Below are positions 1 through 64,000 of a stretch of 64,000 nucleotides of DNA, in pieces (position 1 is the first letter of the stretch; the number at the start of each line of letters is the position of its first letter). The position numbers were made by a program, and so were the translations under genes. Location: NCBI GenBank assembly GCA_902794035.1, contig CADBFN010000001.1:21599-85598 (forward strand), given 5' to 3'. Below the pieces are notes generated by a model. That model had not been told where the DNA came from, did no database searches, and worked only from the letters and a program-made list of their open reading frames with translations. Source of the DNA: an uncultured bacterium (GTDB lineage: Bacteria > Cyanobacteriota > Vampirovibrionia > Gastranaerophilales > Gastranaerophilaceae).

Positions 1-185
1 GAAGATATTGCAGGGCATTTTCTGCATAAAACGTCACTGCCACTTATTATAAATATATCCGCATCAGGATTACCGGTTAATTCCTTTGATATTTTACGCC
101 AGGAATTAGCCTGCGGTTTAGAATAATTTAATCCTTTATAGCCTTGCAAACAAATAAAATGATGGGGTCTTAATGATATTTTCAT
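1..185 (-). CDS. DUF1284-like protein, N-terminal part only (CDS runs off the left edge)
   Basis: ATG at 183-185 (rc). Translation MKISLRPHHFICLQGYKGLNYSKPQANSWRKI... resembles the PHHxxC..GxGYS opening of DUF1284 proteins. Absent from the ORF track because it is truncated. Confidence 0.5.
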   Translation of the reverse strand, partial: MKISLRPHHFICLQGYKGLNYSKPQANSWRKISKELTGNPDADIFIISGSDVLCRKCPAIS

Positions 186-221
186 GATTTATTATATTTA
201 AATAAAAAATTAATGATACAT

Positions 222-1061
222 CTATACATCTGCGACTTCAGGCAAATCAATACTTTTTAATCTTTGTTCAATTCTTCTGTACCATTTCAGATGTTGTTTA
301 AACAATATTTCATAATCTTCGACTTTGCCTGTTGAAATATTATGGAATTGTTCATCACAAGTTTGAGTAAGTGCCTGTTCCAGAAACTTTGTATATTCAT
401 GCCTGTCTATATTTTTATCGGTAAGTTCAATGCATTTACCAAAATCAACAACAACTTCCGGTCTGTTATCTCTAAAGAAGCAATACTCTATTGCAGCCGG
501 AATAAGGTTGATTTTTCCATATTTTTTTACGGCTTTTTGAGCAATATAAGCTAATCCGGTCTGAAATTCAATCGGTCTGTAATGAGGCGGACGAATAATT
601 CCCTGTGGGAAAATACATAGTAAATTTCTTAAATCACTCAATAAATCAACCGAGTATTTAAGAGCCTGCATTGCAGATTGTGGAGATTTTTTATTGACCG
701 AATATGCTCCTCCGCGTCTTAATAAAGGAAATCTGTTTAATTCTTCTACCATCAAACGTATTTCTTTTTTACAAATTCTGTGAGCTATATTGTATAATAC
801 AATACCGTCCCACCAATTTGAATGTGGTGCAAACAATATTGTCGGAGCATCTTTATCTCTTTTTGCATAGTTTTCGTACCCGTTGTAACGAAATGCATAA
901 AATCTGTTTTGAAGCATGTTGAAGAAAAATAAGCTCGCAACAGTAAGCCAAAACCTGCTTGTTTTGGCAGGTTTAAACTTTTCTTCCTTACCCCTCAATT
1001 GTGTCGGAGGAACATCCGAATATAATTTTTCTTTAACTACCATAAAATCATCATACTCCAA
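222..1061 (-). CDS. Lysophospholipid/glycerol-phosphate acyltransferase family protein (PlsC-like)
   Basis: 279-aa ORF with the acyltransferase HxxxxD motif (HSNWWD) and a downstream FPQG block. Confidence 0.65.
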   Translation of the reverse strand: MEYDDFMVVKEKLYSDVPPTQLRGKEEKFKPAKTSRFWLTVASLFFFNMLQNRFYAFRYNGYENYAKRDKDAPTILFAPHSNWWDGIVLYNIAHRICKKEIRLMVEELNRFPLLRRGGAYSVNKKSPQSAMQALKYSVDLLSDLRNLLCIFPQGIIRPPHYRPIEFQTGLAYIAQKAVKKYGKINLIPAAIEYCFFRDNRPEVVVDFGKCIELTDKNIDRHEYTKFLEQALTQTCDEQFHNISTGKVEDYEILFKQHLKWYRRIEQRLKSIDLPEVADV

Positions 1062-1094
1062 TTAAAAATAAAATAAAACCTTTTATAAAGAAAT

Positions 1095-1574
1095 TTAACC
1101 TTTATTTTCTAAAAGAACAACCGCATTTGCTTCTATAGCCAATTTTTGCCCGACTGCATCCAGATTTTCTTTGGTTTTCGCTTTTATTGATATATCATTT
1201 GGAGATATTTCTAATATTTTTGCCAAGACCGTTTTCATCTTTGGAATATACGGCATCATTTTCGGTTCCTGAGCAATTATATTGCTATCAATATTAACAA
1301 TTGAATACCCTTTATTTTTAACCAGTTTGAAAACTTTTTCCAATAACAACGAGCTGTCTATATCTTTATAATTCGCATCTGTGTCAGGGAATAATGTTCC
1401 TATATCATCTAAAGCCAAAGCTCCCAACATCGCATCAATCAGTGCGTGAATCAATACATCAGCATCTGAATGCCCCAAAAGACCTTTTTCATGAGTAATT
1501 TTCACCCCGCCAATTATAAGGTCTCGCCCTTGCACTAATTTATGAATATCATAACCTATACCAACTCTGTACAT
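1095..1574 (-). CDS. ispF: 2-C-methyl-D-erythritol 2,4-cyclodiphosphate synthase
   Basis: 159 aa with GIGYDIHKL...GHSDADVLIHALIDAMLGA, the canonical IspF zinc/substrate motifs. Confidence 0.95.
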   Translation of the reverse strand: MYRVGIGYDIHKLVQGRDLIIGGVKITHEKGLLGHSDADVLIHALIDAMLGALALDDIGTLFPDTDANYKDIDSSLLLEKVFKLVKNKGYSIVNIDSNIIAQEPKMMPYIPKMKTVLAKILEISPNDISIKAKTKENLDAVGQKLAIEANAVVLLENKG

Positions 1575-1642
1575 TTAAAATCTCCCATTACAAATTACAG
1601 GATGTGTTTATTATAACACATTTTTTGTGTAATATGTAAAAT

Positions 1643-2857
1643 ATGATAAATTTTAAAAGAAAAGAGATAAATCCCCTTCCGGTACTGAATTTTGCAACAT
1701 TTTTGCAATATCAGAGATTTGTAATGCCTATATCTTTTCTTTTTTATATTTATAATGGGCTGAATTTCTCAGATTTTATTTTATGCCAAAGTATATATAG
1801 TGTAACATGTTTGCTGGGCAAATTTATAATGGGATTTTTGGGAGATATTTTTTCAAAAAAATATATTCTGATTGTTTCATATTTGATGTTTATGGCAAGG
1901 GTTATTTTGTGGATAAATTTCAGCGGTTTTTGGATTGTACTTGCCGGTGAAATCCTCTACGGTTTGTTTAAATCACTATACAGAGGGAATGTAGATAGCT
2001 ATATTTATGAATATTTGCAGCAAAAACATGTAGAAAGCGGAATGATAAATAATTATGGCAAATTATCATTTTTTACATCTTTAGGTTCTGCGATAAGTTG
2101 TTTTGCAGGAGTAATTTTGTACAAATATTATGGGTTTAAACTTATTTTATATATAGAACTTGCGACTCAAATTATTGCAGTATTATGTCTGCTATTGTTA
2201 CCGAATACTAAAAAATATGAACATTCTGCGTTAAAAGCTGTTGAATACACAAAAAACATATTTAACGGAGTGAAATCTGTCTTTACAAACATAAAAATAA
2301 ATTATTATGTATTTTATGCAGCAATGCTTTCGGGTTTGACAAGTGTTTTTGTATGGAATTTTCAGCCGCTTTTAAAATTATCCTCTGCTCCGGTTATTTT
2401 GTATGGGGTTATAAGCTTCATAAATCAGATATTCAGAGCTCTTGGAGGACTTAGCGCCAAAACCTTTGCTGAAAAATTTAAAAATATTTTGGTTACTGTC
2501 GAGTTTAGCGCGGTAGTGTTATCATTTATACTTCTTATATGTGCGTATCAGGTAAAAAATTATATTTTTATATTTGTTTCGCTATTGATAATATGTTGTG
2601 CAATACTGTTATTTGTCATATTTAATATATTTAATATTTCTAATTTGCACAAAAACACAAACGACCAAAATCGTGCAACATCCGCATCAGTAAGTATATT
2701 CGCAGAAGATTTTGCATCTTTTATTTTGCTGCTTAATTTTAAATTTTTATACGATAAAATCGGGATAACAAATACTTTGATAATTTATTTTATACTTGCG
2801 GTAATACTTTTATTTCCTGCATTTGAACAAAGGCAAAAAAGGAACAGTTCCTTATAA
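1643..2857 (+). CDS. MFS-type transporter
   Basis: 404 aa, ~12 hydrophobic segments, overall MFS-like layout. Substrate unknown. Confidence 0.65.
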   Translation: MINFKRKEINPLPVLNFATFLQYQRFVMPISFLFYIYNGLNFSDFILCQSIYSVTCLLGKFIMGFLGDIFSKKYILIVSYLMFMARVILWINFSGFWIVLAGEILYGLFKSLYRGNVDSYIYEYLQQKHVESGMINNYGKLSFFTSLGSAISCFAGVILYKYYGFKLILYIELATQIIAVLCLLLLPNTKKYEHSALKAVEYTKNIFNGVKSVFTNIKINYYVFYAAMLSGLTSVFVWNFQPLLKLSSAPVILYGVISFINQIFRALGGLSAKTFAEKFKNILVTVEFSAVVLSFILLICAYQVKNYIFIFVSLLIICCAILLFVIFNIFNISNLHKNTNDQNRATSASVSIFAEDFASFILLLNFKFLYDKIGITNTLIIYFILAVILLFPAFEQRQKRNSSL

Positions 2858-3787
2858 TATACATGCAAGCACCATAAGAATAAGAGTACCGATTTGAAAT
2901 GCTGTAGCCATATTTCTGCTCCACTTGTCACTATCATAATGGGATGCGGATTTTTGTGCCTGAATGGCACTTGAAAGTCGTGCCATTCGCTCAGAATCAC
3001 TGTCATTTGGAAAACTTGTTCCGAAAATACTGGTTTCTATTCTTGTAAGTCTTTGTGAAGTTGGCTCTGTATCAAATTTTTTACGATAAATTTGCTTTTC
3101 TATTTTCGAGAGATTTAAAGGTTTTACTGCAGTTTTTGATGTATTGTCAGAATTTAGTTCACGATTATTGTACGAATCATAGTCAAAATCATATCCGTCT
3201 CCGTAACTTGGTAAGTGATAGTTTTGAGAAAGTTTATCTGCAGGACTTGTGTAAAAATTATTCTCCTGCTGATGCATACCGTTTGCAAGAAAACTCTGAG
3301 GTTTTAATTGAGCTTTTAATCTATCTACACGAGTTGATAAATCATCTTTATCATATGTTTTGTTAAAAGTTTTTTGCTCTAAATTTGATAATCTTGTTTT
3401 TAGATTCATTTTTTTAAATTCTTTTTTGAAAACCTGTTTTTCTAATTCATCTATTGCCGGATAATCCATAGATGCTGCACTTTCAGGCTCTTTTTCATAT
3501 ACAATATAATCTTCTTCATTCATAAATGTATCCTCTTTAGGTTCAATTTCTTTACCCATCTCATTTGCATTTAAATCTTTTGAAAGTTTTGCAATTCTTG
3601 AATCAACTTTACCTGACTGAACTTTGCCATAAACTTTTTCTTCAATTCTTTTAAGCCTTGAAGTGTCATTTTCACCGGCAAAAGCAAAACCATAGAGCGA
3701 TTTTTCTATTTTATCTATAGTCGCATTTGCACCAAAAGCTACATTTGAAACCAATAAAAGAGCTAAAACAATGATTATTTTTTTCAT
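2852..3787 (-). CDS. Secreted, C-terminally anchored repeat protein of unknown function
   Basis: ORF-track start trimmed to the internal ATG (3785-3787) preceded by GGAGAA. Signal peptide MKKIIIVLALLLVSNVAFGA. Repeated xRLxRIExxxFG-type modules. Terminal hydrophobic helix. Confidence 0.6.
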   Translation of the reverse strand: MKKIIIVLALLLVSNVAFGANATIDKIEKSLYGFAFAGENDTSRLKRIEEKVYGKVQSGKVDSRIAKLSKDLNANEMGKEIEPKEDTFMNEEDYIVYEKEPESAASMDYPAIDELEKQVFKKEFKKMNLKTRLSNLEQKTFNKTYDKDDLSTRVDRLKAQLKPQSFLANGMHQQENNFYTSPADKLSQNYHLPSYGDGYDFDYDSYNNRELNSDNTSKTAVKPLNLSKIEKQIYRKKFDTEPTSQRLTRIETSIFGTSFPNDSDSERMARLSSAIQAQKSASHYDSDKWSRNMATAFQIGTLILMVLACIL

Positions 3788-3987
3788 AATAAATTTCTCC
3801 TCTGATGCAGAATAAAAGACTTTGAACGGGAAATATATTCTATAAATAAGGAGTTTTTGCGAGTTTAAAAATGAAACTTTTGTCATAAGACGAAAGTATT
3901 ATTATTTTTATTTTATATACATATGATTAGCTTTATTTTTGTTAATCATATATTGTAATTTAAATACCTTTTTTTTATAATTTTCCT

Positions 3988-4815
3988 ATGAGTAAAGAGA
4001 GAATTAAACTTAGGGATTTTGAAATCGGCGGGGATAAATTAACTATCCTTGCAGGACCTTGTGCTATAGAAAATCAGGATATACTTGATCAGACAGCAAA
4101 GGGTCTGAAAGAAATTACACAGGAACTTGATATAAATTTTGTATTCAAGTCATCTTTTGACAAAGCTAATCGTTCGTCTTTAACCTCATTTAGAGGTCCG
4201 GGGATGGAAAAAGGGCTTGAAATGCTGCAATCGGTAAAAGATAAGTATAATTTACCTATAGTAACTGATATTCATGAACCAAATCAGGCAAAGGCCGTTT
4301 CTCAGGTTGCTGATATTATACAAATACCTGCATTTTTGTGCAGACAAACAGATTTGCTTGTTGCTGCAGGAAAAACAGATAAAATTATAAATATTAAAAA
4401 AGGTCAATTCCTTGCCCCTGAACAAATGAAATCACTAATTAAAAAAGTTGAAGATTCAGGCAACAAAAATATAATGGTTACCGACAGAGGTACAACTTTT
4501 GGATATAACAATCTGGTTGTTGATTTCAGAAGCATTCCTATAATGGAAGAATTTGGTTACCCTGTCGTATTTGATGCAACTCACAGTGTACAACTTCCGG
4601 GGGCTAACGGTACAAGTTCAGGCGGTGACAGAAGATTTGTCCCGACACTTGCAAAATCTGCAATGGCAGCAGGAGCTGATGTATTGTTTTTTGAAATTCA
4701 TCCTGATCCTGATAATGCACTTTGTGATGGCGCAAATATGGTTGCACTAAAAAATGCAAAAGAATTATTTGATATTTGCAATAAAATATTTAAACTTGTA
4801 AGAGGTCTTGATTAA
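3988..4815 (+). CDS. kdsA: 3-deoxy-8-phosphooctulonate (KDO8P) synthase
   Basis: 275 aa with full-length KdsA-like sequence (AGPCAIE, FKSSFDKANRSS, DATHSVQLPG). Confidence 0.95.
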   Translation: MSKERIKLRDFEIGGDKLTILAGPCAIENQDILDQTAKGLKEITQELDINFVFKSSFDKANRSSLTSFRGPGMEKGLEMLQSVKDKYNLPIVTDIHEPNQAKAVSQVADIIQIPAFLCRQTDLLVAAGKTDKIINIKKGQFLAPEQMKSLIKKVEDSGNKNIMVTDRGTTFGYNNLVVDFRSIPIMEEFGYPVVFDATHSVQLPGANGTSSGGDRRFVPTLAKSAMAAGADVLFFEIHPDPDNALCDGANMVALKNAKELFDICNKIFKLVRGLD

Positions 4816-5442
4816 ATGGTTGAAATGCTGACTTTTGTTCAAGGACCTATTGATGCAAATAATTATCTGTTGATTGACGAAAGCACTAAAGATGCAATAT
4901 TAATTGATTGTTCAAGTTCTGACGATTCTTATGTCAATGAAATAAAACAACTTGGTGTTAATTTAAAAAAAATTTTACTAACCCATGGGCATTTTGATCA
5001 TATTTTGGGATGTAACAGATTCTCTGAGGAATTTGGGTGTGATATATATGTTTCTGAGCCTGATTTGGAACAGATTGCACATGCTCCTCAAATGACAATG
5101 ATGCTTGGCGGAATCGAAATACCAAAAGTTGAAAGTGTTAAAAATATTGTAAAAGAAGGTGATATCTTCAAAATCGGCGATATTGAATTAAAAGCAATTT
5201 CAACTCCCGGACATACAAAAGGCGGTATGTGCTATTTAACAAATGATGGCAGATTATTCAGCGGAGATACACTGTTTAGAAGAAGTGTCGGAAGAACAGA
5301 TTTTATGGGCGGCAGTTTTGAACAAATACAAAAAAGCATAAAAGAAAAATTATTTAAACTCCCTGATAATACTGTTGTATATTGTGGTCACGGGCCTAAT
5401 ACGACAATAGGATACGAAAAAAAATATAATGAATTGGTATAA
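4816..5442 (+). CDS. MBL-fold metallo-hydrolase (glyoxalase II-like)
   Basis: 208 aa with the THGHFDH metal motif. The start abuts the kdsA stop. Confidence 0.85.
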   Translation: MVEMLTFVQGPIDANNYLLIDESTKDAILIDCSSSDDSYVNEIKQLGVNLKKILLTHGHFDHILGCNRFSEEFGCDIYVSEPDLEQIAHAPQMTMMLGGIEIPKVESVKNIVKEGDIFKIGDIELKAISTPGHTKGGMCYLTNDGRLFSGDTLFRRSVGRTDFMGGSFEQIQKSIKEKLFKLPDNTVVYCGHGPNTTIGYEKKYNELV

Positions 5443-5470
5443 TTTAAAGATTTTTAATAAGAGGTAAACA

Positions 5471-6508
5471 ATGAAAGAACAATTAGAAAAAATATATTCA
5501 GATGCAATTTCTGATATTGAAAAAGCTCAGAGCGTAAAAGATTTGGAAGAAATTAAAAATAAATATTTGAGCCGTAAAGGTGAATTTAATGAAATTAAAA
5601 AAGGTTTAAAAGATCTTTCAATAGAAGATAAAAAAGTTGTCGGCTCACTGGCAAATGAAATTACACAAAAACTTGAAAGCTCAATTGCAGATAAATTCAA
5701 ATTGTTTTATGAAAAAGAATTGAATGAAAAATTGCAAAAAGAAAGACTTGACGTAACTATGCCCGGGCAGTTTATTCCAAAAGGGCACAGTCACCTTTTG
5801 ACTTCAACTACAGAAGAAATTTGTTCAATTTTCAGAGGATTGGGTTTTTCTGTTGTTGCTGATGAATTTGCGCCTGAAGTTGAAACTGAATATTATAATT
5901 TTGATATGCTTAATGTTCCAAAAGATCATCCGGCAAGAGATGTTCAGGATACATTTTTCACAAATGTTGCTCCGAATGTTGTTTTAAGAAGTCAAACATC
6001 AGGTGCGCAGATTCACGTTATGGAATCTAAAAAACCTCCTATAAGAGTTGTTGCTCCGGGACGTGTTTATCGTAACGAAAACATAAATTCAAGAAAAAAT
6101 AATTTCTTCCACCAAATTGAAGGTCTTTATGTGGATAAAGGCATTACTTTTGGGGATCTGAAAGGTGTATTAAACGAATTTATAAGAATATATTTTGGTG
6201 AAAGCCGTCCTACAAGATTCAGAAACAGCTTTTTCCCATTCACAGAGCCATCAGCAGAAGTTGATGTTCAGTGCATAATGTGTCAGGGCAAAGGATGCAG
6301 AACTTGTTCAGGTACAGGCTGGCTCGAAATTCTCGGTGCGGGGATGGTAGATCCGAATGTTTTACGCGGTGTAGGAATTGATCCGGACGTTTACAGCGGT
6401 TTTGCATTCGGCGTAGGGGTAGAAAGACTTGCAATGCTTAAATATGCAGTAGATGATATACGTTTATTCTTTAACAATGATGTCAGATTCTCTGCACAGT
6501 TTAAATAA
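5471..6508 (+). CDS. pheS: Phenylalanine--tRNA ligase alpha subunit
   Basis: 345 aa with class II aaRS motifs (HPARD, FRNE-type, GFAFGVGVERLAM). No pheT adjacent. Confidence 0.95.
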   Translation: MKEQLEKIYSDAISDIEKAQSVKDLEEIKNKYLSRKGEFNEIKKGLKDLSIEDKKVVGSLANEITQKLESSIADKFKLFYEKELNEKLQKERLDVTMPGQFIPKGHSHLLTSTTEEICSIFRGLGFSVVADEFAPEVETEYYNFDMLNVPKDHPARDVQDTFFTNVAPNVVLRSQTSGAQIHVMESKKPPIRVVAPGRVYRNENINSRKNNFFHQIEGLYVDKGITFGDLKGVLNEFIRIYFGESRPTRFRNSFFPFTEPSAEVDVQCIMCQGKGCRTCSGTGWLEILGAGMVDPNVLRGVGIDPDVYSGFAFGVGVERLAMLKYAVDDIRLFFNNDVRFSAQFK

Positions 6509-6521
6509 GGGGAAATTTTAA

Positions 6522-7895
6522 ATGTCAATTATCATAATGATTTTATTACTAAGTTTTTTGATTTTAGTTCATGAAGCCGGTCATTTTTTAGCGGCAAGAA
6601 TGCTTGGTATTAAAGTTGATAAATTTGGTTTTGGTTTACCTGTCGGACCAACATTATGGAGTAAAAAAGTCGGAGATATTGAGGTTTTGGTGCATGCCTG
6701 CCTGCTTGGCGGTTATGTTGCATTTCCTGATGATGATAAAGACTCCGATTTGCCAATGGACTCTAAAGACAGATTTATAAATCGCCCTGTCTGGCAGAGA
6801 ATGATTGTAATATCTGCAGGCGTTATCGCAAATATTATTACCGCAATTCTGCTTGTTATGTTTACAGCTGCAGTTTGGGGCAAACTGCCTTCAGGGAATT
6901 ATCAGGTATTTATAAACAGTATTACTGCAGAAAAAACTGAATCCGTCTGGCAAAGCGGTTTACAGAAAAATGACAGAATTATTAAAATAAACGGTTCTGA
7001 TATAAATTCAACATACGCAATTTCACTATATTCGAAAAACAGTGCACGCTATGACGGAAAAGTCAATGAAAAATCTGTTGAGCAAAATTTTGAAGTGCTA
7101 AAAAAACTTAACCCTGATATTAAGCAAGGGGCAATACCTGCAGGGATTTCGGTAAAACTGCCTGATAAAAAAATTACAGAATCACCATTAATAATAGGAG
7201 AAGAAGAATTAAAAGGGTATGTACCTTTTAATAATAAAGAAACAAAACTTTCACAAAATCAGATTGATTTAAGAGATAAATTAATCAATAATAACAAGCC
7301 ATATTACACCGCTGATGGGAATTTTACACTAAACGATCTGGCTTATGCACTTTCTGATAGCCTGAAACCATTAGAAATTACCGTTTTACGAGATAATAAA
7401 GAAATAAAACTGAAACCTGTTTACCCGAATAAAGAAGGTATGATTGGTATTTCTATGACGGCAAAACAGGAATTAGCCGTAACTAAAACTCCCGCTAAAA
7501 TATTTACGGAAAGCTGCAAATATATTTGGGAACAAACTTATATGCTTGTATATGGTCTGTGGCAGTTATTTAGCGGCAAAATTCCTGTAAAAGATTTGCA
7601 TGGTATTGTGGTTATCGCAAAAATCGGCGGAGATGTTATTCAAAACAGCGGAATATTCTCAGGATTACTGCTTACTGCAATGATTTCCATGGATTTGGCA
7701 TTAGTCAATTTTCTGCCAATACCGGCATTAGACGGCGGACATTTTATGTTCCTTGTTATTGAAAGACTCAGAGGAAAGCCTTTAAATCAGGAAAACATAG
7801 AAAAAATCAGCAATGTATTTTTCTTACTTTTGATTTTACTGATGATACTGATTATATTCAATGATGTTTATGCACTGGTAAAACATAAATTCTAG
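6522..7895 (+). CDS. rseP: RIP metalloprotease RseP (M50 site-2 protease)
   Basis: 457 aa with HEAGHF zinc motif, PDZ-like middle region and NFLPIPALDGGH motif. Confidence 0.9.
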   Translation: MSIIIMILLLSFLILVHEAGHFLAARMLGIKVDKFGFGLPVGPTLWSKKVGDIEVLVHACLLGGYVAFPDDDKDSDLPMDSKDRFINRPVWQRMIVISAGVIANIITAILLVMFTAAVWGKLPSGNYQVFINSITAEKTESVWQSGLQKNDRIIKINGSDINSTYAISLYSKNSARYDGKVNEKSVEQNFEVLKKLNPDIKQGAIPAGISVKLPDKKITESPLIIGEEELKGYVPFNNKETKLSQNQIDLRDKLINNNKPYYTADGNFTLNDLAYALSDSLKPLEITVLRDNKEIKLKPVYPNKEGMIGISMTAKQELAVTKTPAKIFTESCKYIWEQTYMLVYGLWQLFSGKIPVKDLHGIVVIAKIGGDVIQNSGIFSGLLLTAMISMDLALVNFLPIPALDGGHFMFLVIERLRGKPLNQENIEKISNVFFLLLILLMILIIFNDVYALVKHKF

Positions 7896-7904
7896 ATAAA
7901 AAGC

Positions 7905-9161
7905 TTAGTTATCTCTAAGACCGGGATCTGAATATGAGCCTGTTATAAGTTTATTAAAACCATACTGCAATTTTGGTAAAACAACCGCCAAAAGTGCGCT
8001 GCTGATTAAAACATTTGAAATAATATTAAATCCTTTTGCAAATTTTGCTTTCTTGACAAAATTTGTTATATTTGAGGATTTTTGCGCTGATTTAATAAAG
8101 TTTTCAAATTCGTTTTTGAACTGAGCCAAGTCCTTTACATCAACATATTTTCTCGGATCTCTAATTCCGTTTTTCAAATATGAAATTTTACCCTGAGAAC
8201 TTGCAATTTGAGAAAATAAACTATTTGGCTTATTATCAATGAATTCAAATATATCTTTTGCAGAATTTGATTTTGGCAGTTCGATATTACCATTTTTGAT
8301 TCCGTCAATTAAATCTTTATTTTCCATAATCAACGGATCAAGATTTACATTTAAACCAAATAATTTTTGTACGCTGTTATCCAAAAATTTTGCAATATAA
8401 ATCGGTGCAACAAAATTAAGAAACATAGAACCCAGCATTCTGAAAGCGTTTACTGCAGCTTCGTCTTTATTTCTTGATGTTGTAACCCTGCCAACAGTCA
8501 AACCGCCGTCTGTAATTGCCATTTTATCAACAGTTTTAAGATTTGCAATTGAACTAATCCAATTACCTGTGAAACTTACATCCTTTTTACCGGAAGTAAA
8601 TACAGTCATGGAAGGCTTTTTAATCTGAACAGACGGAGATTGGGAATTTTCTTTTCTGTTCTTTTTAATGTATCTTGTCAAAGCGAAATTAAGTTTTGGT
8701 AAAACAAAACCCATAACAATTATCGGAATTATAGTAGCCGCTGCGAATTTCCCTGCAGTTAATTTTTCTACAGTTTTACGGTTTAATTTGAATTTTTCTA
8801 ATTCTTTAACTTCCTCAACTGCAGTGTTTTTAAACTTATTTATATTATATTCAATACCCTGAAATTCTTCTTCTTTAAACAACTTTATGCTTGTTTTTGG
8901 ATTAAAACCCTTGCGTTTAATTACATATTTGTCATAAGTTTTTTCAACAAGAGGAATTCCACCCAACCATACAGCTGATGTCGGGTATTCATCAAGTAAC
9001 TTTTCTCTTGTTGCGTCATTTGCCTTTGTTTTTGATTCTTTGAGATTTTCTTTTCTTGTTATATATACTTTTGAAGGGACTTCAATTCCGCAATCTCTTA
9101 GTATTAAAGGGTAAACGCTTCTGTTATTTCCTATTGCCGATATTATGTTTGTAATTGTCAT
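7905..9161 (-). CDS. Uncharacterised membrane protein (418 aa) downstream of the His-leader switch
   Basis: ATG preceded by GAGGAA. Hydrophobic segments near residues 130-155 and 375-400. I recognise no family. Confidence 0.6.
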   Translation of the reverse strand: MTITNIISAIGNNRSVYPLILRDCGIEVPSKVYITRKENLKESKTKANDATREKLLDEYPTSAVWLGGIPLVEKTYDKYVIKRKGFNPKTSIKLFKEEEFQGIEYNINKFKNTAVEEVKELEKFKLNRKTVEKLTAGKFAAATIIPIIVMGFVLPKLNFALTRYIKKNRKENSQSPSVQIKKPSMTVFTSGKKDVSFTGNWISSIANLKTVDKMAITDGGLTVGRVTTSRNKDEAAVNAFRMLGSMFLNFVAPIYIAKFLDNSVQKLFGLNVNLDPLIMENKDLIDGIKNGNIELPKSNSAKDIFEFIDNKPNSLFSQIASSQGKISYLKNGIRDPRKYVDVKDLAQFKNEFENFIKSAQKSSNITNFVKKAKFAKGFNIISNVLISSALLAVVLPKLQYGFNKLITGSYSDPGLRDN

Positions 9162-9208
9162 ATTATTTTCCTCAATTCTGTTTAACTTAATCCTCTATAA
9201 ACTTCGAG

Positions 9209-9246
9209 GTTAAAAATAACCTCTTTGGGTGAATCCCATAGAGGTT
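9209..9246 (-). terminator. Candidate intrinsic terminator of the leader (helix 2:3)
   Basis: Minus strand AACCTCTATGGG-ATTCA-CCCAAAGAGGTT (11 of 12 bp) followed by ATTTTTAA. Confidence 0.45.
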
Positions 9247-9299
9247 ATTTACAGAATTGATTATATTTTTTTACAAAGACAACTCAACTCAAACAACCT

Positions 9300-9350
9300 C
9301 TATGGGTTTGTATGATGAGTATGATGATGTTTTTGTAAATAATTTTTCAT
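9300..9350 (-). CDS. 16-codon His-rich leader peptide MKNYLQKHHHTHHTNP
   Basis: AAGGAG SD 5 nt upstream of the ATG (9348-9350 rc). Codons CAT CAT CAT ACT CAT CAT. The TAG stop lies inside helix strand 1. Confidence 0.45.
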   Translation of the reverse strand: MKNYLQKHHHTHHTNP

Positions 9351-9367
9351 TTTTTCTCCTTGATTTT

Positions 9368-9395
9368 ATTATAACGCAATAATTATAAATGTAAA
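9368..9395 (-). promoter_or_regulatory. Sigma70-like promoter TTTACA-16 nt-TATAAT
   Basis: Read on the minus strand between the stop of the 188-aa gene and the leader SD. Confidence 0.45.
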
Positions 9396-9399
9396 TAAC

Positions 9400-9966
9400 T
9401 TATGCTCTTTTATCAGCTCTGTGAGCATTAATTTTGTTTACAATAAAATCAACTGCATAACCTGCTGCTAATACTGCTGCAAAACCTGCAACAATACCTG
9501 CACCGTATTTTACAGAAGGCTTTTTAGCGAATTCAGCTACAGATTTCCCTGCTTTCTTTATATTTTCAACATTGATTTTCTTAGCATTTTCTTTTAAAAA
9601 TTCTACACCTTCTTTAATGAATTTTCCGGATTTTTTAATACCGGATTTTAGATATGCCGGAATATTTTTTACAAAAGTCTTAACCGCTTCCATAGAAGGA
9701 ATTTTATTTTTAATATTTTTTGCAGCTGTTTTTATTCCTTCAAAATTTGTTTTATCAATTTTAGGAATATCCATTTTTATTATTTTTGCTTTGTTATAAA
9801 GTTTTTTAGCACCTTTTATTGCATATTTGCCGCCTAAAAATGCGGTTCCGCCTGCAACTGTTGCATCTGCAGCGATTTTACCATAATTCGATTCTGTATA
9901 TTGATTACCTTTGTTTGTATATGCCTGCTGTGTAAGAGGCGTTACTGCTGAAATCATGTTCTTCAC
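9400..9966 (-). CDS. Lys-rich tail-anchored protein of unknown function
   Basis: 188 aa with a single C-terminal hydrophobic helix (GAGIVAGFAAVLAAGYAV). Confidence 0.5.
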   Translation of the reverse strand: MKNMISAVTPLTQQAYTNKGNQYTESNYGKIAADATVAGGTAFLGGKYAIKGAKKLYNKAKIIKMDIPKIDKTNFEGIKTAAKNIKNKIPSMEAVKTFVKNIPAYLKSGIKKSGKFIKEGVEFLKENAKKINVENIKKAGKSVAEFAKKPSVKYGAGIVAGFAAVLAAGYAVDFIVNKINAHRADKRA

Positions 9967-10031
9967 CTTTCTTTTTGTAGTATGAAAGCATGAAAAAGCG
10001 TAAAAAAATAATTTGCTAGCAGAATATTAAA

Positions 10032-10313
10032 TTATAAAGTTTTTTTAAGTAAATCAATTTTTTCCTTATCAGAAGTCACAAACAAAATTGTTTTTTCCTT
10101 AGAAGTTTCTCCACGCACAATTTTTATTGATGTTTTGGGTATTTTAAATGTTTTCGATAAAAATTCTGTCAAACATTTATTAGCCTTCCCATCTATTGGT
10201 TGAGCGGTAATTTTTATTTTAACTTCATTCTCATTTTTTATTATTTCATTATTTTTTGAATTCGGCGAAATTTTTATATTGACAATTAGGCCGTTTTCAG
10301 TTTCTTTAATCAT
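10032..10313 (-). CDS. DUF167 (YggU) family protein
   Basis: 93 aa with ...AQPIDGKANKCLTEFLSKTF...IVRGETSKEK, typical of YggU. Confidence 0.8.
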   Translation of the reverse strand: MIKETENGLIVNIKISPNSKNNEIIKNENEVKIKITAQPIDGKANKCLTEFLSKTFKIPKTSIKIVRGETSKEKTILFVTSDKEKIDLLKKTL

Positions 10314-10335
10314 ATTTCAGATTTCTTTCATAATA

Positions 10336-10365
10336 AAAGGACATATCATTAGATATGCCCTTTTT
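10336..10365 (-). terminator. Hairpin + T-run downstream of the 206-aa gene
   Basis: Minus strand AAAGGGCATATC-taat-GATATGTCCTTTTATT. Confidence 0.5.
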
Positions 10366-10372
10366 ATCGTAC

Positions 10373-10993
10373 TTATTTAAATTCTGCTCTTTTGAACTGC
10401 ATACTGTTAAGCCACAAATCAAATTCATAATTTTGTTTTTTAGAATCTTTTATTTCAGTAATATAGTTAGATTTCCATGTAGCTCTTATGTTATGTATAA
10501 AAAATAAGTGCGTATCTTTAAAGCTTTCACCCTTCTTATACAAAATAATCAGTGATATCGGTTTATTTTCTAATTTACTTTGATTTTCAAATACAAATTT
10601 TTGCAATTGAGGACAAGGTTTGTTATTTACAACAGGAGTTGCCATAATTATATATTCATACTTCGCAACATCGGTATTTATATGTTCAAGTATAATTTTA
10701 TCTAAATCACCATTTTCCTCTTTTAATCTTTCATTTAATTCTGCAGCATCTTTTGGATACGGAACTGTAGTACGGACTTCGTAAGCCTTTGTTTTTAACC
10801 TCGTTTTAGCCATGTTCACTAAAGCAGGGACTTCATCATTCATTGTGCAATAAAAAATACCAACCTTATAATTTGACAATCCTTGAATCCCGGGATTTAT
10901 TTTGTGATACATAAAAAATAAATAGAATATAAAAATAACCACAGGTATTAATATAACAATAGCAATAGTGCGTATAATATTTTTGTTGTTCAT
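10373..10993 (-). CDS. Membrane-anchored protein of unknown function
   Basis: 206 aa with an N-terminal TM helix. A flavodoxin-like fold is possible but unproven. Confidence 0.45.
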   Translation of the reverse strand: MNNKNIIRTIAIVILIPVVIFIFYLFFMYHKINPGIQGLSNYKVGIFYCTMNDEVPALVNMAKTRLKTKAYEVRTTVPYPKDAAELNERLKEENGDLDKIILEHINTDVAKYEYIIMATPVVNNKPCPQLQKFVFENQSKLENKPISLIILYKKGESFKDTHLFFIHNIRATWKSNYITEIKDSKKQNYEFDLWLNSMQFKRAEFK

Positions 10994-11003
10994 TTTTTCT
11001 CCT

Positions 11004-11633
11004 TTATCTTATAAAATTTGTATGAATTTTTTCTACTTTTTCCGGATTATACCCTTTTTCTTTACCTGCTTCTATACAGTGTAATAACCAAGCCATATTA
11101 TGTCCTAAAACTTTCATAATCTGAATACCTTCTTTATCCTGCATAACTTCTTCAGGGGAATTTAGCTTTCCATGAACCATATTCCAGTAATTTGAAGGAA
11201 CAACAGGCATATTATTAATCATAAAATGTTTATTTATGGCATCTAAAGATGCTGTAGTACCTGCACGTCTTGCAGATACAACAGCCGCGGCCGGCTTATA
11301 TGCCAGATTTGCACTTCCTGCATAAAACAATCTGTCCATAAACGATAATAAACGACCTGACGGATGTGCAAAATAAACAGGTGTACCAAAAATAAAACCA
11401 TCCGCAGATTTACATTTTTCAATGCAAACATTCACCAAATCATTTACAATACACTGACCGCCTCCGGCATTTCTGCAGTATTGACACCCTGTACAATCAG
11501 GAATCGGATTATTGCCTATATGTATAATTTCTGTATCTATATCATTTTCATTAAGAACATGTTCAATAACACTTAAAGCCGTATGAACACAACCATTATG
11601 ATTGCTGCTGCCATTAAACAATAAAACTTTCAT
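11004..11633 (-). CDS. Flavodoxin-fold FMN reductase / iron-sulfur flavoprotein
   Basis: 209 aa with MKVLLFNGSS opening and a CTGCQYC cysteine cluster. Confidence 0.75.
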   Translation of the reverse strand: MKVLLFNGSSNHNGCVHTALSVIEHVLNENDIDTEIIHIGNNPIPDCTGCQYCRNAGGGQCIVNDLVNVCIEKCKSADGFIFGTPVYFAHPSGRLLSFMDRLFYAGSANLAYKPAAAVVSARRAGTTASLDAINKHFMINNMPVVPSNYWNMVHGKLNSPEEVMQDKEGIQIMKVLGHNMAWLLHCIEAGKEKGYNPEKVEKIHTNFIR

Positions 11634-11742
11634 TATTATTTCCTCAGTTGAGTTTTACTAATTTATTTTACACTATTTTACGATTTAAGTAAATACAATT
11701 TTTTTATGTTAAAATTTAAAAAACAAAAGGGAATTATAATAA

Positions 11743-13026
11743 ATGGGCAGATTAGTTGGAATTTTAGGTATTTTATTAATTTTTGGTATTGCTTTTTTAA
11801 TGTCTAATAACAAAAAAGCAATAAATTATAAAACTATAACAGTTGGATTTATATTGCAAATCGTTTTTGCGATATTTATATTTAAAGTTCCGTTAGGACA
11901 AAAAATCTTTTTAGGATTGGGAAAATTTATAACTAAAATTTTAGATTTTGCAACATACGGCGGAGAATTTGTATTTGGTCCGTTAATGCAAAAAATAAAA
12001 CTTGCTCTTGTTTGGGGAAGTGATGCAAATATATTTGCCCTTCAGCTTGTAGCATCACTGATTTTTATGATGATTTTGGTAAATATTTTATACTATTACG
12101 GAATTATTCAAAGAATTATTCCGATACTTGGTAAGGGAATGAATAAACTGATGAATGTAAGCGGCGCAGAAGCTCTATCAAATGTTGCAAGTGCATTTGT
12201 CGGTCAAATATCAGCTCAAATTATGATCAGACCTTATCTTGAAAAACTTACACGTTCAGAACTCCTTGCTTCAATGGCAGGAAGTATGGCTTGTATATCC
12301 GGTGCTACAATGCCAATATATATTGCAATGGGGATCCCTGCTCATTATGCACTTGCATCATCGATAATGGCAGTTCCCGGAGCTTTTGTAATGTCTAAAA
12401 TTATTTATCCGGAAACAAAAATCCCTGAAACAAGTGAAAATTTTTCAATTCAGTATAATAAGCGCAAAAAACCTTATATAAACGTATTTGATGCAATTTC
12501 AAACGGAGCATCAGAAGGGATGAAAGTGGCATTGAATGTTGTCGCAATGATTTTGGCTCTTGTTGCACTTGTTGCAATGATAGACTGGTTTTTAGGAATT
12601 TTTGGCGGAATGTGCGTTAAGCTTTTCCATCTACACAAAGGAGTAATCGGATTTTATGCGTTGAGCAATTTATCATTGAAATATATTTTAGGAAAAATAT
12701 TTGCGATATTTGCGTTTTTAATTGGAGTCCCGTTTAAAGAAGCCACCGCTGTTGGCGGAGTTATGGGGACAAAACTTGTTTTGAATGAAATGGTTGCATA
12801 TTTTGATCTGGTTCATATTAAGGATTTATCTCCAAAAGCCTTTTTAATCGCAAGTTTTGCACTATGTAATTTTGCCAACTTTGGTTCAGTTGCTATTCAG
12901 TTGGGCGGTATCGGAGAACTAGCACCTAATCAGAGAAAAAATTTGGCAAGACTTGGTGTGAGAGCATTAATTTGTGGGACCTTAACAGGCTATATGTCAG
13001 CCGCAATTGTTGGAATTTTATTTTGA
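11743..13026 (+). CDS. nupC: NupC-family concentrative nucleoside transporter
   Basis: 427 aa polytopic protein with CNT-family N- and C-terminal blocks. Confidence 0.85.
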   Translation: MGRLVGILGILLIFGIAFLMSNNKKAINYKTITVGFILQIVFAIFIFKVPLGQKIFLGLGKFITKILDFATYGGEFVFGPLMQKIKLALVWGSDANIFALQLVASLIFMMILVNILYYYGIIQRIIPILGKGMNKLMNVSGAEALSNVASAFVGQISAQIMIRPYLEKLTRSELLASMAGSMACISGATMPIYIAMGIPAHYALASSIMAVPGAFVMSKIIYPETKIPETSENFSIQYNKRKKPYINVFDAISNGASEGMKVALNVVAMILALVALVAMIDWFLGIFGGMCVKLFHLHKGVIGFYALSNLSLKYILGKIFAIFAFLIGVPFKEATAVGGVMGTKLVLNEMVAYFDLVHIKDLSPKAFLIASFALCNFANFGSVAIQLGGIGELAPNQRKNLARLGVRALICGTLTGYMSAAIVGILF

Positions 13027-13030
13027 TTTT

Positions 13031-13058
13031 TGTGAACTGTGAATTGTGAGTAGTGAAT
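13031..13058 (+). repeat. 4 x tandem heptamer TGTGAAC TGTGAAT TGTGAGT AGTGAAT
   Basis: Read directly. Same nnGTGAr heptamer family as at 26.8 kb and 30.3 kb, but with no inverted partner arm here. Confidence 0.6.
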
Positions 13059-13133
13059 GGACCTTTACAAATTTTGAGATAGGTAAGGGCAGTTTTTATT
13101 AAAACTTATACTGTTTTGTGCTAAAATTTTTCT

Positions 13134-14042
13134 ATGAAAATTATAAAAAAAATTACTGATATACCAAATTTATCACTTGCATTAGGCTTTTTTGACGGTG
13201 TACATATTGCACATCAAAAACTTATAAAGAAGTCTGTTGATTTTGCGCAGAAAAATAAATCGCAATCAGCGGTAATAACACTAAAACAACAACCATACTG
13301 CTATTTGAATAACATCGAGCCAAAATTCATTTCTCAAAGGGCTGAGAGCTACAAAATTATTGAACATTTAGGTGTTAATTACCTGATTGAACTAAACTTT
13401 GATGATGTCATGCAATTGACAGCACTTGAATATTTACAAAATATTTTAATTAAAAATTTTAAACCGATTGGAATTTTTACGGGATTTAATCATCATTTCG
13501 GGCATAACAGAGAAGGGAATTGCAAATTTTTGGAAAAGTATCAATCTGAATTTAACTATCATTTTGAAGCATTGCCATCTCAAACATTGAACGGAGATTT
13601 AATTAGCAGTTCTGCAATAAGAAAATTCCTCGAACAAGGACAAATTGAAGATGCAAATTCAATGCTTGGCAGAGAGTTTTGTGTTAAAGGTACAGTTGTT
13701 GAGGGGAATAAAATTGGCAGAACAATAAATTTCCCGACTGCAAACATTATTTATCCAAAAGATATTATTGAAATCCCCAATGGTGTATATAAAGCTGAAG
13801 TTGAATTAGCTGATGGCAGAAAAATAAAAAGTATTGCCAATTTTGGCAAAAAACCGACTGTTAATAATACAGACAAAAAAACATTAGAAACTCATATCCT
13901 GAATAATTTTAATGAAAACATATATGGGCAAAATATAAAAGTATATTTCTCAAAATTTATCCGTGCAGAAAAGAAATTTAATAATATAGAAGAATTAAAA
14001 GAACAAATTAAAAATGATATTTCTGACATAAATTGCCGATAA
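13134..14042 (+). CDS. ribF: Bifunctional riboflavin kinase / FMN adenylyltransferase
   Basis: 302 aa with GFFDGVHIAH and GRTINFPTANI motifs. Confidence 0.95.
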   Translation: MKIIKKITDIPNLSLALGFFDGVHIAHQKLIKKSVDFAQKNKSQSAVITLKQQPYCYLNNIEPKFISQRAESYKIIEHLGVNYLIELNFDDVMQLTALEYLQNILIKNFKPIGIFTGFNHHFGHNREGNCKFLEKYQSEFNYHFEALPSQTLNGDLISSSAIRKFLEQGQIEDANSMLGREFCVKGTVVEGNKIGRTINFPTANIIYPKDIIEIPNGVYKAEVELADGRKIKSIANFGKKPTVNNTDKKTLETHILNNFNENIYGQNIKVYFSKFIRAEKKFNNIEELKEQIKNDISDINCR

Positions 14043-14063
14043 AATTTTATTTTAAGTTTTATC

Positions 14064-14085
14064 TCCTCCAAATGGAGGATTTTTG
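14064..14085 (+). terminator. ribF terminator
   Basis: TCCTCC-aaat-GGAGGA followed by TTTTT. Confidence 0.6.
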
Positions 14086-14146
14086 AAAAAATATTAAAGT
14101 TTTAATCATTTATATCCGTTATAACCAACAGAAGGTTCACGACTAT

Positions 14147-14166
14147 GTCGGATTAATTAATCCGAC
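14147..14166. promoter_or_regulatory. Perfect 20-nt palindrome GTCGGATTAATTAATCCGAC
   Basis: Lies 18 nt upstream of the HD-GYP gene ATG. Candidate operator or 5'-UTR hairpin. Confidence 0.35.
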
Positions 14167-14184
14167 CTGCAATAAGGAAAAATT

Positions 14185-15423
14185 ATGAGTAAAGAAGAGA
14201 AAAAGCAATCAGGAGTTTCAATATTCGGTCAGTCAGATTATTTGGTAGGAGCTGACCCGATAGAAGAAATGTTCGCATTGAATTTGGGAGATTTTCTCAC
14301 CGAAAGTTTGATATCTGAAGATTTGGCAAAAAAAATAAGTGTTAAATCAAATAAAAAAGAACGACTTGTTAATCAATTGAAAGAACTCATAGATTTGTAT
14401 TCTTCAAAGAATACACTATGCGTACTTGATTTTGACAATAAAGAAGAAATTGCTATTTATACTTCTATTGCCAAATCAATTGTGCAAATGCTTGAAGTCG
14501 AAGCCTGCAAAATTTTCTTTGAAAAAGAAGGTCAATACATTTTAACAGGAAATTCCGGCAAAGATAATTCCGAATTTAAATTTAGTCAGGAAGAACTTGT
14601 ACATAACGAAATTATAGAAAATAATGAATATATCGGAATTCCGATCAGAAATTCAATTACTCCTATAGGAGCAATTGAAATCAAGACATCTCAAAAACTT
14701 GAAGAAGACTTTTTAGATGTTGTTCTTAGTATTGCAAATTTATTAGGTACAACAATTACTCTGCAAAGAGTAATAGATCAGACTCATAAAGAAATTGATA
14801 ACGAGGATTCTTCAGAATTTGAATTAAAAAAATTGAGAGGAGATTTAACCGCATTAATTGGTGATTTGTGCGATTATCAGCAAAATTTTGTTGAAAGTCT
14901 TGCTACTGCGGTTGATCGCAAAGGGCAATATACCGTTGCACATTCCCGTAACAGTGCAAAACTTGCAAGAGGAATTTGTTCAAAATTAGGATTAAACGAA
15001 AAAACGACTGATTTAATATACTATGCTGCACTTTTACAAAATATAGGTAAAATAACTTTACCTGAAAAACTGTTTGCAACAAATGGCAAATTATCTTCAG
15101 AAGAATTAAATAAAATTAAAAATCATACAAATATTGGCGTAAATTTACTGATGAACATAAATTTCTTATCAGAAGTTGTACCATATATAACTTATCAGAC
15201 AGAACGTGTTGATGGTTCAGGTTCCCCTGAAGGCCTGAAAGGTCAATCCATTCCGTTAGGTTCAAGAATTATAGCCGTATCAGATGCATATTGTGCAATG
15301 ACTTCTGACAGACCATACAGAAAAGCTATGGAAAGTGAAAAAGCATTGTCTGTCATGAAAGAAGAAGTCGGCAAAAAATGGGACGCTGACGTAATTAATG
15401 CTCTGTCACAAGTCGTTAAATAA
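14185..15423 (+). CDS. GAF-like sensor / HD-GYP domain phosphodiesterase
   Basis: 412 aa. The C-terminal half has HSRNSAKLA...HTNIGV...GSGSPEGLKG...DAYCAMTSDRPYRKA (HD-GYP signature). Confidence 0.85.
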   Translation: MSKEEKKQSGVSIFGQSDYLVGADPIEEMFALNLGDFLTESLISEDLAKKISVKSNKKERLVNQLKELIDLYSSKNTLCVLDFDNKEEIAIYTSIAKSIVQMLEVEACKIFFEKEGQYILTGNSGKDNSEFKFSQEELVHNEIIENNEYIGIPIRNSITPIGAIEIKTSQKLEEDFLDVVLSIANLLGTTITLQRVIDQTHKEIDNEDSSEFELKKLRGDLTALIGDLCDYQQNFVESLATAVDRKGQYTVAHSRNSAKLARGICSKLGLNEKTTDLIYYAALLQNIGKITLPEKLFATNGKLSSEELNKIKNHTNIGVNLLMNINFLSEVVPYITYQTERVDGSGSPEGLKGQSIPLGSRIIAVSDAYCAMTSDRPYRKAMESEKALSVMKEEVGKKWDADVINALSQVVK

Positions 15424-15481
15424 TTCACAAAAACATATTTTTGAAATAAACCCTTAATATTATCTGTGCTAAAATATTTTT

Positions 15482-16129
15482 ATGAATAAAAAAGCAAACA
15501 TTCAAAAATTAAAACAGTATGGGTTTAAAAAAGATAAAGATATTTTTAAATATTCTACCGACATAATGAACGGTGATTTTACGCTGAATATTCAAGTTAT
15601 TAATGAAAATGAAATTCAGACAAAACTTATTGAAAAAGCATTTGACGAACCATATACCCTGCACCTTGTTGAAGATGTGCAGGGAACTTTTGTGGGGCAG
15701 ATCAGAGAAGAATATGACAAAATTTTGAAAGATATTAAAGAAAAATGCTTTGAAATGCAAGTATTTGAATGGGATTATTCATATAAAGTTCTTGATTATG
15801 CAAAAAATAAATACAATTCTGAAGCCGAATATCTCTGGGAGAAATTCCCGCGGAATGCCGTATGCAGACGCAACGATAATCAAAAATGGTTTTTTGCAAT
15901 ATTATCTGTTAAAGGTTCAAAAATCGGATTAAATACAGACGAAATAGTTGAATTGATTGACCTCAGAGCGACGGCAGAAGAAGTAGAAAAACTAACTGCG
16001 ACTCAAAATTATTACCCCGCATACCATATGAACAAAAGACACTGGTTTACTATCGTTTTAGATGGCTCTGTCAAAATCGAAAAAATATATGAATATATTG
16101 ATAAAAGCTATGATTTGGCAAAAAAATAA
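15482..16129 (+). CDS. MmcQ/YjbR-family domain protein with N-terminal extension
   Basis: 215 aa. The C-terminal ~110 aa resemble YjbR (KWFFAIL...YHMNKRHWFTIVLDG). Confidence 0.65.
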   Translation: MNKKANIQKLKQYGFKKDKDIFKYSTDIMNGDFTLNIQVINENEIQTKLIEKAFDEPYTLHLVEDVQGTFVGQIREEYDKILKDIKEKCFEMQVFEWDYSYKVLDYAKNKYNSEAEYLWEKFPRNAVCRRNDNQKWFFAILSVKGSKIGLNTDEIVELIDLRATAEEVEKLTATQNYYPAYHMNKRHWFTIVLDGSVKIEKIYEYIDKSYDLAKK

Positions 16130-16166
16130 TCTTGATTTATTACAAAAAAAATTGTAGAATTCCAAT

Positions 16167-16898
16167 ATGAGTATTCGTGTTGATAAAGTGGATAAAATAT
16201 ATCCCACAGGTAATTTGGATTTATATAAAGTCAGAGAAGTCATAGCTTCAAGCCAAATTTCTACAGATCAAAAACTTAAATTTTTGAGAAATAATCATTC
16301 AGAAATTTCACTTCTTGTTGAACACAAAATATCCGGTTCAGAGTTCAAATCAATTATGGATAACCGTCCCTTAAAACTTTTTAAGCCAATAAGAAATTCT
16401 TATACAAAAGCAGGGGATAAAAAACTTCTTGCCATAGCTCTCGGGATTAAACCAAATGAAGTTGATAACTACATAAAAAATGTAAATCTCCAAATACGCT
16501 CTATGCAAGATTTAAACACGATGGGGCTTTCAAAAGATAAATATGAAGAAGTTAAAACCTATGTCTTTCGCCATGGAACAAAAGAACAGGTCATAAATTT
16601 CCTGGATTACGAACTCTCACATGCAAAAAATGTTTTAAAAGTTTTATACCACACATTAGAATATAATTCTGGCGGAGTTGCCGATTATTTTATCAGACCC
16701 ATACACAGACTTGATAATGGTACTATGCTCGGGATTTATAATGTCGTTGATAAAAATTTAAAAGCCGCTCGAGCTTCAGGGAAAATTAGCGATGTTCAGG
16801 CACAAGAAACAGCAGAATGGGCACTTGCGCGGATTTATAAAATTCAGAATAATCAACGTTTGAAAAATGCAGTAAAATTATATAAAAAACTGAATTAA
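16167..16898 (+). CDS. Hypothetical protein
   Basis: 243-aa ORF with no recognisable family. Confidence 0.45.
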   Translation: MSIRVDKVDKIYPTGNLDLYKVREVIASSQISTDQKLKFLRNNHSEISLLVEHKISGSEFKSIMDNRPLKLFKPIRNSYTKAGDKKLLAIALGIKPNEVDNYIKNVNLQIRSMQDLNTMGLSKDKYEEVKTYVFRHGTKEQVINFLDYELSHAKNVLKVLYHTLEYNSGGVADYFIRPIHRLDNGTMLGIYNVVDKNLKAARASGKISDVQAQETAEWALARIYKIQNNQRLKNAVKLYKKLN

Positions 16899-16920
16899 AG
16901 AGAAAAATGCCGTATAAGTA

Positions 16921-17103
16921 TTATTTTTTATACCAAACTTCAAAATTCTTAATTCTTTCTTTTAATTTTTTGTAATCTTTTGATAGCTCTTTTATCAAGT
17001 CGTATGCTCCGTCTTTAATCGGTGGAATATAGCCCTCGTCATAATTCCCGTCATAAGTATTCAATACTCCATCTAAATCAAATAAGATTGTTCTCTTAAT
17101 CAT
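16921..17103 (-). pseudogene. HAD-superfamily remnant (N-terminal ~60 aa only)
   Basis: Contains HAD motif I LFDLDGVL but stops after 60 aa. Full-length relatives are roughly three times longer. Confidence 0.4.
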
Positions 17104-17169
17104 GATAATAGCACCTTCTATTGAGATTTATCAATGAAATATTTTTAATTATAAATAATAATTGAGAAA

Positions 17170-17385
17170 ATGCAATATAAAGAACTCGGGAAATTTATTA
17201 AAAATAAAAGATTACTGGCAGGTATAACACTAAATAAATTTGCTATTGAAAATGAGATTGAACCTGCTATATTGAGTCGCATTGAAAATTCAAAACAAGA
17301 CATAAAAGTTGGTATTTTAGTAAAAATCGCAAATGGGTTTAACACAACACCTTCAAAACTTTTATCTGAATTTGAAAAGAAATAA
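17170..17385 (+). CDS. XRE-family helix-turn-helix transcriptional regulator
   Basis: 71 aa with the typical Cro/C1 HTH (LGKFIKNKRLLAGITLNKFAIENEIEPAILSRIENSKQ). Confidence 0.8.
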   Translation: MQYKELGKFIKNKRLLAGITLNKFAIENEIEPAILSRIENSKQDIKVGILVKIANGFNTTPSKLLSEFEKK

Positions 17386-17390
17386 AAATA

Positions 17391-17465
17391 TTACCCCTCT
17401 CCTGAAAGATTTAGAAAAGGGAGCAGATATTTGAGCAAAGCGAATTACATCTGCGGGTGAGGTTT
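17391..17465 (-). repeat. GC-rich palindromic element, intergenic copy
   Basis: Its rc shares ordered blocks CCTCACCCGCA, CTGCTCCCT and GGxGAGGG with the element inside pgeF (31755-31836). Confidence 0.5.
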
Positions 17466-17527
17466 GATAAAATCTGTTATTATAACCTCTCCAACAATCT
17501 GTAATACAACAAGTTGCCAAAACAGAT

Positions 17528-17565
17528 AATCCTCTCCTGTAAGCATGAGAGGATTATTTGTTTTA
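17528..17565. terminator. Bidirectional terminator between the XRE gene and the 94-aa gene
   Basis: AATCCTCTC-ctgtaagcat-GAGAGGATT with T-runs on both strands. Confidence 0.6.
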
Positions 17566-17601
17566 ACTAACTGAATATATAAATCCCGTAAATTAATAGG
17601 A

Positions 17602-17886
17602 TTAAATTCTGTTTTTCCAAACACCGCCTTTTCTATCTACAAGTGCATCATAACAAGACCAAATTCTGAATATACCTGTTAAACCCAAAACGGCATGTGT
17701 AACATTTTTATCATAACCATTATCATTCACTGCCTGACCAATACCCGGCCAAATAATAAGTGATAGGGCTGCTGCGCCGACAGAACGACCGCTTACACGA
17801 CCATTTGTACCATGAGTGCCGGCAAATGCTGGTACAGATGACGATAATATCAATAATGCAATAAATGAAATCAATAACTTTTTCAT
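17602..17886 (-). CDS. Small secreted/membrane protein of unknown function
   Basis: Start trimmed to the ATG at 17884-17886 behind AGGAGG. Signal peptide MKKLLISFIALLILSSSVPAFA. Confidence 0.55.
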   Translation of the reverse strand: MKKLLISFIALLILSSSVPAFAGTHGTNGRVSGRSVGAAALSLIIWPGIGQAVNDNGYDKNVTHAVLGLTGIFRIWSCYDALVDRKGGVWKNRI

Positions 17887-17976
17887 ATTTCCTCCTATAA
17901 AATTCCCTGACAATTATAATCTAATTTCCAAAAAATAGCAAATAAGCTAAAACAACATTTGTCATTCTGTCTTATT

Positions 17977-18120
17977 TACCCTGGATGCGATTGTCTTGGG
18001 TCGTTCGCAGTAAACGGCATTCCGCATTTTGCTTTTAATGGCTTTCAGCCATGAGCAAAATTTGCTCCAGCCTCTGCTCACTTCCCGCTCGAACGCAATT
18101 GGCTGTTCTCTCATGCTCAC
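17977..18120 (-). pseudogene. tRNA-Arg-derived pseudo-unit 1 with 96-nt T-loop insert
   Basis: Minus strand: GTGAGCATGAGAGAACAGCCAAT-TGCGTTCGA-[96 nt GC-rich]-AATCGCATCCAGGGTA. The 39 nt at 17954-17992 are identical to 18323-18361. Confidence 0.55.
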
Positions 18121-18128
18121 AATATAAA

Positions 18129-18158
18129 TAAAAAGGACGAGATTTACCCGTCCTTTTT
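18129..18158 (-). terminator. Hairpin + T-run after pseudo-unit 2
   Basis: Minus strand AAAAAGGACG-ggtaaatct-CGTCCTTTTTATTT. Confidence 0.45.
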
Positions 18159-18161
18159 ATT

Positions 18162-18301
18162 TACCCTGGATGCGATTTATCACTTCGCTCGCCTTCGATG
18201 TGACTACGCGTCTTGCTTTTTATGGCAGGTGTGCCAAAAGCAAGACCGCTACGCACTTGGCTCGCTCGTTCCGAACGCAAAACGGCGTTCTCATCGCTAT
18301 C
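18162..18301 (-). pseudogene. tRNA-Arg-derived pseudo-unit 2 with 94-nt T-loop insert
   Basis: Minus strand: GATAGCGATGAGAACGCCGTTT-TGCGTTCGG-[94 nt GC-rich, 11-bp stem GTCTTGCTTTT/AAAAGCAAGAC]-AATCGCATCCAGGGTA. Confidence 0.55.
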
Positions 18302-18308
18302 TTATTAC

Positions 18309-18345
18309 AAATAAGACAGAATAACATTTGTCATTCTGTCTTATT

Positions 18346-18346
<1 letters not shown>
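18309..18346 (-). terminator. Hairpin directly after tRNA-Arg
   Basis: AAATAAGACAGAAT-10 nt-ATTCTGTCTTATTT (14-bp perfect arms). Confidence 0.55.
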
Positions 18347-18419
<73 letters not shown>

Positions 18420-18439
18420 TCAAACTCTTTGCATAAACT

Positions 18440-18467
18440 ATATTATCACGAAAAGATTTTCACGCAA
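18440..18467 (-). promoter_or_regulatory. Candidate tRNA promoter TTGCGT-16 nt-TAATAT
   Basis: Read on the minus strand ~20 nt upstream of the tRNA 5' end. Confidence 0.35.
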
Positions 18468-18518
18468 GTAGTTATTTATCTTTTAAATAACCACGCCTTA
18501 TTGCGTGGCTATTTGCAT

Positions 18519-18881
18519 TTATTCATCATCTTCTTTTTTGATTTGATCAACTACCATTTTAGCCATCTCTTTTGCAATTACTTTTTGAGTATCCTCCGGA
18601 CAATTTTGCAACATATTCATCGCCGTTCTTAGTGTCGTATCAATATCATACCATCTGCCTCGACGGTTGTCATCTAATCCTGAACCAACAGCGTTTATAA
18701 TATCATCAACCGCTTCAAATTTTTCATCTTCAATATTGTGTTCTATGATAATTTTAATAAGATTTAGCGCTACCCTAATCTGTGTCTGATCATCCGTTTC
18801 TTCCAAAGTTCTGACCGCTTCCGATAAAACAGGATCTTTGTCATACCAGCGTCTGTGTTGATTTGAGTATTCTTCTTTCAT
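18519..18881 (-). CDS. Small acidic protein with internal RWYDxD duplication
   Basis: Start trimmed to the ATG at 18879-18881 behind AAGGAGAA. The two halves align: RRWYDKDPVLSEAVRTLEETDDQTQ / GRWYDIDTTLRTAMNMLQNCPEDTQ. Confidence 0.6.
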   Translation of the reverse strand: MKEEYSNQHRRWYDKDPVLSEAVRTLEETDDQTQIRVALNLIKIIIEHNIEDEKFEAVDDIINAVGSGLDDNRRGRWYDIDTTLRTAMNMLQNCPEDTQKVIAKEMAKMVVDQIKKEDDE

Positions 18882-18952
18882 AATTCCATTCTCCTTTGCT
18901 TTCCTGTCATACTGAACTTGTTTCAGCATCTACTAATTTAATTAAATTGATA

Positions 18953-18977
18953 GACTCTGAAATAAATTCAGAGTGAC
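18953..18977 (-). repeat. Conserved-core hairpin, variant copy (GTCACTCTGAATTTATTTCAGAGTC)
   Basis: Immediately downstream of the fixX stop. Differs from the 37.2 kb and 60.8 kb copies by a compensatory T>C / A>G pair in the stem. Confidence 0.5.
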
Positions 18978-18978
18978 A

Positions 18979-19269
18979 TCAACCGTTTTTAAATGTAACC
19001 CCTTTTGTACCTTTTGGGTATTTCCAGTCTATACACTTATGTTCACACGCGATTCTGCATGCTCCGCACTCAAGGCAGTTTTCAAAATTTACAATCAATT
19101 CCTGCTTCTCCTCGTTCCACTCATAAACTCCTGCAGGACAAATATAAGTGCAGTTCCTTGATACACAATTTTTGCACTTACTTTGGTCAGGATTTAAGTG
19201 CGACTCATTATCAGATGTATATTTTAATGTATATAATTTTTTATCTATATTCATATTAATATACTCCAT
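18979..19269 (-). CDS. fixX: Ferredoxin-like protein FixX
   Basis: 96 aa with a Cys pattern typical of FixX (CxxCxxxxCxxxCP...CxxCxxCxxxC). Overlaps the fixC stop. Confidence 0.8.
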   Translation of the reverse strand: MEYINMNIDKKLYTLKYTSDNESHLNPDQSKCKNCVSRNCTYICPAGVYEWNEEKQELIVNFENCLECGACRIACEHKCIDWKYPKGTKGVTFKNG

Positions 19270-20549
19270 ACAAGCCTAATCAATGCCCAAACATCTTTTA
19301 AAAGTTCACTAAACTTCCTGTCTGAAAAAATACTTTTTATAAATTTGTGGTAATTTTCTCTCTTAGGAGTGCCATCTACTGTTGTAAACATTTCAAAAAA
19401 TGAATTTATCTTTTTTAAATAGTAACTCATAAACGCTTTTTTGCGTTCATGAGCAATAGGCATAAGTTTACGATAAGTTTTTAAATCTTTCATTATAAAA
19501 GAATTTTGCAATTTCTTTTCATAATTTTTCAAAGTTTTTCTTGAAAAATCGTCTTTTTCAAAAGCTTCTATTGCAGTTTCTGCAGCAAGTTTACCTGAAA
19601 TCATTGCAAGATTTGTACCTTCCCAATGCAAGTTATTTACAAGCATCGCAGCGTCTCCGACAATCATTACGCCGTTATCACAAAGTTTTGGTACTTTATT
19701 ATAACCGCCCTCAGGAATCAGATGAGCACTATATTCTTTTAAAGTCCCGCCCTCAATCAAGGGTGCAATAGTCGGATGTTGTTTTAATTTTTCCAAAACC
19801 TCAAACGGCCTGTAGTTATTTTCCACCAAATCATCTAACGTAACACCCAATCCAATCGTGACAGAATCCACATTTGTGTACATAAAACCTAACCCGAGAA
19901 CTCCAAGCATTGAACCGCCAAAAATTTCGCCAATTACACCCTCGCCGTCTTTTACATTAAATCTTTGGTTTATCGTTTCCTTATCAAGTTTTATAACCTC
20001 TTTAACGCTCAATGCAACATCTTTTGTTTCGATCTCTTTTCTTAATTTAATTTGTTTTGCAAGAAGTGAATTGACTCCGTCTGCCAAAACAACAATATCT
20101 GCATAATAGTCTTCAAGTTCGGTTTTTACCCCGACAACTTTTGTACCGTTTTTTATTAACTCACGAACAACAGTTTGTTCAACCAAAATTACACCGGCTT
20201 CTTTTGCTTTTTGAGCCATCCACCTGTCAAACTTTCCTCGTATCACAGAATAACTTTCATTCCCGTCTTTACGATAAGAAATTGATGTTGAATCTTCTTC
20301 GCCCAAAATCATAAAATTATGAGTAATATTTCTTCTTTCTAAAGGTGCTTCCTGCTCAAAATTCGGGAAAATTTCTTTTGTCGGTCTTGTATAAATTGCC
20401 CCGCCAAAAACATTTTTACTGCCAGCAAATAAACCACGTTCAATTAAAACAACTTCTTTACCTGCTCTTGCAAGAGTAATAGCACAAGCAATACCTGCAG
20501 GGCCTGCACCAACAATAATGACATCTGTTTTATTGCTCTTACTTAACAT
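19251..20549 (-). CDS. fixC: FAD-dependent oxidoreductase FixC (ETF-quinone oxidoreductase-like)
   Basis: Start trimmed to the ATG at 20547-20549 behind AAGGAG. Dinucleotide fold DVIIVGAGPAGIACA. FixC-like throughout. Confidence 0.85.
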   Translation of the reverse strand: MLSKSNKTDVIIVGAGPAGIACAITLARAGKEVVLIERGLFAGSKNVFGGAIYTRPTKEIFPNFEQEAPLERRNITHNFMILGEEDSTSISYRKDGNESYSVIRGKFDRWMAQKAKEAGVILVEQTVVRELIKNGTKVVGVKTELEDYYADIVVLADGVNSLLAKQIKLRKEIETKDVALSVKEVIKLDKETINQRFNVKDGEGVIGEIFGGSMLGVLGLGFMYTNVDSVTIGLGVTLDDLVENNYRPFEVLEKLKQHPTIAPLIEGGTLKEYSAHLIPEGGYNKVPKLCDNGVMIVGDAAMLVNNLHWEGTNLAMISGKLAAETAIEAFEKDDFSRKTLKNYEKKLQNSFIMKDLKTYRKLMPIAHERKKAFMSYYLKKINSFFEMFTTVDGTPKRENYHKFIKSIFSDRKFSELLKDVWALIRLVWSILI

Positions 20550-20667
20550 ATCACTCCTTATCGATATCATTATACAATAAAACTTCCCCCATGTAAAATA
20601 GTTAAGTCATTGAACAAACGGATAATTAATACTGGAAATTTTTGCATTAATAATTATAATAGATTAT

Positions 20668-21063
20668 ATGAAAAAGAGTTTAATTATCGCAATTTTAGTA
20701 ATATCAGGATTTATTCCCGCAATATGCAAAGAATCCGAACAATGGGAACATATTGCACCAAATAATTATGTATTCAAAGATGGAATTATGGGATTAGAAA
20801 ATATTTACGGATACTCTTTTTTATTAAAATCATATAATAAAGGTCAATATGAACCAATTAACGGTAAACAGGTTCATTATACACTGGGACAATACGAACT
20901 AAACTGTGCCAAACGCACATATAAAATCGGAGTTCTTGATTCATATGATGAAGATGACGGTTTTATAAACGGGGATTATAATAAATATGCACAATTTCAA
21001 CCCATTGTTGAAGGCACTGCAATATATGTTATGGCAACCAAATTATGTAAAATTTCAATTTAA
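20668..21063 (+). CDS. Small secreted protein/lipoprotein of unknown function
   Basis: 131 aa with signal peptide MKKSLIIAILVISGFIPAIC. Confidence 0.5.
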   Translation: MKKSLIIAILVISGFIPAICKESEQWEHIAPNNYVFKDGIMGLENIYGYSFLLKSYNKGQYEPINGKQVHYTLGQYELNCAKRTYKIGVLDSYDEDDGFINGDYNKYAQFQPIVEGTAIYVMATKLCKISI

Positions 21064-21080
21064 AAAAAAACATCAAAAAA

Positions 21081-21112
21081 AACAGGGAGTATGTTTACTC
21101 CCTGTTTTTATT
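21081..21112. terminator. Bidirectional terminator (131-aa gene / rpoC2)
   Basis: AACAGGGAGT-atgttt-ACTCCCTGTT flanked by an A-run and a T-run. Confidence 0.65.
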
Positions 21113-21129
21113 ATTCGAGTTTACTGAAA

Positions 21130-24100
21130 TTATTCAATAATATCATCATCACCTGCGAAATCCGGAGAGCCGAACATTCCTTCAATTTCTTCCAAAATTG
21201 CAGATGGCTTTCTTGCCTGATTTCTTTGAGCGACAGCTTGTTTTCTTTCAGCTTTTTCTCTTTCTTCATTTGCATTGATCAAATGATGGAAACCTGTACC
21301 TGCAGGTATCAAACGACCGATGATAACGTTTTCTTTCAAACCTCTCAACATGTCTTTTTTACCTTCAACCGCAGCTTCAGTTAAGATTCTTGTTGTTTCC
21401 TGGAATGATGCTGCTGAAATGAATGATTCAGTATTCAATGAAGCTTTTGTGATACCTAACAACATGTGTTCACAAGTTGCAGGAGTTTTACCTGCTTCTT
21501 CAGCTTCCTTGTTTTCTTTTTCATATAACTGAACTTCTACCAATTCTCCAGGTAACAAGTTAGTTTCACCTGCATCAACAATCTTAACTTTCTTAGTCAT
21601 TTGACGAACAATGACTTCAATGTGTTTGTCTGAAATTTCAACACCCTGAGAACGATAAACTCTTTGTACTTCATCTACAAGATATTGTTGAGCTGCTTCA
21701 GGGCCGCGTAATCTCATAACATCATGCGGATCAGGAGATCCTGATGTCAAAGCCTGACCTTTAACAACTTTTTGATTATTTCCAACAATTACATTTGCAT
21801 CAATTGAGTATTTAATCTCAGTTGAAGAACCGTTTTCATCTTCAAGATATAATCTTGGGAATCCGCTTTCATCAACTTCAATCTTTGTAGTTCCGTCAAA
21901 TTCTGCCAAAATAGCACAATCTTTTGGACGACGACCTTCAAGTAATTCTTCAACTTTCGGCAAACCTTGAACGATATCGCCTGTTTTTTCTCTTTCATAA
22001 GTCAAAGATACAATCAAGTCACCTCTTAATACTAATGAACCTGCATTAACAAGTAACATAGTACCTGGGCTGATTAAATAAGGACGACCAACTCTTACTG
22101 ATACACTGCCTTTATTTACAGCAGTAACAATACCGGATATTGGAGTTGTTTCACCACTATCAGCAATTTGGCTGTCAGTTTTGATTAAATCACCTTTTTT
22201 AACTGTTGCTTTGCCCTTTATTTTAATATCTGTTGAAGAACTTTCAGAAATTAATAACAATCTTCTTGCTTCTTCATCATCATTTTTAATAGATGCAACA
22301 GCATCATGCAATGCTAAAACTTGAGTTTTTGCAACAGGGGTTTTCGGATCGATAACCTGACCATCTTTTACCAAAAGTTCAGTTTGTAAAGAGTTATTTG
22401 CAGAACCTTCAAGTTCACGACGAACAATAAGGTTTTCTAATACAACGATTCTTAATTCGCCATTAGAATCAAGTTCTACAACACCTTTCAAATGAGAGAG
22501 ATATCCGCCCATCTGAAGAACTAAACTTGTTCTTGTTATGGTTGCACCGTCAATGTTACGAACTCTTGCGCCATCTTTATACTGTAACTGAGTAACAGGA
22601 ACGACATCAATTAATTCATCTGATGAATGGAATTTAATAGATACATCTTTTTGTTCAATATCCAAAACCTGAACAGGTCTTACTAATATCTGAACCGGCT
22701 GATTTTCTATTGCATCTTCATCAAGACCCATTGAAGCATCCATATCTTCATCCAAGTCTTCAATAGCCAAGTCCTCAACTGAAGAATCCATAATTGTAAC
22801 AACAGAAGTTGTTTTAGCCTTGATACCTTCGGCAATTACAGTTCCTTTTTTAACCACTTCGCCTTCATCAACTTTCAATTCCTGAATACTTGACAAAGTA
22901 TGAACTTCTCCAGGACGAATTGTTATTTCATGAATTACATCATTGTATTCTTTAAATTCTACAACACCGTCAATATGGCAATATACGTCTTTTACTACTT
23001 CAGTACCTGCAGTAACTGTTGTGCCGTTTTCAACCATTTTTAGTGTTGAATCTTTATTAATTTGATGTACTTCTTCAGGTATAAATACAACTTTACCAGG
23101 TTTTGTAATAATTTGATTTTCATCAACTTCTACATCAACGTATCTGATTTCACCTGAAGATGGGACAGTACAATCATCATCAATAAGTTCACCGATAATC
23201 ATACCGTTTTCGACTGTCGTATCAACTACAGCTTTTACAATATATTTTTCACCGGTTTTATCTACTGTCCAGATTTGTTCTTTCTTAGTTTGTTCAAAAG
23301 ATGCATTTTCAGGAGACAAAGACGCAATAACAATCGTCAATTCTTTACCTGATACAATCTTTTTGATTTTCTTGCCGTCAAATTTTGCATCTTCAACAAC
23401 CAAATCACTGCCGACTCTTACTTCACCACCATGTTCGCAAATTGTATGAGTTTCAGCAAGTTTTTCGCCTTTAGATACTTTTTGACCATCTTTTACAAGA
23501 ACTTTTGAACCACCAGGCAATGTATAAACATCACCGCCTAAAACCCAAACAATACCTTGTTTGTTAGTAGTTCTTAATACGTTACCTTGTCTGTCTTTCT
23601 TTTCATCAGCTTTAAATCCTTCAAATACGACTTCACCGCTGATGTCAGAAATAATATCTTTTTGCGCTTTTTCTGTTAAACGGCTGGAATCACTGCTTGA
23701 TTGAGGTGCATGTTCTGCCATTTTGAAACCTTTGGTAACCTTATCACCATCTTTAACAAATACTGTTGCGCCTGCAGGAATATGATATTTAGAAGTTCTC
23801 TTTTCTCCTTTAACTTCCAAATCGGCTTCATACATAGCAACCTGAACAACGTCCCCGTGACGGGTTCTAAGTTCTCTTGTTTTAATTTTTGAAACTACTG
23901 TACCGGCTTCATAAGCTTTGATTTCTTTCATTGCTTCTTTAACGCCAACAGCACCACCGGTGTGGAATGTTCTCATTGTTAATTGTGTACCAGGTTCACC
24001 AATTGACTGAGCTGCAATAATACCGATTGACTCTCCGACATCTACTAATTTTTGAGAAGTCAAAGCCCAACCGTAACATTTTTGGCAAACGCCGTATTCA

Positions 24101-24990
24101 AGTCCGCAAGTCAAAGCTGAACGTACTCTCAGATTTTGTAAATCCAAACCTGAAATTTTCTTAATATCATCTCTATTTAATGTTGTACCGTTAGTAATAA
24201 TAACATTACCATCTTTGTCTGTAATATCCTGAGCAACTGTTCTGCCTAACAATCTGTCAATCAACGGAACAATAATTGCATCACCGTCCATAATCGGTTT
24301 TAAATCGATATATTTATCAGTATGACAATCATCAGCTCTTACAATTACATCTTGTGCAACATCGACTAAACGTCTTGTCAAATAACCTGAGTCAGCTGTT
24401 TTTAACGCAGTATCTACAAGACCTTTTCTTGCACCGTAAGATGAAATGATGTATTCTGTAACGGATAGACCTTCTTTAAAGTTTGATTTGATAGGCAAGT
24501 CGATAATCTGACCTTGAGTATCTGCCATCAAACCTCTCATACCGACTAACTGAGAAACCTGTGATAAGTTACCTCTCGCTCCAGAGAATGCCATCATATA
24601 TACAGGGTTTAATTTGTCAAAGTTTTCTACAACCTGTTCTGTTAATTTTGCAGTTGTTTCAGCCCAGGTGTCGATAACCTTTGTATATCTTTCGACTTCT
24701 GTAATTTCACCTTTTAAGTATCTGTTTTGTGATACTTCAATTTCCTTTTCTGCTGATTTCAACAAATCTTTTTTAGATTCAGGAACTGATAAGTCTGCGA
24801 TTGAAATGGTTGTACCGGACATTGTAGCATATTTGTAACCCAATGATTTTAAAGCATCTGCCAAATTTGCTTCTTTTGCTCCGCCATATTCCAAATACAT
24901 TTGACCTAACAATTTCTTTAATGAACCTTTATCCATTTGTTTGTTAATGAAATCAGGATCTTTTTTTGCATGTGTATATGTCATTTCCAT
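21130..24990 (-). CDS. rpoC2: RNA polymerase beta' C-terminal part (cyanobacterial-type RpoC2) with large trigger-loop insertion
   Basis: 1286 aa. It starts where cyanobacterial beta' starts. The trigger-loop halves QLTMRTFHTGG (aa 336-346) and GDIVQGLPKVEELLE are separated by ~650 aa. Confidence 0.97.
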   Translation of the reverse strand: MEMTYTHAKKDPDFINKQMDKGSLKKLLGQMYLEYGGAKEANLADALKSLGYKYATMSGTTISIADLSVPESKKDLLKSAEKEIEVSQNRYLKGEITEVERYTKVIDTWAETTAKLTEQVVENFDKLNPVYMMAFSGARGNLSQVSQLVGMRGLMADTQGQIIDLPIKSNFKEGLSVTEYIISSYGARKGLVDTALKTADSGYLTRRLVDVAQDVIVRADDCHTDKYIDLKPIMDGDAIIVPLIDRLLGRTVAQDITDKDGNVIITNGTTLNRDDIKKISGLDLQNLRVRSALTCGLEYGVCQKCYGWALTSQKLVDVGESIGIIAAQSIGEPGTQLTMRTFHTGGAVGVKEAMKEIKAYEAGTVVSKIKTRELRTRHGDVVQVAMYEADLEVKGEKRTSKYHIPAGATVFVKDGDKVTKGFKMAEHAPQSSSDSSRLTEKAQKDIISDISGEVVFEGFKADEKKDRQGNVLRTTNKQGIVWVLGGDVYTLPGGSKVLVKDGQKVSKGEKLAETHTICEHGGEVRVGSDLVVEDAKFDGKKIKKIVSGKELTIVIASLSPENASFEQTKKEQIWTVDKTGEKYIVKAVVDTTVENGMIIGELIDDDCTVPSSGEIRYVDVEVDENQIITKPGKVVFIPEEVHQINKDSTLKMVENGTTVTAGTEVVKDVYCHIDGVVEFKEYNDVIHEITIRPGEVHTLSSIQELKVDEGEVVKKGTVIAEGIKAKTTSVVTIMDSSVEDLAIEDLDEDMDASMGLDEDAIENQPVQILVRPVQVLDIEQKDVSIKFHSSDELIDVVPVTQLQYKDGARVRNIDGATITRTSLVLQMGGYLSHLKGVVELDSNGELRIVVLENLIVRRELEGSANNSLQTELLVKDGQVIDPKTPVAKTQVLALHDAVASIKNDDEEARRLLLISESSSTDIKIKGKATVKKGDLIKTDSQIADSGETTPISGIVTAVNKGSVSVRVGRPYLISPGTMLLVNAGSLVLRGDLIVSLTYEREKTGDIVQGLPKVEELLEGRRPKDCAILAEFDGTTKIEVDESGFPRLYLEDENGSSTEIKYSIDANVIVGNNQKVVKGQALTSGSPDPHDVMRLRGPEAAQQYLVDEVQRVYRSQGVEISDKHIEVIVRQMTKKVKIVDAGETNLLPGELVEVQLYEKENKEAEEAGKTPATCEHMLLGITKASLNTESFISAASFQETTRILTEAAVEGKKDMLRGLKENVIIGRLIPAGTGFHHLINANEEREKAERKQAVAQRNQARKPSAILEEIEGMFGSPDFAGDDDIIE

Positions 24991-25010
24991 TTGTTTTTCC
25001 TTTTATTTCG

Positions 25011-25069
25011 GCGGGATAGGAATCCCACCCTACTACTTTATATTGTTGGGCAAGTATGCCCAACCTACA
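25011..25069 (-). repeat. Two GTAG-headed REP hairpins between rpoC1 and rpoC2
   Basis: Minus strand TGTAGG-TTGGGCA-tact-TGCCCAA and GTAGG-GTGGGAT-tcct-ATCCCGC. Confidence 0.6.
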
Positions 25070-26776
25070 TTAAACTAACGCTTTTCTTATTTCTTCGTTA
25101 AAGATAATTCTTCCGACAGTAGTTTCGATTCTTTCGCCTTTTCTGTCACGAACAACAATCTTGTCGTGAAGTTTAATTACTTTAACTTCGAATGCTGAAA
25201 TTGCATCTTCAAAGCTATAGAAATAACCTTGTACTTCCTGATTAGGATCTTTCATAGTTGTTAAGTAATACATACCTAAGACCATATCCTGAGAAGGAGA
25301 TACGATAGGTTTTCCGTTTGCAGGTGCAAGCAAGTTGTTTGTTGCTAACATCAACATTCTTGCTTCAGCCTGAGCTTCAATTGATAACGGAACGTGAACA
25401 GCCATTTGGTCACCGTCAAAGTCAGCGTTGAATGCTGTACAAGCTAACGGGTGAAGCTGAATTGCACGACCTTCAACCAATTTTGGTTCAAATGCCTGAA
25501 TACCCAATCTGTGAAGCGTTGGAGCACGGTTCAATAATACCGGATGTCCGTCAATAACTTCTTCCAGTATATCCCAAATGACAGGATCAGAACGTTCAAT
25601 CTTCTTCTTAGCAGATTTGATATTTTGAACGTATCCGCGTTCGATTAATTTATTAATAACAAACGGTTTAAACAATTCGATAGCCATTTCTTTTGGCAAA
25701 CCGCACTGATTTAATCTCAATGAAGGACCTACAACGATTACTGAACGACCTGAGTAATCAACACGTTTACCTAATAAGTTCTGACGGAAACGACCTTGTT
25801 TACCTTCAATAATATTAGATAATGATTTCAATGCTCTGTTATTCGGACCGACAACAGTTCTGCCGCGGCGACCGTTATCTATCAAAGCATCAACAGCTTC
25901 CTGAAGCATTCTTTTTTCGTTTCTGACGATAATTTCAGGTGCACCCATATCTAATAATCTTTTCAAACGGTTATTTCTGTTGATTACACGTCTGTATAAA
26001 TCATTCAAATCAGAAGTAGCAAATCTGCCACCATCAAGTTGAACCATTGGTCTTAAGTCAGGAGGTGTAACAGGAATAACATTCATAATCATCCATGTAG
26101 GATTTGTCTCTGATTGAATTAAGTTATCTAACAATCTTAATCTTTTAATTAATTTAGATTTTTTCTGAACTGAAACGCTGCCTTCTAATTCGGTTCTGAT
26201 CTCTTCAGCTAATGCTTTGATATCAATTTCGCCCAATAACTGTTGAATAGCCTCGGCTCCGATACCTACTTTTAACGTAGATTCTTCATTTTCAGCCATA
26301 TAATCTTCATATTCTTCTTCAGATAATAATTGAAGTTTTTTGAAATCTGAATCTCCGCCATCTAATACAACATAGCTGTTGAAATAAATAACCTGTTCAA
26401 GATTTTTCAATGTCATATCCAAAAGTAAACCTAAATATGAAGGAATACCTTTTAAGAACCAAATGTGTGAAACAGGAGCTGCAAGTTCAATGTGTCCCAT
26501 TCTGTGACGACGCACTTTGGAATCCGTAACTTCAACTCCGCAGCGTTCGCACACAATACCTTTGTGTCTTACTCTTTTATACTTTCCGCAATAACATTCC
26601 CAGTCCTTTGTTGGCCCGAAAATTCTTTCGCAGAACAAACCGTCTCTTTCCGGTTTCAATGTACGATAATTGATTGTTTCCGGTTTTGTTACTTCGCCGT
26701 GTGACCATTGAAGTATTCTTTCCGGAGATGCAATACTTATTCGTATATAGTCAAAATAATCTATACTTGTTGACAT
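25070..26776 (-). CDS. rpoC1: RNA polymerase gamma subunit (N-terminal beta' part, RpoC1)
   Basis: 568 aa with zinc-binding CxxCxxxxxxxCxxC and the catalytic [12 protein letters not shown]. It ends at the cyanobacterial split point. Confidence 0.97.
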
Positions 26777-26798
26777 TTTTTAAATTTCTCCTTTATTG

Positions 26799-26885
26799 CT
26801 AGTGAATAGTGAGTTGTGAGCAGTGAGAAGTTCTTTTATACTTATTTGAAATGAACCATTCACCATTCACTATTCACTTCTCACT
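26799..26885. repeat. Inverted arrays of 4 + 4 heptamers (AGTGAAT AGTGAGT TGTGAGC AGTGAGA ... CCATTCA CCATTCA CTATTCA CTTCTCA)
   Basis: Read directly in the rpoB-rpoC1 spacer. The arms can form a long imperfect hairpin. Confidence 0.65.
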
Positions 26886-26889
26886 AATT

Positions 26890-29800
26890 TTACAGGTCTC
26901 CGAAAGTAGTTGGTGTTTCAAAGAAGTTGATATTCAACAACTCTGAATCAACATCTGACAGAGTTCTTTTTGGAGCAGCCTTTCTAAGATCGTCCATATC
27001 TGTCATCAAATCTACTTCTGTTCCGTCTTTTTTGGATACTGTGATATCCAAACCGATACTTTGCAATTCTCTTACAAGTACCTTGAAAGATTCAGGAATA
27101 CCAGGTCTTGGAATATTATCACCCTTAACAATTGCTTCATATGCTCTGTTTCTGCCATTAACATCATCTGATTTAATAGTCAGCATTTCCTGTAAAGTAT
27201 ATGCAGCACCGTAAGCTTCTAATGCCCAAACTTCCATTTCACCGAATCTTTGTCCGCCGAATTGAGCTTTACCACCCAAAGGCTGTTGAGTAACAAGTGA
27301 ATAAGGACCGGTACTTCTTGCGTGAATTTTATCATCTACCAAGTGAACAAGTTTTAAGAAGTATGTCAAACCAACTGCAACAGGTCTGTCAAACGGTTCA
27401 CCGGTTCTGCCGTCAATAAGCGTAACCTTACCGTCTTCGCCAACCCAAGTTGCACCTGATTTTTTAATACCTTCTAACAATTCACCTTTTGTAACGATTT
27501 CAGATTCATTTTCACCGTACATTTCATCAAAAGCAGGAGCTTCGTAATGTTTTCCGGTTAAATATGCAGCCAAACCTAACAATAATTCATAAGTTTGACC
27601 AACGTTCATACGGGAAGGTACACCTAGCGGATTCAAAACGATATCAACAGGTGTTCCGTCAGGTAAGAATGGCATATCTTCTTTTGGAAGAATTCTTGAA
27701 ACAATACCTTTGTTTCCGTGACGTCCAGAAAGTTTATCACCGACAGAAACCTTACGTTTTTGAGCGATATAAACTCGGATTACAGTATTTGCTCCAGGAG
27801 GTAATTCGTCACCTTTTTCTCTGTCAAATACCTTAACGTCGAGAACTCTGCCGCCACCGCCATGAGGTACTCTTAATGAATTATCTTTTACATCTCTTGC
27901 TTTTTCTGCAAAGATTGCTCTTAATAATTTTTCTTCAGGTGGATGTTCAGATTCACCTTTTGGTGTAACTTTACCGACCAAAATATCATCAGGATAAACT
28001 CTGGCTCCTATTCTGACAATACCTCTTTCATCCAAATGACGAAGTGCATCTTCAGATACATTCGGAATTTCACGGGTAATTTCTTCAGGTCCAAGTTTTG
28101 TCTGACGAGCTTCTATTTCTAATTTTTCAATGTGTAATGAAGTAAAGATATCATCATGTACGCATCTTTCAGAAAGTAAAATCGCGTCTTCATAGTTATA
28201 GCCTTCCCAAGGCATATAAGCAACGAGAATGTTTTTACCTAATGAAAGTTCACCGCCGCAAGTAGATGCACCATCTGCGATTACATCACCTGCTTTAACC
28301 TTATCACCTTCATGTACGATAGGTCTTTGGTTAATACAAGTATCCTGGTTACTTCTTACATATTTCATTAATGTATATATATGTTGTTTGTTATGTTGAT
28401 CTCTGATTACAATTTCTTCACCAACAACTCTTTCAACGGTACCATCGACATCAGCAACGATAACCATACCTGAGTCTTTTGCAACACGAGATTCAAGACC
28501 TGTACCAACTCTTGGTCTTTGAGTAATCAAAAGAGGTACTGCCTGACGTTGCATGTTTGATCCCATCAAAGCACGGTTAGCATCATCGTGTTCAATAAAC
28601 GGAATCATTGATGTTGCAACAGAAATAATCTGAATTGGACAAACACCGACATAGTCAACTTTAGATGCAGGTTCCATAACGAATTCTGAACGATATCTTA
28701 CAGGAACAATGTCATCTTTAAATGTTCTGTCTTTATTTAATTTGACATCAGCAGGTGCGCAACGGTAGTTTTCATCGGCATCAGCAGTCATATAAACAAC
28801 TTCATCAGTTACTACACCATCTTTTACAACAAAGAACGGAGATTCGATAAAGCCGTAATCATTAACTCTGGCGTGAGTAGCCAATGAACCGATCAAACCT
28901 GCGTTAGGACCTTCCGGAGTTTCGATAGGACAAATACGTCCGTAGTGAGAAGGGTGAATATCACGAACAGGGAAACCTGCTCTTTCTCTTTGTAAACCAC
29001 CAGGCCCTAATGCTGAAATACGTCTTTTGTGAGTTAATTCAGCAAGCGGATTTGTCTGATCCATAAATTGTGATAACTGAGAAGATCCAAAGAATTCTTT
29101 TAATGAAGCAACCAAAGGTTTGGTGTTCAATAAGTTCAACGGAGTTAAGGTTTCAGAATCCTGCAGGGTCATTCTTTCTTTAACTATTCTTTCAATTCTT
29201 GAAAGACCGACTCTGAATTGGTTTTGTAACAATTCACCAACTGAACGGATTCTTCTGTTACCCAAGTGATCGATATCATCCAGTGTACCTTCATCATAAG
29301 TTAAGTTGATTAAGTACTCGATAGTTGAAACGATATCTTCAACCGTTAATGTTCTTTGGTTCTTAGGAATATTTAAATTTAATTTTCTGTTTAATTTATA
29401 ACGACCTACACGACCGATATCATATTTTTTAGCATCAAAGAATCTTGATTCTAAAATTTGGCGTCCGCCCTGAGGAGATGCAGGATCACCCGGTCTTAAT
29501 TTTTTGTATAAATCAATTAATGCATCATCAGTTGTTTCAGCTGTATCTTTATCCAAAGTTTTCTTTAAGAAATCAAAGTGAGTAAATTTAGATTCCATTT
29601 CTGCAACCGTAATACCCATAGCTTTTAATAAAGTTGTAGCTAAAATCTTTCTGTTTTTATCAATTTTAACGTGAATGATGTCATTAGCATCAGTTTCAAA
29701 TTTTACCCATGCTCCGCGGTTTGGAATCATTGTAGCATTGTACAAACGTTTTCCGTTTGGAGAAATGGTTTTGTCAAAATAAACACCAGGAGAACGAACG

Positions 29801-30207
29801 ATTTGAGAAACGATTACACGTTCTGCACCGTTTACAATGAATGTACCTTTGTCAGTCATTGTAGGGATATCACCGATGTAAACTTCCTGTTCTTTAATTT
29901 CACCGCTGTCACGGTTTACAAGTCTTATCATTACGCGTAATTGTTTTGCATAAGTAGCGTCATGAATTCTTGCTTCTTCAATTGTATACTTTGCATTATC
30001 GAAAGTATAATTTGGTAAAAAGTGCAATTCTAATCTGCCTGTATAGTCTTTAATAGGAGAGAAAGCAAGTAATTCTTCTTTCAAACCTTCTGTTAAAAAC
30101 CATTCAAATGATTTTTTCTGCACTTCAATAAGATCCGGTAAATCATCCAAACGAGTATGCGGGATACCCATTGGTGTTACCCTTTTTTCGTATTTTGTCT
30201 CAGACAT
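26890..30207 (-). CDS. rpoB: RNA polymerase beta subunit
   Basis: 1105 aa with full-length RpoB similarity (e.g. [20 protein letters not shown]). Confidence 0.98.
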
Positions 30208-30282
30208 TAAATCACCTCATAAAATAAATGGTGTACTACTACTAAAAAAATTTTTCTAACTTATGGCTGTTAACCCTCTGCC

Positions 30283-30413
30283 TGTAAAGGTGAATCGTGA
30301 AATGTGAATTGTGAGTTGTCCGTATAATTTTTATATCAACCGTGAATATGAACTGATATCATAAATCATTAAAGGTCTATTCACTATTCACGAATTTCTA
30401 TTCACGCCTTTAG
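30283..30413. repeat. Inverted heptamer arrays upstream of rpoB
   Basis: AGGTGAA TCGTGAA ATGTGAA TTGTGAG ... CTATTCA CTATTCA CGAATTT CTATTCA, closed by TAAAGG/CCTTTA. Confidence 0.6.
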
Positions 30414-30748
30414 CAAATAATGCAATTTTCATGGGTTCGTAAAGTTGGTAAAATCCGCTTGTAATCAAACTTACGCTCGTACAGGCATAGTTCGCCTTAC
30501 TTTACATTTTGCATGTTCTCTAATCGTATTACATAAATATTAATAGTCAAGAAATTTAGCGTAAAAAATACAATAATTCTACGATAATTCTTAATAAAAA
30601 TTTACAATAAAATCAGACAAGGCTGAATATTTGACTGCTATTGATTTCCAATGTCAAGTGCAATTTATTAAAATCGCCGTAAACTGCATTATTAAATGTT
30701 TTCCAATCATACGCCAAAACTCAGTAACAGCGAAACCTTTAACTATTT

Positions 30749-31141
30749 TTATGATTTCAGGCAATTAGATTTTATAACTAAATCTATAGCATCTTTTACT
30801 GTCATTTTTGATAATTCTTCAGGAGAAATTTTTTTGCCGTAAATCGATTCGTAGCTATCTTTTATAAGCTGGTACATTTCATCTCTATCAACAAAACCGT
30901 CTTTTCTTGTTATTCCTAAAGGGTTTGCAGCACTTTTTTGAAGTGGTATTCCATCAACAGAGTCAAAAACAGACCTTACACTTTTTCTGCAAACCTTTGT
31001 TGCAATTCTACCCATACCCAATACGGTATTGTTTGCTACTATTTTTTCAAAGCCATTGTAATCTACTTTGTCAAAACTTTTAGCAAATTTATCAATAGGC
31101 TGATTTAAAAATTTATTTTTTATAAAAAGAGTATAATCCAT
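30749..31141 (-). CDS. Hypothetical protein
   Basis: 130-aa ORF with no recognisable family. Confidence 0.45.
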   Translation of the reverse strand: MDYTLFIKNKFLNQPIDKFAKSFDKVDYNGFEKIVANNTVLGMGRIATKVCRKSVRSVFDSVDGIPLQKSAANPLGITRKDGFVDRDEMYQLIKDSYESIYGKKISPEELSKMTVKDAIDLVIKSNCLKS

Positions 31142-31231
31142 AAATTCCCCCGCATATGATTATAAAAAAAAATTTTATAGAAAAAATGCCTGATTATTAA
31201 GAAAAATTAATAACTGTGTTATTATAATGTC

Positions 31232-32008
31232 ATGTTTTATTTTGATGAAATTAACGGTAAAAAAATTTTAAAATCGGATTTGATAAAAAATGCAAATGCC
31301 TTTTTTACAACAAGAGAAATTTGTATCTGTGATAAGGGAAGAAATAATAATTCAGAAGTAAAAGATAATTTGAAAATTATCGAGAATTATCTGGGGAAAA
31401 ATCTAATTTCTCCAACTCAGACTCATAGCGCAAATGTAGATATAGCAATAGAAAACAAATTTGAATACCCTGATACTGACGGATTAATTTTGACAAAAAA
31501 TAACTTTGCAATTTTTTTAAATTTTGCCGATTGTACCCCATTAATTTTTTATGATGAAAAACAAAATATCGGTGCTGTTTCTCATGCCGGCTGGAGAGGA
31601 ACAGCACAAAAAATTGCACAAATTACCGCAGAAAAATTAATAAATGAATTTGATTCAAAACCTCAAGACATTTGCGTTTTAATAGGTCCTGCAATTTGCG
31701 GAAAATGTTATGAAGTTGGAGAAGAAGTGTATTCGCAATTTTTTCCATCTCTTATTCCCTCACCCGCATCCGCAAGGTTCAATACTTCACCTGCGGCTGC
31801 TCCCTCTCCCACCAAAAAATATTGTGGGCGAGGGAATACATATCACATTGACCTCAAAGAAATTAATAGAAAACAGTTAGCCGACATCGGGATAGAAAAA
31901 ATTGACGTTTGCCCGTATTGTACATGTTGTGACAATGAATATTTTTATTCATACCGGAAAGAAAATGGTACAACTTATCGCCACAGTGCCATTTTAAAAC
32001 TAAAATAA
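31232..32008 (+). CDS. pgeF: YfiH/PgeF-family (laccase-domain) protein carrying an in-frame repeat insertion
   Basis: 258 aa with HSANV, ADCTPL, HAGWRGT, CGKCYEVG and YFYSYRKE motifs. Confidence 0.85.
   Translation: MFYFDEINGKKILKSDLIKNANAFFTTREICICDKGRNNNSEVKDNLKIIENYLGKNLISPTQTHSANVDIAIENKFEYPDTDGLILTKNNFAIFLNFADCTPLIFYDEKQNIGAVSHAGWRGTAQKIAQITAEKLINEFDSKPQDICVLIGPAICGKCYEVGEEVYSQFFPSLIPSPASARFNTSPAAAPSPTKKYCGRGNTYHIDLKEINRKQLADIGIEKIDVCPYCTCCDNEYFYSYRKENGTTYRHSAILKLK
31755..31836 (+). mobile_element. GC-rich ~82-bp palindromic element inserted in frame in pgeF
   Basis: Imperfect terminal inverted repeats TTCCCTCACCCGC / GTGGGCGAGGGAA. Sharp local GC rise. Related copy at 17391-17465. Confidence 0.55.
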
Positions 32009-32101
32009 CATTAAAAATTGTAAAAAGTTTGCTATATATGTAGCAAAAATAGTTTGTAAATGGTATTTATTAATATATAAAGTCAGAAGGTGTGTGAATT
32101 T

Positions 32102-32482
32102 ATGAAAAAATTTTTACTGGTTATCTTAACATTGTTTTTTACTTTATCCTGTGCAAATGCGACAACTACGGTAGTAAGATACAATAATGCCGGAATGCCT
32201 GTTACTATCGCAAGAGGATACAGTGCACCTGTAAGTATAAGACGTTATGAACAATACAACCGTTATGCACGTCGTGCACGTCCTACACTGCCTTCACGTC
32301 CTGCACTGCCATATGGCTACAGAACAAGACATGCACATATTCCGCCAAGCATAACGAATTATAATTTCCCTGCTCCGGTTCAGTCTGCGGTAATTAAACC
32401 GACATCAAGACTTAATAAAAATTACAGTGTATCTTTACCGCAAAAAAGTTATACTTTGAACGGAGTAACATACTATAACTAA
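32102..32482 (+). CDS. Secreted Arg/Pro/Tyr-rich protein of unknown function
   Basis: Start trimmed to the ATG at 32102. Signal peptide MKKFLLVILTLFFTLSCANA. Confidence 0.55.
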   Translation: MKKFLLVILTLFFTLSCANATTTVVRYNNAGMPVTIARGYSAPVSIRRYEQYNRYARRARPTLPSRPALPYGYRTRHAHIPPSITNYNFPAPVQSAVIKPTSRLNKNYSVSLPQKSYTLNGVTYYN

Positions 32483-32506
32483 TTTACAGATTTTAAATTT
32501 CAAACA

Positions 32507-32540
32507 AAAGCAGTCTTCAAAAAAAAGACTGCTTTAAATT
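32507..32540 (+). terminator. Intrinsic terminator
   Basis: AAAGCAGTCTT-caaaaaaa-AAGACTGCTTT. Confidence 0.6.
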
Positions 32541-32565
32541 TGGGGGTTACGAATAAATCTATAAA

Positions 32566-32700
32566 TTAAAATGCTAAAAACAACACTGTAAACATACAAC
32601 ATAAAGAAACTGCACTGAATAAAAACCAGGTGTGCATAACAGGATGTTGATAAGACCAGATTTCTTTTATTGTAGCAGTTGCATCAGTAATTGTTCTCAT
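32566..32700 (-). CDS. Possible 44-aa small membrane protein
   Basis: MRTITDATATIKEIWSYQHPVMHTWFLFSAVSLCCMFTVLFLAF. Weak SD (GAGAGA). Below the ORF-track cutoff. Confidence 0.3.
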   Translation of the reverse strand: MRTITDATATIKEIWSYQHPVMHTWFLFSAVSLCCMFTVLFLAF

Positions 32701-32810
32701 ATTTTATTCTCTCTTTCTTAAAACTATAATTCTATTTTCCATTTTTACGGAAAAAGGTCATCACCTATTTGGTTGATTATTTAATAATTTTTTATTATTA
32801 TCTAATCATT

Positions 32811-34049
32811 ATGAAAAAAGTTGAATTATTACTGCCTGCGGGCAATCTGGAAAAATTGGAATATGCCGTCAATTATGGAGCTGATGCAGTTTATTTGGGG
32901 GTTGTAGATTTTAGTTTAAGAGCAATGAGAAAAGGAGAACTCATAACCTTTGATAACCTTAAAACTGCAATAGATTTGGCACATAAATACGGCAAAAAAG
33001 CTTACATGACGCTTAATATATTTGCATTCAATAAGGACATTAAACATCTTGAAGAATGTATTGAAATAATAAAAGATGCAAATCCTGATGCAATCTTGTT
33101 TAGCGATTTCGGGATAATGAATTTGTTAAAAAAATACATGCCTGATACCCCTTTGCATGTAAGCACACAGACAAATATTTTGAATTATGAATCCGTAAAA
33201 TTCTGGCAGGATATGGGTGCAACAAGAGTTGTACTTGCAAGAGAACTTTCGATTCCTGAAATTGCGGAAATTAAAAATAAAGTTCCCGATATGGAAATTG
33301 AATGTTTTATTCACGGAGCTCAATGCGTATCATATTCAGGAAGATGCTTATTGAGTGATTATTTCACAAAAGGGGAAAGAATTTCTAATCAGGGGAATTG
33401 TTGTCAGCCTTGCAGATGGAGTTATAAACTGGTTGAAGAAACAAGACCAAATGAATATTATGAAATAAATGAAGATGCGCATGGTACACATATTTTAAGT
33501 CCTAATGATTTATGCCTTGTTCATCATTTAAAAGAAATGATAGATGCGGGAGTTGATTCATTCAAAGTCGAAGGACGAACAAAAAGTCTTTATTATGTAT
33601 CAGCAGTAGCAAAAACATACAGACAAGCGATTGATGAACTTTATCAAAACCCAAATGCGGATATGGAAAAATATTTTTACGAACTAAAAAAAGTCGGGAA
33701 CCGAGGTTATACAACAGGTTTTGCGCTCGGTAACGGTTCTGGCGGTTATAGTTACAACCTGTCAAAAGGACTTGCAGGTGCAGATTTCTTATTCGAATTC
33801 CACGATAAAGAAAAAATTAATGGAAATGAATTATATTTAGTAAAAATTAAAAATAAAGTTCTGCCAAATGATGAAGTAGAAATTATCACTCCGACAGAGC
33901 AATTTGTGACAAAAATTCTTGGGATATATGACGAAAACGGTCTTGAACTTGATGTTGGTAACACCAATGCAGAAGTATATATAAAACTTGAAAAAGAACC
34001 GCAAAGTTACAAATATGCTATGGCTAGAACTGTCGGAATTAAGGAATAA
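32811..34049 (+). CDS. Peptidase U32 family protein
   Basis: Start trimmed to the ATG at 32811. The ELLLPAGN...GADAVYLG opening and cysteine cluster are typical of U32. Confidence 0.9.
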   Translation: MKKVELLLPAGNLEKLEYAVNYGADAVYLGVVDFSLRAMRKGELITFDNLKTAIDLAHKYGKKAYMTLNIFAFNKDIKHLEECIEIIKDANPDAILFSDFGIMNLLKKYMPDTPLHVSTQTNILNYESVKFWQDMGATRVVLARELSIPEIAEIKNKVPDMEIECFIHGAQCVSYSGRCLLSDYFTKGERISNQGNCCQPCRWSYKLVEETRPNEYYEINEDAHGTHILSPNDLCLVHHLKEMIDAGVDSFKVEGRTKSLYYVSAVAKTYRQAIDELYQNPNADMEKYFYELKKVGNRGYTTGFALGNGSGGYSYNLSKGLAGADFLFEFHDKEKINGNELYLVKIKNKVLPNDEVEIITPTEQFVTKILGIYDENGLELDVGNTNAEVYIKLEKEPQSYKYAMARTVGIKE

Positions 34050-34052
34050 AAT

Positions 34053-34532
34053 ATGTTTATAAAACCGGATTACAATTTAAAAAGTATTTATGACATAGAT
34101 TTAGATGAGCTTCAAAATCAGGGAATTAAAGCTATGTTATTTGATTTGGATTCTACTCTTATGGCTTCAAAATCAGGAATTTACACTGACGAAGTTTATA
34201 GTTTTATAAAAAAAGTTCAGGAAAAATTTTTTATGGCAGTTGTTTCGAATAATAATAATCCTGCGTACATAAAAAAAGTCAGCGAAATATCACATTTCCC
34301 TGTATTATTCCATGCCTGTAAGCCAAAAACAGGGATTGTGTTAAAATTTCTTGAAAAGCATAATGTAAATCCCAAAGATTGCGTCTTGGTTGGTGACAGA
34401 CCGCTTACAGACATACTTTGCGGAAAGCGTTTGGGCTGCAAAACTATTCTCGTGGATTCAATAACTGCAGACACTGAATCAAAGCTCGTTCGATTTGTAC
34501 GAGCATTGGAAAGATTAAGTATTAAAAAATAG
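34053..34532 (+). CDS. YqeG-family HAD-IIIA phosphatase
   Basis: 159 aa with DLDSTL and GDRPLTDI motifs. Confidence 0.85.
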   Translation: MFIKPDYNLKSIYDIDLDELQNQGIKAMLFDLDSTLMASKSGIYTDEVYSFIKKVQEKFFMAVVSNNNNPAYIKKVSEISHFPVLFHACKPKTGIVLKFLEKHNVNPKDCVLVGDRPLTDILCGKRLGCKTILVDSITADTESKLVRFVRALERLSIKK

Positions 34533-35427
34533 TTTTAATAACGGCTTCCCAAAATTTCGGGCGGAACAGAAATAATGGCTTTTCGTTTATAAAATTAAGA
34601 AAACCGCAAACATCATTCCAAAAGCCCCAAACATATTTTTCTTCATAAGGAATTGCCCAAGGGGTATGAGCTAATACTTTAAAATATTCTTTTTTAAAAT
34701 GATTATAAGATGCAAAAATCCATGGCTTTTGTTTGGCAATATAATGAATAATAAACGGATCTTTAGTAAAACTGCTGCGGCTTAAAAAACTTGAAACCTG
34801 GACATTCCATCTGTCATCTACAATTTTTATTTTACCTTCAAGGGTAAAGTTTATAATATCCTGATCTCCTGCTTTAATATTTTCTATATTATTTTTGGTA
34901 TATTCAACAAATTTGTCTTCTACATTATCCCAGCGAATTTTGTTCAAATCCATTAAAAGAACACCTGCATTGACATATTTTGTATCTTTCCATTTAGGTT
35001 TATATTTTACTCTCGCATCAATTACACCTGCCATATAATTATCATTTAAAGCAGTATTATAAAATTCTGCCAAAGATGAACGCACAATTACATCACAATC
35101 AAGATATATTACACGATCAACAGCCGGCAGAAGCTGAGAAAGTTTTAATCTGTAATATGTCGCTATAGAAATATATTCATGAGTCAAAATATCCTTATAA
35201 ACATCAAATTGAGAAGGATCAACTTTTACAAATTCAATTTCGCAATTTCTTATAGTTTTCAGTCTGTTGATTCGCAATTTAGCGCCTTCACTTATTCCGC
35301 CATCCAAAACATAGAAAGAAAATTCATCTTCTTCTCCGGCGTTTAATAATACTGATGCAATAACAACTCCGGCGTATTTTGCATATTTATCGTCACAAGA
35401 AAGACATATATTGATATTGTTACTCAT
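34522..35427 (-). CDS. Glycosyltransferase family 8 (LPS/oligosaccharide glycosyltransferase-like)
   Basis: 301 aa with a YLDCDVIV DxD motif and GT8 layout. Confidence 0.85.
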   Translation of the reverse strand: MSNNINICLSCDDKYAKYAGVVIASVLLNAGEEDEFSFYVLDGGISEGAKLRINRLKTIRNCEIEFVKVDPSQFDVYKDILTHEYISIATYYRLKLSQLLPAVDRVIYLDCDVIVRSSLAEFYNTALNDNYMAGVIDARVKYKPKWKDTKYVNAGVLLMDLNKIRWDNVEDKFVEYTKNNIENIKAGDQDIINFTLEGKIKIVDDRWNVQVSSFLSRSSFTKDPFIIHYIAKQKPWIFASYNHFKKEYFKVLAHTPWAIPYEEKYVWGFWNDVCGFLNFINEKPLFLFRPKFWEAVIKTIF

Positions 35428-35505
35428 AACAGAATTGTATTATAAAAAAGAAATTCTTGCAAAGAATTGAACAAATATATATAATTAATCCAAAGGAGAA
35501 TATCA

Positions 35506-36063
35506 ATGAACATAAGAACACCGATAATAATAACACTGTTTGTAACAGTAATTGCCATAATAGGAATTAACGGCTTAAATAATTACAAATTAAAGACACT
35601 TAACATTGCATACGAAAATAATGTTGCCAAACTTCAGGATGCAATAACCGCAATGGATGCAGTATGGACAGACTATTTTCATTCTCCGTTGTACTCAGAT
35701 AAAGAACTGACAAATTATGATGTAAAACCGGGGAAATTTATGCAGGAATTTCTTAAAATTAAACAATTTTGCGGAAGTTCGAACGGAGATTGTTTTGCAA
35801 AAAAATATACATACGAAAACGGTCAGCCTTATACCCCAAAATTTGAAGGAGCTTGTGCACAGCTATCGACAGGACCTTCTATATGTATGATTCCGCAAAT
35901 TAAAGACAAAAACATTCAGGGATTAATTGATGTAAACGGAAAAGACAAACCGAATATGTACGGAAAAGATTTAAGGACTTTTGAACTAGATGCAAGAACA
36001 CGAAACTACGACCCTGAAGATGATCAAATTGAAGCAGTAAAAGTTGTAAAACCACGTTATTAA
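35506..36063 (+). CDS. Pilin/pseudopilin-like protein with degenerate prepilin signal
   Basis: The N-terminal helix ...TLFVTVIAIIGI resembles a pilin alpha1 helix. The C-terminal IDVNGKDKPNMYGKDLRTFEL resembles the DxNGxKxPNxxGxDxFxF block of pilin-like proteins. No G/FTLIE cleavage motif. Confidence 0.5.
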   Translation: MNIRTPIIITLFVTVIAIIGINGLNNYKLKTLNIAYENNVAKLQDAITAMDAVWTDYFHSPLYSDKELTNYDVKPGKFMQEFLKIKQFCGSSNGDCFAKKYTYENGQPYTPKFEGACAQLSTGPSICMIPQIKDKNIQGLIDVNGKDKPNMYGKDLRTFELDARTRNYDPEDDQIEAVKVVKPRY

Positions 36064-36458
36064 ACTCTTGTCAAACTGACAATTAAATAAAAAAGTTTCT
36101 TATACAATTTTTCTTTAAACGTAAGCTTTTCAGTAAGTGATTCTCTGTATATTTCATCAGATATGTTTTTATATTCTGCTACAGATTTTTTGGCGGCATT
36201 TATATAGTGAAAATGATTTGCTTCAATGGGTACAGAATTTGAGGCATACAAATTCGGATTAGTTTTTGTCGTTGCAATAATATTTACTTTGTTACCGGAA
36301 TAATCCTGCTTTAAAAATAAATCGAAATTTTCTTTTTTTATAAGTGCAATAATATTGGATTTTTCTTTTTCAATACATTGAGCAGGTTTTTTGCTCAATT
36401 TATTTACAACAAAGAGTCCCCCGTTAAAACTTTGCGCAGAAACATTTTGAGTTTTCAT
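36060..36458 (-). CDS. Hypothetical tail-anchored protein
   Basis: 132-aa ORF with a hydrophobic C-terminus. Confidence 0.4.
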   Translation of the reverse strand: MKTQNVSAQSFNGGLFVVNKLSKKPAQCIEKEKSNIIALIKKENFDLFLKQDYSGNKVNIIATTKTNPNLYASNSVPIEANHFHYINAAKKSVAEYKNISDEIYRESLTEKLTFKEKLYKKLFYLIVSLTRV

Positions 36459-36468
36459 ATTTTACCCC

Positions 36469-37101
36469 TTAATATCCGTTTTGGATCCATTCACGCACTC
36501 TGAATTTTGCACCCAAATCTGTAGCAATTTGTTCGCATTTATTTAGGTTAAGATGTCTGCCTTTGTATCCTTCAACAACACTTGCGACAGTTTCGAAACC
36601 ATTGTCAGCACAGGATTTTATAAACTTTTTAACCTCATCATAAGCACCCTCAAAAACAGGCTGAGATAATTCGTCATATTCTTTTGAAGATTCACCGTTC
36701 AGACTGACGGAAATTGTATCTATCAGACCTTTTAATTCCGGCACAATATCTCTTTTATAAACATAATTAGCATGACCGTTTGTATTAATTCTGATTTTTG
36801 TCTGAGGGTATTTTTCTTTGATATACTTTGCAACCCCTTTCAGAACATCAAGTTTTAATAACGGTTCACCGTACCCGCAAAAAATGACTTCACTGTTGTC
36901 ATTGTCAGGCTTTTGCAGAAGTATTTTTTCATATTGTTCAACGACATCATTTACTCCGGAGTTTTCATCATCAAGCCAAAGTGTCTGACCTTTTACATCA
37001 TCTTTATCTTTGCGCAGACAAAAAATACAGTCATTTGTGCATTTGTTTGTAAGATTTATATAAATTTTTCCGTCTAATTCATAAACTAATACATTTGCCA
37101 T
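36469..37101 (-). CDS. Small radical SAM protein
   Basis: 210 aa with CTNDCIFC (CxxxCxxC) near the N-terminus and a GYGEPLL glycine-rich SAM motif. Confidence 0.85.
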   Translation of the reverse strand: MANVLVYELDGKIYINLTNKCTNDCIFCLRKDKDDVKGQTLWLDDENSGVNDVVEQYEKILLQKPDNDNSEVIFCGYGEPLLKLDVLKGVAKYIKEKYPQTKIRINTNGHANYVYKRDIVPELKGLIDTISVSLNGESSKEYDELSQPVFEGAYDEVKKFIKSCADNGFETVASVVEGYKGRHLNLNKCEQIATDLGAKFRVREWIQNGY

Positions 37102-37187
37102 TTTTAATATCCCTTTTTCTATATATTAGCATAAATAAATTTATCAAGATAAATTTATCAAACAAAATAAGTCCGCAAAATCATTTG

Positions 37188-37475
37188 CCGACCTATTCAC
37201 TTACAAATTAGGCGGTTATTCAAAAAATGAGGCTTTTGTCATTCTGAATTTATTTCAGAATCTTAAAATTCTCATTTTTATATTCTTTGTTGGGTTTCAC
37301 CCAACCTACAAGCTATATAGAATGTAGTGTGGGCAAAATGTAATGTGCCCACAAAGATAATAAAGATGGGCACGCTTTCGCTTTGCCCATCCTACAAATC
37401 TTATTTTCGTGGTAACTCCTATAATAGTTATGTAAGGGACGTTTATACGCACCAAAAACCCGACCTATTCACTTA
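37188..37475. repeat. Composite repeat cluster bounded by 16-nt direct repeats
   Basis: CCGACCTATTCACTTA at 37188-37203 and 37460-37475. Between them are the conserved-core hairpin (37234-37271) and three REP hairpins (37287-37310, 37323-37353 inverted, 37365-37396). Confidence 0.6.
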
Positions 37476-37484
37476 AAAATATAA

Positions 37485-38045
37485 TTATATATTCATTCCA
37501 ATGGCCATTCCCATTGCAAAATCACCTAAACCTTGTAAGCCTTGTTGTTGTTCCTTTAGTATAGTTTCAATATTTTCTTTTGTTAATTCTCCACCACTAA
37601 ATCCGTTAGCACTTTGTTGTTTTCCGTCGTTTACTCTATTTGCAGTAAGTAATAACATATACGTTTGCGGTTTTGTTATTTGTACATCTTTGGTATTCAT
37701 AATAATATTAAAGTTTTTAGTCGATAATTCCGGATTTTTAGAATTGGTTATAAGATATGCAATATGATTTGCAAATAATTTATTGAATGCACTATCGCCC
37801 ATTTTATCTTTATTGCATAAATTTTCTATGATTGTATTCTTGTCCATTCCTGGTTTTAAATATTCTATAAATTTATTATCTTTAGAATTTGAAGAATATA
37901 ATACTTGAGATTTTAAAGAATCTGCAGCTTCATAAGAAATGTTTCTTTCTGCACTACAATTGGCTTTAACATCATTAGACGTTGATTTTTGTTTAAAACT
38001 AGGATTTATTCTGATCTGTGGTTGTAAACTAACTGATTCTATCAT
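37485..38045 (-). CDS. Hypothetical protein
   Basis: ORF of 186-191 aa. The start is uncertain (38045 or 38060). Confidence 0.4.
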   Translation of the reverse strand: MIESVSLQPQIRINPSFKQKSTSNDVKANCSAERNISYEAADSLKSQVLYSSNSKDNKFIEYLKPGMDKNTIIENLCNKDKMGDSAFNKLFANHIAYLITNSKNPELSTKNFNIIMNTKDVQITKPQTYMLLLTANRVNDGKQQSANGFSGGELTKENIETILKEQQQGLQGLGDFAMGMAIGMNI

Positions 38046-38086
38046 TTTTATTCCTTTCAATTTTATTTATTATTGTTAAAATATTT

Positions 38087-39226
38087 TTACCAAGCCACTA
38101 CATACGGTACTCTTATATAATTTTCTCTATTTGCGATAATATTACCTTCGGCATCCTTTACTATATCTTTGAAATAGTGGCGTTTATCAAGCCAACCGGA
38201 TTCGTGGACTCCACCACCAAATTCTGTTTCCATTGTCGATTCCCATTTCTCAAATGTTCTGTCAAATGTTCTTTCAATTTTGGAAACAAGTTTATTATTT
38301 TCACCAAAATGTTCTATTGTTCCTGTAGTACCTTGTTTATCCAACTTTAAAACATCTTTCATTCCGTTATTAAATTTTCTTGTAATGGTATGCCCAGCAG
38401 CATCCTCAACATCTATTATTTGAGCATTTGGATAACTACCTCCACCACCATTTTCCCATTTTCTGTAAGGCATATTTTCTCTGAGGCCGGTAGTAAGAAT
38501 ATTCGTTTCAGCACTATCATAAAGACCATTCTCAACTCTTGCAGATTTTATAAAGGTTGTCGTTTTTTCAGGGGTTACAACTTTTGTTTCTTCAATATCG
38601 CCGTACCAGCCTCGCTTAAATTCAACAGAACTCTTGACTCCATTTCTATCGACTAATACTTTATCCAATATCTTATCTCTTTTATGCCAAGTGTCACTTG
38701 AACGATATTTATATTGGTATTCTTTTTGGGTTAGTATTTTCCCCTCTTTATCTTTAATTATACTTGATTGTATTTGACCATTTTCATAAACCATAGAAAC
38801 TTGATTACCATTTTTTAATTCATGGCTTACTGTTCCACTAAATTTTTCTCCTGATGGTAGCATTGCTTTGCCTTTTTCGAATTTCAGATCATTTAATTTA
38901 ATTTGTGGTTTTTCAGTACCGCCTAAAATCTTCCCGCCTTCTAAACCTTTAGGCAGTTTACCATTTTTAAGATATTTAACTGCTAAAAGCCCGCCTATGA
39001 CTGTTGTTCCAATAGCAGCCAATGTAAGTAATAATTTTTTACCGTTTTTCTTTTGTTTGTCATTTATTAAATCAATTTTATTACTTGTAACAAACATATC
39101 CCCACCTTTTGTAAAATCAACTGGTGCAGGAATAATATGAGCGTTTTGTCCATATTTATCTTTTAATTCTTTATCCTTTTTAATCATTTCAGGAGTCCAA
39201 AGGTTTATTGGTTGAATACTTGTCAT
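38087..39226 (-). CDS. Single-pass membrane protein with YwqK/MORN-like repeats
   Basis: Start trimmed to the ATG at 39224-39226 behind GAAGGTAGG. TM LLLTLAAIGTTVIGGLLAV. Repeated G..x..YxNGQ-type segments. Confidence 0.5.
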   Translation of the reverse strand: MTSIQPINLWTPEMIKKDKELKDKYGQNAHIIPAPVDFTKGGDMFVTSNKIDLINDKQKKNGKKLLLTLAAIGTTVIGGLLAVKYLKNGKLPKGLEGGKILGGTEKPQIKLNDLKFEKGKAMLPSGEKFSGTVSHELKNGNQVSMVYENGQIQSSIIKDKEGKILTQKEYQYKYRSSDTWHKRDKILDKVLVDRNGVKSSVEFKRGWYGDIEETKVVTPEKTTTFIKSARVENGLYDSAETNILTTGLRENMPYRKWENGGGGSYPNAQIIDVEDAAGHTITRKFNNGMKDVLKLDKQGTTGTIEHFGENNKLVSKIERTFDRTFEKWESTMETEFGGGVHESGWLDKRHYFKDIVKDAEGNIIANRENYIRVPYVVAW

Positions 39227-39494
39227 AATATACCTACCTTCATTACACAAATTATTTACTAACTATTCATGTAAAAATAAAAAAATCAAAATTGTTGCCC
39301 CACCACATCACATCATATCATATCGGGCATTATAACAGGGTTTTGGCCATTTTAAATTTAACTTTACAATTCGTAATATAAAGATATTTATTCGACATTA
39401 ATTTGATTTTTTAGTATTTTTCACTTACATTAATATTAATTGTTGTTAAAAACAGCAGTTGTGGGTTTAATGAGACAAATGAATAGGAGCGAGA

Positions 39495-39992
39495 ATGATG
39501 GAAGACAATTCTCGTAAAATCGACACAAGAAAGTTAGATGGTATAATCGAAGCCTGCGGCGGAGATAAATCACATTTAATTGCGATTTTACAAAAGGTAC
39601 AGGAAGAATACAAATATCTGCCTGAAGATGCACTGATTTACATTGGTACAAAGATAGAAGGCTTATCACCTGCAACCGTTTACGGTGTTGCAACATTTTA
39701 TGCCCAGTTTTCTTTGGACCCGAAAGGTAAATATGAAATTAAAGTATGTGACGGAACAGCATGCCACGTTCGTGGTTCAATGCCTGTTTTGAACGCAATC
39801 AAAGCACATTTAAAACTTGAAGACGGCAAAATGACAACAAATGACGGCTTGTTCTCACTTGAAACAGTCAGTTGCTTGGGAGCCTGCGGTCTTGCACCGG
39901 TTTGCGTTATAAACGGCAAGGTTTATCCTCAGATGACATCTGATGCCGTTAAAATAGTTTTAGACACTCTTTTAAAACAGGAAAGAGGTTAA
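39495..39992 (+). CDS. hydC: NuoE-like [2Fe-2S] subunit of bifurcating-type hydrogenase
   Basis: 165 aa with the thioredoxin-like ferredoxin Cys pattern (CDGTACH...CLGACGLAP). Confidence 0.9.
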   Translation: MMEDNSRKIDTRKLDGIIEACGGDKSHLIAILQKVQEEYKYLPEDALIYIGTKIEGLSPATVYGVATFYAQFSLDPKGKYEIKVCDGTACHVRGSMPVLNAIKAHLKLEDGKMTTNDGLFSLETVSCLGACGLAPVCVINGKVYPQMTSDAVKIVLDTLLKQERG

Positions 39993-39996
39993 TAGT

Positions 39997-41850
39997 ATGA
40001 CGAATTTAAATATTGATATAAAAAATGAGCAGGAAAAGGCTCGTGAAGAAATAAAAAAACAGGGCTTCAGAGTTCTTGTTTGTGCAGGTACCGGATGCGT
40101 TGCAAACGGTTCTTTGCAAATTATTGAAAAATTTAAAGAACTTGGCGCAGATGTATCTGTTATGTCAGATTATGACAAGGTTACCATTGTACCGACAGGA
40201 TGCCATGGTTTTTGCGAACAAGGTGTTTTGGTTGTATTCCCTGATTTAGACCTTACTTATGTAAAAGTAAGACTTAATGATGTTGAAGAAATATATGAAG
40301 CATTAAAAAATAATCAGGTTGTAGAAAGACTTTTATATACCGATCCTCACACAAATGAAAAAGTTCGCAAAAATGAGGATATTAATTTCTACGCAAAACA
40401 AACAAGAACCGCTCTTGCAAACTGCGGTGAAATGAACGCGGAAAGCATTGACGAAGCAATCGCTTTGCGCGCTTACGAAGCATTATCAAAAGTTTTAAGC
40501 GAAGGGAATCCTGATGCGGTTATTGATGAGATTATCAAATCAGGCTTGCGTGGTCGTGGCGGCGGCGGTTTCCCGACAGGTCAAAAATGGAAGTTCACTG
40601 CTGCAAACAAAGGCGGAAAATCTTATGTAGTTTGTAACGGTGACGAAGGCGACCCGGGTGCGTTTATGGATCGTTCCGTTATGGAAGGTGACCCTCATAA
40701 ACTACTTGAAGGTATTGCTATTGCTGCTTATGCGGTTGGCGCAGACGAAGCATATATCTACGTTCGAGCAGAATATCCGCTTGCAATTAAACGATTGAGA
40801 AAGGCTATTGCACAGGCAGAAGAAAGACATTTCTTAGGCGAAAACATTATGGGCTCAGGGTTTAACCTGACTATTCATATCAAAGAAGGTGCCGGAGCAT
40901 TTGTTTGCGGTGAAGAAACAGCACTTATCGCATCAATAGAAGGTGAAAGAGGTATGCCTCGTCCAAAACCTCCATTCCCTGCAAATAAAGGTTTGTTTGG
41001 CAGACCGACATTGATTAATAATGTTGAAACACTTGCAAACGTACCTGTTATCATTTTAAAAGGTGCAGACTGGTTCAGTTCAATGGGAACTGAAAAATCT
41101 AAGGGGACTAAAACATTTGCACTGACAGGTGAAGTTAATAATACCGGCTTAATCGAAGTTCCTATGGGAACAACATTAAGAGAAATCGTATTTGATATCG
41201 GCGGTGGTATCAGAGGCGGAAAGAAATTCAAAGCCGTACAAATTGGCGGCCCGTCAGGCGGTTGTTTAACAGAAGAACATCTTGATATCCCAATGGATTA
41301 CGATAACCTTATCAAAGCAGGCGCAATGGTCGGTTCAGGTGGTTTGGTTGTAATGGCTGAAGACACTTGTATCGTAGAAGTTGCAAGATTCTTTATGAAC
41401 TTTACCCAAAACGAATCCTGCGGGAAATGCGTTCCTTGCAGAGAAGGTACAAAAAATATGCTGAAAATCCTGCAAAAAATTGTTGCAGGCAAAGCTACAA
41501 TGAAGGATTTGGATTTGCTGGAAGAAATTGCACAAACAATCAAAGACGGTTCGTTGTGCGGTTTGGGTAAAACTGCTCCAAACCCTGTACTTTCAACACT
41601 AAAATATTTCAGAGATGAATATATTGCACACATCAAAGATCACAAATGTCCTGCAGGTGTTTGTACCGCAATGAAAAAGATTGTTATTCAGGAAGATCTT
41701 TGTAAGGGTTGTACAAAATGTGCAAGAAATTGTCCGGTCGAAGCAATTTCAGGTGAAGTTCGTCAGCCGCACCACATTGACCAGTCTAAATGTATTAAAT
41801 GTGAAGCGTGTCTGAAAAATTGTCCGTTCAAGGCAATCGTTTTGGAATAA
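39997..41850 (+). CDS. hydB: NuoF-like NADH/FMN-binding subunit with extra Fe-S domains
   Basis: 617 aa with GLRGRGGGGFPTG, CNGDEGDPGAF, ESCGKCVPCREG and two C-terminal CxxCxxCxxxCP motifs. Confidence 0.92.
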   Translation: MTNLNIDIKNEQEKAREEIKKQGFRVLVCAGTGCVANGSLQIIEKFKELGADVSVMSDYDKVTIVPTGCHGFCEQGVLVVFPDLDLTYVKVRLNDVEEIYEALKNNQVVERLLYTDPHTNEKVRKNEDINFYAKQTRTALANCGEMNAESIDEAIALRAYEALSKVLSEGNPDAVIDEIIKSGLRGRGGGGFPTGQKWKFTAANKGGKSYVVCNGDEGDPGAFMDRSVMEGDPHKLLEGIAIAAYAVGADEAYIYVRAEYPLAIKRLRKAIAQAEERHFLGENIMGSGFNLTIHIKEGAGAFVCGEETALIASIEGERGMPRPKPPFPANKGLFGRPTLINNVETLANVPVIILKGADWFSSMGTEKSKGTKTFALTGEVNNTGLIEVPMGTTLREIVFDIGGGIRGGKKFKAVQIGGPSGGCLTEEHLDIPMDYDNLIKAGAMVGSGGLVVMAEDTCIVEVARFFMNFTQNESCGKCVPCREGTKNMLKILQKIVAGKATMKDLDLLEEIAQTIKDGSLCGLGKTAPNPVLSTLKYFRDEYIAHIKDHKCPAGVCTAMKKIVIQEDLCKGCTKCARNCPVEAISGEVRQPHHIDQSKCIKCEACLKNCPFKAIVLE

Positions 41851-41866
41851 ATAAAGGAATAAAAAA

Positions 41867-43636
41867 ATGACAGAAGAAAATAAGAAAACATTAATAATAG
41901 AAGGTAAAGAAGTTGAATTTACGGACGAACCGAATTTGCTTGAAGTTATCAGAAAAGCAGGAATGAATGTTCCTACATTTTGCTATAGACCTGATTTGAC
42001 TTCTTTCGGAGCATGCAGAATGTGTGTTGTGGAAGTTGAATATCCAAACGGAAGAAAAATTATCAATTCATCCTGCACAATGCCTCCGGAAGCAAATATT
42101 AAAGTATATTTAAATACAGAAAAAGTTCGCCGTATCAGAAAAACAGTTCTTGAATTGCTTCTTGCAAATCACGACAGAAAATGTTTGACTTGCGATAAAT
42201 CAGGAGACTGCGAACTTCAAAAATATGCAGAAGAATACAATATCAGAGAAATTCGTTTCCCTGACAAATCAGAGAAAGAATATTTGCCGATAGACGATTC
42301 CAGCCCGTCATTTGTTCGTGACCCGAATAAATGTATTCTTTGCGGTGCGTGTGTTCGTGCCTGCACCGAATTTCAGGGACATTCTGTTTTAGGCTTTGCA
42401 AACAGAGGATCTAAAACCAAAGTTCAACCGCTAAACGGCAGACCTATCGGTCAGGTTGATTGTATAAATTGCGGTCAGTGCGTTGCAGTTTGTCCGACAG
42501 GTGCTTTGACCATCAAAAACGAAGTTGACAAAGTTTGGGACGAAATTAATAATCCTGAAAAAACTGTTGTCGTTCAGATGGCACCATCTGTTCGTGTAGC
42601 ATTAGGCGAAATGTTCGGACTTGAACCGGGTGAAAATACTATAGGAAAAATCAACGCTGCATTAAGAAGATTAGGTTTCAAATATGTATTTGATACAAAC
42701 TTCTCTGCAGACTTGACTATCGTTGAAGAAGCAACGGAATTTTTGGAAAGATTAAAATCAGGACAAAACTTGCCGATATTCACCTCTTGCTGTCCTGCGT
42801 GGGTAAAATATCTGGAAACTTTACATCCTGACATGTTACATCATTTATCATCCTGTAAATCACCGATGAGTATGATGTCATCAACATTGATTGATTTAAT
42901 GCCAAAATATCACAATGTTTCAAGAGAAAATCTTGTAATTGTTGCAATTATGCCTTGCACCGCTAAAAAGTACGAAGCAAAACGCGAACAGTTATACACA
43001 GATAACAGACCTGATACCGATATAGTTCTCACAACAAAAGAACTCGGTGCAATGATTAAAGGTGCAGGAATTGACTTTAAAAATATTGAACCTGAAACAC
43101 ATGATTCACCATTTGGAGAATATTCAGGCGCAGGTACAATCTTTGGAGCATCAGGCGGGGTAGCCGAAGCCGCAGTCAGAACGGCTTACGAATACGCAAC
43201 AGGCGAAGTTCTTAATGAAGTTGATATTAAAGAAATGAGAGGAACTTCTAATCGTTCTAAAACCGTTGAACTCGATATCAAAGGAACAAAAGTGGTTGTT
43301 CGTGTGGTTTCAACAATGGTTGAGGCTGAAAAAGCCCTTAAAGAAATCAAAGACGGTACTGCAAACTTCCAGATGTTAGAAGTTATGGCTTGCCCTGGTG
43401 GTTGTATAAACGGCGGCGGTCAGCCAAACAGCCACAATGATTCCTCAATCAAAGGTAAACGTGCCTGTGGATTATATAAAGAAGATGAGGAACTCCCAAT
43501 TCGTAAATCTCATATGAATCCGTCTATTCAAAAACTTTATCAACAGGATTTTGAACATCCGGGTTCACATAAAGCTCACGAATTGTTGCATACAACATAC
43601 CGCAACAAATACAACGGTTCCTACAGAGATATTTAA
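41867..43636 (+). CDS. hydA: [FeFe]-hydrogenase catalytic subunit
   Basis: 589 aa with H-cluster motifs TSCCPAW, MPCTAKKYE and EVMACPGGCINGGGQP, plus N-terminal 2Fe-2S/4Fe-4S domains. Confidence 0.95.
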   Translation: MTEENKKTLIIEGKEVEFTDEPNLLEVIRKAGMNVPTFCYRPDLTSFGACRMCVVEVEYPNGRKIINSSCTMPPEANIKVYLNTEKVRRIRKTVLELLLANHDRKCLTCDKSGDCELQKYAEEYNIREIRFPDKSEKEYLPIDDSSPSFVRDPNKCILCGACVRACTEFQGHSVLGFANRGSKTKVQPLNGRPIGQVDCINCGQCVAVCPTGALTIKNEVDKVWDEINNPEKTVVVQMAPSVRVALGEMFGLEPGENTIGKINAALRRLGFKYVFDTNFSADLTIVEEATEFLERLKSGQNLPIFTSCCPAWVKYLETLHPDMLHHLSSCKSPMSMMSSTLIDLMPKYHNVSRENLVIVAIMPCTAKKYEAKREQLYTDNRPDTDIVLTTKELGAMIKGAGIDFKNIEPETHDSPFGEYSGAGTIFGASGGVAEAAVRTAYEYATGEVLNEVDIKEMRGTSNRSKTVELDIKGTKVVVRVVSTMVEAEKALKEIKDGTANFQMLEVMACPGGCINGGGQPNSHNDSSIKGKRACGLYKEDEELPIRKSHMNPSIQKLYQQDFEHPGSHKAHELLHTTYRNKYNGSYRDI

Positions 43637-43657
43637 TTGAACATTAAATATAATATT

Positions 43658-43700
43658 AAAAGCGTGAATTTTTAAAAATAAAATTCACGCTTTTTTATCA
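43658..43700 (+). terminator. hydCBA terminator
   Basis: AAAGCGTGAATTT-ttaaaaata-AAATTCACGCTTT + TTTT. Confidence 0.7.
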
Positions 43701-43710
43701 CATATTTATT

Positions 43711-44049
43711 TTATTTAGATTTTTTCCCGACAGAATAATTTGCATGAATATAATCAGGAGAATTTGGATCATACATACTTGTGTCACGAATAAACTTTTC
43801 ATTATCCTTTCCCTTTAACGGCTTTAAACCTGCACGTCTGCTTCTGTTTTCTTCAGTAAAAAATTTATTCACGCTTCTTATAATATTTTTGATTTTATCA
43901 AAAAATTTATCTGCTGTTTGTAATTTTGGACTATTCTCAGCTGACGATTTATTCTCAGATAAAAATTTTGTTTCCGGTTTTGGAGATGTTTTACATTTAT
44001 TCAACCTAACATTTCTTTTTGGAATAACGTTTACTATTTTTGAAATCAT
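43711..44049 (-). CDS. Basic hypothetical protein
   Basis: 112-aa ORF with no recognisable family. Confidence 0.4.
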   Translation of the reverse strand: MISKIVNVIPKRNVRLNKCKTSPKPETKFLSENKSSAENSPKLQTADKFFDKIKNIIRSVNKFFTEENRSRRAGLKPLKGKDNEKFIRDTSMYDPNSPDYIHANYSVGKKSK

Positions 44050-44140
44050 TTATGTACCTTTCTATTATTTCCTACGAATGGTATTACAAATAGCAAAATA
44101 AAAAAATATTGCCAATATTCAAACATAATTTTACAATCCG

Positions 44141-44174
44141 TAATAAAAGACCTTTCGAATGACGAAAGGTCTTT
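44141..44174 (-). terminator. skp terminator
   Basis: AAAGACCTTTCG-5 nt-CGAAAGGTCTTT followed by TTATT on the minus strand. Confidence 0.6.
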
Positions 44175-44195
44175 ATATCTGATTATTTTTCAAAA

Positions 44196-44648
44196 CTATT
44201 TGATAATTTTTGAAACTTCAGCTGTAATATCTGTACCACCGTAAAGAACTATTCCTTTACTCAATACTACATTATAACCATCAGCTTTTGCTTTTGCAGA
44301 AATCTGAGCAGAGATTGATTCATCGATGGCTTTTAGTTTTGCAGCGTAATCTTTGTCCATTTTTTCTTTTTTGGCTTGCAATTCTTTGTTATATTTTTCT
44401 TCTGCAGCTTGTTTTTTCTTAGCATCTGAAATTGAAGCTACGTCTTTTCTTGCTTTTTCGATAAATTGTACGATTTCTTTTGCTTTAGCCTGTTGATCTT
44501 TTTTCAAAGCCTGAACCTGAGCAGAAGCATTAACTACTGCAGGAACATCAATAACTGCAACAGAAAAATCTGCAGCATTTGCACAAGAACCAGCAACTAA
44601 ACCACCTAATACAGCCAATGTTACAATTAAAGTACTAAATTTTTTCAT
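44196..44648 (-). CDS. skp: OmpH/Skp-family periplasmic chaperone
   Basis: 150 aa with a signal peptide, a Lys/Ala/Gln-rich coiled arm and Skp-like termini. Confidence 0.8.
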   Translation of the reverse strand: MKKFSTLIVTLAVLGGLVAGSCANAADFSVAVIDVPAVVNASAQVQALKKDQQAKAKEIVQFIEKARKDVASISDAKKKQAAEEKYNKELQAKKEKMDKDYAAKLKAIDESISAQISAKAKADGYNVVLSKGIVLYGGTDITAEVSKIIK

Positions 44649-44908
44649 AATATAATCTCCTTACTAACAAGAAATATCCTACCACAAATGTATGTTTTAT
44701 TCCATATCTCATCCGTTTGATTTATCTTTTTGTAACATTCTTTACATGGATAAATAAATTTAATATAATTTACATAGTAGCAAATAATGTTTTTACATTT
44801 TGTAAAAATGTTGTAATAAAGAGTTATTATTTGGTTTATTTGTAAGAGAATATACATAAGGATATATAATTAGATATATAGAATTTGTAATAGAAAGTGA
44901 AAAAGATA

Positions 44909-45205
44909 ATGAAAGAACTTAACAAAATTAAAAAATTATTATGCGTTATGACATTTGCCTTTATTTGCTGCTTAGTGGTAACAACAACAGCTTCAGCGGA
45001 TATGGTTTCAAATGCGGGACTTATCCCTGCGGGATATGGATATACTCATGGCAGAATACCTGTAATTGAAGCAACAGGCAGACCTGAAATTCATGATGCA
45101 GCAATTATGAGATACGATAAAAACAGTCGTATTAAAGATAATGATACATCAGAAAATAACGCAAATTATGACAGACAAAACGGGAATAACAGACAACAAT
45201 TTTAA
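44909..45205 (+). CDS. Small secreted protein paralogous to the N-terminus of the downstream barrel
   Basis: ATG at 44909 is preferred over the GTG at 44897. IHDAAIMRYDKNSRIKDNDT aligns with QHDRDMLMYGKQTRVEETDY of the 663-aa protein. Confidence 0.5.
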   Translation: MKELNKIKKLLCVMTFAFICCLVVTTTASADMVSNAGLIPAGYGYTHGRIPVIEATGRPEIHDAAIMRYDKNSRIKDNDTSENNANYDRQNGNNRQQF

Positions 45206-45243
45206 TAATTTAAAAGATATATAAAATAGAAGGTGAATTAATA

Positions 45244-47235
45244 ATGAAAAAGAGTAGAAATTTAAAAGCATTCTTAGGGATTGCTATGGCAGCGACAGTT
45301 TGTTGCGCATTAGCATCAGTTCCGGCATTCGGTGCTGATGTGCCATCAATACCTACTGCTCAACAATATGTTCAAGGTAAATTTGAGCAAGGCGGAGCCA
45401 CTCAACACGATAGGGATATGCTTATGTACGGGAAGCAAACCCGTGTTGAAGAAACAGATTATGGCAAATACAGCCAAAGAAGATACGGTACTGACGGAAA
45501 TCCGGTTAAAAATTATGCATCCCCGAATAGTGATTATATGAAAGCTACAATTGATGAAATCGGAACTAAGGGGGTATATGTAAACTCAATTGAAGTTTCT
45601 CCATCAGAAATTTTATCAAGCAGCGAGATAAATGGTATTATCGGGCAATATGTTGGTAAAAACGTATTTATGAGTGATATTCAGGAAGCTATTGACGGAA
45701 TAAACAGATTATATGCAGAAAAAGGATATGTAACAGCAAGAGCATACCTTCCTGAACAAACCGTTTCTAACGGTAATATCAAAATTGAACTTATTGAAAG
45801 TAAAATCGGAAAAGTTACGGTTACAAATAATAAATATACAACAAGCAACTATATCTTAAAACGTATGCCTGAAAAATCAGGTCAATTATTTGATATCGTT
45901 GATTTAGAAAAAGATGTATTAGACTTTAACAGATATCACGACGGCGTAAATTTAAGTGCAAATCTTAAAGCCGGAGAAGAACCGGGAACAACAGATATTG
46001 AATTAACTGCACAAGAAACATTCCCATTCCACATAATTGGTATGATGGATAACGCAGGTCGTCGTTCAACAGGTCCTTTAAGAGGAGGTCCTGCTATCGT
46101 TGTTGATTCTCTTTTCCACCGAAGAGACCAAATGTCTGCCGGCGTTTATTTTTCTCGTGGTGCTACAAGTCCGTTCTTTGACTATAGCATCCCTGTAAAC
46201 AAAAAAGACGGTAGAGTCGGGTTTTCATTCTCCTCAACATTTGCAAGAGTTATGCACGGAGACCCTGCAATTACATCTTTGGGTTTAAGAAGTAATTCAT
46301 ACATATACAGTTTATATTATGATCAACCTATTGTAAGAACAAGAGGTTTTGAATTTAAAACATACGCAGCAATGAACTATAAACGTTCAAGATCCTGGTC
46401 AAAAATTGATGCAGAGCTAGAAAGACACGGATTGCCATCATTCGGAGATACGGACCAAATTACAAGCGTAGATGCAGGTTTCAACTTAAGAAAAGATACA
46501 AAATACGGTATTTGGTATTTAAACCAAATGGCTAGTATGGCATTCCCTATATTTGACAGTGAATCAAGCTATTTCAAATATTCAGGCGGATTGTTAAGAT
46601 TACATGATTTCTCTCACGGATTTATCGGTCAATTGAGAGCAAATTACCAAATAATACCTAATAACAAACACATTCCTTATATGGATTTATTCCAGACAGG
46701 TGGTTTGGCTACCGTAAGAGGTTATTCAGAAGGTGTTATGATGGGTAAAAACGGCTACTATGTAAGCGGTGAATTGATGTTCCCATTGTTGCCAAGAACA
46801 ATAACAACAAAAGGCGGAAAAACAATGAACTTTATCGGGAATTACATAAAGGGTGCTGTTTTTGCTGATACAGCAGGTGTTTTCCCTGTTCACAGAGAAG
46901 ATTATCTGGAAAGCTACTTCTTAGCATCAGTAGGTATGGGTTTAAGAGTCCAACTTCCGGGTGACTTGAGTGCAAGACTATATTGGGGTTGGCCATTAGT
47001 TAATAACAAATACGAAAACCACAGACATATGGGAAGATTCCACTTTGAATTGACAGTTGAACCTAATTTGGACAAACTGCTTGCAAGAAGACAAAAAGCT
47101 CCTGTAGTTGTTCAGCCACAACCAGAGCCTAAAGCGGAAGAACCTAAAGAATTACCACCACTTGAATTACCTAATAACTATGATGATGTCAGACACTATG
47201 ACTACATGCTGGATGGCAGTGCAACTGCTCTATAA
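45244..47235 (+). CDS. ShlB/FhaC/HecB-family (TpsB, POTRA + 16-strand barrel) outer-membrane transporter
   Basis: 663 aa with a signal peptide, a POTRA region (VNSIEVSPSEIL...KIGKVTVTNNKY) and a barrel ending ...GRFHFELTVEP, followed by a ~60-aa Pro-rich tail. Confidence 0.8.
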   Translation: MKKSRNLKAFLGIAMAATVCCALASVPAFGADVPSIPTAQQYVQGKFEQGGATQHDRDMLMYGKQTRVEETDYGKYSQRRYGTDGNPVKNYASPNSDYMKATIDEIGTKGVYVNSIEVSPSEILSSSEINGIIGQYVGKNVFMSDIQEAIDGINRLYAEKGYVTARAYLPEQTVSNGNIKIELIESKIGKVTVTNNKYTTSNYILKRMPEKSGQLFDIVDLEKDVLDFNRYHDGVNLSANLKAGEEPGTTDIELTAQETFPFHIIGMMDNAGRRSTGPLRGGPAIVVDSLFHRRDQMSAGVYFSRGATSPFFDYSIPVNKKDGRVGFSFSSTFARVMHGDPAITSLGLRSNSYIYSLYYDQPIVRTRGFEFKTYAAMNYKRSRSWSKIDAELERHGLPSFGDTDQITSVDAGFNLRKDTKYGIWYLNQMASMAFPIFDSESSYFKYSGGLLRLHDFSHGFIGQLRANYQIIPNNKHIPYMDLFQTGGLATVRGYSEGVMMGKNGYYVSGELMFPLLPRTITTKGGKTMNFIGNYIKGAVFADTAGVFPVHREDYLESYFLASVGMGLRVQLPGDLSARLYWGWPLVNNKYENHRHMGRFHFELTVEPNLDKLLARRQKAPVVVQPQPEPKAEEPKELPPLELPNNYDDVRHYDYMLDGSATAL

Positions 47236-47264
47236 TAAAAATAGAATATTGTAATATAAAATGA

Positions 47265-47305
47265 ATCGGCAGAGAATTTTTAATTAAGTTCTCTGCCGGT
47301 TTATT
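47265..47305. terminator. Bidirectional terminator (barrel gene / ruvB)
   Basis: CGGCAGAGAA-12 nt-TTCTCTGCCG followed by a T-run. Confidence 0.65.
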
Positions 47306-47314
47306 ATATATTAA

Positions 47315-48385
47315 TTAAAATAAGCTTTGCTGGCATGTATTGACCGATTTATAACCTAAATGCCTGTATGTTTCAGGTGTAACTTTACGTCCTCTCGGGG
47401 TACGCTGCAACAAACCGCATTGAAGCAAATATGGTTCGCATACATCTTCTAAAGTTCTTGAGTCTTCACCTATTGCCGCCGCAATAGTTTCAATACCCAC
47501 AGGACCGCCGTCATATTTTTCAATAATAAGTTTTAATAAATTTCTGTCAGTATTATCAAGACCAAACTCATCTATCTCCAATATATCAAGAGATTTATTA
47601 GCAATATCTTTGGTAATTTTACCATCATTTTTTACAATTGCATAATCACTCACACGCTTTATGAGTCTGTTTGCTATACGAGGAGTGCCTCTTGAACGCT
47701 TTGCAATTGCATAAGCAGATTCCTGATCAATATCAATATCCAAAAGATTTGCCGTTCTTGTTATAACTTTTGATAACTCATCATCAGAATAAAATTCGAG
47801 CCTGTGAATAATCCCAAACCTATCCCTCAACGGACCTGACAATTCACCGGCTTTGGTTGTCGCTCCAATTAACGTAAATTTTGGAAGCGGAATACGCAAA
47901 GTCTTTACTGTCTGCGCTTTACCCGTAGTCATATCAAGATAAAAATCTTCCATTGCAGGGTATAAAATTTCTTCTGCAACTTTATTCAGACGGTGAATTT
48001 CATCTATGAACAAAATTTGATTTTCTTCTAAGGACATCAATATCCCGATAATATCACGGGGTCTTTCTAATGCGGGTGCTGAAGTTATTTTTACGGGAAC
48101 ATTCATTTCATGTGCAATAACCCCTGCCAATGTAGTTTTTCCCAACCCTGGAGGTCCGTAAAACAACAAATGATCCAAATTTTTACCGCGTTTTTTTGCT
48201 GCCTCTATAGTTATTTTCAAATGCTTCAAAAGATTTGACTGACCTATATATGAATCAAAATCAACAGGTCTGATACTGTTTTCAAAAACTCTGTCAGTAT
48301 CACTCTCATAAGGTTTTACAACAGGATTTTTCTTCTCCTGCGACTTCGCATTTATAAAATCATTATCATCTGATATTATACTCAA
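47315..48385 (-). CDS. ruvB: Holliday junction branch-migration helicase RuvB
   Basis: 356 aa with [11 protein letters not shown] and the IDEIHRL Walker B region. Confidence 0.95.
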
Positions 48386-48437
48386 AATATTACTCCCTTA
48401 AAAGAATAATAGCACAAGTTTACAGATACATCAAATT

Positions 48438-48470
48438 GATAAAACAACGAACCGACCAAATGGTCGGTTC
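48438..48470 (-). terminator. Terminator of the r-protein operon
   Basis: Minus strand GAACCGACC-attt-GGTCGGTTC-GTTGTTTTAT. Confidence 0.65.
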
Positions 48471-48582
48471 GCTTTGTATATTTTAGTTGCTCTTGGTTGC
48501 TCGCATTTAACGGGACTTCGGCTCTGCTTGTCTTGCTTGTCAGTAAGCCAACACCAGCCTGCGCCCTCAGCTCGCAATCCGC

Positions 48583-48984
48583 TTAACGTTTAGAGAATTG
48601 GAATCTCTTACGAGCTCTTTTTCTACCATATTTTTTACGTTCTTTAACACGAGGGTCTCTTGTTAATAAACCTTCTGCTTTAAGAACATTTCTGTATTCT
48701 TCATTAGCTTTAATCAAAGCTCTTGAAATACCGTGTTTGATTGCACCGCATTGTGCTACAACACCACCGCCAACTGCTTTAACTCTGACATCATATCTGT
48801 CCTGAGTTTCAGTCAAAACAAGCGGTCTATATACTAACATTTCAATAGCAGGTCTGTTGCCGATATAACCTTTTAAAGTTTTACCATTAACAAAGATTCT
48901 GCCTGAACCTTTAACTAATTTAACTACTGCGATGGAGGTCTTTCTTCTGCCTGTAGCCATTATAATATCTTTATTATCTGCCAT
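48583..48984 (-). CDS. rpsI: 30S ribosomal protein S9
   Basis: 133 aa ending ...[17 protein letters not shown]. Confidence 0.97.
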
Positions 48985-49421
48985 TATTTAGCCTCCTTTT
49001 CAAGTACGATTGGTTTTTGAGCAGCATATGGGTGTTCAGAACCAACATATACTTTTAATTTGTTAAACTGTTCAGCACCTAATGTATTGTGTTGTAACAT
49101 ACCACGAACAGCATGTTCAATAACAATTCTAGGATCTTTTTCCATAACTTCTTTAAAAGAAGCTGTTTTTAAACCACCCGGATAACCTGTGTGGTGTAAA
49201 TAAATTTTATCAGTTTCTTTTTTACCTGAAACTACAACCTTATCAGCGTTGATAACGATAACAAAATCGCCTGTATCAACGTTTGGAGTGTATTCAGGTT
49301 TATTTTTACCTCTCAAAATGTCTGCAACACGAACTGCAAGACGACCTAAAATTTCGCCTTCGGCGTCGATTACATACCATTTTCTTTCTACTTCAAGAGG
49401 TTTTGCTGAATATGTTTTCAT
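48984..49421 (-). CDS. rplM: 50S ribosomal protein L13
   Basis: 145 aa with full-length L13 similarity. Confidence 0.97.
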
Positions 49422-49450
49422 ATTGCATTTTCTCCATTTATTTGTTTATC

Positions 49451-50236
49451 TTAATACTTTACTTTAACTAAAGTCAATCCGTACGGACTAACTGTTTGTC
49501 CCGCCTTGCGACGGTCCTTTGCCTCTAAAACTTCAAGCATATGCTCGGGTTTCAGATTATGCCCTTCTATTTCTAAAAGGGTACCGACTATTGTTCTTAC
49601 CATATTGTATAGAAAACGATTTCCTACAATATCAATAATCACTTTATCACCCTGTCTTTCGACTTGTGCTTTTTCTATAAAACAAATCCTGCTCGGGTTT
49701 AGCGTTCCGGAGCTTTTGAAACTTGAAAAATCGTGTTCCCCGAGTAAATAATTGAGCGCATTTTGCATACGTTCCACATTTACCCCGTATTTCACTCTCA
49801 TTAAATCGCCGTCAAAAGCATTTTTATATCTTCGGTTTATAAACTCGAATCTGTAATAACGCCTTTTTGCACTTTTTTGAGCATGAAATCTTTCATCAAC
49901 AACTCTCAAATCACTGACAGATATATCATCAGGAAGTATTTCATTTAAATGATACACAAAGCTTGAAGCAACAATATCTTTGTCAGTATCGAAATGAACA
50001 ACCTGCCCTAAAGAATTTACACCTTTATCAGTTCTTCCGGAAAAGACTGTTTTAAATTGTCGGTTTGTATTTTCGGTATCACCGAATATCAATGTACTAA
50101 TCGCTCTTTCAAGTTCACCCTGTATAGTTGGTTCAATCTCTGCACCTTGAGGGTTTTCCTTACATTTACCCCCGAACTGAATTTGGCTTCCTGCATAATT
50201 TTTGCCAATATACTGAACTTTTAGAGCATATCGCAT
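49451..50236 (-). CDS. truA: tRNA pseudouridine(38-40) synthase
   Basis: 261 aa with the catalytic GRTDKGV motif. Confidence 0.93.
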   Translation of the reverse strand: MRYALKVQYIGKNYAGSQIQFGGKCKENPQGAEIEPTIQGELERAISTLIFGDTENTNRQFKTVFSGRTDKGVNSLGQVVHFDTDKDIVASSFVYHLNEILPDDISVSDLRVVDERFHAQKSAKRRYYRFEFINRRYKNAFDGDLMRVKYGVNVERMQNALNYLLGEHDFSSFKSSGTLNPSRICFIEKAQVERQGDKVIIDIVGNRFLYNMVRTIVGTLLEIEGHNLKPEHMLEVLEAKDRRKAGQTVSPYGLTLVKVKY

Positions 50237-50243
50237 CTTGAAA

Positions 50244-50693
50244 TTACACCAATTGAATTAATGCCATTTCAGAAGCGTCACCACGACGTGGTGGAAGGTG
50301 GTAAATTCTTGTATATCCGCCTTTTTGTTCAGCGTATTTTTTACCGATTACTACAAATAACTTTCTCAAAACAGTTTGAGGAGTTTTCTTTACTTCATCA
50401 GTGAATTTACCATCTGCAGGAACTTCTACATATTGTTTATCTTTAATATTATATGCCATGAAGTCACCTGTTTCTTTGTTATAAATGTATTTTGCTGCGT
50501 TACGAATTGAATTCAAATCGCCTTTTTTAGCAAGTGTGATAATTTTTTCCGCATATGGTTTCAATGCTTTTGCACGAGCCAATGTGGTAGTGATTTCACC
50601 ATGAACAAAAAGTTCAGTAGCTAAAGAGCGCAACAAAGCCTTTCTCTGGTCTTGTGCTTTTCCAAGCGTATGTTTTTTAGTTTGGTGTCTCAT
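50244..50693 (-). CDS. rplQ: 50S ribosomal protein L17 (with ~25-aa internal insertion)
   Basis: 149 aa with L17 termini (MRH..K..LG, GGYTRI..LPPRRGD). There is extra sequence at aa ~73-108. Confidence 0.93.
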   Translation of the reverse strand: MRHQTKKHTLGKAQDQRKALLRSLATELFVHGEITTTLARAKALKPYAEKIITLAKKGDLNSIRNAAKYIYNKETGDFMAYNIKDKQYVEVPADGKFTDEVKKTPQTVLRKLFVVIGKKYAEQKGGYTRIYHLPPRRGDASEMALIQLV

Positions 50694-50712
50694 TTTTATT
50701 TTCCTTTATATC

Positions 50713-50738
50713 TTGTTGGGAGATTTCCCCAACCTACA
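50713..50738 (-). repeat. GTAG-headed REP hairpin between rpoA and rplQ
   Basis: Minus strand TGTAGG-TTGGGGA-aatc-TCCCAACAA. Confidence 0.55.
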
Positions 50739-50743
50739 TTACA

Positions 50744-51715
50744 TTATCCGATTAAATCTTCTTCTTCAACAGGATTTGGAGCCAAATCCAAGCCAAAGTG
50801 ATGTAATCTTTCGATTACTTCATCAGAGGATTTTTTACCGAAGTTTTTAATATTTAATAAATCATGTTCTGATTTTTTCAAAAGTTCTGACATTGAATTG
50901 ATACTTGCTCTTTTTAAGCAGTTATATGCTCTAACAGAAAGTTCCAATTCTTCGATTGTCATTTTTGGTTCGTCTTCTACGACTTCTACTTCTTCTTCCA
51001 TTACAGGCAAAGATGCAACTGCAGGTTGTCCTGTAATTGAAGCTATCTGCATAAAGTGTTCGATAAGAAGATTTGCAGCCTGGCTCAAAGCATTTTGAAC
51101 ATCTACTGAACCATTAGACCAAATTTCAAGAGTTAATTTGTCATAATCTAATGAATCCCCTACACGAGTGCTTTCTACATTATAACTTACTCTTTTGATT
51201 GGCATAAATGTTGCATCAATAGGTAATACATCGATTGAATCACCTTTAACATCTCTAGGAACGTCATGAGCAACATATCCTTTTCCTGATTCAACAATAA
51301 CATCAGCATGGAATGAACCGCCATCTGCTACTGTACAAATTAACCAGTCAGGATTTACAACCTTAACACCTGCAGGCAACTGAATATCACTTGCTAATAC
51401 AGGACCAGGTTTATCTACATCTATTCTCAAATGTTGAGCTTCTTTGGAATCTGTTTTTACAACTAATCCCTTTAAGTTCAAAATTACGTCAATTACATCT
51501 TCAAGCACACCAGGAATAGCTGTGTATTCGTGAGTAATGCTTTCAATTCTTGTACTTGTAACGGCTGTACCTTCAAGACTTGACAATAATACACGTCTTA
51601 AAGCATTACCGATAGTTGTACCGAACCCTCTTTCCAAAGGTTCAATGACAAATTTACCGTATTGTGAACCGTCTGAATTTGTTGCTGTATCAACACATTT
51701 AATTTTTAATTCCAT
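50744..51715 (-). CDS. rpoA: RNA polymerase alpha subunit
   Basis: 323 aa with NTD and CTD (ELELSVRAYNCLKRA) motifs. Confidence 0.97.
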   Translation of the reverse strand: MELKIKCVDTATNSDGSQYGKFVIEPLERGFGTTIGNALRRVLLSSLEGTAVTSTRIESITHEYTAIPGVLEDVIDVILNLKGLVVKTDSKEAQHLRIDVDKPGPVLASDIQLPAGVKVVNPDWLICTVADGGSFHADVIVESGKGYVAHDVPRDVKGDSIDVLPIDATFMPIKRVSYNVESTRVGDSLDYDKLTLEIWSNGSVDVQNALSQAANLLIEHFMQIASITGQPAVASLPVMEEEVEVVEDEPKMTIEELELSVRAYNCLKRASINSMSELLKKSEHDLLNIKNFGKKSSDEVIERLHHFGLDLAPNPVEEEDLIG

Positions 51716-51780
51716 TATTTTAATCTCCTAGTTTTTATCTACTACATGTTTTGTAAGATTTTCTTACTTCTGGCTATTTA

Positions 51781-52383
51781 TTATTTAGAGTAGTATTCGA
51801 TTACGAGTTGTTCCTTAAGTTCAGGATCTAACTCTTCTCTTTCAGGAATTCTGTCAAAAGTGATTTTGAATTCTGATTTATCTATTGTCATCCAAGCCGG
51901 AGCGCAAGCTAAATCAATAGAATCCATTACACTTTGAACAAATTTTGAGCTTTTTGATTTTACAGTGATAACATCCCCTGCTTTTACAAGGTATGAAGGG
52001 ATATCAACTTTTTTACCATTTACAAGAACATGACCATGGTTTACAATCTGTCTTGTTTGTTTGCGTGTAATACCAAAACCTGCTCTGAACAAAATGTTAT
52101 CAAGTCTTGATTCTAATAATTGTAAAAGAATAGTACCTGTAACGCCTTTTCTTCTTGTAGCTTCATTATAGTATCTTGCGAATTGTTTTTCGCTTACTAA
52201 GTATGTTAATCTGATTTTTTGCTTTTCTTTTAAATGTAAAGCATATTCAGAAAGTTTTTTTCTTGCAGCACCATGCTGACCTGATGCAGTTTGGCGCATT
52301 GAAGAAGTTAATTTTCTGTTTGATAAATCTTTTACTCCATAATTACGGAATAATTTTTCACTTGGTCCTGTGTATCTAGACAT
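51781..52383 (-). CDS. rpsD: 30S ribosomal protein S4
   Basis: Start trimmed to MSRYTGP (ATG at 52381-52383 behind GGAGAA). 200 aa. Confidence 0.95.
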   Translation of the reverse strand: MSRYTGPSEKLFRNYGVKDLSNRKLTSSMRQTASGQHGAARKKLSEYALHLKEKQKIRLTYLVSEKQFARYYNEATRRKGVTGTILLQLLESRLDNILFRAGFGITRKQTRQIVNHGHVLVNGKKVDIPSYLVKAGDVITVKSKSSKFVQSVMDSIDLACAPAWMTIDKSEFKITFDRIPEREELDPELKEQLVIEYYSK

Positions 52384-52687
52384 TATTTTCTCCTTTTCTT
52401 TTGTCTTGGATTTTGTTGTCTCTGGGGACAATCCGTTTGCTTCACTTCATTGTCGCAAATTTTTGTCCTTACTTACTCGAGCTATGCTCTTACACAAAAT
52501 CTGCTGCAGGGCTTCTATGGTTTGGGGATGGACTAAATCCTCAAGCCCCCGCGTTTTAATACTTTACCCGCCTTACAATCAAAGATTGCTTAGTTCGCTT
52601 CATACTCATTTCGCTCACAACGGCGGTTGTATAATGTTTCGAGCCCGACTCATTCCGCTACCGCGAATCGACACAGGCTCACGCAAA
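52384..52687 (-). promoter_or_regulatory. 304-nt GC-rich structured spacer upstream of rpsD (candidate S4 autoregulatory leader)
   Basis: Nested helices on the minus strand: GGACAA..TTTGC-14 nt-GCAAA..TTGTCC, GGGCTT..GGAT-7 nt-ATCC..AAGCCC, ACAAC-CGCC-GTTGT. Confidence 0.4.
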
Positions 52688-53074
52688 TTATACTCTGCGT
52701 TTTTTAGGTGGACGGCATCCGTTGTGAGGAATAGGAGTCACATCTTTAATTAATGTAATTTCCAAACCTGCAGCCTGGATAGCTCTGATTGCAGTTTCTC
52801 TTCCTGAACCAGGTCCTTTGATATGAACTTCAACTTTTTTCATACCTTGATCTATTGATTTTTTAGCAACCATTTCCGCTGCAGACTGAGCTGCGAACGG
52901 TGTACCTTTTCTTGCACCTTTAAATCCTGATGCTCCGGCTGTTGCCCATGCAATAGCATTACCTTGAGTATCTGTTGAAGTTACAATTGTATTGTTAAAT
53001 GTAGATTGTATATGTACAACCCCCTGCAATACATTCTTCTTTTCTTTTTTCTTTGTTGTTCTTGGTCTTGCCAT
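52688..53074 (-). CDS. rpsK: 30S ribosomal protein S11
   Basis: 128 aa with full-length S11 similarity. Confidence 0.97.
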
Positions 53075-53113
53075 TTTTACTTTCCTTTATTTTCTTTATT
53101 TATTCTTTAATTA

Positions 53114-53479
53114 TTACTTCTTACCTGCGATTGCAGCACCTTTTTTGCCGCGTTGAGTTCTTGCATTAGTTTTTGTTCTTTGACCTCTGCAAGGAAGTTT
53201 ACGTTTGTGGCGAAGTCCTCTGTATGAACCAATTTCCTGCAAACGTTTGATATTTACTGCAACTTCACGTCTCAAATCACCTTCAATATGATAATTTGAT
53301 AATTCGTTACGAAGTTGTTTAATATCTTCTTCAGTTAAATTATCTGTTCTTAAATCAGGAGAGATTCCTGTTGCTGCTAATATTTTTTTAGCACGAGTAG
53401 GCCCGATACCATAAATATATGTTAAGGCTACTTCCATTCTTTTGTTACGAGGTAAATCTACCCCTACTAATCTTGCCAT
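53114..53479 (-). CDS. rpsM: 30S ribosomal protein S13
   Basis: Start trimmed to [10 protein letters not shown] (ATG at 53477-53479 behind AGGAGA). 121 aa. Confidence 0.95.
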
Positions 53480-53627
53480 TTTTTTCTCCTTTTCTTTGGC
53501 TGTGTGCAACCGAGCAATGTTGATTGATAAATATGCTCTTTACTTGCACCGGGTGTTAGATTTTTTTGGGTAAGAGGCTTAAATACTTCCTCTCCAACTG
53601 CTGAATGTGCGCAGTTCCCACTTGCGA
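53480..53627 (-). promoter_or_regulatory. 148-nt structured spacer upstream of rpsM (candidate alpha-operon leader)
   Basis: Minus-strand nested helices GTGCAA..GAGCA-17 nt-TGCTC..TTGCAC and AGAGG-11 nt-CCTCT. Confidence 0.35.
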
Positions 53628-53741
53628 CTATCCCTGGCGTTGTTTATGCTTTGGATTTTCACAAATTACGGCAATTCTGCCTTTTCTTTTGATACATTTG
53701 CATTTATCGCAAATTTTCTTTACTGATGATCTTACTTTCAT
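53628..53741 (-). CDS. rpmJ: 50S ribosomal protein L36
   Basis: 37 aa: [37 protein letters not shown]. Below the ORF-track cutoff, found by translating the rc. Confidence 0.9.
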
Positions 53742-53777
53742 TTTTTCTTTTCCTTTATATTTACGTTTCGTGAGATT

Positions 53778-53993
53778 CTACTTTAATCTGAATGTAATAC
53801 GACCTTTTGTTAAATCGTAAGGAGTCATTTCAACTCTTACTTTATCGCCGGGCAATATTCTGATAAAATTCTTTCTTATTTTTCCTGAAATATGAGCCAA
53901 TATCTCATGATCATTTTCAAGTTTTACCTTAAACATTGCGTTAGGCATGGATTCTATAATCGTACCTACGAATTCTATTACGTCTTTTGCCAT
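53778..53993 (-). CDS. infA: Translation initiation factor IF-1
   Basis: 71 aa with an S1-like fold sequence ([33 protein letters not shown]). Confidence 0.95.
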
Positions 53994-54319
53994 ATATACC
54001 TCATTTTTCGGCTACTATACGCACAATAATTGTGAGTATAACAATCATACCTGCTAAAATTTTGATTGCAAGTGGTGAAAAGCAACAATTTTAAGACTTT
54101 TAACATGATTTTTGATTGACTGTTTTATTAAAGATAAGACACTTCTTGTATTCATAGGATTAGCCTGATAACCTTATAAAATGGATAGTATAAAAAATAT
54201 TGTAAAATTTTGTAACAAATTCAATTATTTAATCTTTAAAAAAGCATCAAACAAGTTATACATTTGTTAAATTTAGCATTATATTTGCAACCCCGTAAAA
54301 AACATGCTAGCATAGTTTT

Positions 54320-54856
54320 ATGAACAGAGAGAAAGAGCACGTTACCATAAAACGAATGAGAAAAGAAGATATCGATTCGATAATTGATATTGAAGCTAAG
54401 GCTTACGGTGAACACCATTGGTCAAAAGATTCATTTATGCAGGAATTAAATAACGACCTTGCGTGGTATTATTCTCTATTCAACTCAGAAAATAAACTTG
54501 TTGCTTACGCAGGAACCTGGCACATTTTAGAAGAAGCACATATTACAAATATTGCCGTAGATGCTGATGAAAGACAAAAAGGATATGGAGAAGCATTATT
54601 AAAACATATTCTTGATGATTGTTATAAAGAAAAAATAAAATATTTGACGCTTGAAGTCAGGGCAAGTAATAAAGCGGCAATAAATCTGTATGAAAAGTAT
54701 GGATTTACATCTTTTGGGGTACGCAAAAAGTATTATCAGGATAACAATGAAGATGCTATCATTATGTGGACTAAAAATATTTTTTACGATGAGTTCAAAA
54801 TACCATTTGAAGAAAAATCAAAAAAACTTGGGGAGAGAATTTTAATAAATGTCTGA
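54320..54856 (+). CDS. rimI: GNAT acetyltransferase, RimI-like
   Basis: 178 aa with the acetyl-CoA motif RQKGYGEALL. Confidence 0.75.
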   Translation: MNREKEHVTIKRMRKEDIDSIIDIEAKAYGEHHWSKDSFMQELNNDLAWYYSLFNSENKLVAYAGTWHILEEAHITNIAVDADERQKGYGEALLKHILDDCYKEKIKYLTLEVRASNKAAINLYEKYGFTSFGVRKKYYQDNNEDAIIMWTKNIFYDEFKIPFEEKSKKLGERILINV

Positions 54857-55514
54857 AGAAGTCCTTATACCTAAGATGAAAAGGCTTGACAAAAAGCAGC
54901 GAAAAATCAAAATTCCAATTAACAATTTTGTTTTGGTAATATTTTGCACACTATTAATAATTTGTGCAACATTTGTTAATATCGAGTTAAAACACTATAT
55001 AATTCCGAATGGTTTTTCATTTAACAGTAATTATTCAAACGAAGATTTTATATATGCATTCAGTATAATACCCCAAATACCTGTATTAATGTTTGTTTGT
55101 TCCTTACTGGGTAAAAGACTTGCTTTAACATGCACATATCTATATGTAATTTTAGGAATTTTTGCTTTACCTGTTTTTGCATTAGGCGGAGGCATCGGAT
55201 ATATTGCAGAATACAGTTTCGGATACATCTTGGCATTTATAATGGGGGCATATATCTGCACATTTTTTCTCGACAAAAAATATTCTTTTGTAAATATGAT
55301 ACTTGGAACAATTTTAGGTGTATGCACAATTCATTTATTCGGGATTTTGTATATGGCAATTTTAGCTCTTATTAAACAGGAAGGAATAACATTTATACAA
55401 AGCTGGATTATTCATCAGAGCGGATTAAAAATAGTATATGACATAGTTTTGAGTTTCACAGGAATTCTAATTGGTAAATATATTCATTCATTTTTACAAT
55501 TTTTATCGGATTAA
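54849..55514 (+). CDS. bioY: BioY-family biotin transporter S component
   Basis: 221 aa polytopic protein with BioY-like helices. The start may be at an internal Met. Confidence 0.75.
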   Translation: MSEEVLIPKMKRLDKKQRKIKIPINNFVLVIFCTLLIICATFVNIELKHYIIPNGFSFNSNYSNEDFIYAFSIIPQIPVLMFVCSLLGKRLALTCTYLYVILGIFALPVFALGGGIGYIAEYSFGYILAFIMGAYICTFFLDKKYSFVNMILGTILGVCTIHLFGILYMAILALIKQEGITFIQSWIIHQSGLKIVYDIVLSFTGILIGKYIHSFLQFLSD

Positions 55515-55571
55515 TATTTGATTGATAGCAAAAAATATGATAATATAATCATAAAATAGCTTGGAGGATTT

Positions 55572-56477
55572 ATGGATTTTAAAGAAATATTTACCGATAT
55601 ACCTGTATTAATCGTACTTACCACTTTTGTATTTTCAATATTGTACTGCAGTATTCAATACATCAAGGTAAATAGAAATTTAAAAAAAATTATTAAATTT
55701 ATATCCACATTTAAAAAGAATGATTTAAACTTCAGATTTAAAGAACTTGACAGCTGGATGTTATCGGATCCTTACGTTGCAAATATGTGGATAGAATTTA
55801 AAAATACATTGGTATTTTCAGAATCAGTAGCACTTAAAGACGGGGATGATTACCAATATCAAGACGTATCTTCAACGGTACAAAATGTGCAAACAACTGT
55901 TGATCCTATGTATTTTTTCAATGAAGAAGCACTTGTTACATCAAAATTTAATTATAAAATGATACTGGCAATCCCGACTATTTTAACAGGTTTCGGGCCG
56001 TTATTTACATTTATGAAAATTGCTATTGCATTTGGTATGATTGACTTTTCATCACCTGAAAAGACAATCAATTCCGTTGCAGCATTCATGCAGGGTATGC
56101 AGGCTGCAGCATTTGTATCAGTATTTGCGGTATCAACATCTTTGACATACTTACTTATAGAAAAAACTTTATTCCAACAACTATGTAAAAAACCTTTGGG
56201 TAAAATTCAAAATATCGTAGGCGAATTATTTGCAAGTATTTCATCTGAAAAATTCTTATACGAATTATTAAAAGAATCAAAAATTCAAAATAATTCAGCC
56301 GCAAATATTATCGGAACGATGCCAAAACAATTCAAAAGCGCATTTAATGAAACAATGGCTGCAAATCTGGTACCGTATCTGGAAAATCTTATTTTTGGTT
56401 TGAATCAGTTAAATAAACAAATGAAAGAAGTTGCCAAAGGGGCAAGAGGTAATGACGAAGTAGATGGATTATTCTAG
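55572..56477 (+). CDS. MotA/ExbB/ZorA-like ion-channel subunit (3 TM)
   Basis: 301 aa. TM1 at aa ~10-30. A TM2-TM3 hairpin contains PTILTGFGPLFTFM, reminiscent of the GLLGT channel helix. ~100-aa C-terminal tail. GGAGGA SD. Confidence 0.5.
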   Translation: MDFKEIFTDIPVLIVLTTFVFSILYCSIQYIKVNRNLKKIIKFISTFKKNDLNFRFKELDSWMLSDPYVANMWIEFKNTLVFSESVALKDGDDYQYQDVSSTVQNVQTTVDPMYFFNEEALVTSKFNYKMILAIPTILTGFGPLFTFMKIAIAFGMIDFSSPEKTINSVAAFMQGMQAAAFVSVFAVSTSLTYLLIEKTLFQQLCKKPLGKIQNIVGELFASISSEKFLYELLKESKIQNNSAANIIGTMPKQFKSAFNETMAANLVPYLENLIFGLNQLNKQMKEVAKGARGNDEVDGLF

Positions 56478-56489
56478 GAGAGTTTGTTC

Positions 56490-57185
56490 ATGGCTATGAT
56501 GCAAAGAAAACACAGTGGCGGAGAGGATGACGGAGGAAACGTTTTCTGGGTAACAATGTCAGACCTTATGTTAGGTTTGGCAATTATCTTTATTACCTTG
56601 TTTGTATTGGCTATGACAGGATTTAACCAAAAAACTGTTCAGCAGCAAAGAGTTAAAATGGAAGTAGCAAAAGAAATTGAAGCTGAATTACAAAAAAATA
56701 ATATAGACGCTAAAGTTGATAGAATGACAGGGGATTTAGAAATTCCATCTTCCGCACTGTTTGAAGTAAACAGTTACATTCTTAAGCCGGAAGGAAGAGC
56801 ATTCCTCGACAAATTGACACCTATATATGTTAATACAATTTTTTCAAATAAAAAACTCTCTGACAGTATTGAAAGCATAATTATACAAGGTCACACAGAC
56901 TCACAGGCCTTTGCGGGGCTGACAAATGTCAATGACCAATTTGTATATAACATGGATTTAAGTACAAAAAGAGCAAATTCGGTAGCAGCACGCATGCTTG
57001 AGGGTAAATATAAACCGGAATATAATGAAGGATTCAGAAAGATGATTACGGTTGAAGGGCGAAGCTTTAATGACTTAATTCTTGATGATCAGGGTAAAGA
57101 AGACATGGTTAAAAGCCGAAGGGTAGAAATAAAATTAAAAGTTAAAGACTGGAGTGTTGCGACATTTTTGGGGTTAAAAAAATAA
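56490..57185 (+). CDS. MotB/ZorB-like protein with OmpA-type peptidoglycan-binding domain
   Basis: ATG at 56490 preferred over the TTG at 56484. TM plug region FWVTMSDLMLGLAIIF with the conserved Asp. C-terminal GHTDS...TKRANSVA...SRRVEI. Confidence 0.75.
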   Translation: MAMMQRKHSGGEDDGGNVFWVTMSDLMLGLAIIFITLFVLAMTGFNQKTVQQQRVKMEVAKEIEAELQKNNIDAKVDRMTGDLEIPSSALFEVNSYILKPEGRAFLDKLTPIYVNTIFSNKKLSDSIESIIIQGHTDSQAFAGLTNVNDQFVYNMDLSTKRANSVAARMLEGKYKPEYNEGFRKMITVEGRSFNDLILDDQGKEDMVKSRRVEIKLKVKDWSVATFLGLKK

Positions 57186-58547
57186 ATGATAGAAGAACAA
57201 AATATTTTAGAAACCATTAATATGATAAAATTATACAATCTTGATATAAGAACAGTTACACTGGCTCTAAGTTTGAGAGATTGTATATCAGAAGATAATG
57301 ACAGAGTTTGCGAAAATATTTATAACAAAATAAAAAAGTATGCAAAAAATTTGGTATCATATGCCAATGAACTTGCTGATGAGTATTCAATTCCTATAAT
57401 AAACAAAAGGATTTCAGTAACTCCAATTTCACTCATAGGAGAATCCTGCAAAAATCCTGATTACATTAAAATAGCTAAGGCACTTGATGCTGCAGCCAAA
57501 GAAGTCGGTGTAAATTTTGTCGGGGGGTTTAGCGCATTAGTAGAAAAAGGAATGACAAAAGGCGATAATTTGCTAATTGAGAGTATTCCGCAAGCATTAG
57601 CACAAACTCAGAGAGTATGTTCTTCAGTTAATATCGCATCCTCTAAAGCAGGAATAAATATGGACGCCGTTTTAAAAATGGCTAAAACTATTAAAGAATC
57701 TGCAATATTAACAAAAGAACAAGATTGTATAGGAGCCGCAAAACTTGTTGTTTTTTGTAATGTTCCGGGGGATAATCCTTTTATGGCAGGAGCATTTTGC
57801 GGAATTGGAGAACCTGAAGCGGCACTAAATGTTGGAGTTTCAGGTCCTGGAGTTGTCAGAGCCGCAGTTCTGAATCTTAATAAAAATGCAAATATGAGTG
57901 AACTTGCAAACAAAATCAAACAAACTGCATACAAGATTACTTCAACCGGAGAACTTATAGGTCGTAAATTGTCAAAAAGATTAAACATACCTTTTGGAGT
58001 AATAGACTTATCTCTTGCTCCAACACCTGCAGTTGGCGATAGTGTCGCAGGAATTTTTCAGGCAATGGGATTAGAACATGCAGGAGCGCATGGCACCACT
58101 GCAGCACTGGCAATGCTGAATGATGCAGTAAAAAAAGGCGGTATAATGGCAAGTTCTCATGTTGGCGGATTGTCTGGAGCATTTATACCTGTGTCTGAAG
58201 ATGCCGGAATGATTGAGGCTGCACAAAAAGAGTATTTAAATATAAATAAGCTCGAAGCTATGACTTCTGTCTGCTCAGTCGGGTTAGATATGATTGCAAT
58301 TCCGGGTGATACTCCGGATAGCACTATTGCCGGAATGATAGCAGATGAAATGGCTATAGGAATGATTAATAAAAAAACTACAGCTGTTAGGATTATACCT
58401 GCAATAGGTAAAAAAGCAGGTGAAAAGGTTACATTTGGAGGATTACTGGGAGAAGCTCCAATCATGTCTGTTAGCCAATTATCTTCATCAGTTTTCGTTG
58501 AAAGAGGCGGCAGAATACCTGCACCTATACACAGTTTAAATAATTAA
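57186..58547 (+). CDS. UPF0210 (DUF711) family protein
   Basis: 453 aa. The opening [27 protein letters not shown] and overall length match UPF0210 proteins. Confidence 0.7.
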
Positions 58548-58558
58548 TCGGAGAACAA

Positions 58559-59065
58559 ATGACAGCAACATTGAATGAAATGGCAAATAAATTACAAACA
58601 TTTATCGTTGAAATGCAAGAAGATGCTCATAACATCTCCGCAATTAATTTGTCTAAATATAATAATATTAAACTTTCAATGGATGAAATAGTTCACTATC
58701 CGCATATAACTATCCGTATCGGCATATCAGAAGCAACATACAGCCTGAAAGATCATTTAAAAACAGAGGGAGGTCTGGGACCTGATGAAAAATATGTGCG
58801 CAAATGGATAGAAAATAGTGCAGTAATATATGAGCTAACTGAAATATACAAAAATTTCAGAGAAAATCTTACAACAGAAGGCAGGCACAATGAATCAGAT
58901 GATTACGCAATTGAAGTAGATGCAAACGGTAAGATAAGAAGAGTATATGAAGCACGAGCCGCTGTAAGAGATGGGCGTTCTTTTGCTAAATCAAAAGAAA
59001 GAAAAGAAAATATTAAAAAAAGTCTTAAAAATTTTTTAAATTCAAAGAAAAGAAAATTCGACTAA
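58559..59065 (+). CDS. Hypothetical protein
   Basis: 168 aa with a GGAGAA SD and a basic C-terminus. Confidence 0.45.
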   Translation: MTATLNEMANKLQTFIVEMQEDAHNISAINLSKYNNIKLSMDEIVHYPHITIRIGISEATYSLKDHLKTEGGLGPDEKYVRKWIENSAVIYELTEIYKNFRENLTTEGRHNESDDYAIEVDANGKIRRVYEARAAVRDGRSFAKSKERKENIKKSLKNFLNSKKRKFD

Positions 59066-60723
59066 GAATTTTTAATACTGTTTTTACTTCTTAATTTTCT
59101 GTGATATGTAATTGCAAACCGGTGTGCTTCATCTCTTATACGCTGAATTAAAAATAAAGCACTTGATTCGCGCGGGAGTAAAATAGATTTAGATTTATTA
59201 GGCAAAAATACTTCTTCTTGTCTTTTAGCCAAACTTACAAAATCAATACCTGTTATTCCCATATCATTTACAACCTTCATTACACTTGAAAGTTGCCCTT
59301 TACCACCGTCAATTATAATTAAATCAGGCTTATCCCAGCCTTTTTCACCCAAACGGGAAAGTCGTCTGGTTAAAACTTCTTTCATTGATAAAAAATCGTC
59401 AGGCTTCCCTTCGGTTGATTTAATTTTAAACTTCCTGTATTCAGATTTTTTACTTAGTCCGTTTATAAATGTTACCATTGAAGCAACGGTATTTGTTCCC
59501 TGAATATGAGAAATATCATAGCATTCCATTCTGTACGGGAAATTATTCAGTTTTAATTTTTCTTTCAAAAATGCACCGATTTGATTAAAATCTTCATTTA
59601 TTTTTGACATTTTAGAAAGTTTTGCATTATTTAGGATTACTGAAGCATTTTTATCCGCAAGTTTCTGTAATTCTTTTCCCTGTGCAGATTTACCATAACT
59701 TATTCTTACATTTTTACCTGAAATTATATTTAACCATTGCTCATACAAAGACTTGTTCCCGACCAGCTCAAGCACATCAGAAACAATTCTGTCAGGAAAT
59801 TCCAAAGACAAAGTGTTGTAATATTCTTTAAAAAATGTTTCAAAATATTCAATTTTATCTTCTGCTTCGACATCAAAAGTAAAATCTTTTTTGTCTATTA
59901 GTCTGCCTTCCCTGATCATCATTATCACAATGACCAAAATCCCATCCTCTTGTGCAAGAGAAATTACATCCTCATTCAATTTTGTATTTTCATAAACAAC
60001 TTTTTGCTTTTCAAGAGTTTTCTGCAAATCAAAATAACTGTCACGAAGTCTTGCAGCCTTTTCAAACTGCAATGAATCAGAATATTTTTGAATTTGTGCC
60101 ATAAGTTGTGCCATGAGTTCATACTGTTTGCCTGATAAAAATAATTCTGCCTGATGCACAACCGCTTTATATTCTTCACTTGAAACAAGCCCCTGACATG
60201 GTGCAAGACATTTACCTATCGAATAATAAAGGCAAGGACGAGATTTGAAACGGGGAGTTTTACATTGTTTGAGCGGGAAAATTTTCTTTAAAAAATCAAG
60301 TGTAGAGTGCATTGCACCGATATTTGTATATGGTCCGTAATATCTGCCTTTTAGTTTATTGATATTACGTTTACGCACAATCTGAATTCGCGGAAAATCT
60401 TCATCAGTTATAAGAAAATACGGATATTTCTTATCATCTTTTAATAAAATGTTATATTTTGGCTTGTGCTTTTTAATTAAATGACTTTCCAAAATCAAAG
60501 CTTCAACTTCGGAATTTGTAATGATGTATTCAAGATGATCAATTTGAGAAACCAAAACATTAACCTTTACACTATCGTGTTTGCGGTTAAAGTATGATTT
60601 CACTCTGCGTTTTAAAATTTTTGCTTTACCGACATAAATAATTTCGTTATCCGAATTGTAATAAATATAACATCCCGGAAGTTCGGGCAGCATTTTTAAA
60701 CTTTCTTTTAGTTTTTCGTTCAT
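59062..60723 (-). CDS. uvrC: Excinuclease ABC subunit C lacking the C-terminal (HhH)2 domain
   Basis: Start trimmed to MNEKLKE (ATG at 60721-60723). GIY-YIG motif (GCYIYYN...IIYVGKA). Ends 10 aa after RDEAHRFAITYHRKLR. Confidence 0.9.
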   Translation of the reverse strand: MNEKLKESLKMLPELPGCYIYYNSDNEIIYVGKAKILKRRVKSYFNRKHDSVKVNVLVSQIDHLEYIITNSEVEALILESHLIKKHKPKYNILLKDDKKYPYFLITDEDFPRIQIVRKRNINKLKGRYYGPYTNIGAMHSTLDFLKKIFPLKQCKTPRFKSRPCLYYSIGKCLAPCQGLVSSEEYKAVVHQAELFLSGKQYELMAQLMAQIQKYSDSLQFEKAARLRDSYFDLQKTLEKQKVVYENTKLNEDVISLAQEDGILVIVIMMIREGRLIDKKDFTFDVEAEDKIEYFETFFKEYYNTLSLEFPDRIVSDVLELVGNKSLYEQWLNIISGKNVRISYGKSAQGKELQKLADKNASVILNNAKLSKMSKINEDFNQIGAFLKEKLKLNNFPYRMECYDISHIQGTNTVASMVTFINGLSKKSEYRKFKIKSTEGKPDDFLSMKEVLTRRLSRLGEKGWDKPDLIIIDGGKGQLSSVMKVVNDMGITGIDFVSLAKRQEEVFLPNKSKSILLPRESSALFLIQRIRDEAHRFAITYHRKLRSKNSIKNS

Positions 60724-60752
60724 AAGGGTATTATAGCATATTTTTAAAACAA

Positions 60753-60801
60753 GCGGGAATTTTGTCATTCTGAATTTATTTCAGAATCTTAAAATTCCCG
60801 C
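60753..60801. repeat. Conserved-core hairpin with outer stem GCGGGAATTTT/AAAATTCCCGC
   Basis: The 38-nt core TTTTGTCATTCTGAATTTATTTCAGAATCTTAAAATTC is identical to 37234-37271. Lies downstream of fabI. Confidence 0.6.
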
Positions 60802-60827
60802 TATGTTAATTAATTTTTAATCAATAA

Positions 60828-61637
60828 TTATAATTCCAGATTATTTGAAAGAATATCCATTTCTTCTGCTGAAGCATATGCACTGTGACAACCGCAATCT
60901 GCATAGATAACTTCACCAGTCATGCCTGAAGATAAATCCGAAGCAAGGAATAAACCTGCTTTACCTACATCTTCCAAGGCAACATTTCTTCCTAAAGGAG
61001 CTCTTGCTACTGCGGCTTTTAGCATTTTTGAAAATCCGCCGATACCCATTGCAGCGAGTGTTTTAACAGGACCTGCAGACAAGCAGTTTACTCTTACACC
61101 TTTTTTACCTAAATCAACAGATAAAAATCTCATTGAAGATTCTAAAGCAGCTTTTGCAACGCCCATTACGTTATAACCCGGAACTGACAATATTGAACCC
61201 AAATATGTCATTGCAAATATTGATCCGCCTTCATTCATAACATTTTCTGCATATTTACAAACAGTTACTAGCGAATAAGCACTGATTCCCAATGCCAAAT
61301 CCCAGCCTGCTTTAGAAGTATCTATAAATCTGCCTGTTAAATCTTCTTTATTTGCGAATGCTACTGCATGAACAACAAAATCCAATTTGCCGTAAACTTT
61401 TTCACATTCATCAAAAACTTTTTTAACATCTTCTTCTTTAGTAACATCACATTCCATAATGATTTTTGCACCAAAATCTTCTGCAATTGGTCTTACACGT
61501 TTTTCCATAGCTTCATTAGCGTATGTAAAAGCGATTTCACCGCCTGCATCATGAATTTGCTTTGCAATACCGTAAGCAATACCGTGAGTATTTGAAACTC
61601 CAAAAATTAAACCTTTTTTACCTTTCATTAAATCCAT
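60828..61637 (-). CDS. fabI: Enoyl-ACP reductase (NADH)
   Basis: 269 aa with the SDR fold, GxxxxxGIA opening and a Y..M...K catalytic region. Confidence 0.93.
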   Translation of the reverse strand: MDLMKGKKGLIFGVSNTHGIAYGIAKQIHDAGGEIAFTYANEAMEKRVRPIAEDFGAKIIMECDVTKEEDVKKVFDECEKVYGKLDFVVHAVAFANKEDLTGRFIDTSKAGWDLALGISAYSLVTVCKYAENVMNEGGSIFAMTYLGSILSVPGYNVMGVAKAALESSMRFLSVDLGKKGVRVNCLSAGPVKTLAAMGIGGFSKMLKAAVARAPLGRNVALEDVGKAGLFLASDLSSGMTGEVIYADCGCHSAYASAEEMDILSNNLEL

Positions 61638-61729
61638 ATTAAGTTCTCCCTAATTTTTATAACAAATTAATTCTAACAAAAAGAAAAAACGAAATCAAAT
61701 CAACCGCATTTTTATAGTACAATTATGAT

Positions 61730-64000
61730 ATGGACATTACGGCTAAAACATATGAAACATTAGAATTTGACAAGATAAAATCCGAAGTTGCCAAATATGC
61801 AAAATTTTGGCAAAGTCAAAATCTTTGCCTGACAATGCCGATATATAATGATACTGAAAAAATTAAGGAACAAATTAAATTAACGGCAGAAGCAAAAAAA
61901 ATTCTTGACCTTGCAAAAGAAACCCCGACCGAATTTATTGCAGATATTGGCAAAATTCAGGCTAACGCTTCTTTATCATATCTAGAGGAGCAAGAGTTGT
62001 TTGATATTGCCAAAACAATGAAGTCATCAAGGTTACTGAAAAAATTTATCAATGAAAATTCTGCTGATGATTTTATTTTAAAGGAAAAAGTCCAAAATCT
62101 TATATCAGATAAAGATACTGAAGACAAAATTTTTGAAACATTTGATGAGAATCTTAGAATACGCCCTAATGCAACTGCAGAATTAAAAGGGCTATATTCT
62201 TCACTAAAAGATACCGAACAAAATATAAGAGATACGGTAAATTCACTTTTAAACAATCCGAATTTTTCAAAATATCTTCAGGACAATATTTATACCCAAA
62301 GAGATGAAAGAATTGTTTTTCAGGTTATTGCATCAAATAAAACTAAAATCCCCGGAATTGTGCATGATGTATCTGCAAGTGCAAAAACATTCTATATTGA
62401 GCCGGCTCAAATTGTTCCATTAAACAACAAAATCAGGGAAGTTAAAGCAAAAATAAGACAAGAATGTATAAAAATTCTTGTATCCTTAACTGATTTAGTC
62501 AAAGGTCGTTTAAAAGAACTTTCTCAATGTGAAAAAATCATGGCAGAAATTGATTTTCATTTCGCAAAAGCAAGATACGCGATAAAATTACAGGCGATTG
62601 AACCCGAAATAATTGAAGAACAATACATATATTTTGAAAATATGAAACATCCGCTTTTACTGTTAAGTAAAGGAGAAGAAGTTGTTTCTAACGATTTTGA
62701 AATAGGTGATAAATTTGGATATAACTCTTTAATTATAACAGGCTCAAACACAGGTGGAAAAACCGTTACACTAAAAACTATCGGGCTTTTTATTCTTATG
62801 ACGAAAGCCGGAATGTTTTTACCTTGTACAAACGCAAAATTATATCCATATGAGAATATTTTTGCAGATATTGGGGATAACCAAAGTATTTTGGAAAATT
62901 TATCCACATTTTCATCACATATGACGAATATAATTGAAATTCTAAACCTATGTAATGAAAATTCTTTTGTTCTGTTTGATGAAATATGCGCAGGCACTGA
63001 CCCTGTTGAGGGTGCAGTTCTAGCCCGCGAAATTCTTAATAAATTAGCACAAAAAAAAGCAACAAGCGTAATAACAACTCACTACGGAGAATTAAAAGCA
63101 CTTGAATTTTCAAATCCGTTTTTCAAAAATGCTTCGGTTGAATTTAATACGGAAACCCTGCAACCGACATACAAACTTTTAATTGGTATTCCGGGCTTAA
63201 GCAATGCTATATCTATAGCGTCAAACCTAGGTTTGGATAAGGAAATAGTCGAAAAAGCAAAACATTCCCTTATAACACAAAAAGACCCTGCAATAGCAGT
63301 TGTTGAAAAGTTACAAAAAACGCATCAGCAATTATCACAAAATCTTGAAAAAGCGCAGGAATTAAAAGAAGATTCTCTGTCAATTAAAAAAGAATACGAA
63401 GAAAATCTTAATCAGGTAAAAAAAGATAAGAAAAAAACCATAAAAAATATTAAAAACAAATTTGATTCCGAAATGATGGAAGCAAGAGCTGAAATAAAAC
63501 AAATTTTAGAAGAACTAAGACAGGAAAAATCAGAAAAAATTGCCCGCAGAGCATATTCAAGACTTGCAAAACTTGAACAAAACTTCCGAAATGATATTGA
63601 TCAGGTTTCAGATAAAGAACAATATATCGAAATTGACTGGGACAAAGTTGTTATCGGAGATGTAGTTATGCTCAAAAACCTGCATCAAAAGGTTACAATA
63701 AAATCATTACCTGATAAAAACAAACGGCTCAGCGTTGATATGGGCAACATTACAATGCAGGTAAAACAAAACGAACTTGCAGTTTTAGACGATAATTACA
63801 AAGAAACAAAGAAAAATCCAATACCCGGGACTTCATTTAAAAAATTTGAGTTGCACAAATATACTATGAGTCAGGAGCTTGATTTAAGAGGTTACAGAGT
63901 TGAAGAAGCTCTTGATGAGGTTGAAAATTACCTTGATAAAGCAAGTTTGGCAAATCTGTCCCCTGTATATATAATTCATGGACATGGAACAGGAGCATTA
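61730..64000 (+). CDS. mutS2: Endonuclease MutS2 (C-terminus beyond the window)
   Basis: Open frame from the ATG at 61730 to the window end (757 codons). Walker A GSNTGGKTVTLKT. The Smr domain begins LDLRGYRVEEAL...IIHGHGTGAL. Absent from the ORF track because there is no stop in the window. Confidence 0.9.
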   Translation, partial: MDITAKTYETLEFDKIKSEVAKYAKFWQSQNLCLTMPIYNDTEKIKEQIKLTAEAKKILDLAKETPTEFIADIGKIQANASLSYLEEQELFDIAKTMKSSRLLKKFINENSADDFILKEKVQNLISDKDTEDKIFETFDENLRIRPNATAELKGLYSSLKDTEQNIRDTVNSLLNNPNFSKYLQDNIYTQRDERIVFQVIASNKTKIPGIVHDVSASAKTFYIEPAQIVPLNNKIREVKAKIRQECIKILVSLTDLVKGRLKELSQCEKIMAEIDFHFAKARYAIKLQAIEPEIIEEQYIYFENMKHPLLLLSKGEEVVSNDFEIGDKFGYNSLIITGSNTGGKTVTLKTIGLFILMTKAGMFLPCTNAKLYPYENIFADIGDNQSILENLSTFSSHMTNIIEILNLCNENSFVLFDEICAGTDPVEGAVLAREILNKLAQKKATSVITTHYGELKALEFSNPFFKNASVEFNTETLQPTYKLLIGIPGLSNAISIASNLGLDKEIVEKAKHSLITQKDPAIAVVEKLQKTHQQLSQNLEKAQELKEDSLSIKKEYEENLNQVKKDKKKTIKNIKNKFDSEMMEARAEIKQILEELRQEKSEKIARRAYSRLAKLEQNFRNDIDQVSDKEQYIEIDWDKVVIGDVVMLKNLHQKVTIKSLPDKNKRLSVDMGNITMQVKQNELAVLDDNYKETKKNPIPGTSFKKFELHKYTMSQELDLRGYRVEEALDEVENYLDKASLANLSPVYIIHGHGTGAL

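Follow-up and report, generated by a model that had tools for sequence, protein, structure and literature searches.

The window analyzed here is a stretch of 64,000 nt (64 kb) of DNA from an uncultured rumen or gut bacterium. On its minus strand, the gene of a 418-amino-acid (aa) membrane protein is preceded by a promoter, a Shine–Dalgarno sequence (SD), a 16-codon open reading frame (ORF) rich in His, three complementary strands (S1, S2, and S3), and a T-run, which together separate it from an upstream 188-aa gene (Table 1). All of these leader elements had been claimed in a preliminary description of this DNA, and each was found on the minus strand by re-reading and by a script check. Because the next gene is convergent, the 418-aa gene is monocistronic in the window.

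Table 1 Coordinates of the leader elements and the regulated gene in the window
Feature	Coordinates	Strand	Description
Promoter	9368–9395	−	−35 TTTACA (9395–9390), 16-nt spacer, −10 TATAAT (9373–9368)
Leader SD, AAGGAG	9356–9361	−	5 nt ahead of the leader ATG at 9350
Leader ORF	9300–9350	−	16 codons plus stop; MKNYLQKHHHTHHTNP
Regulatory His codons	9312–9329	−	CAT x3 (9329–9321), ACT, CAT x2 (9317–9312)
S1, CCCATAGAGGTT	9295–9306	−	5' strand of the antiterminator; holds the leader stop codon
S2, core AACCTCTATGGG (9246–9235), extended AAATAACCTCTATGGG	9235–9250	−	Strand common to the antiterminator (with S1) and the terminator (with S3)
S3, core CCCAAAGAGGTT (9229–9218), extended CCCAAAGAGGTTATTT	9214–9229	−	3' strand of the terminator
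T-run, TTTTT	9212–9216	−	Premature 3' ends predicted at ~9212–9208
Protector hairpin A:B	9270–9339	−	TTTACAAA and the His codons pair with GAGTTGAGTTG...TTTGTAAA in minimum free energy (MFE) structures
Antiterminator extension, GAGTTGA	9284–9290	−	Partner TCAATTC (9260–9254) in the stalled-ribosome fold
TCAATTCTGT	9251–9260	−	Alternative partners: 9290–9284 (ON) or ACAGAATTGA beside the SD (OFF)
ACAGAATTGA (9181–9172)	9170–9181	−	3' strand of the outer helix; overlaps the SD GAGG (9173–9170) of the 418-aa gene
Small post-terminator hairpin, CCTC ... GAGG	9189–9211	−	MFE structure; inside an insertion present only in part of the closest clade
Regulated gene	7905–9161	−	418-aa protein, three hydrophobic segments, 0 His

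The leader carries the attributes of a leader-peptide attenuator, namely its own start codon and SD, a promoter upstream, and a cluster of His codons. The promoter scores 11/12 and is the top promoter-like site within 7500–10500. The leader stop codon (TAG at 9302–9300) lies within S1. A short ORF with at least five His per seven residues was found once in the 64-kb window and in none of 100 Markov-1 simulations; the window holds no second convincing His-rich short ORF, the sole other match being a 10-codon ORF at 28266–28298.

The three strands can form two alternative helices. S2 pairs with S1 at 12/12 positions (duplex −19.5 kcal/mol) and with S3 at 11/12. With the flanking AAAT/ATTT, S2:S3 becomes a 16-bp stem with one mismatch (−19.4 kcal/mol), closed by the loop ATTCA and followed by TTTTT at 9216–9212; ATTTTTAA comes directly after the S3 core. 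Direct reading confirmed both pairing counts and the 5-nt loop of the preliminary description. The terminator hairpin scored −16.3 kcal/mol in a search for hairpins plus T-tails, with a tail of only 5 T, and a simple terminator scan did not report the S2:S3 hairpin, probably because of the internal A·A mismatch. Words that match S2 with at most one mismatch occur only at these three sites in the 64-kb window, and no other S2-like word that could indicate a second copy of the switch was found there. The 218-nt leader has an MFE of −52.5 kcal/mol, compared with −31.8 ± 4.0 for shuffled sequences (z = −5.25, 0/200 as good). In the MFE structures, the A:B hairpin encloses S1 and forms without a ribosome on the leader. 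The elements are arranged in the order A (the His-codon region), S1, aaSD, B, aSD, S2, B' (in the terminator loop), S3 with the T-run, SDp (overlapping the SD), and ATG. Of the additional pairings noted earlier, ACAGAATTGA is at 9181–9172 as described, and its partner TCAATTCTGT, previously placed at 9253–9262, is actually at 9260–9251. The hairpin formed by GAGGTTA (9223–9217) and TAACCTC (9212–9206) over the T-run also exists, but it is restricted to some of the closest relatives and is therefore outside the core of the element. At the position of the small post-terminator hairpin, the sequence is variable or missing in other clades.

For comparison, 80 loci were fetched from rumen and gut metagenome-assembled genomes labelled Candidatus Gastranaerophilales, Melainabacteria, or Vampirovibrio, or unlabelled; a few of the sampled bins bear other, probably mistaken, names. 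A His-rich leader (3–5 His) lies upstream of the orthologue in all 78 loci that have upstream DNA, at protein identities of 49–80%, so the presence of the short ORF and its His run in orthologous loci, the first check that had been suggested, was borne out. The leader stop is mostly 100–140 nt ahead of the orthologue ATG and is located within or adjacent to S1. Among 79 leaders, 44 have four His, 29 have five, and 6 have three. A promoter of at least 9/12 occupies the same place in 72/79 loci (median distance from the end of the −10 element to the leader ATG, 21 nt), and an SD-like motif likewise precedes the ATG in 72/79. In clade II, the largest, the leader ATG and S1 are 44 or 47 nt apart, which keeps one frame throughout, and the non-coding spacers take all lengths modulo 3. 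The residues flanking the His run are clade-specific (..FLQKHHHNHHINLKGL, ..TRQHHNHHIVPIRL, ..LKLHHTHHHSVLGRL, and ..KLHHHTHTNPKGLGVL), the number and spacing of the His residues vary (HHHTHH, HHNHH, HYHHH, and HHKHNH), and the conserved nucleotides of the leader are those at helix positions. The kept frame, the promoter and SD that move with the ORF, and the variable flanking residues together indicate translation of the leader ORF, in which the His codons are the only ones that count as codons.

Such conservation already refutes the idea that the ORF arose by chance beside the terminator of the upstream 188-aa gene, the probability of which we regard as negligible. Promoter-like hexamers are common in this AT-rich genome (18 found versus 15.8 expected in a 3-kb region), and this would favor a fortuitous arrangement; however, the window has just one such ORF and the 100 simulations have none, the ORF is conserved in 78/78 loci with covarying helices, and its promoter keeps its position between the upstream gene and the terminator.

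Covariation of S1:S2 was evaluated on a MAFFT alignment of 47 leaders from four clades. The RNAalifold consensus (38 leaders) comprises S1:S2 plus aaSD:aSD. In the 47-leader alignment, S1:S2 is 92% paired with 9 of 14 pairs compensatory. For S2:S3, the paired fraction is 91.5%, and 8 of 10 pairs are compensatory; the proposed search for covariation in the two helices thus returned compensatory changes in both. Covariation of S2 with two different partners is the signature of a switch. For S1:S2 and aaSD:aSD combined, 63 cells are changed on both sides versus 23.6 ± 3.9 in shuffles (0/500), a statistic that is inflated by related sequences, and slid-register controls (37–56% paired, versus 90% for the two helices) also back them. 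The aaSD:aSD helix itself (AGRATTGR:TCAATTCT in relatives) is 86.6% paired with one-sided changes only and is absent in clade III. The 10-bp pairing claimed beside the SD of the 418-aa gene corresponds to the outer helix aSD:SDp, and it proved to be conserved and covarying: it is 97.6% paired with three compensatory pairs, and TCAATT/AATTGA is replaced by CCGATT/AATCGG. Taken jointly, S2:S3 and the outer helix have 11 of 18 pairs compensatory and 94% of cells paired. In A:B (alignment A3), 81.8% of cells are paired, and both sides are changed in 11 of 14 pairs. One codon position of the leader, which yields R, G, K, or E, varies between A and G opposite a U of S2.

These patterns bear on the proposal that the short ORF encodes a functional His-rich micropeptide, e.g., a metal-binding partner of the membrane protein, and that the hairpins are no more than the usual folding of an mRNA. 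The His cluster is the sole peptide feature common to all clades, but the number and spacing of its His residues vary, and the N- and C-terminal residues are wholly different between clades. His-rich peptides can in general bind Ni, Zn, or Cu; the variable residues of clade II (R/G/K/E), however, track RNA pairing and not chemistry. A micropeptide would be in line with the conserved upstream small ORF that is also present in distant homologues, but it would account neither for the covariation of three mutually exclusive helices, nor for the location of the His codons exactly where a stalled ribosome flips the fold (see below), nor for the His-free target. We consider this explanation highly improbable.

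In relatives, the segment that follows the leader stop forms a further covarying helix, B:B' (5–10 bp), with the terminator loop. The B:B' duplex of a leader with its own loop has a mean energy of −8.13 kcal/mol, compared with −6.17 kcal/mol with the loops of other leaders (0/2,000 permutations). B:B' would be a pseudoknot with either state of the switch and lies outside the ribosome model. Because B' adjoins S3, one speculation is that B:B', whenever B is unoccupied, stacks on the terminator stem and acts as a clamp on its large loop. The loop in the window is just 5 nt and B:B' is decayed there, which fits the clamp idea.

The strong structure of the RNA and the covarying pseudoknot-type helix might suggest a riboswitch-like, protein-binding, or tRNA-binding RNA that acts without translation of the short ORF. 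Against this, the start codon, frame, and stop are kept in 78/78 loci, an SD-like motif is present in 72/79, and indels occur in threes. Nearly all conserved bases are in the alternative helices, and no conserved unpaired core resembling a ligand pocket was evident. A search of the whole window against Rfam at the gathering score gave only a tRNA. In an E-value search of 9100–9450, no His_leader (RF00514), T-box, or riboswitch was found, and the best match, at 26 bits versus a gathering score of 60, was sub-threshold and at chance level. An RNA of this type is very unlikely.

The effect of a translating ribosome was modelled by folding the leaders up to the end of S3 while a footprint from −15 to +12 nt around the first base of the A-site codon was kept unpaired. 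Without a ribosome, the modelled probability of the terminator is 0.76 on average (47 leaders) and 0.95 in the window. With the A-site at the first His codon, it falls to a mean of 0.15 (window, 0.00), and it stays low at the middle His codon (mean, 0.20; window, 0.00). At the last His codon, it is back at 0.73 (window, 0.81), and at the stop codon it reaches 0.83 (window, 0.96). In the codon-by-codon scan, the minimum (0.09–0.20) lies on codons 1–4 of the run and is followed by a rise to 0.58–0.83. The His codons thus sit as far along the leader as a ribosome can stall while S1 stays free. This constrained folding reproduces the logic put forward in the preliminary description: the antiterminator forms when the ribosome halts early in the His run, and the terminator forms when it reaches the stop. 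As modelled, the behavior is that of a classical attenuator design, including super-attenuation when the leader is untranslated. In the full-length window transcript at equilibrium, the terminator and the outer helix persist despite the stalled ribosome. The model therefore implies that the switch must be kinetic, i.e., co-transcriptional, as in known attenuators.

Modelled stalls anywhere in the first half of the leader also reduce termination, and the leader could report another signal, e.g., a generally reduced rate of translation or the modification state of tRNA-His (for instance, queuosine at position 34, which affects NAU codons). The His codons of the leaders are almost all CAT (321 versus 18 CAC), but CAT is expected in a genome of ~30–35% G+C. 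Among the 106 non-His residues inside the run, Asn is the commonest (26) and Tyr occurs, but Thr (22), Ile (13), and Lys (11) occur there at comparable frequencies. As the residues of the run are not specifically Asn, Tyr, or Asp, the queuosine/NAU-codon idea was rejected. The His-specific purging of the target, described below, points to histidine itself, and a signal other than the charging of tRNA-His is unlikely.

We propose that the element is a ribosome-mediated leader-peptide attenuator that senses the supply of charged tRNA-His (probability of about 0.85), and that the target, an almost His-free membrane protein, is very probably switched on when histidine is short. Conservation, covariation, and footprint folding all support the classical His attenuation that had been claimed for this locus. 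Four features go beyond that description: the protector hairpin A:B, the nearly His-free composition of the target, the substitution of SD sequestration for the terminator in one clade, and the covarying helix B:B' of relatives. The analysis establishes the sequence elements and their conservation, the covariation of the alternative helices, the folding energetics under modelled footprints, and the lack of His in the protein; that ribosomes stall, that transcripts end early, that His starvation induces the gene, and what the protein does are inferred. Transcription would start ~10–12 nt ahead of the leader ATG. When no ribosome is on the leader, the His-codon region is expected to be held in A:B, S2 would pair with S3, and the polymerase would terminate at the T-run near 9212; the protector hairpin A:B explains termination without translation. 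When His-tRNA is plentiful, the ribosome would reach the TAG in S1 and mask S1, so that S2:S3 forms and transcription ends. When His-tRNA is scarce, the ribosome would stall on the first four of the five His codons, melting A:B and leaving S1 free. Free S1, extended by the GAGTTGA:TCAATTC pairing, would then capture the emerging S2, the terminator would not form, and the polymerase would read through into the 418-aa gene. This capture would also tie up TCAATTCTGT, which otherwise pairs with ACAGAATTGA at the SD, and translation initiation may gain from it. In the most divergent clade, the translational arm alone is predicted to operate. The His-purged membrane protein could still be made during His starvation.

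The expression platform differs among the clades. All of the 54 loci in clades I–III, but only 2/7 in clade IV, carry a hairpin followed by a T-rich tail. Clade V, the most divergent, has no terminator at this position (in 2/18 loci a hairpin lies in an insertion elsewhere), and the T-run is absent there and in most of clade IV. Clade V retains S1, S2, S3, and B:B'. Its anti-SD CUCCUUU is the exact complement of the SD AAAGGAG, and a GGAGU mimic is found in the leader. With a His-stalled ribosome, the modelled SD accessibility in clade V is 0.51–0.54, up from 0.15 when no ribosome is present, and clade V looks like a translational version of the same switch. In clades I–III, the modelled accessibility is nearly unchanged, so the translational arm is weak there, and SD sequestration was rejected as the main mechanism in the window. 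One sensor would thus be coupled to termination in some lineages and to SD sequestration in others. Replacement of a terminator by a structure sequestering the ribosome-binding site is known for other attenuators (PMC9413887). Clade V resembles such leaders in lacking a T-run (as does most of clade IV) and in pairing an anti-SD with the SD; unlike them, the present system has both platforms within one orthologous family, and its terminator version keeps a helix beside the SD. If true, the transcriptional and translational versions of the switch in one family would provide a compact system for studying the exchange of expression platforms.

Attenuation of the hisL type is a textbook mechanism, and what is unexpected here is not the principle but the target and the lineage. 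The attenuator of the hisL/his operon in Escherichia coli and Salmonella (RF00514), the mechanism of which is summarized in PMC9413887, likewise has an ORF with a His run, a protector hairpin over the His codons, mutually exclusive antiterminator and terminator, and a U-run. As is proposed for the present leader, hisL terminates transcription when untranslated or rapidly translated and allows read-through on a His stall. The hisL leader has seven His codons in a row, whereas the five here are interrupted, and its target is the his biosynthetic operon, whereas a monocistronic gene of an orphan membrane protein follows here. Unlike in hisL, the outer helix ties the switch to the SD, and the host belongs to Melainabacteria, not Proteobacteria. 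In Firmicutes, His-leader attenuators have been predicted for the his operon, the hisXYZ transporter, and hisS paralogues/hisZ; some of them precede transport genes and not biosynthetic ones (PMC9413887, PMC2965389). Like the present leader, they are independently evolved finds of comparative genomics with 3–5 His codons, a terminator, and an antiterminator. Their targets are recognizable histidine genes, whereas the target here has no known family and is His-free. His-specific T-box riboswitches also sense whether tRNA-His is charged, and they regulate his genes and transporters; no T-box was detected here, and in our model sensing would need translation of the ORF.

Leaders upstream of genes outside the cognate pathway have precedents. 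In the Salmonella mgtL/mgtP system, Pro codons are located in a leader ahead of a non-biosynthetic gene. Mycobacterial poly-Cys short ORFs are reported to control genes outside the cognate pathway (bioRxiv 10.1101/834739). Both mgtL/mgtP and the poly-Cys ORFs share with the present leader codon-specific stalling and genes of a non-cognate pathway, and they differ from it in amino acid, phylum, and RNA architecture. Leader-peptide attenuation has been described for Proteobacteria, Actinobacteria, and Firmicutes (PMC2965389, PMC9413887). A literature search returned no report of it in Melainabacteria/Vampirovibrionia and nothing usable on histidine auxotrophy of Gastranaerophilales. The present system stands out in that it has arisen independently and in a phylum new to this mechanism in the literature searched, acts on an orphan target free of His, is linked to the SD, and uses two platforms; if true, it would extend leader-peptide attenuation to Melainabacteria/Vampirovibrionia.

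The 418-aa protein has 2,461 homologues, none of them named, and this orphan membrane-protein family comprises 420 clusters at 50% identity. Neither the protein nor 10 distant homologues matched Pfam; in NCBIfam, the 418-aa protein gave only TraB at 16.7 bits versus a cut-off of 178, and no Pfam or NCBIfam model corresponding to HisXYZ ABC, YuiF, or HisJQMP was matched. A profile search of the PDB gave no match. Its AlphaFold2 model is all-helical (pLDDT 79.7) and had no match in a Foldseek search of the PDB (best E = 0.66). An apparent internal duplication around VLPKL was dismissed as not significant (E = 0.17).

The His content of the protein is striking. The orthologues contain no His in 63/78 cases and one His in 15/78, and the median of the ORFs in the window is 1.56%. 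The 118 closest full-length homologues have a mean of 0.04 His, compared with ~1–12 in distant homologues. Of six distant loci, five have an upstream short ORF without a His run and one has no leader; their proteins contain 4–8 His. An intermediate homologue has a decayed leader, EYHYSHS, with two His codons, and a protein with three His. Since the distant homologues whose loci were fetched lack the His leader and carry His, the His leader and the His-free product go together. Proteins induced by starvation are generally known to be depleted in the element or amino acid that is limiting, and the His-free composition fits a protein needed while charged tRNA-His is limiting. We infer a histidine-responsive function of the target; a role in histidine or peptide uptake is a guess. 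If the proposed mechanism is true, it gives a first clue to the function of a conserved family of orphan membrane proteins, which would be produced at low His-tRNA and whose composition is apparently adapted to that condition: the His leader and the His-free product, neither of which occurs in distant homologues, would represent a starvation-induced protein that avoids the limiting amino acid.

The distant lineages have a conserved upstream peptide of their own, M..(I/T)RRN...(L)MNL(V/I/A)WGL ending at the stop codon. A tentative joint reading, which we put forward as a possibility of rather low probability, is that an upstream regulatory peptide may govern the whole orphan family. In gut and rumen Gastranaerophilales, the peptide would have turned into a His-tRNA sensor, and the protein, purged of His, would be a dedicated histidine-starvation effector, perhaps a new protein for histidine or peptide uptake or for membrane remodelling. 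The distant RRN...NLxWGL peptide could then be a nascent-chain (arrest-type) sensor.

The operon context in the window and the fetched loci gave no clue to the role of the protein. The yggU gene (DUF167), with no obvious link to histidine, is a conserved upstream neighbor in 50 loci. In many clade II loci, the next same-strand gene, presumably encoding a putative RNase Y, begins ~205–217 nt downstream and is apparently a separate unit.

Upstream of distant homologues of the 418-aa protein, which contain 4–8 His residues per protein, a short ORF with another sequence is conserved, M..(I/T)RRN...(L)MNL(V/I/A)WGL*, and the main ATG follows its stop codon at 19–35 nt. The C-terminal NL.WGL is left intact by synonymous changes, which suggests that selection acts at the peptide level. 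The product is perhaps an arrest or regulatory peptide, with a possible relationship to the ...INLKGL* terminus seen in the His leaders. In the intermediate homologue P0128, whose protein has 3 His, the His leader is decayed (MTKFYLTTEYHYSHSNPKGLWILM). Two His codons are left, some CAT codons have been replaced by Tyr (TAT), and both S1 and S2, the strands of the antiterminator, are still discernible. Coordinates are collected in the table below.

Positions of leaders, short ORFs, and neighboring genes (L numbers, fetched genomic loci of homologues, with within-locus coordinates).
Feature	Locus	Position	Strand
Leader ATG	L068	2848	
Leader ATG	L069	1238	
Leader ATG	L077	2841	
Decayed leader of P0128	L085	676-751	
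Decayed leader of P0128	L086	148-223	
RRN...NL.WGL* short ORF	L081	231-320	
RRN...NL.WGL* short ORF	L087	1314-1482	
RRN...NL.WGL* short ORF	L088	92-170	
RRN...NL.WGL* short ORF	L090 (L091 identical)	1034-1169	
RRN...NL.WGL* short ORF	L092	1085-1166	
188-aa protein gene	window	9400-9966	(-)
YggU/DUF167 protein gene	window	10032-10313	(-)
His-free 301-aa ORF	window	about 55572-56477	(+)
His-free 150-aa ORF	window	reverse-complement offset 19352	minus

Among the relatives L008-L080 (e.g. L028:2895-2975), a further helix, B:B', covaries; it joins the stretch 3' of the leader's stop codon to the terminator hairpin loop. It would be a pseudoknot relative to terminator and antiterminator alike; in the window, it is found only as a weak remnant (9279-9274 with 9226-9221). 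Around the T-run of the window, GAGGTTA-TTTT-TAACCTC (9206-9223 (-)) is able to form a 7-bp hairpin across the run, and the downstream CCTC (9209-9206) can alternatively pair with GAGG (9195-9192) on the same strand. The insertion after the T-run is limited to part of the closest clade, with the CCCTC...GAGG element occurring in L003, L005, L007, and L051 and absent from L001 and L002.

At three loci (L068, L069, and L077), only 6 nt lie between the end of the best -10 hexamer and the leader ATG, and no SD was found before that ATG; the leader ORFs there could be translated on leaderless mRNAs. In the window, the gap between the stop of the 188-aa gene and the -35 of the leader promoter is only 4 nt, and therefore transcription from upstream could possibly read through into the leader.

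Two further window ORFs of at least 150 aa have zero His, and no His-rich leader was seen near either. The 418-aa protein itself (7905-9161 (-)) carries VLPKL(N/Q)(F/Y) at residues 150-160 and 390-400, behind two of its hydrophobic segments; the motif hints at an internal repeat, for which BLASTP of the two halves gave no significant match (E = 0.17). Upstream of the leader, the 188-aa protein is Lys-rich and fast-evolving, has a hydrophobic segment at its C-terminus, and gave tblastn matches in only 10 loci. The upstream position of the YggU/DUF167 protein is conserved in 50 loci.

Follow-up and report, generated by a model that had tools for sequence, protein, structure and literature searches.

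An in-frame palindromic repeat in pgeF and its dispersed family in gut and rumen Gastranaerophilales

The GC-rich stretch at 31755-31836 of the window (the whole 64,000-nt stretch of DNA analysed here, with a GC content of about 33%) belongs, with high probability, to a family of non-coding, non-autonomous palindromic repeats that has spread among gut and rumen Gastranaerophilales (Melainabacteria), whose genomes are AT-rich. An earlier sequence-only reading had taken it for a member of a dispersed palindromic repeat family, and the evidence assembled below supports that reading as essentially right. The family was previously undescribed and is a new one of the RPE-, MITE- or REPIN-like kind; in the literature searched, no report of palindromic repeats or MITEs from Melainabacteria or Gastranaerophilales came to light.

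The element in pgeF

The host gene, the insert and its modules are as follows.

31232-32008, + strand: pgeF/yfiH host gene, an ORF of 258 aa in a rumen Gastranaerophilales bacterium
31755-31836, + strand: dispersed palindromic repeat, in-frame copy, codons 175-202 (covariance model R1, 76.7 bits over 31753-31840)
31757-31765, + strand: block A, CCCTCACCC, the family's 5' conserved block (alignment A4)
31766-31800, + strand: hairpin P2, GCATCCGCAAGG...CCTGCGGCTGC (fold, and covariation over 52 copies)
31801-31835, + strand: hairpin P3, TCCCTCTCCCAC, loop, GTGGGCGAGGGA (fold)

The 258-aa ORF matches Pfam PF02578 (Cu-oxidase_4/DUF152; E 3.6e-54, 184.1 bits against a cutoff of 22.9), and its best relatives among solved (PDB) structures are YfiH/YlmD proteins. 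Split rpoC1/rpoC2 genes neighbour the pgeF region and help to assign the window to Candidatus Gastranaerophilales. The 82-base insert (TTCCCTCACCCGCATCCGCAAGGTTCAATACTTCACCTGCGGCTGCTCCCTCTCCCACCAAAAAATATTGTGGGCGAGGGAA, with ends TTCCCTCACCCGC...GTGGGCGAGGGAA) has exactly the sequence first reported for it, and its in-frame position inside ORF 31232-32008 is borne out: it codes I175-N202 (IPSPASARFNTSPAAAPSPTKKYCGRGN), with the reading frame kept and no stop codons. Four of the six frames of this copy are stop-free, as are two to three in most family copies. With a GC content of 0.52, the element stands above the window average of about 0.33, but GC-richness is not distinctive in itself, as 57 comparable GC-rich 30-mer islands occur in the window. 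An assembly artefact was considered and rejected, since the same insert is present in independent assemblies (P0001, with 9 sequences on 4 contigs; L005; L140; L003/L004).

As single-stranded DNA the element folds at -17.6 kcal/mol, against -7.0 +/- 1.95 kcal/mol for shuffled sequences (z -5.4). The simple imperfect terminal inverted repeats originally proposed give way to a different structure: the minimum-energy fold consists of two adjacent hairpins, P2 and P3, and the element is modular (A, P2, P3 and sometimes a fourth block). Two partners are open to its 3' arm, GTGGGCGAGGGA, namely the 5' block and the internal CTCCCTCTCCCAC, and it is the internal pairing that the family conserves. The 3' GGGTGAGGG that is the partner of block A in 'full' copies is missing here. 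The P3 subfamily to which this copy belongs (an extended CCCAC/GTGGG stem and a loop of 9-12 nt) is also found in L085, L096, L104, L116, L118 and L143.

The His65/Cys101/His118 catalytic triad is intact and invariant across 41 homologues, and an AlphaFold2 model built on the 41-sequence alignment (mean pLDDT 84, pTM 0.84) superposes in Foldseek on the YfiH/YlmD/PgeF structures 6dzd, 6t0y, 7fbg and 7f3v (TM 0.71-0.79). Residues 176-201 are the sole segment of the model with pLDDT below 50 and coincide with the part coded by the element, which is rich in Pro, Ser, Ala and Gly and lies between helices 164-170 and 208-218. The 28 element-coded residues are thus predicted to form a disordered, floppy loop, and we infer that PgeF is probably still functional and that the insert is a neutral passenger. 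Solved structures and the protein alignment both confirm a shorter native loop in homologues outside the clade, and relative to the solved Bacillus/Geobacillus YfiH/YlmD proteins the extra residues fall exactly at the element site. Their number had been overestimated at about 27; in fact the protein exceeds its closest relative by 19 residues, Gastranaerophilales proteins with the native loop by about 13, and the solved structures by 12-13.

A dispersed family with a modular architecture

An initial BLAST of about 1.4 Mb of related loci returned paralogous copies in L007, L006 and L005, as well as one at another pgeF site (hot spot 1, below) in L009. Scanning a metagenome collection for the exact pattern CCCTCACCCGCAT-N20-34-CTGCTCCCTC identified 87 matching stretches, about 83 of them in contigs of 30-46% GC from rumen and gut samples. 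The architecture that these stretches share goes well beyond the search pattern, and several contigs carry two or three family copies (three on OIYO01000515.1). A covariance model, R1, was built from an alignment (A4) of 52 distinct copies found elsewhere; applied to the surroundings of pgeF in Gastranaerophilales (1.09 Mb), it produced 25 matches, including short forms lacking P2; the surroundings of pgeF in other phyla (272 kb) gave none.

The family consensus is (A/C)CCCTCACCC - GCATT(T/C)GTAnGGCTC..loop..GCCnAC(A/G)ACTGC - TCCCTCTCCC - loop - GGG(C/A)GAGGG, with an optional 3' extension, TTG-GGGTGAGGGG, that pairs with the first block. The modules are block A, the P2 hairpin, the P3 hairpin (CCCTCTCCC, loop, GGGnGAGGG) and, in some copies only, a further block, GGGTGAGGG, whose partner is A; the same A-hairpin-B-B' plan, with other hairpin sequences, occurs in more distant Gastranaerophilales. 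Some elements have a second repeat nested in the P3 loop. Copies of this non-coding, multi-copy family are 55-135 nt long and occur in both orientations, in intergenic as well as intragenic positions. An A directly precedes block A in 45 of 56 copies, and A-rich sequence flanks the element on either side. A position immediately upstream or downstream of a gene is common, and several copies precede pilin-like genes. No Rfam family was matched in the window at the gathering threshold, and at permissive thresholds only sub-threshold generic hairpins were returned for the element and for one 'full' copy.

Compensatory changes preserve the P2 helix

We examined the P2 helix in the 52 distinct copies of A4, where the interior of P2 is unconstrained by the search pattern; its outer three pairs fall within the fixed pattern and are uninformative. 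Across these copies, 93.9% of cells are paired and changes on both sides occur at seven of the 11 pairs, although some copies represent orthologous sites from different samples, so that cell counts overstate the number of independent events. Covariation scores 0.472, whereas sliding the partners by 1-3 columns gives 0.078 at most, and there are at least five distinct variants of the lower stem (TTTGTA/TACAA, TTCGTA/TACGA, TTTCTA/AGAA, TTTGCA/TGCAA and TCCGCA/TGCGG). Since compensatory changes have maintained the pairing, single-strand folding evidently matters for the persistence or the spread of the repeat. Covariation alone cannot separate a constraint on DNA from one on RNA; the G-T and A-C intermediates are equally rare, and hence there is no sign of one transcribed strand.

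A decayed intergenic copy

Besides the pgeF copy, R1 makes only one other clear match in the window.

17383-17467, - strand: degenerate intergenic family copy (R1 33.8 bits, E 3.1e-6), 6 nt beyond the stop of a small HTH gene

The related copy that had been noticed at about 17391-17465, in the opposite orientation to that in pgeF, is thereby upheld (R1 E 3e-6). So are the blocks shared at similar spacing: CCTCACCCGCA and CTGCTCCCT each occur twice in the window, at 31758/31797 (+) and 17462/17426 (-) only, spaced 28 and 25 nt apart at the two loci, and such GC-rich blocks are indeed very unlikely to recur by chance (0.01 and 0.08 expected occurrences). The pairwise resemblance gave a mixed outcome. 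When the two window copies are aligned locally with plain scoring, the result lacks significance, the score being dominated by the AT-rich loops, and composition-aware alignment is marginal (29.7 bits, where the null gives 24.9 +/- 2.1 and 2 of 150 shuffles score as high); it is the family covariance model that establishes the relationship. The intergenic copy folds no better than shuffled sequences (z +0.56). It is conserved in close relatives, of which L178 retains the consensus CTGCTCCCTCTCC at the place of the window's CTGCTCCCTTTTC, and the window copy is therefore taken to be a decaying member. By its R1 score, 17383-17467 is a genuine family member, though decayed. A separate, canonical terminator-like hairpin comes after it.

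Insertions in other coding sequences

About one fifth of the non-redundant copies (17 of 79) lie in frame inside long ORFs, with at least 40 open codons on both sides. Hosts identified by Pfam include Mfd, PriA, an NFACT/RqcH-like protein, a PD-(D/E)XK nuclease, a PflA-like radical-SAM protein, which holds two copies in tandem, and a second radical-SAM protein. The site in the second of these has its unoccupied counterpart in the window.

36892-36962, - strand: unoccupied radical-SAM site within ORF 36469-37101 (flank mapping, site alignment and translations)

This site is filled in frame in L006 (16720-16807, R1 81.4 bits) and L005 (15539-15626, 59.1 bits), and is empty in the window, L001, L009, L010, L003 and others, with flanks that are 82-93% identical among the genomes compared. 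The radical-SAM copy is a gain at a new site among close relatives. The filled site has 33 residues in place of about 14 native ones, and part of the native sequence has therefore been lost or overwritten. Such replacement of native residues, which may have occurred in pgeF as well, is not predicted by a clean cut-and-paste model.

pgeF alleles and their exchange

The lengths of 120 close PgeF homologues range from 229 to 305 aa, and the gene has two hypervariable sites, hot spot 1 after ICICDK and hot spot 2, the element site, between CYEVGEEVY and DLKEIN. At least six allelic states occur at the two hot spots.

31337-31354, + strand: hot spot 1 of pgeF, which the window leaves unfilled (protein alignment)

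Relatives have 10-47 extra residues at hot spot 1, contributed by the palindromic family, as in L009 (10116-10253) and L161, or by other repeats. At hot spot 2, closer relatives carry assorted Pro/Gly-rich, GC-rich segments, and none of them has a truly empty site; a native loop, TV.DFEGLY.I..GKI.VDLK, is found only in the PgeF of more distant Gastranaerophilales (57-63% identity). The closest relative, P0005/L001, likewise has no empty site and contains a form of the same repeat, 57 nt shorter, that is without P2 and has a shorter P3 loop (CCCCTCACCC-CTGC-CCCCTCTCCCC-AAAG-GGGCGAGGGAA; 19 residues shorter at hot spot 2). R1 finds P2-less short forms at hot spot 2 in L001, L009, L010, L006 and L008. 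A diverged long form, with 86% nucleotide identity, is present in P0006 (80% protein identity), and because of this shared form we regard the pgeF insert as old. Both window copies are old and fixed, the one in pgeF being common to orthologues down to 80% protein identity and the intergenic one being conserved while it decays. Recent activity is shown for the family, by presence and absence at other sites in close relatives, and not for the two copies in the window.

The history of the element site differs from that of the gene around it. The window and L001 are 99% identical upstream and 95% downstream, and yet over the tract 31698-31877 they share only 82.1% of alignable bases, against 95.1% in the rest of the gene (p 5e-6). 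The same tract is 97.8% identical to that of L005, a member of another lineage with flanks only 40-73% identical to the window, against 85.6% in the rest of the gene (p 9e-7). Likewise, L001 and L009, which both have the short form, agree at 95.9% in the tract and at 84.8% in the rest of the gene. On a backbone tree built with both hot spots masked, the hot-spot states are mosaic. This discordance, together with the scattered states, indicates that both forms are long-standing alleles swapped by recombination. Long alleles with P2 and short alleles without it coexist in at least two species-level lineages, a tract of about 180 nt being exchanged between them by homologous recombination. Since the alleles are old and exchanged in this way, the difference between the window and its nearest relative is an allele replacement and not a fresh insertion.

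Alternative explanations

The segment could be a native, lineage-specific extension of a PgeF loop under protein selection, with its resemblance to 17391-17465 due to chance, as the insignificant plain alignment, the abundance of GC-rich islands in the window, and the GC-rich loops of some relatives that equal the native loop in length (e.g., NPLPHSLPAGEG vs ENFEGLYEIREG) might suggest. Against this, the same nucleotide family occurs at more than 80 unrelated loci, in both orientations, in several frames and in intergenic DNA too, and the residues coded by the element are predicted to be disordered. The metagenome family and the score of the intergenic copy (E 3e-6 with R1) refute a native loop, to which we give almost no weight. 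A fresh transposition into an empty pgeF loop in the window lineage is also very improbable, if slightly less so. It would account for the 19 codons by which L001, with flanks 99% identical, is shorter at the site; but block A, P3 and both repeat ends are already present in L001, the long form recurs with 98% identity in the different lineage of L005 (flanks 40-73% identical) and, diverged, in P0006 (80% protein identity), and the tract that includes the site disagrees with the remainder of pgeF.

A more substantial alternative, though still an improbable one, is that the repeat is a functional structured RNA or a protein-binding DNA motif (a transcript-stabilising or terminator-like hairpin, or a site for a nucleoid protein or regulator) that is kept by the host, the coding copies being incidental. 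The compensatory changes in P2, the many copies that adjoin genes, several upstream of pilin-like genes, and the position of the window's intergenic copy 6 nt past a stop codon are all compatible with such a role. It fits poorly with insertion in either direction with respect to the host gene, with the presence of copies within at least eight unrelated housekeeping ORFs, with the lack of any Rfam family match, and with wobble intermediates that are as rare as A-C ones and show no strand asymmetry. Moreover, the intergenic copy persists with its fold lost, and a separate canonical terminator-like hairpin follows it. A dispersed, non-autonomous repeat remains the reading that we prefer.

Possible mode of spread

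Flanking matches at k = 2, 3 and 4 do not exceed those of shuffled pairs in 56 copies, for which the element boundaries are uncertain, and there is thus no signal of target-site duplication. Family ends that bracket 0.5-3 kb enclose only ordinary genes and no autonomous partner; in the genome portions examined, about 2.2 Mb of DNA, there is neither a long ORF bracketed by family ends nor a transposase-like cluster near copies. When the 449 ORFs located up to 1.5 kb from a copy were clustered, pilin-like paralogues and orthologous neighbours emerged, again with no transposase-like cluster. The ORF between two copies in L100 was considered as a candidate and rejected, as it does not encode a transposase; its surroundings are phage-like.

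The repeats would be copied in trans by an enzyme that recognises structure. A transposase of the HUH/Y1 type (RAYT or the TnpA of IS200/IS605) could fit both the dependence on a hairpin and the lack of target-site duplications, and because such transposases yield this combination we tentatively propose one as the most likely driver, while thinking it rather doubtful that this particular assignment is correct. Insertions might fall randomly in AT-rich DNA, and in housekeeping genes perhaps only those that keep the frame and lie in tolerant surface loops survive. On a bolder interpretation, which we consider unlikely, the family is still-active, structure-dependent mobile DNA of an undescribed type (three-helix, modular, enzyme-driven and without target duplication) that repeatedly colonises the same loops of housekeeping proteins, its cassettes being recombined between co-resident Melainabacteria lineages. 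If that were true, the elements would be a general engine of protein-length polymorphism in a gut phylum and not isolated passengers.

The consensus and the covariance model allow the repeats to be masked and mapped in Gastranaerophilales MAGs, where, left unmasked, they create length-variable 'alleles', spurious ORFs (starting NPHPH.., PLPxGEG or MLKQVQ.D) and probably assembly breaks. The compensated hairpin and the absence of target duplications provide a handle for finding the mobilising enzyme, and the recombining pgeF cassettes illustrate how inserts persist as trans-lineage polymorphisms.

Comparison with known repeat systems

A MITE is a short element (about 50-500 nt) that derives from an IS, ends in terminal inverted repeats and is bordered by target-site duplications. 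Those of bacteria (QMITE1 of Coxiella; Nezha and other cyanobacterial MITEs) are non-coding, 50-200 nt long and multi-copy, with size variants and some in-frame ORF fusions (PMC10969869, PMC5896051). Our family is similarly short, non-coding and multi-copy, with size variants and truncated forms. It differs in that paired ends, A(CCCTCACCC)...(GGGTGAGGG)T, are restricted to 'full' copies, most copies, including the window's, ending in P3; in addition, no target duplication is detected and no parent IS was found near copies.

REP and REPIN sequences are GC-rich hairpins in many copies whose stem pairing is maintained, which occur in single and compound forms and are mobilised by RAYTs (PMC3116915, PMC3337134). 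The REP palindrome measures 20-40 nt; REPs are defined by a GTAG or CGTC head and are extragenic (PMC3733652). The family resembles them in its compensated stem, its lack of evident target-site duplication and its single and compound hairpins. It has no conserved GTAG/CGTC head, however, as columns 23-26 of A4 read GTA plus a variable base and lie inside a stem, and about a fifth of its copies are inside ORFs.

Small dispersed repeats (SDRs) of Cyanobacteria, the sister lineage of Melainabacteria, were reportedly described by Elhai et al. in 2008 as hairpin-forming sequences of about 21-27 nt that nest in one another and in larger repeats and occur within conserved genes. Very small, nested hairpin repeats in conserved genes may be a likeness to the present family, which we offer as a lead only.

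The likeness that had been suggested to the Rickettsia palindromic elements (RPEs) proved apt. RPEs are short, palindromic and dispersed in an AT-rich genome, often in frame in housekeeping genes, where the encoded peptide appears compatible with the fold (PMC10969869). The comparison is one of behaviour and not of sequence, and we do not claim RPE membership for a family with a different host phylum, Melainabacteria. Its elements, at about 55-90 nt, are shorter than the approximately 100-150 bp of RPEs, strongly GC-rich and modular, with an optional P2, an optional fourth block and a second repeat nested in the P3 loop. Like RPEs, they are found in frame in unrelated genes, namely at two sites in pgeF and in Mfd, PriA, NFACT/RqcH, a PD-(D/E)XK nuclease and two radical-SAM genes. 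With this family, the phenomenon of selfish DNA inside protein-coding genes, best known in Rickettsia, is extended to the non-photosynthetic gut sister group of the Cyanobacteria.

Repeat types at the second pgeF insertion hot spot

The pgeF gene contains a second insertion hot spot, located after the residues ICICDK (window 31337-31354), which is empty in the window. In relatives, this site (hot spot 1) carries 10 to 47 extra residues, for which at least three different repeat types are the source; the PgeF homologues tied to it are P0002-P0004, P0020, P0026-P0033, P0039, P0044, and P0056. The inserts differ between the related loci L005/L010 and L009 despite flanks that are 98% identical.

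One of the repeats found in frame at hot spot 1 in relatives is a dispersed palindromic repeat distinct from the main family, with the pattern TGTCATTCTGAA...TTCAGAATGACA. Among the peptides it encodes there are ..EILKQVQDD..VQNDK.. and CHSELDSES..NKFGMT. The window itself contains copies of this second repeat:

18902-18978, second palindromic repeat
37234-37271, second palindromic repeat
60760-60797, second palindromic repeat

The start of an open reading frame at 18519-18929 (MLKQVQYD...) lies inside one of the copies.

Nested and minor repeats

A third repeat, about 54-57 nt in length, follows the pattern GATACAAAGCGAA.CA.CG.AAC....TGAG...G..TGAGCCTGTATGCCGTATGGCTGA and is nested exactly within the main family's P3 loop. 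Two orthologous sites show both states, the filled form being 128-133 nt and the unfilled form 74-76 nt. The third repeat occurs in the following loci:

L009:10175-10235, third repeat
L005:15590-15650, third repeat
L092, L131, L144, and L153, third repeat

The window also contains three occurrences of a short direct repeat, GTGAA.TGTGAATTGTGAG..GT (family D9):

13032-13054, direct repeat
26802-26824, direct repeat
30297-30319, direct repeat

A weak match to the covariance model of the main family at window 20137-20175 covers hairpin P2 only (17.8 bits, E 0.019), and may be a relic hairpin or a chance match.

Main-family copies in and near other genes

Two in-frame copies of the main family are found in tandem in a PflA-like radical-SAM gene (L096:960-1140), and one in a 1295-aa helicase/nuclease open reading frame (L091:1227-5111). 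The latter also encodes another repeat peptide, PPIACGDFPLKGGRN..CDKLCPLQ.GNALQGQRG, twice, and a small domain resembling an endonuclease seems to be embedded between these repeats. In L111, L117, and L154, which encode several diverged pilin-like paralogues, main-family copies lie approximately 20-40 codons upstream of a prepilin-type N-terminus (FTLAEVLITLGIIGV), with the open frame reading through. The family may favour this position, or the placement may be coincidental, the gene family being abundant.

Apparent tandem units at a tRNA-Arg gene

The last ~16 nt of a tRNA-Arg(TCT) gene (AATCGCATCCAGGGTA), together with an A-rich stretch and a hairpin, form a unit that recurs twice downstream at a spacing of ~185 nt:

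18346-18419, minus strand, tRNA-Arg(TCT)
18124-18177, minus strand, further copy of the 3'-end unit
17939-17992, minus strand, further copy of the 3'-end unit

Between the 3'-end copies are two GC-rich, non-tRNA segments of ~120 nt each, and the tRNA is the sole Rfam match in the 17939-18419 region. The region looks like a series of short tandem units, each closed by a tRNA 3' end, resembling att-like sites or tRNA-linked small RNAs.
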